From Thermodesulfobacteriota bacterium (GTDB taxonomy: Bacteria; Desulfobacterota_D; UBA1144; Nemesobacterales; N074bin48), in the NCBI GenBank assembly GCA_041572575.1, contig JBFFSH010000068.1:1-13924 (forward strand): a stretch of DNA of 13,924 nt. Direction: 5' to 3'. The notes beneath the pieces were generated by a model. That model was not told the origin of the DNA and ran no database searches. It worked only from the letters and a program-made list of their open reading frames with translations. Shown here piece by piece: positions 1 to 13,924 of the stretch. The stretch's first letter is position 1; each line of letters opens with the position of its first letter. Both the position numbers and the translations under genes were made by a program.

Positions 1-921
1 AATAACCTTTGCCGCTGTAGTCTTGGCAGTTCCAAAATCACCCATTAATGCAAGTATGGGGTGCGGGAGGTCTGCAACATATGCGAATGTTAAGTCACTC
101 AAGAAAAGGAGATAATCTGCTTCCTGGATATTGATATAATTGAACAGTCTATAAAGTTCATTTAGCTCTGATTTAATAGGTTCAACCTGCTTTTTTTGAT
201 GAGAGTAGCTTTTAAATACCGGTGGTAGTAATTCAAGTATCGACCAACCGCTTTCATGAATAAGCACTCCACCCCAGTTTCCAAGATCATACATTATTGT
301 TATCTCGCTTTTTGCAACTCTATTAAATAGTTTATGCTCTTTGCCATCAAATAGAGCCTTGGCTTCTGCTATATTTAATGCTTCAGCCATTGAATTAGAG
401 TTAGTGGTTTTCTGATACTTATCCCAGTAGTTACCCGTCAACCAAAGTCTAAAGTCTTTGCCTCTGATCTTGTAATACTCAAAGTGGCTGCCTCGTTTTA
501 TTTGAGCGTATGCTGTTTTGTCTGAATCATGGAATAGTTCAATGTCATCATTTAAAATCAGATCAACAAGCTTTTCAGATTGTGATTTATTTTGTGATTT
601 CTCATTTGGAATATCGGTATCACTTAAATCAGAATTGTGATTATTATCCAGATAAGGTTCAATATTTATGTTATATCTTTCGGCAAGTGACTTGGCAGCC
701 TGTAAGGGTGATAAACCCTTGAAGTGTGCTTCTATCTCGATTGCATCGGCAGATTTTTCACAGCCGAAGCATTTTCCATGAGTACCGTAGTTGTGGAATG
801 AAGGTGTTTTTTCTTCATGAAAGGGGCAATGTGCTTTCTTGTTTTTGAAATTGATTCCATATTCGTTAGCTACGGTTTCAAATGGGACTTGGTTTTTTAT
901 ATGTTCAAAAATATTATCCAT
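1..921 (-). CDS. CHC2 zinc-finger (primase-type) plus P-loop NTPase replication protein; partial, C-terminus beyond the left edge
   Basis: Read by hand: ATG at 921 with GGAGG at 931-935, open to base 1. MDNIFEHIKNQVPFETVANEYGINFKNKKAHCPFHEEKTPSFHNYGTHGKCFGC contains the CPFH...CFGC Zn finger. The last visible residues, PILALMGDFGTAKTTAAKVI, contain a Walker A-like GxxGxAKT (nt 19-42). The start overlaps the stop of the 914-1171 ORF. Confidence 0.88.
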   Translation of the reverse strand, partial: MDNIFEHIKNQVPFETVANEYGINFKNKKAHCPFHEEKTPSFHNYGTHGKCFGCEKSADAIEIEAHFKGLSPLQAAKSLAERYNINIEPYLDNNHNSDLSDTDIPNEKSQNKSQSEKLVDLILNDDIELFHDSDKTAYAQIKRGSHFEYYKIRGKDFRLWLTGNYWDKYQKTTNSNSMAEALNIAEAKALFDGKEHKLFNRVAKSEITIMYDLGNWGGVLIHESGWSILELLPPVFKSYSHQKKQVEPIKSELNELYRLFNYINIQEADYLLFLSDLTFAYVADLPHPILALMGDFGTAKTTAAKVI

Positions 922-1171
922 TAATGACAACCTCCATTCCTTTAATATTCAGTTCCGAGAGGTATTCCTTTAATACATGACCTTTAATAATCCGCTTGGA
1001 ATGGTAGTCACACAGGCCGTTTATACAGACTGTGGCTTGTTTTATCTCGGCAATTGTTGAGTTGCCGATTTTGATAATAATTGGTAAACTTATTGTAGTT
1101 GTAGAATTAAAGTTATGAGTGCTCGAGGGTGTTGCCGCACCTTCGGGCCTTTTTTGTTTTTTCTTCATCAT
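914..1171 (-). CDS. Small hypothetical protein of the element's early operon (85 aa)
   Basis: Start overlaps the stop of the HTH gene (1168-1171) and stop overlaps the replication gene start (914-921), consistent with translational coupling. No domain recognised. Confidence 0.65.
   Translation of the reverse strand: MMKKKQKRPEGAATPSSTHNFNSTTTISLPIIIKIGNSTIAEIKQATVCINGLCDYHSKRIIKGHVLKEYLSELNIKGMEVVING
1062..1090 (+). promoter_or_regulatory. Sigma70-type promoter, antisense to the early operon
   Basis: TTGCCG (1062-1067), 17-bp spacer, TAAACT (1085-1090), with extended -10 TG at 1082-1083. Confidence 0.55.
1097..1155 (+). ncRNA. Putative ~60-nt cis-antisense RNA; 5' end approximate
   Basis: Inferred from the promoter at 1062-1090 and the terminator at 1121-1155 on the same strand, opposite the early operon. 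Confidence 0.45.
1121..1155 (+). terminator. Rho-independent terminator on the + strand
   Basis: GCTCGAGGGTG-ttgccg-CACCTTCGGGC is an 11-bp stem whose two G-U pairs form only on the + transcript, followed by C and T6 (1150-1155) and further Ts. Confidence 0.7.
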
Positions 1172-1374
1172 TTACTTCCTGTTTTGATTTGATTTTCTTT
1201 GATCCAGTTATCTATATCCTGAGGATTGTAGTAAATATTTTTACCGATACGGATTAAAGGGATTTGGCGTGTGCGTATAAGGTGATCTAACCTGTACTTT
1301 TTAGCACCGAGGGCGGGATAAAGCTCAATTAACTGTTTTCTATCTACAAGACTTTGGTTGTTATCTGGTGTCAT
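1168..1374 (-). CDS. Excisionase/AlpA-like helix-turn-helix DNA-binding protein (68 aa)
   Basis: Size and the motif LIRTRQIPLIRIGKNIYYNPQDIDNWI match MerR-like/HTH_17 excisionases. AAGGAGG RBS upstream (cctcctt at 1383-1389 on +). Confidence 0.8.
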   Translation of the reverse strand: MTPDNNQSLVDRKQLIELYPALGAKKYRLDHLIRTRQIPLIRIGKNIYYNPQDIDNWIKENQIKTGSK

Positions 1375-1405
1375 ATGTATGACCTCCTTGTGTTTATTAG
1401 ATTTG

Positions 1406-1467
1406 TGATAATTATAATCATGAGATAGAATGTATACAGATTACAAATATATTTGTATATATACAGA
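1406..1467. promoter_or_regulatory. Divergent promoter/operator region of the element
   Basis: Lies between divergent genes. Perfect 16-bp palindrome TACAAATATATTTGTA (1442-1457), overlapping palindrome TGTATATATACA (1454-1465), TATACAGA direct repeats (1433-1440, 1460-1467), and TATAAT on the minus strand (1411-1416). Confidence 0.5.
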
Positions 1468-1500
1468 GATTTTTGTACTTGATTATTCATAAGATCAGAT

Positions 1501-2532
1501 ATGAAGATAAATATATTAATTAATCAAATTTCCAGTAGATTAGATTGGTCACAGGAACAAACAAGATTTGCTATAGAAGAACTAGGTGAATATAGAACGG
1601 TTCTAGATTATATGGAATTTCTCATGGTTTGCTCTGAAGCGAGTAATCCTGATGATAGGTTTGTACAAGTATCTAATTTTATTAAATCATCTACTGAAAA
1701 TAATGAAATAGAAACATTAACAGAATTTTTAGATCGTGATGCTTGTTTTTACTGTTTGGGATTATTCAATTATATAGATATTAATAATAATTATTATAAT
1801 AAACTAAACAAAGCAATATATTTTGATAGAGATTTATATGAATCGGATGAGCTTGATAATCATAAATCATTTATACATTGGGAACTTCCAGGTAAATATT
1901 CGCGATTGATAAAAAAAAAATCAATGGAGGGTGAAATATTTGTAACTAGAGATAGATTAAGTAAACATAATGAAAATTTATGGAAAGATATTAATTATGA
2001 AACTAAACTTGGGCTGTATATAAAAAATAATGTTTTTTATGATAATTTGACTTATCGAATATTCGATAAGTATGTAGATCATATTCTAAATAATTACAAA
2101 ATAGAATTAAGTGAATTATTTGCTCAGGTTTTCAAAAGAAAGAAATTACTAGTTTTCAATATCGAGGTATTTCGTAAATATGCCCTTAATACTCATTTAA
2201 TGAATAAAGAAGATCAAAAAAACTTTATCAATTTATTTAAAAACCATTTATTCAAAAGTAATGAATTAACTCAGAAAAGATACTATAAATATTATTGCTT
2301 AGTAGAAATCCTTAAAAAAAGAGGTTACGAAGTATTTGAATCCATTAAAATGGTTGCCAATGAAGAAAAGGCTGGTTATAGCTCAATTAAAACAAGATAT
2401 TATGAAAAGAGCGCAGAATCTAAAAAAAACAATACAAGTTTATCAGACCTCATACAAAAATACGGATTTCAAAACACCCTTGAGGAATTAGCAGATAGAA
2501 TCGAAAGTAAAAAAAATTCAATGAATAAATAG
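1501..2532 (+). CDS. Hypothetical protein (343 aa), possibly the element's regulator
   Basis: Long ORF in very AT-rich DNA, divergent from the excisionase operon. The C-terminal segment VFESIKMVANEEKAGYSSIKTRYYE looks HTH-like. No clear RBS and no family recognised. Confidence 0.7.
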   Translation: MKINILINQISSRLDWSQEQTRFAIEELGEYRTVLDYMEFLMVCSEASNPDDRFVQVSNFIKSSTENNEIETLTEFLDRDACFYCLGLFNYIDINNNYYNKLNKAIYFDRDLYESDELDNHKSFIHWELPGKYSRLIKKKSMEGEIFVTRDRLSKHNENLWKDINYETKLGLYIKNNVFYDNLTYRIFDKYVDHILNNYKIELSELFAQVFKRKKLLVFNIEVFRKYALNTHLMNKEDQKNFINLFKNHLFKSNELTQKRYYKYYCLVEILKKRGYEVFESIKMVANEEKAGYSSIKTRYYEKSAESKKNNTSLSDLIQKYGFQNTLEELADRIESKKNSMNK

Positions 2533-2536
2533 TTCA

Positions 2537-2705
2537 TTGCTACAGTTTTATTCTCGTTTTTAATCATTTAAACTCATTAAAACACCAAACCAAAATATAA
2601 TAAAATACCAGCTATGGCACTGTTTTTAAAGGATATTCTCAGTAGAAATCTTTAAGACTCAATTAAGCACAAATCAATGGGAAAGGATTAAGAGTCACTT
2701 GCTCT
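2537..2705 (+). repeat. Inner, diverged copy of the att arm region, ending in an inverted tRNA anticodon-arm fragment
   Basis: 2537-2585 matches 3703-3751 at 40/49 and 2624-2679 matches 3788-3843 at 47/56 (hand count, ungapped). The reverse complement of 2686-2705 is AGAGCAAGTGACTCTTAATC. Confidence 0.85.
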
Positions 2706-2830
2706 CTGGTGACATGATACATTAGGAGTCAATCGATCTGGTTTTCAAGCATAGGCTTAATCACTTATAGGTTGATCGTTGAATAATAATCTAAATTTAT
2801 ACAACTGACCTTAATAGTCTGAAATAATGC

Positions 2831-2883
2831 TTGACTCTATATTAAATAATTGATATAAGGAGTTACATAAGGATGAAGGAGGT
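2831..2883 (+). promoter_or_regulatory. Candidate sigma70 promoter and strong RBS of the lipoprotein gene
   Basis: TTGACT (2831-2836), 17 bp, TATAAG (2854-2859) preceded by TGn. AAGGAGGT at 2876-2883. Confidence 0.45.
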
Positions 2884-2889
2884 GCGGGG

Positions 2890-3513
2890 GTGTATAAATA
2901 TCTAATAATTGTAAGTCTATTTGTATTTCCATTCTTAACAAGTTGTGCAACTATGATTAGGGGAACAACAGAAGATTTACAAATCAATAGTGAGCCTGAT
3001 AAGGCAAAAGCTACAATTTCAACTGGAATGTCATGCACAACACCATGTGCAATAAATTTAAAAAGGAATCAGTCTTATACCATCAAGTTTGAAAAAGAAA
3101 ATTGTCAGGACACAATGACTAGCGTCTATCCGAGTTTAAGTGGTTCGGGAGTATTATTGGGAGGAATTATTGATTACGGCACAGGTGCTGTATACGATTT
3201 GAAGCCTAATCCAGTAGTAGTATCTATGGCTTGTGGTGAAGATCGTTTCACACAACAACAAAAACCTGAAAGTTATATAGATGCTCAGTTGAAAATAGGT
3301 GATACAATAGATCAGGTGCATGAACAAGGTATAGTAATTCCCCATGACACATGTAAAAAAGAAAAGAATATAGATAATGAAAATTATCAACTTTGGGATT
3401 TTGCTACAAATTCATGTCAAACAGAAAAGATTAAGGGACATGCACTGCTATTCCGTGAGGTTAATTTGGTAGAAATAAGACAGGTGAAAGATATTAATGA
3501 TTTAGACTTTTAA
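2890..3513 (+). CDS. Lipoprotein with a PEGA-like N-terminal domain and a possible SmpA/OmlA-like C-terminal domain
   Basis: GTG start after a perfect SD. Hydrophobic signal ending in lipobox LTSC. CATMIRGTTEDLQINSEP...CTTPCAINLKR...YTIKFEK is typical of PEGA-domain lipoproteins. The C-terminal LKIGDTIDQV...W.F...LLF pattern only loosely resembles SmpA/OmlA. Confidence 0.75.
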   Translation: MYKYLIIVSLFVFPFLTSCATMIRGTTEDLQINSEPDKAKATISTGMSCTTPCAINLKRNQSYTIKFEKENCQDTMTSVYPSLSGSGVLLGGIIDYGTGAVYDLKPNPVVVSMACGEDRFTQQQKPESYIDAQLKIGDTIDQVHEQGIVIPHDTCKKEKNIDNENYQLWDFATNSCQTEKIKGHALLFREVNLVEIRQVKDINDLDF

Positions 3514-3519
3514 TAATTT

Positions 3520-3556
3520 GTATAGAGGGGGGGGGTATGTATTACCCTCCTTATAC
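3520..3556. terminator. Imperfect hairpin after the lipoprotein gene, possible terminator
   Basis: GTATAGAGGGGGGGGGTA...TACCCTCCTTATAC just after the stop codon. Imperfect stem containing a G9 run, with a weak U tract. Confidence 0.35.
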
Positions 3557-3690
3557 TAATTTGTTCAAATACATAAAAAATATCCTCTTAATTAAGACAC
3601 GTAATTTCCCACGATACTTTATTAATTATAAAAAGTCTCCTTATTCTCATACTCATAGCATCAATGATAAAACCTACGAACAATAATTTA

Positions 3691-3715
3691 TTGCTACAGT
3701 TTTTGCTACAGTTTT
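3691..3715 (+). repeat. Tandem 12-bp direct repeat TTGCTACAGTTT, candidate tyrosine-integrase arm-binding sites
   Basis: Copies start at 3691 and 3703, about 150 bp from the tRNA crossover. A third copy starts at 2537. Confidence 0.7.
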
Positions 3716-3851
3716 ACTCTCTGTTCTAATCTTCTAATCTCAATCAAACACAACTCAATTGTATTATGAAGCTGTCTAATGTACTTATTTTAAAGGATTT
3801 TCTCAGCTTAAAACTTTGAGACTCAAATTAGCACAAATGAATGAAATAGCT

Positions 3852-3896
3852 CTGTTAATCACTAGGTCGGGGGTTCGAGCCCCTCCTCCGGAGCCA
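3852..3896 (+). pseudogene. 3' half of tRNA-Asn(GTT), the attR junction; not a complete tRNA
   Basis: CTGTTAA anticodon loop, TCACT stem, AGGTC variable region, GGGGG-TTCGAGC-CCCTC T arm, CTCCGGA acceptor strand, discriminator G, CCA. Upstream has no 5' acceptor strand, D arm or anticodon-stem partner. Confidence 0.9.
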
Positions 3897-4062
3897 AATA
3901 TTTTAACTAATCTCATTAATTTTTTCCTAAAATTAAGCTTAAGTTTATTAGTATTTTTCATTTAATAGCTATTTTATTTTCTTAATTAGATTTTTGTTAT
4001 TAAAAATAGTATAATTATCTAAATTTTTTGGACATTTTTATCATTATAGAGATAATTGGTAT

Positions 4063-4761
4063 ATGGGATCAATAGATATATGTTATCGCTTTAAATTAGA
4101 CGATAACGAAGAAGAGGTTTTTGATTTAAAATTCAATGAGGATACCTTTGAATTAATTTCGGATGGTAATGAGAGGCTTCCGCTTTGGTCCAAGCTTGAT
4201 TATCATAAGTGTCCCCATTGTCCACTTGATTCTAAGACAGTTCCAAACTGCCCGGTTGCCAAGAATTTTTCAAATGTGGTTTTACGATTTGATCATATAT
4301 TCTCATTCCATGAGATTGAAATAGAAGTTATTACAAAAGAGAGAACAGTATCATCAAAAACAACAGCCCAGCGTGGAATAAGCTCATTGCTGGGATTAAT
4401 ATTTGCTGCAAGCGGCTGTCCTCATACCTCACTCTTTAGACCAATGGCAAGGTTTCATCTCCCTCTTTCTACTGAACAGGAAACAATATTCAGGGTAACT
4501 GGTATGTATCTCCTTGCTCAGTATTTACAGGATAAAGAAGGTAAAAATGCATCATTTGATTTTGATGGTCTAAAAGAAATGTATAATAATCTGCACCTTT
4601 TAAATACAAAAATAGCAGATCGTATAAGAGATGCTGTTACAACAGATTCTTCGGTAAATGGAATTATACTTCTGGACATGCTAACAAAGCTTATGCCGAT
4701 TGCCATAGATAGAAGTTTAGAGGATATTAAGGGTTTATTCTCTCAGTACAATAAAGAATAA
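4063..4761 (+). CDS. Conserved Cys-containing hypothetical protein, DUF6901-like
   Basis: Motifs W.KLDYHKCPHCPL...CPVA, ERTVSSKTTAQRGISSLLG, SGCP...PMARFHLP and MYLLAQY recalled as characteristic of this family. Confidence 0.7.
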   Translation: MGSIDICYRFKLDDNEEEVFDLKFNEDTFELISDGNERLPLWSKLDYHKCPHCPLDSKTVPNCPVAKNFSNVVLRFDHIFSFHEIEIEVITKERTVSSKTTAQRGISSLLGLIFAASGCPHTSLFRPMARFHLPLSTEQETIFRVTGMYLLAQYLQDKEGKNASFDFDGLKEMYNNLHLLNTKIADRIRDAVTTDSSVNGIILLDMLTKLMPIAIDRSLEDIKGLFSQYNKE

Positions 4762-4762
4762 A

Positions 4763-5581
4763 TTATGCAGATTTTATATCTATCTGCTTGATCCCGCTAA
4801 CCTGCTCGCCAAGAAAGCTTGCTGCGATAGATAAAAAACTATCCGATACATCAGTTAAGTAAAACTGTTTATTTCCTGATTTGTTCTCCGGATTTTTAAT
4901 ACCCAATTCCTCAAGAATGCTTAAGGTCTGCGTAGTAACCTGCTCAGCTGAATCAACAAGTTTAATATCATCTCCTACAACTCTTTGAATTAATTTTTTA
5001 AGCAGAGGATAGTGTGTACATCCAAGAATTAGAGTATCAATCTTTTTGTTAATTAAGGGTTTCAGATATCTTACGGCAACTTGCTCGGATATAGGATCAT
5101 CAATCCATCCTTCCTCAGCAAGTGGTACAAAGAGCGGACAGGATTTAGTGTGTACGGTTATGTTTGGACCTATTTTATTTACGGCTTCTCTATATGCCTC
5201 ACTCTTTATGGTTGAAGGTGTACCAATTACACCCACCACATTGTTTCTCGTAGTTTCTACAGCTTTTAAAGCTCCCGGCTCCAGTACACCAATTACCGGA
5301 ATATCCAAAGTAGATTTTAGGCTGTCAAGTGCAAATGCTGAAGCTGTGTTACAGGCCACAACTAAAAGCTTTATATTGTGCGAACTTAGGAATGCTGCAT
5401 TACCAAGTGAATAGGAGATAACCGTACTGCTGGATTTTGTGCCGTATGGTACTCTAGCCGTGTCTCCCAGATATATAATATTTTCATTAGGAAGTCTCTT
5501 TCTAATTTCTTTAACTACGGTAAGACCGCCTATGCCGGAATCAAAAATTCCTATTGGCAATTGTTGTTTTTGATTATTCAT
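4763..5581 (-). CDS. murI: Glutamate racemase
   Basis: IGIFDSGIGGLTV, DTARVPYG, VVACNTAS and LILGCTHYP signatures with both catalytic Cys. Confidence 0.97.
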   Translation of the reverse strand: MNNQKQQLPIGIFDSGIGGLTVVKEIRKRLPNENIIYLGDTARVPYGTKSSSTVISYSLGNAAFLSSHNIKLLVVACNTASAFALDSLKSTLDIPVIGVLEPGALKAVETTRNNVVGVIGTPSTIKSEAYREAVNKIGPNITVHTKSCPLFVPLAEEGWIDDPISEQVAVRYLKPLINKKIDTLILGCTHYPLLKKLIQRVVGDDIKLVDSAEQVTTQTLSILEELGIKNPENKSGNKQFYLTDVSDSFLSIAASFLGEQVSGIKQIDIKSA

Positions 5582-5625
5582 TGAAATATAAATAATAGTT
5601 GCAGACTGGCTGGATTAATTTATAT

Positions 5626-6990
5626 CTAATCAAACAATATTTCAATTGCCTCGCCTATATTCTCGATGCCGATATATTTTTGCGTAGATTTTTTAAAGTC
5701 TTGATTATCATAGTTTATCTTAGGTAATACGAATCTTTTGAATCCAAGCTTCTGAGCTTCTTTTAATCTCACATCGACCTGAGATACGCCTCTAATCTCT
5801 CCTGATAGTCCTACCTCGCCAAATACAATGGTTTCTGCACTAACAGGCTTATTCAAAAAACTTGAAACCAGTGAAATGCAAATACCCAGATCAACCGCGG
5901 GTTCTTCGATTTTAACACCGCCTGCAACATTCATGAAAATATCCTGTGAAGTGATATGAAGTCCGGCTCTTTTATCAAGCACAGCTACTAAAAGCGAGAC
6001 TCTGCCCTGATCAAGTCCGATAGTTGTTCTTCTTGGAACACCAAAATTACATGGTGATACAAGTGCCTGAATTTCTACGAGTATGGGTCTTGTACCCTCT
6101 ATACTCGGAGAAACAACCGATCCCGAGCTGTTTAACGGGCGTTCAGAAAGAAAGATTTCCGATGGATTGGTAACCTGCTCCAGACCGTCATTTGTCATTT
6201 CAAATACACCAATTTCGTTAGTGGAGCCATATCGGTTTTTTACGGCTCTTAAAATTCTATAAGGATGAGATTTGCCGCCTTCAAAATAGAGTACAGTGTC
6301 AACCAGATGTTCCAGTACCTTGGGGCCTGCAATTGAACCCTCTTTTGTTACATGTCCTATTAAAAAAAACGAAATACCTTTGTTCTTGGCATATTGCACT
6401 ATTTTAGATGTGCATTCTCTTATCTGACCTACAGATCCGGGAGCGGATGGAAGGTCTGCAGAGTATATCGTTTGAATAGAATCTATTACAACCACACCAG
6501 GATCGTTTTTTTCGGTATTGTTAATTATGCTGTCAATGTTTGTCTCTGTGACCACATACAGGTTATCCCCATTTACATTTAATCTTTTTGCTCTAATTTT
6601 TATTTGGTTGGACGATTCTTCTCCAGTTACATATAAAACTTTTATTCCGTTTTCAGAATATTTTCCAAAAATCTGCAGGGCTAGTGTTGATTTTCCTATT
6701 CCGGGATCTCCACCTATTAGAACAGTAGAGCCAGAGATCAGCCCACCCCCGAGAACTCTGTCCATCTCGGCAATATCGGTTTTTATACGCTGCTCATTTT
6801 CTGATGAAATCTCATTAATTAATACTGGTTTTGATTTGGGATTCAGAACAGGACTTGGTTTTTCCTTGGTACCTATTTCTTCTACAAACGTATTCCACTG
6901 CTCACATGCAGGGCACTTCCCTATCCACCTTGGTGAGTTGTTACCGCAATTTTGGCAAACAAATATTACAGTGGCTTTGGACCTTTTCAT
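5626..6990 (-). CDS. radA: DNA repair protein RadA/Sms
   Basis: N-terminal CxxC...CxxC, Walker A GDPGIGKS, VVIDSIQT, KNRYG motif and Lon-like C-terminal GEVGLSGEIR. Confidence 0.97.
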   Translation of the reverse strand: MKRSKATVIFVCQNCGNNSPRWIGKCPACEQWNTFVEEIGTKEKPSPVLNPKSKPVLINEISSENEQRIKTDIAEMDRVLGGGLISGSTVLIGGDPGIGKSTLALQIFGKYSENGIKVLYVTGEESSNQIKIRAKRLNVNGDNLYVVTETNIDSIINNTEKNDPGVVVIDSIQTIYSADLPSAPGSVGQIRECTSKIVQYAKNKGISFFLIGHVTKEGSIAGPKVLEHLVDTVLYFEGGKSHPYRILRAVKNRYGSTNEIGVFEMTNDGLEQVTNPSEIFLSERPLNSSGSVVSPSIEGTRPILVEIQALVSPCNFGVPRRTTIGLDQGRVSLLVAVLDKRAGLHITSQDIFMNVAGGVKIEEPAVDLGICISLVSSFLNKPVSAETIVFGEVGLSGEIRGVSQVDVRLKEAQKLGFKRFVLPKINYDNQDFKKSTQKYIGIENIGEAIEILFD

Positions 6991-7002
6991 ATTAAGATGA
7001 AC

Positions 7003-9453
7003 TCATGAGCTTAGCTCTTCTGAATTATTTTCCGAGTCTTGTCCTCCACCCGAGGTATTTTTTGCACCTTTCACGGATTTTCTATACTCTTCGGCCAGTT
7101 GTTTAAGCTTCTTGCTAACAAGATAGTTTACAGTGCCTTCCTTATAGCTGCCATCTGAAAGCATTTGTCCAGCAGGAGTGCCTGTAAGAATTTGCAAGGC
7201 ATCCTCTATGGTCTCAATAGAATGTATGTGAAATTTCTTGTTTTTTACAGCTTCGATTACTTCTTTTTTAAGCATTAAATTTTGAACATTTTGATGAGGT
7301 ATAAGTACTCCATTCTCTCCATTTAATCCCTTTTCTTTACAAACATGGAAAAATCCTTCCACTTTTTCATTTACTCCACCTATTGGCTGAATCTGCCCTT
7401 TCTGGTTTACTGAACCCGTGATGGCGAAGCACTGTTTAATGGGAATTTCAGACAGGCTTGAGAGAAGTGCTACAAGTTCTGCTGCAGATGCGCTGTCTCC
7501 GTCAATCATCTCATAGGTCTGCTCAAATCCCAGACTTGCAGATAGACTCAAGGGTATGTCCTGAGCATATTTTGCTCCAAGATAACCATTTAAAATCAGT
7601 ACACCTTTGTCATGAATATTTCCGCTTAGCTTTGCTCTTCTTTCTATATTAATAAGACCTTCAGCCCCAATATATGTTTCACATGTTATTCTGTTGGGCT
7701 TTCCAAATGCATAGTCGCCCATATTATAGACAGCAAGACCGTTTATCTGTCCAACGGTTTGTCCTGATGTAGAAATCATGATATTGCCGTCAGTAATCAT
7801 TTCCCTTATTTTCTCTTCGATCATATTCGATCTGTAGATCATTTCGTCTATTGCTCTTTCAACATCTGCTCTTTTGATGTTCTTGTTATTGCCATTAACC
7901 TCACTCCAGTAATTAGCTTCTTTAATTATTTTTGAAATTGCACCAAATTGCACAGAGAGCTTGTCCTGGTCTCCTGCAAGCCTTGTGGAATACTCTAAAA
8001 TGGCTTCAACACCGCTCCTATCAAATGTTTTTAGATTTTCTTTTTCACCAATAGACTTTATAAGGCAGCAATATTTATAAAGAATATCGTCATCCTTTTT
8101 TACAACAGAATCAAAGTCTGCTTTTACCTTAAAAAGTTTTCTAAAATCCTCATCGTAAGTGTAAAGCAAGTTGTAGATTTGCGGATTGCCCATTATTATA
8201 ACTTTTACATTCAACTCCATGGGTTCTGGTCTCATTCCCATAGTGCTCATAAGGCCGTAATGCTGCGAAACATCTTCGATTCTAAGCTCCCGATTTTCTA
8301 AAACTTTTTTAAGAGAGTCCCATACAAGCGGGTATTTAAATAAGTCATTAGCTTCTACAACCAGGTAGCCCCCGTTTGCCTTTGCAATCGATCCTGCGTG
8401 AATCATTGTGAAATCAGTAACAAGCGCTCCAAATCGCGCCTCTCTTTCAATTGATCCAAAAAGGTTTGTATAAGTAGGATGAGTTTCAAATATTACGGGC
8501 GCCCCCTCGGTATTGGAGTTATCTATAAATACATTGACCTTGTATTCGGTAAATGTAGGTTCAGGCTTTGGCATTGCTAATGGAAATCCGGGTGGTGCAT
8601 TTGAACCCCTGTCTGGCAGGAAAGTGTATATGTTATCGAGAATGTGTTTTTGTACCTCTGCAAGGTATTCAAGGATCTGTGATTTGTCGGTGTATTTTTC
8701 TCTTAAATTGTCAACTATATTCTGTACAGCGAACAAGGCTACTTTTTGTTCAAGCTCTTTTACCTTATCCATAAATTCCTGATCCATCTTGCGTACTTTT
8801 TTTACAACAGAAGAGATTTCGTTTTCAACTACTTCCTTTCGTTTTCTTATGATTTCCTTAAATGAATCATCTAGCTTGGCATAATCTTCCTGTGTTATTG
8901 GCTTGCCGCCGACAATGGGTATGGTAACGATTCCTGTAGGAGTGAACTGAACCTGCATTTCTTCAGTTTTTGCAAATTCCTGCAGATTATCAAAAAGAAT
9001 GTTTTTATCTCTTTGGAATATGTTGGTTAAATTTTGTCTTTCTTCTTCATATTCTTTTGTCTCGAATGCTTTAGGAAGGTTTTCTTTTAGTAGCTCAATG
9101 AAATCTTCCATATCTTTTTTGAAGAGCTTTCCTGTACCTGTGGGAAGTGTGAAGGCTTTCGGCTCAGTTGGATCTATAAAATTATACACATAGCACCAAT
9201 CGAATGGCTGCGGTTTATCCTTGCTTATAGATTCAAGCATATGTTTTACCGATGTAGATTTCCCAACACCTGATCTTCCAGCAATATAGATATGGTAACC
9301 TCTGTTATTCATACCGAGTCCAAAATTTAGCGCTCTAACTGCTCTGTCTTGTCCTATCAACTGATCACAGCTGCCTATTTCATCTGTATTTTTGAATCCC
9401 AGATTTGAAAGGTCACATTTCTTATATACTTCAGTATGTTTAAGTTCAGCCAT
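7003..9453 (-). CDS. Lon-family S16 protease, LonC/LonB-like with coiled-coil insertion
   Basis: IGQDRA, Walker A GRSGVGKS, DWCYVYNF, ANGGYLVVEA (degenerate Walker B), catalytic DGDSASAAEL and GGVNEKVEGF (Ser-Lys dyad). AGGAG RBS. Confidence 0.92.
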   Translation of the reverse strand: MAELKHTEVYKKCDLSNLGFKNTDEIGSCDQLIGQDRAVRALNFGLGMNNRGYHIYIAGRSGVGKSTSVKHMLESISKDKPQPFDWCYVYNFIDPTEPKAFTLPTGTGKLFKKDMEDFIELLKENLPKAFETKEYEEERQNLTNIFQRDKNILFDNLQEFAKTEEMQVQFTPTGIVTIPIVGGKPITQEDYAKLDDSFKEIIRKRKEVVENEISSVVKKVRKMDQEFMDKVKELEQKVALFAVQNIVDNLREKYTDKSQILEYLAEVQKHILDNIYTFLPDRGSNAPPGFPLAMPKPEPTFTEYKVNVFIDNSNTEGAPVIFETHPTYTNLFGSIEREARFGALVTDFTMIHAGSIAKANGGYLVVEANDLFKYPLVWDSLKKVLENRELRIEDVSQHYGLMSTMGMRPEPMELNVKVIIMGNPQIYNLLYTYDEDFRKLFKVKADFDSVVKKDDDILYKYCCLIKSIGEKENLKTFDRSGVEAILEYSTRLAGDQDKLSVQFGAISKIIKEANYWSEVNGNNKNIKRADVERAIDEMIYRSNMIEEKIREMITDGNIMISTSGQTVGQINGLAVYNMGDYAFGKPNRITCETYIGAEGLINIERRAKLSGNIHDKGVLILNGYLGAKYAQDIPLSLSASLGFEQTYEMIDGDSASAAELVALLSSLSEIPIKQCFAITGSVNQKGQIQPIGGVNEKVEGFFHVCKEKGLNGENGVLIPHQNVQNLMLKKEVIEAVKNKKFHIHSIETIEDALQILTGTPAGQMLSDGSYKEGTVNYLVSKKLKQLAEEYRKSVKGAKNTSGGGQDSENNSEELSS

Positions 9454-9576
9454 ATTCTACTCCTAATGAAATATTGAGATTTACTGTAATATTACTAAGT
9501 AATGACTCATATTGTAATAGAGTTATACAAAATAAAAAAGGTTATTTTTAAATTTAATAAAAATAAGCAGTTGAGA

Positions 9577-10602
9577 TCAGCTTTGAGGCTCTATAATGAC
9601 CTTGATAGAATCATCTGATTTTATAGCCAGTTCAAAACCTTTTTGTGTCTGGGATAGGGGTAGCCTGTGGGTTATCATCTCGGCTACATTCACCCTGCCG
9701 CTGCTTATCATGTTAAGCGCTACCGAGAGATCTGCCTGTGAAGCGGCGTAGGAGCTGATAATCTTAATTCCTTTCCACCAAATCTCATTGAAATCAATAG
9801 TGAGTTTATACCCGGGGTCAGAAGGAGCAAAGTACAGGATGGTCCCCCCAAGCTCAATTAGTGATAATGCCTGCTTGATGGCAGATGGCGCACCGGTGTT
9901 GACTACTATGAAGTCTGCAAGCCTTCCTTCATTGAGTTCTTTTATGTTTTCACCAATGCTTATATCGGGTCTAAGTACATGATCTGCACCTAGTTTCTTT
10001 GCTGTTCTGAGTTTAAAGTCATTAATGTCGGAAGCGAATATCGTCCCTGCACCCTGTGCTTTTGCATACTGTAAATTTAGAAGCCCTGTCATGCCGCATC
10101 CAATTATTAGGACGCAGCTTCCGGCTTCAAATCCTGCAAGTCTTTGACCGCGTACTACACAGCCAAGCGGTTCTACAAATGAGCCCTGTTCATAGGAAAC
10201 ATTATCGGGAAGCCTGAGCACCCCGCGGTCAACATTAATACTAGGGATTCTGATGTATTCTGAAAATCCGCCGGGATCAAAGTGAGTACTCCTCAGAGTG
10301 TCGCAAGCAGAGTGATTGCCTCTCAGGCAGTGATAGCATGTATTGCATGGGACATGATGTGTGGCAATGACCCTGTCTCCAGGTTTAAAATTCTTAACAT
10401 CGCCTCTTACTTCGACTATTTCTCCTGCGACTTCATGCCCAAGCACAATAGGGGCCTTTGGAACGCGGTACCACTCCATTGTGTCACTACCGCAAACACC
10501 GCTTGCCATGGTTCTTAATAGAATCTCACCGGATTGCAATACTGGCTGAGAGACATTTTCTATACGTATATCAGAGTTGTTGTAATACATTGCTACGCGC
10601 AT
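9577..10602 (-). CDS. Zinc-dependent medium-chain dehydrogenase (L-iditol/threonine dehydrogenase-like)
   Basis: VCGSD, LGHE, structural-Zn motif PCNTCYHCLRGNHSAC, VEPLGC, Rossmann GCGMTG. Confidence 0.92.
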   Translation of the reverse strand: MRVAMYYNNSDIRIENVSQPVLQSGEILLRTMASGVCGSDTMEWYRVPKAPIVLGHEVAGEIVEVRGDVKNFKPGDRVIATHHVPCNTCYHCLRGNHSACDTLRSTHFDPGGFSEYIRIPSINVDRGVLRLPDNVSYEQGSFVEPLGCVVRGQRLAGFEAGSCVLIIGCGMTGLLNLQYAKAQGAGTIFASDINDFKLRTAKKLGADHVLRPDISIGENIKELNEGRLADFIVVNTGAPSAIKQALSLIELGGTILYFAPSDPGYKLTIDFNEIWWKGIKIISSYAASQADLSVALNMISSGRVNVAEMITHRLPLSQTQKGFELAIKSDDSIKVIIEPQS

Positions 10603-10656
10603 TGTTTACTCCGTTTACTCCATAGTGGCATACATAGTTGATTGCCTGAAAAGATA

Positions 10657-11472
10657 CTAAGCATTAGCAGCAGCTTTTTCATTTTCTGATTTTACTTCTA
10701 GGTACAATTTGTGAGCCTGTTTTGGTTTAAGCCCTTCGTGTACTATACCGCGTATGGCTCTTAGCACAGCAACGGGGTTATCGTTTTGCCAGATGTTTCT
10801 TCCCATGTCCACCCCGACGGCACCCTGCTGTAATGCGTTATATGTTAGCTCAAATACATCCAATTCAGTTTCAAGCTTGGGTCCGCCTGCAATAACGATT
10901 GGAGCAGGACAGCTTGTAGTGACCTTTTCAAAATCTTCACAGTAATATGTTTTAACAATATGTGTTCCAAGCTCTGCGCAAATTCTGCAGCAAAGCGAAA
11001 GGTACCGGGCGTCTCTCTTTTCAAGCTCCTTTCCAACTGCGGTAATACCAAGCACTGGAACTCCATATTCCTGCCCCTGGTTTACAAGCTCCGAAAGGTT
11101 TAAAAGCGTCTGTCTTTCATGAGATGAGCCTACAAATACCGATATTCCGATACCGGCTACATTTAGCCTAAGAGCATCTTTTATAGAGGTTGTAATACCC
11201 TCATCTTCTAGCGCCGGACCTACTATGCTTACTCCGCCAGATACTCTTAGCACCACATTTGCGCTCGATTCCGGGTCTACACAGGTTCTAAGCACACCAC
11301 GGGTAAGCATTATGGTGTCTGCATATGGCAAAAGCGGTTCGATTGTTTTTCTTGGTTCTTCTATTCTGTGTGTCGGGCCCAAAAAGTATCCGTGGTCAAA
11401 AGCTAGCATTACTGCTCGACCGGTCTTTGGGTTTATTATGCGGGCCATTCTGTTAGCAAGTCCCCAGTCCAT
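10657..11472 (-). CDS. lsrF: LsrF-family thiolase / DhnA-type class I aldolase fold
   Basis: MDWGLANRMARI, VMLAFDHGYFLGPT, IVKTYYC (catalytic Lys), IVIAGGPK, GAVGVDMGRNIWQ. Confidence 0.9.
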   Translation of the reverse strand: MDWGLANRMARIINPKTGRAVMLAFDHGYFLGPTHRIEEPRKTIEPLLPYADTIMLTRGVLRTCVDPESSANVVLRVSGGVSIVGPALEDEGITTSIKDALRLNVAGIGISVFVGSSHERQTLLNLSELVNQGQEYGVPVLGITAVGKELEKRDARYLSLCCRICAELGTHIVKTYYCEDFEKVTTSCPAPIVIAGGPKLETELDVFELTYNALQQGAVGVDMGRNIWQNDNPVAVLRAIRGIVHEGLKPKQAHKLYLEVKSENEKAAANA

Positions 11473-11513
11473 AATTGTTATACCTCTCTTGAATTTATTT
11501 TGTTAGAGATAGA

Positions 11514-11542
11514 AATTTAATGGATGGCCGGCTTTAAGTCAA
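11514..11542 (-). promoter_or_regulatory. Sigma70 promoter of the lsrF-dehydrogenase operon
   Basis: Minus strand TTGACT (11542-11537), 17 bp, TAAATT (11519-11514), about 40 bp before the ATG. Confidence 0.6.
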
Positions 11543-11601
11543 TTCAGACTTATAAAGATTAACAAGATCTAATTGTAAGATGTAAAATTGGGATAAAAGA
11601 A

Positions 11602-12108
11602 CTATTCGCCTTCCCAAAGACCCACGACTTCAACATCGCCTCTTAAGAATTTTTCTGTCTTACCACTATTTGCTGTTCCATTGTTTGAAGCTGTACTCAC
11701 AACTCCAACTTTACCGGAATCCGGATAAACCTTTATGTCAGGTTCAACCATCGTGGATATACATATATATTTGAGTGTTGTTTCTCCCCTATTTGTGAGC
11801 TGGTGTGCGGATCCTTCCGCAGGAAAAGTAAGGTAGTCACCTTTTGATACAAAGTATGACTCATCACCAAATCTGAGTTCGGCATTTCCTTCTAAAATAA
11901 ATACAGCTTCTTCATTTGAGCAATGATAATGAAATGGGAATGCAGATTTTCCGGGTGGTACTTCATAGATTGAGCAGCCCAGTTTCTCGGCGCCAGAGTT
12001 TTGAGAAAGTGATTTCTTTTTATATTCAAACCTGGAATTGTAGCTGTTAGTATCCCATACAAGATCTTTTTCATTTATGATGTTGGCCATCTTAAGCTTT
12101 TCTTTCAT
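11602..12108 (-). CDS. Cupin-domain protein
   Basis: VPPGKSAFPFHYHCSNEEAVFILEG...GDYLTFPAEGSAHQLTN and YPDSGKV. AAGGAG RBS 8 nt before the ATG. Confidence 0.9.
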   Translation of the reverse strand: MKEKLKMANIINEKDLVWDTNSYNSRFEYKKKSLSQNSGAEKLGCSIYEVPPGKSAFPFHYHCSNEEAVFILEGNAELRFGDESYFVSKGDYLTFPAEGSAHQLTNRGETTLKYICISTMVEPDIKVYPDSGKVGVVSTASNNGTANSGKTEKFLRGDVEVVGLWEGE

Positions 12109-12122
12109 TTTCCATGCTCCTT

Positions 12123-12153
12123 AATACTAAAGCAACTATAATGCTTTAGTATT
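12123..12153. promoter_or_regulatory. Perfect 12-bp inverted repeat upstream of the cupin gene (operator or hairpin)
   Basis: AATACTAAAGCA-actataa-TGCTTTAGTATT directly upstream of the RBS. Confidence 0.55.
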
Positions 12154-12231
12154 GCATAAAAAATAAATCTTTCAATATGCTTATTGAAAAAAATAATTAA
12201 ATTATTGTTATCAAATAAATACAGGAGGGTT

Positions 12232-13416
12232 CTAATTGTTGAGACTTAGTTTGAATGCTTTTAGTGCATGATCGATTTGTTCTTCGGTATGTTTTGCCAT
12301 AAGTGTAGCTCTTATTCTGCACATCCCATCAGGTACAGAAGGCGGCCTGACTGCAGGAGTATAAACCCCATTTTCTCTTAGCGATTTTGCAAAATCGAGT
12401 GTTGGTTGAGCTTCACCTATTAAAACCGGTATTACTGCAGAATGTGATGGCAGCACTGTAAGTCCAATATCATCCAGACCTTGTTTGAATTTGTTTATTA
12501 ATTTCCACAGATATTCTCTTCTCTCCGGTTCATATTCTATAATATCAATTGCTGCCAAAGATGCGGCAAGAGATGCAGCTGGTAATGATGTATCGAAAAT
12601 ATAACTACGTACCCTGTTTCTAATAAAATCAATTAATTTCTGGCTTCCGGCAATATATCCTCCCAGGGAACCGACTGCTTTCGATAGTGTGCCCATGACA
12701 ATAGGAACTCTATCTTCAATGCCGAAATGCTCCGTGCCGCCGCTTCCTCTTTTTCCAAGCACGCCTGTAGAATGAGCCTCATCTATCATGAACATACAGC
12801 CATATTTATCTGCTAGGTCGGCAATCTCGGGCAGGGGTGCAAGGTCACCATCCATACTGAACACAGTATCGGTCACAATTAACTTTTTACATTTTCTGTT
12901 CATGTCTTTTTCCAGTAAAGATTCCAGGTGGTTTACATCCAGATGTTTATAAATCCTGATATCTGCCTTGGAAAGTCTGCATCCATCTATGATTGATGCG
13001 TGGTTTAGCTCATCACTGTAAACAATGTCATCTTTTCCCACCAATGTTGATATTGTTCCAATATTAGCAAGGTATCCAGTGCTAAAGAGGATTGCTGCTT
13101 CGGTTTTTTTGAAATCTGCTAACCGCTGCTCAAGCTGCCTGTGCAGGTCGGTGCTGCCGCTTACTAGCCTTGAGCCTCCTGAGCCTGTGCCGTATTTTTC
13201 AGTGGCTTCAACCGCTGCCTGAATTACTCTTGGCTCTACTGTTAGTCCCAAGTAGCTGTTGGATGATAGGAGAATATATTTTTTGCCGTCAATTATGATC
13301 TCAGGAGACTGTGCGGACTCAAGCTCTGTTAGAATTCTAAACAGGTCTTTGTCCTTTATTACATCCAATTCTTTTTCGATCCAGGATAATAAATCTGCCA
13401 TTTTATAGATAACCAC
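12232..13416 (-). CDS. bioF: 8-amino-7-oxononanoate synthase (class II PLP aminotransferase fold); true start may be the ATG at 13401
   Basis: SSNSYLGL, GTGSGGSRLVSG, DELNHASIIDG, VFSMDGD, DEAH, GTLSKAVG (PLP Lys) and AVRPPSVP. The RPP motif favours BioF over Kbl. Confidence 0.88.
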   Translation of the reverse strand: MVIYKMADLLSWIEKELDVIKDKDLFRILTELESAQSPEIIIDGKKYILLSSNSYLGLTVEPRVIQAAVEATEKYGTGSGGSRLVSGSTDLHRQLEQRLADFKKTEAAILFSTGYLANIGTISTLVGKDDIVYSDELNHASIIDGCRLSKADIRIYKHLDVNHLESLLEKDMNRKCKKLIVTDTVFSMDGDLAPLPEIADLADKYGCMFMIDEAHSTGVLGKRGSGGTEHFGIEDRVPIVMGTLSKAVGSLGGYIAGSQKLIDFIRNRVRSYIFDTSLPAASLAASLAAIDIIEYEPERREYLWKLINKFKQGLDDIGLTVLPSHSAVIPVLIGEAQPTLDFAKSLRENGVYTPAVRPPSVPDGMCRIRATLMAKHTEEQIDHALKAFKLSLNN

Positions 13417-13486
13417 GAACCAGGGAGTAGTTCAATATAGAAAATGTTTGCATGAGGCTATATACTAACAAACAAGTAGTAACATT

Positions 13487-13792
13487 ATGGATAAAATTAA
13501 AAAACTAATTAACCACTTCGACTCATTTGGGGATGTTTTATTATTTTTCCAAATTCTTATTTTTTTAACAATTCTTCCTGTACTCCTAAAAGTATTCTCT
13601 CTTAAAAAGTTGATGGGAATTCTGAGTTCGGATTCTAAAGAAGCTCAGATTAAAGATAGAGCAGAAAAAGTCCTTGAGCTTACTAATCTTGTACTTTATC
13701 GGGATTTTTGGATATACAAAAATATATGCCTTAAACGCTCACTTGCGCTCTATTATTTTTTAAGCAGGATGGGGCATGAAGTAAAAATTTAG
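13487..13792 (+). pseudogene. Lasso peptide biosynthesis B2-like (transglutaminase-like) gene, 3'-truncated by IS insertion
   Basis: NICLKRSLALYYFLSRMGHEVKI matches the B2 CLxRS motif. The reading frame stops where the family normally continues xGV...AHAW. The TAG is formed at the IS junction. Confidence 0.72.
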
Positions 13793-13924
13793 GAGCTCGC
13801 ATAGGACAGCAAAGTATACTAAGCTGAAACTATGCAAAAGAAGTTACTTAAGAATACAAAACTATCAAATAGTAAGATAAGCAAGCTAATACAAATGTTT
13901 GTATTGGAAGTGCCGGCATGTAAA
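13792..13924 (+). mobile_element. Left end of an IS1595-family (IS1016-like) insertion sequence
   Basis: Starts GGAGCT..TAG, resembling the GGGGCT..TAG ends of IS1016-like elements, after AT-rich AAAATTTA. A transposase-like ORF starts 40 bp inside. Confidence 0.7.
13832..13924 (+). CDS. IS1595/IS1016-like transposase, N-terminal 31 aa (partial)
   Basis: MQKKLLKNTKLSNSKISKLIQMFVLEVPACK resembles the KL...L..FVLEV.A N-terminus of IS1016-group transposases. Confidence 0.7.
   Translation, partial: MQKKLLKNTKLSNSKISKLIQMFVLEVPACK

Follow-up and report, generated by a model that had tools for sequence, protein, structure and literature searches.

A reversed tRNA-Lys(CTT) attachment core within a tRNA-Asn island is probably a junction stranded there by a related element

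The window analysed here, a stretch of 13,924 nucleotides that is host contig C68 in full, carries two integrase attachment sites, of which the outer derives from tRNA-Asn(GTT) and the inner, in reversed orientation, from tRNA-Lys(CTT). The evidence supports the inner site as a genuine att junction that arose from tRNA-Lys(CTT). Comparison with related islands leads us to favour, with some confidence, the reading that it is a junction of an integrase clade which replaces the 5' half of tRNA genes, and that a related element, whose integrase differs, left it stranded in a composite tRNA-Asn island. For the parts of such a site we use P arm, core, attL and attR, which we take to be the usual names. 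The features of the window are as follows.

1 to 930, minus strand: N-terminal part of a primase-type protein with a CHC2 zinc finger (ORF; PF01807, E 1.3e-13); the gene runs off the contig edge
914 to 1171, minus strand: ORF of 85 aa, no family match
1168 to 1374, minus strand: helix-turn-helix protein of 68 aa, likely excisionase (PF12728 HTH_17, E 0.0026, below the curated cut-off)
1501 to 2532, plus strand: ORF of 343 aa of unknown function (ORF343), its stop codon 4 nt ahead of the inner arm
2537 to 2674, plus strand: inner P-type arm with one TTGCTACAG (2537-2545), conserved boxes and GCACAAAT at 2667-2674; 35/40 ungapped to the arm of L111
2675 to 2687, plus strand: element-side core (C) of the 5'-replacing clade type, ATGGGAAAGGA, by core match to the junctions of G041, L111 and G035
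2688 to 2694, minus strand: 7-nt overlap, the anticodon loop CTCTTAA of tRNA-Lys(CTT), by sequence match to the host tRNA
2695 to 2705, minus strand: 11-nt core arm, D-stem 3' strand and anticodon-stem 5' strand of host tRNA-Lys(CTT); the tRNA match stops here
2890 to 3513, plus strand: lipoprotein-like cargo gene of 207 aa between the inner and outer sites (weak PEGA match, PF08308, E 0.005, below the cut-off)
3691 to 3838, plus strand: outer P-type arm with a TTGCTACAG pair (3691-3711); the 29 nt at 3685-3713 are identical to the arm pair behind tRNA-Asn on C61
3839 to 3851, plus strand: element-side core (C) of the 3'-replacing Asn type, ending in AATAGCT (8/11, 7/11 and 5/11 to the Asn attR of G089, G038 and G030)
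3852 to 3896, plus strand: attR, the displaced tRNA-Asn(GTT) 3' half from the first anticodon-loop base, with the overlap at 3852-3858; partner attL and integrase on C61
4063 to 4761, plus strand: DUF6901 gene of the host flank, also 3' of tRNA-Asn in same-genus G001

The initial annotation had described a region of about 150 bp duplicated 1164-1166 bp apart, with an exact register of 13 nt, and alignment confirmed this description. Positions 2537-2604 pair with 3703-3770 at a spacing of 1166, and 2612-2704 with 3776-3868 at a spacing of 1164; the repeat extends over 143 columns at 74% identity (E 5.6e-19 against the host genome), and GCACAAAT stands 13 nt from the 7-mer in both copies. The 7-mer and stem read CTGTTAA-TCACTAGGTCG in the outer copy and TTAAGAG-TCACTTGCTCT in the inner, the two loops being one base apart (6/7) once the inner is reversed. 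The two copies had also been taken for the same integrase arm, which holds in that they are homologous and in register (43/53 in ungapped comparison of inner with outer arm), but not in that they are 74% identical over the repeat, agree at 6/11 positions beside the loop, and carry one TTGCTACAG arm repeat in the inner arm against two in the outer (three matches, a number that 0 of 200 shuffles reached).

The outer site is the more conventional of the two. The reading of the outer copy as sense tRNA-Asn(GTT) was borne out, as 3852-3897 matches the host's single tRNA-Asn(GTT) on C61 at 46/46 positions from the first loop base. The left end, integrase and attL that were to be sought all lie on that contig, where rpoH and the intact tRNA-Asn come first, then an arm-repeat pair and an IPTL-CTERM gene, and after these a tyrosine integrase (int61) in convergent orientation and a small ORF for a regulator. 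The integrase, at 953-2002 of C61, matches PF00589 (E 2.9e-35) and has the catalytic residues R204, H297, R300, H323 and Y332. The crossover is flanked by co-oriented pairs of TTGCTACAG, one at 3691-3711 and the other on C61, 83 nt behind the loop. In G001, tRNA-Asn is followed by DUF6901 and murI, matching the right flank of the window, and rpoH adjoins tRNA-Asn in G025 and G030; because of this flank synteny, C61 and C68 most likely hold the opposite ends of a single tRNA-Asn island, whose middle would lie unassembled between them. A search of the host assembly did not recover this middle, and as the ends are on two contigs, the assembly does not span the distance between them. The outer site fits a 3'-fragment tDNA island of the A-site type, with an intact tRNA, a displaced 3' fragment beginning at the 7-nt loop, a tyrosine integrase and arm repeats. 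The gene set of a PICI/P4-like satellite is likewise present, namely integrase, HTH_17/AlpA (below the curated cut-off) and primase (incomplete). Elsewhere in the host the same arm family, in the same register, precedes decayed Thr and Ser 3' fragments, and an arm HMM built from these four sites found no fifth strong site.

At the inner site, positions 2686-2705 are the reverse complement of the host tRNA-Lys(CTT) on C71 at 20/20 positions (ARAGORN positions 23-42), so that the earlier reading of the inner copy as part of a reversed tRNA-Lys(CTT)-like 5' half was upheld, and the case that it had named against itself, that no host tRNA would match the 20-mer, did not arise. An exact host-tRNA 20-mer is expected by chance with probability 3.4e-10 at a given position, or 1.4e-6 across 4 kb, with the loop register left uncounted. 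The site holds the reversed loop in the family register together with the core motif of the 5' clade: its 11-nt core agrees at 10/11 with the G041 Lys-5' and L111 junctions and at 7/11 with the G035 Thr-5' junction, against only 2-6/11 with four Asn-3' junctions including the outer site. The fragment stops short of the 5' end of the tRNA, with only positions 23-42 matching. Its 20-mer is still perfect, in contrast to the mutated loops of the decayed Thr and Ser att relics in the same genome. The stem allele AAGTGA, shared by the window and L111, is that of G000 and G001 and is absent from the f2/f7 relatives seen; because of this match of alleles, the inner junction likely formed in the host's lineage. 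The host tRNA-Lys(CTT) itself is intact, with flanks like those of G001. Over the assembly outside the C61-C68 gap it keeps these native flanks and the inner site has no restored-tRNA partner. Over the same sequence we found no integrase of the 5' clade, the best match of L027 and L062 being int61 itself (47% and 46%) and the rest reaching 23-33%; nor does the 96%-complete assembly hold a second tRNA-Lys 5' half. Compared with attL, the inner overlap agrees at 2/7 in direct and 6/7 in inverted orientation. Two further ideas were set aside. That the sequence beyond the core begins a deleted regulator gene was rejected: local alignment with integrase upstream regions placed the best matches elsewhere, and only two stood clearly above their shuffle maxima. 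A 66-bp mini-inversion through CTTAATCACT at 2756-2765 would depend on a match of a kind that arose in 10 of 200 shuffles.

The family of int61 enters tRNA genes in both orientations. Matches at E 1e-50 or better were found in 31 of 101 genomes of the order, and most were fetched, giving 73 distinct integrase loci. A tRNA lies within 2.5 kb downstream at 52 of them, and the survey of target and orientation that had been proposed gave 42 integrases facing the tRNA 3' end and 10 on its 5' side, by position. L027, labelled by hand on a truncated 5' start of tRNA-Lys, makes an eleventh 5' case, and L036 and L037 were set aside from the resulting 53 as another subfamily, leaving 51 assignable integrases. 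Ten of these are of the 5' type, entering backwards and replacing the tRNA 5' half, and they are spread over five tRNA types, the family as a whole covering 18 anticodon types; seven target assignments reach over more than 800 nt and have the nearest tRNA as their sole basis. Displaced 5' halves confirm the 5' type in G041 (Lys, on two contigs), G035 (Thr, an island of about 4 kb on C88), G055 (Ser, about 20 kb) and the host's own Pro island, which belongs to another integrase subfamily, and geometry is the basis of the remaining 5' calls. Loop and arm pair are equally far apart in the two orientations, with a median distance of 84 nt for the 3' type (n=42) and 83 nt for the 5' type (n=10), the repeats having been picked automatically with some evident misses. 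In most host tRNAs the 11 bp on either side of the loop are close to symmetric (8/11 in Lys-CTT, 7/11 in Asn), a symmetry in keeping with the known roles of the stem, as core sites, and of the loop, as overlap, set out in the available part of PMC8371274.

Orientation goes with integrase clade rather than with one flexible enzyme, as the phylogeny of the family indicates. On a quick tree of 70 rows (L028 and L090, short, and L065, frameshifted, were dropped beforehand, and 18 rows with no tRNA in reach are uncounted) and a careful tree of 27 rows, the orientation label requires 3 changes, where shuffling gives means of about 10 and 8.8 respectively and 0 of 500 shuffles came as low; kin share labels, so this measures clustering only. 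Six integrases, namely the Asn-5' enzymes of G001 and G035, the Thr-5' enzyme and three Lys(CTT)-5' enzymes, form one clade (100/100), and int61 pairs outside it with the Asn-3' integrase of G030 (100/100). A single origin of all 5' types in the int61 family is not rejected (AU p 0.25). We conclude that orientation is clade-bound because the labels are clustered, the resident integrase lies outside the 5' clade, and the core motifs are clade-specific. The initial annotation had proposed that the element family recombines at anticodon arms either way round; this stands for the family, given its 5'-type share, but not for a single enzyme. In G035, which has two further Lys-5' integrases, a 3'-type and a 5'-type integrase flank one tRNA-Asn on C39. 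Both clades have arm repeats in common and P arms that are 70-90% alike.

Junctions like the inner one occur elsewhere. The exact reversed Lys junction is present in 2 of 101 genomes, the window and G041, and in three metagenome contigs, of which L112 and L113 are of the G041 type. On C26 of G041, a full tRNA-Lys 5' half with native upstream DNA is joined to an inner-type core, and C184 of the same genome carries the integrase, arms and intact tRNA-Lys. The third contig, L111, repeats the twin layout of the window: its arm and core are 92% identical to the window over 73 nt, its tRNA match ends 12 nt past the loop, and 35 nt further on a second P arm begins that ends in a tRNA-Arg(TCT) 3' half. 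In L025 and L026 of G035, cores of the 5' type with non-tRNA overlaps lie inside other islands; because of these junctions, the 5' clade evidently does end up inside other islands. A core search allowing two mismatches gave 5 matches in the 101 genomes against 5 in the control, those of the window and G041 being real and the one in G005, when viewed, lacking a tRNA half. Further matches to the core pattern were treated as chance, as no tRNA half follows in 17/17 matches in genome contigs and 6/6 in viral contigs, and the arm-plus-core pattern was found in no viral contig. A pattern search for Asn 5' fragments in the 101 genomes found no displaced Asn 5' half, all 53 rows following a normal stem, with G001 only 74% complete.

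Sequencing runs extend the comparison. Of the 24 runs listed, 20 contain positions 1-4200 of the window, with values of 0.91-0.95 in 19, and one of these runs may be the source. Contigs of four runs were mapped (X1, X16, X18 and X20, one covered to about 22%), and such contigs drop rare forms. In X1, X18 and X20, contigs match 2646-2696 and then continue into the reverse complement of a tRNA-Asn 5' half (29 of the 30 letters shown, by eye), and therefore the inner-type arm end and core also serve at tRNA-Asn in reverse. With the Asn-, Thr- and Lys-5' integrases in one clade, these contigs bear out the earlier guess of a target switch between Lys and Asn, but with the switch lying within the 5' clade. 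In X1, X16 and X18 there is a further variant, with the same 24-nt core, other upstream DNA, 30 other letters and an arm pair, in which 46 nt separate loop and arm. The proposed comparison of joins at 2688 and 3852 was run on these contigs; among the joints listed for the four runs, none at the inner loop (2688) would excise or invert, and in X1 and X16 there are contigs, differing at 0-1 positions, that run through both the inner site and the cargo gene. A joint from 3897 to 3685 was dismissed as evidence of a circle, since the C61 spacer lies between its sides and attL accounts for it, and no weight was given to a joint from 1699 to 4010 (side 20, one contig). The island is at lower depth than its flanks in X1, X16 and X20, which is no measure of the share of cells.

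We judge the inner site to be a stranded junction because its overlap agrees at only 2/7 with that of attL, no cognate integrase is assembled, and no alternative joint was seen in the four runs; according to the available text of PMC10111431, tyrosine integrases normally enforce identity of the 7-bp overlap. The single arm repeat of the inner arm, the intact host tRNA-Lys and the assembled integrases, none of the 5' clade, are consistent with this. We propose that a Lys-type element, or its right-hand module of primase, excisionase, ORF343, arm and core, likely entered an Asn-type island, whether through recombination between stretches that both share or through integration at a core-like site, and that the integrase and the rest of the tRNA half would have been lost after entry; the relic could derive from either attP or attR. 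Such an entry is likely because the two clades have their arm repeats in common and P arms of high likeness. The initial annotation had left open a relic or an alternative junction: relic is the better option, and an alternative junction for the resident enzyme does not agree with the 2/7 overlap and the differing cores. The inner site is accordingly not expected to be usable by the resident integrase, and excision is predicted at the outer site only. The perfect 20-mer, the cut at the core boundary and the unassembled gap between C61 and C68 nevertheless weigh against a stranded relic, and a cognate integrase and left junction could lie within that gap.

The same observations give some room to a second explanation, namely that a 5'-clade element is nested in the Asn island and has its live right junction at the inner site. 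On this view 3'-type islands would have a short core derived from tRNA-Lys (C-like arm, loop and 11 bp) ahead of their own P arm, at which 5'-clade elements would integrate and be carried along, or which they would use together with the adjacent arm pair as a second attP; we consider this possible, though unlikely. The core is perfect and specific to the host allele, the twin layout recurs in L111 with tRNA-Arg(TCT) as outer target, 5'-type cores lie inside the islands of G035, and the primase-excisionase module is attached to the inner and not to the outer arm. The tRNA match is also cut at the core boundary each time, after 11 nt in the window, 12 nt in L111 and 9 nt (10/11) in the variant found in three of the four runs; L111 and this variant share the 46-nt distance from loop to arm pair, and their 35-nt spacers agree at 25/35 (by hand). 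From these comparisons, the recurring cut and spacing look like constraint and not decay. In the window, however, a single arm repeat is left and the next pair is about 1 kb from the inner core, not 46 nt; the assembly lacks a 5'-clade integrase and a second tRNA-Lys 5' half; and among the joints listed for the four runs there is no empty-site contig running into the cargo gene. We doubt the wider proposition that a minimal reversed tRNA-Lys core is maintained in 3'-replacing islands, where it would serve the 5' clade as a functional internal landing pad or as a second attP.

It is improbable that the resident integrase uses both sites through the shared TCACT stem in either orientation. Homologous arms in register, an arm repeat common to both clades, a near-symmetric anticodon arm and reversed loops one base apart would suit such an enzyme, but orientation is clustered on the tree, the cores sort by clade (6/11) with a direct overlap of 2/7, no joint at the inner site is among those listed for the four runs, and inverted recombination with attL would be expected to split the sole tRNA-Asn of the assembly. 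Very improbable, in our view, is that the sites bound an invertible cassette of 1.16 kb that flips the lipoprotein gene: the overlaps do agree at 6/7 when inverted, but they are not identical, the P-type arms are in direct orientation, the cores differ (6/11), the cargo gene has an apparent upstream region of its own (by eye), and no strand-changing joint is among those listed for the contigs of the four runs. The reading that a duplicated arm came to resemble tRNA-Lys through chance divergence, for which the AT-rich arms and their single duplication could be cited, is refuted by a 20-mer that is exact and falls in loop register (over the island, p about 1e-6) and by G041, which joins the same core to the full Lys 5' half.

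Both 5'-replacing islands and foreign internal att sites have already been published. As far as the available parts of these sources go, Islander lists 5' fragments in 159 of 3919 islands (4%), with frequent switching of targets and internal fragments filtered out (PMC4383910); pTN3-like archaeal integrases target the tRNA 5' half, which is seldom seen in bacteria (PMC8371274); and in Klebsiella, arg2 clade I.d integrates at the tDNA 5' end, with islands at both ends in two strains (10.1101/2020.11.02.365908). That tRNA fragments arise from integration is stated in the portion of PMC9897764 that was available. The outer site resembles the A-site islands of Islander in its tyrosine integrase, restored tRNA, 3' half beginning at the loop and arm repeats on both sides; the island differs in holding a reversed att core from another tRNA, which the internal-fragment filter described there would discard (PMC4383910, available part). 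With the 5'-fragment islands, as far as the parts of those reports go, it has in common that the element supplies the 5' half, that orientation goes with integrase clade and that both tRNA ends can be occupied (here on C39 of G035). The differences are that 10/51 are of the 5' type here, over five tRNA types and at equal loop-to-arm distance in both orientations, that the Klebsiella arg2 sites are placed at the D-loop and not the anticodon loop in the available text (10.1101/2020.11.02.365908), and that the site in the window is the 11-bp core alone, without a 5' half. Close in kind, along with satellites nested in satellites, is a satellite tandem with an unrelated internal attP, described in the text to Fig. 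5F of PMC10111431, for which entry by homologous recombination was proposed: terminal att sites of one integrase enclose an internal att site of another, the gene order is integrase, HTH_17 excisionase and primase, and the arm motifs of satellites in that paper are doubled and fixed in their distance, which is about 81 bp from the centre compared with about 83 nt from the loop here. Relative to what the available text of that paper covers, our case differs in that its internal site derives from the anticodon arm of a tRNA in reverse, in that its two arms are homologous, and in that the same layout is found again with other tRNAs as outer target. Literature searched by title and start of abstract, with most subscription papers outside its coverage, gave none on this integrase family or on a reversed core-only tRNA site in an island.

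It has long been asked how tyrosine integrases switch from one target to another, and islands of the 5'-replacing type are rare. The present family offers a natural series over 18 anticodon types and both orientations with unchanged arm geometry, in which two clades with common arm repeats enter the same tRNA-Asn from opposite sides; its specificity rule can be tested through exchange of the 7-nt overlap, of the 11-nt core and of the integrase. Core-only internal sites may be under-counted, being of the kind that the internal-fragment filters of island finders discard. If the site is only a relic, its value would be the comparative series and not a new mechanism; if it were a landing pad, the two orientations would build composite elements with two addresses, an intermediate of target and orientation switching.

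The genes around the sites add some detail. Rfam matched nothing within 900-4100, and a promoter scan was at background level (4 against a mean of 7.8), although by eye the 207-aa cargo gene appears to have an upstream region of its own. A query with the Lys-5' integrase returned one distant viral locus (25%), which was not used. The remainder of the primase gene is absent from the assembly when searched with five homologues as queries, and no tRNA lies within the 3-4 kb fetched around each primase homologue. Positions 1-2532 hold the start of a primase, a small ORF, the HTH_17-like protein and the 343-aa protein. By its position and N-terminus, the small ORF at 914-1171 resembles the 'ash'-type ORFs of satellites, a label we attach as a candidate only, and the small HTH protein is one that we take to be an excisionase. 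ORF343 has no Pfam or NCBIfam match and a best Atlas score of 0.84, which serves as a lead only; a weak homologue (24%) adjoins an integrase in G005. Homologues of the 68-aa HTH protein, at 36-45% identity, lie near the arm end of the related islands L023, L025, L026 and L081.

Both orientations of integration are represented in a second integrase subfamily of the host (assembly G000). A complete island of 11 kb at tRNA-Pro(CGG) (G000:C10:8-11245, locus L036) has replaced the 5' half of its target, with a 5' tRNA fragment of 43 nt displaced and with GTGTCC-type arm pairs present at each end. Its integrase shares 48% identity with a 3'-facing integrase at tRNA-Asp on C71, the contig that also carries the host tRNA-Lys(CTT). 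The co-existence of this 5'-replacing island and the 3'-facing Asp integrase in the same genome therefore shows that the second subfamily has both orientations.

Opposed and nested sites are also found in G035, another genome of the order. A single tRNA-Asn on contig C39 lies between an integrase of the type that replaces the 3' half of the target and, on the opposite side, a broken integrase of the 5' type (L078, L019). On contigs C49 and C122 (L025, L026), primase-excisionase modules terminate in a 5'-type core with non-tRNA overlaps, and are nested in Arg(CCT)-5' and Met-5' islands at 0.2-0.5 kb from the island ends.

The host further carries an island of about 1 kb without an integrase at tRNA-Thr(CGT) (L038), which is organised as follows.
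G000:C54:6337-7405: a lipocalin gene between two arms, with a decayed Thr 3' half after the second arm.
A second lipocalin gene, related to the first (78% at the amino acid and 85% at the nucleotide level), is nested within the Pro island (G000:C10:361-1168), accompanied by arm sequence of this family and by a Ser 3' half that has likewise decayed.

In the window, a 10-mer that matches the Lys loop and stem in the sense orientation (CTTAATCACT, 2756-2765) occurs shortly downstream of the inner site; such a 10-mer arises in 10 of 200 shuffles. The primase and excisionase region (112-751 and 1087-1312) has a second, diverged allele in contigs of the compared runs, which indicates that the samples contain several related elements together; these may account for the assembly break.
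The genes at window 4763-13924 are ordinary ones of the host: glutamate racemase-like, RadA-like, LonB-like, Zn dehydrogenase, DeoC/LacD-family aldolase, cupin and class I/II aminotransferase, together with a 101-aa ORF that has no Pfam match.
The terminal sequence of the contig is common to many contig ends and is likely an IS.

A short relic lies behind the arm pair in two different host islands (C61, about 2960-3010; C71, about 3340-3400) and, by eye, resembles the C-terminal end of an integrase of the C65 type; an IPTL-CTERM cargo gene follows it on both contigs.

Elsewhere in the order, many integrase copies of the single genome G056 (11 rows, such as L089-L104) form a well-supported clade. 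They have no tRNA within reach and may represent a transposon-like expansion of the resident-integrase family at non-tRNA sites. On contig C204 of G050 (L171), two full copies of tRNA-Asn, 875 nt apart, enclose a small gene pair that, by eye, resembles a toxin-antitoxin pair, and decayed arm sites come after the second copy.
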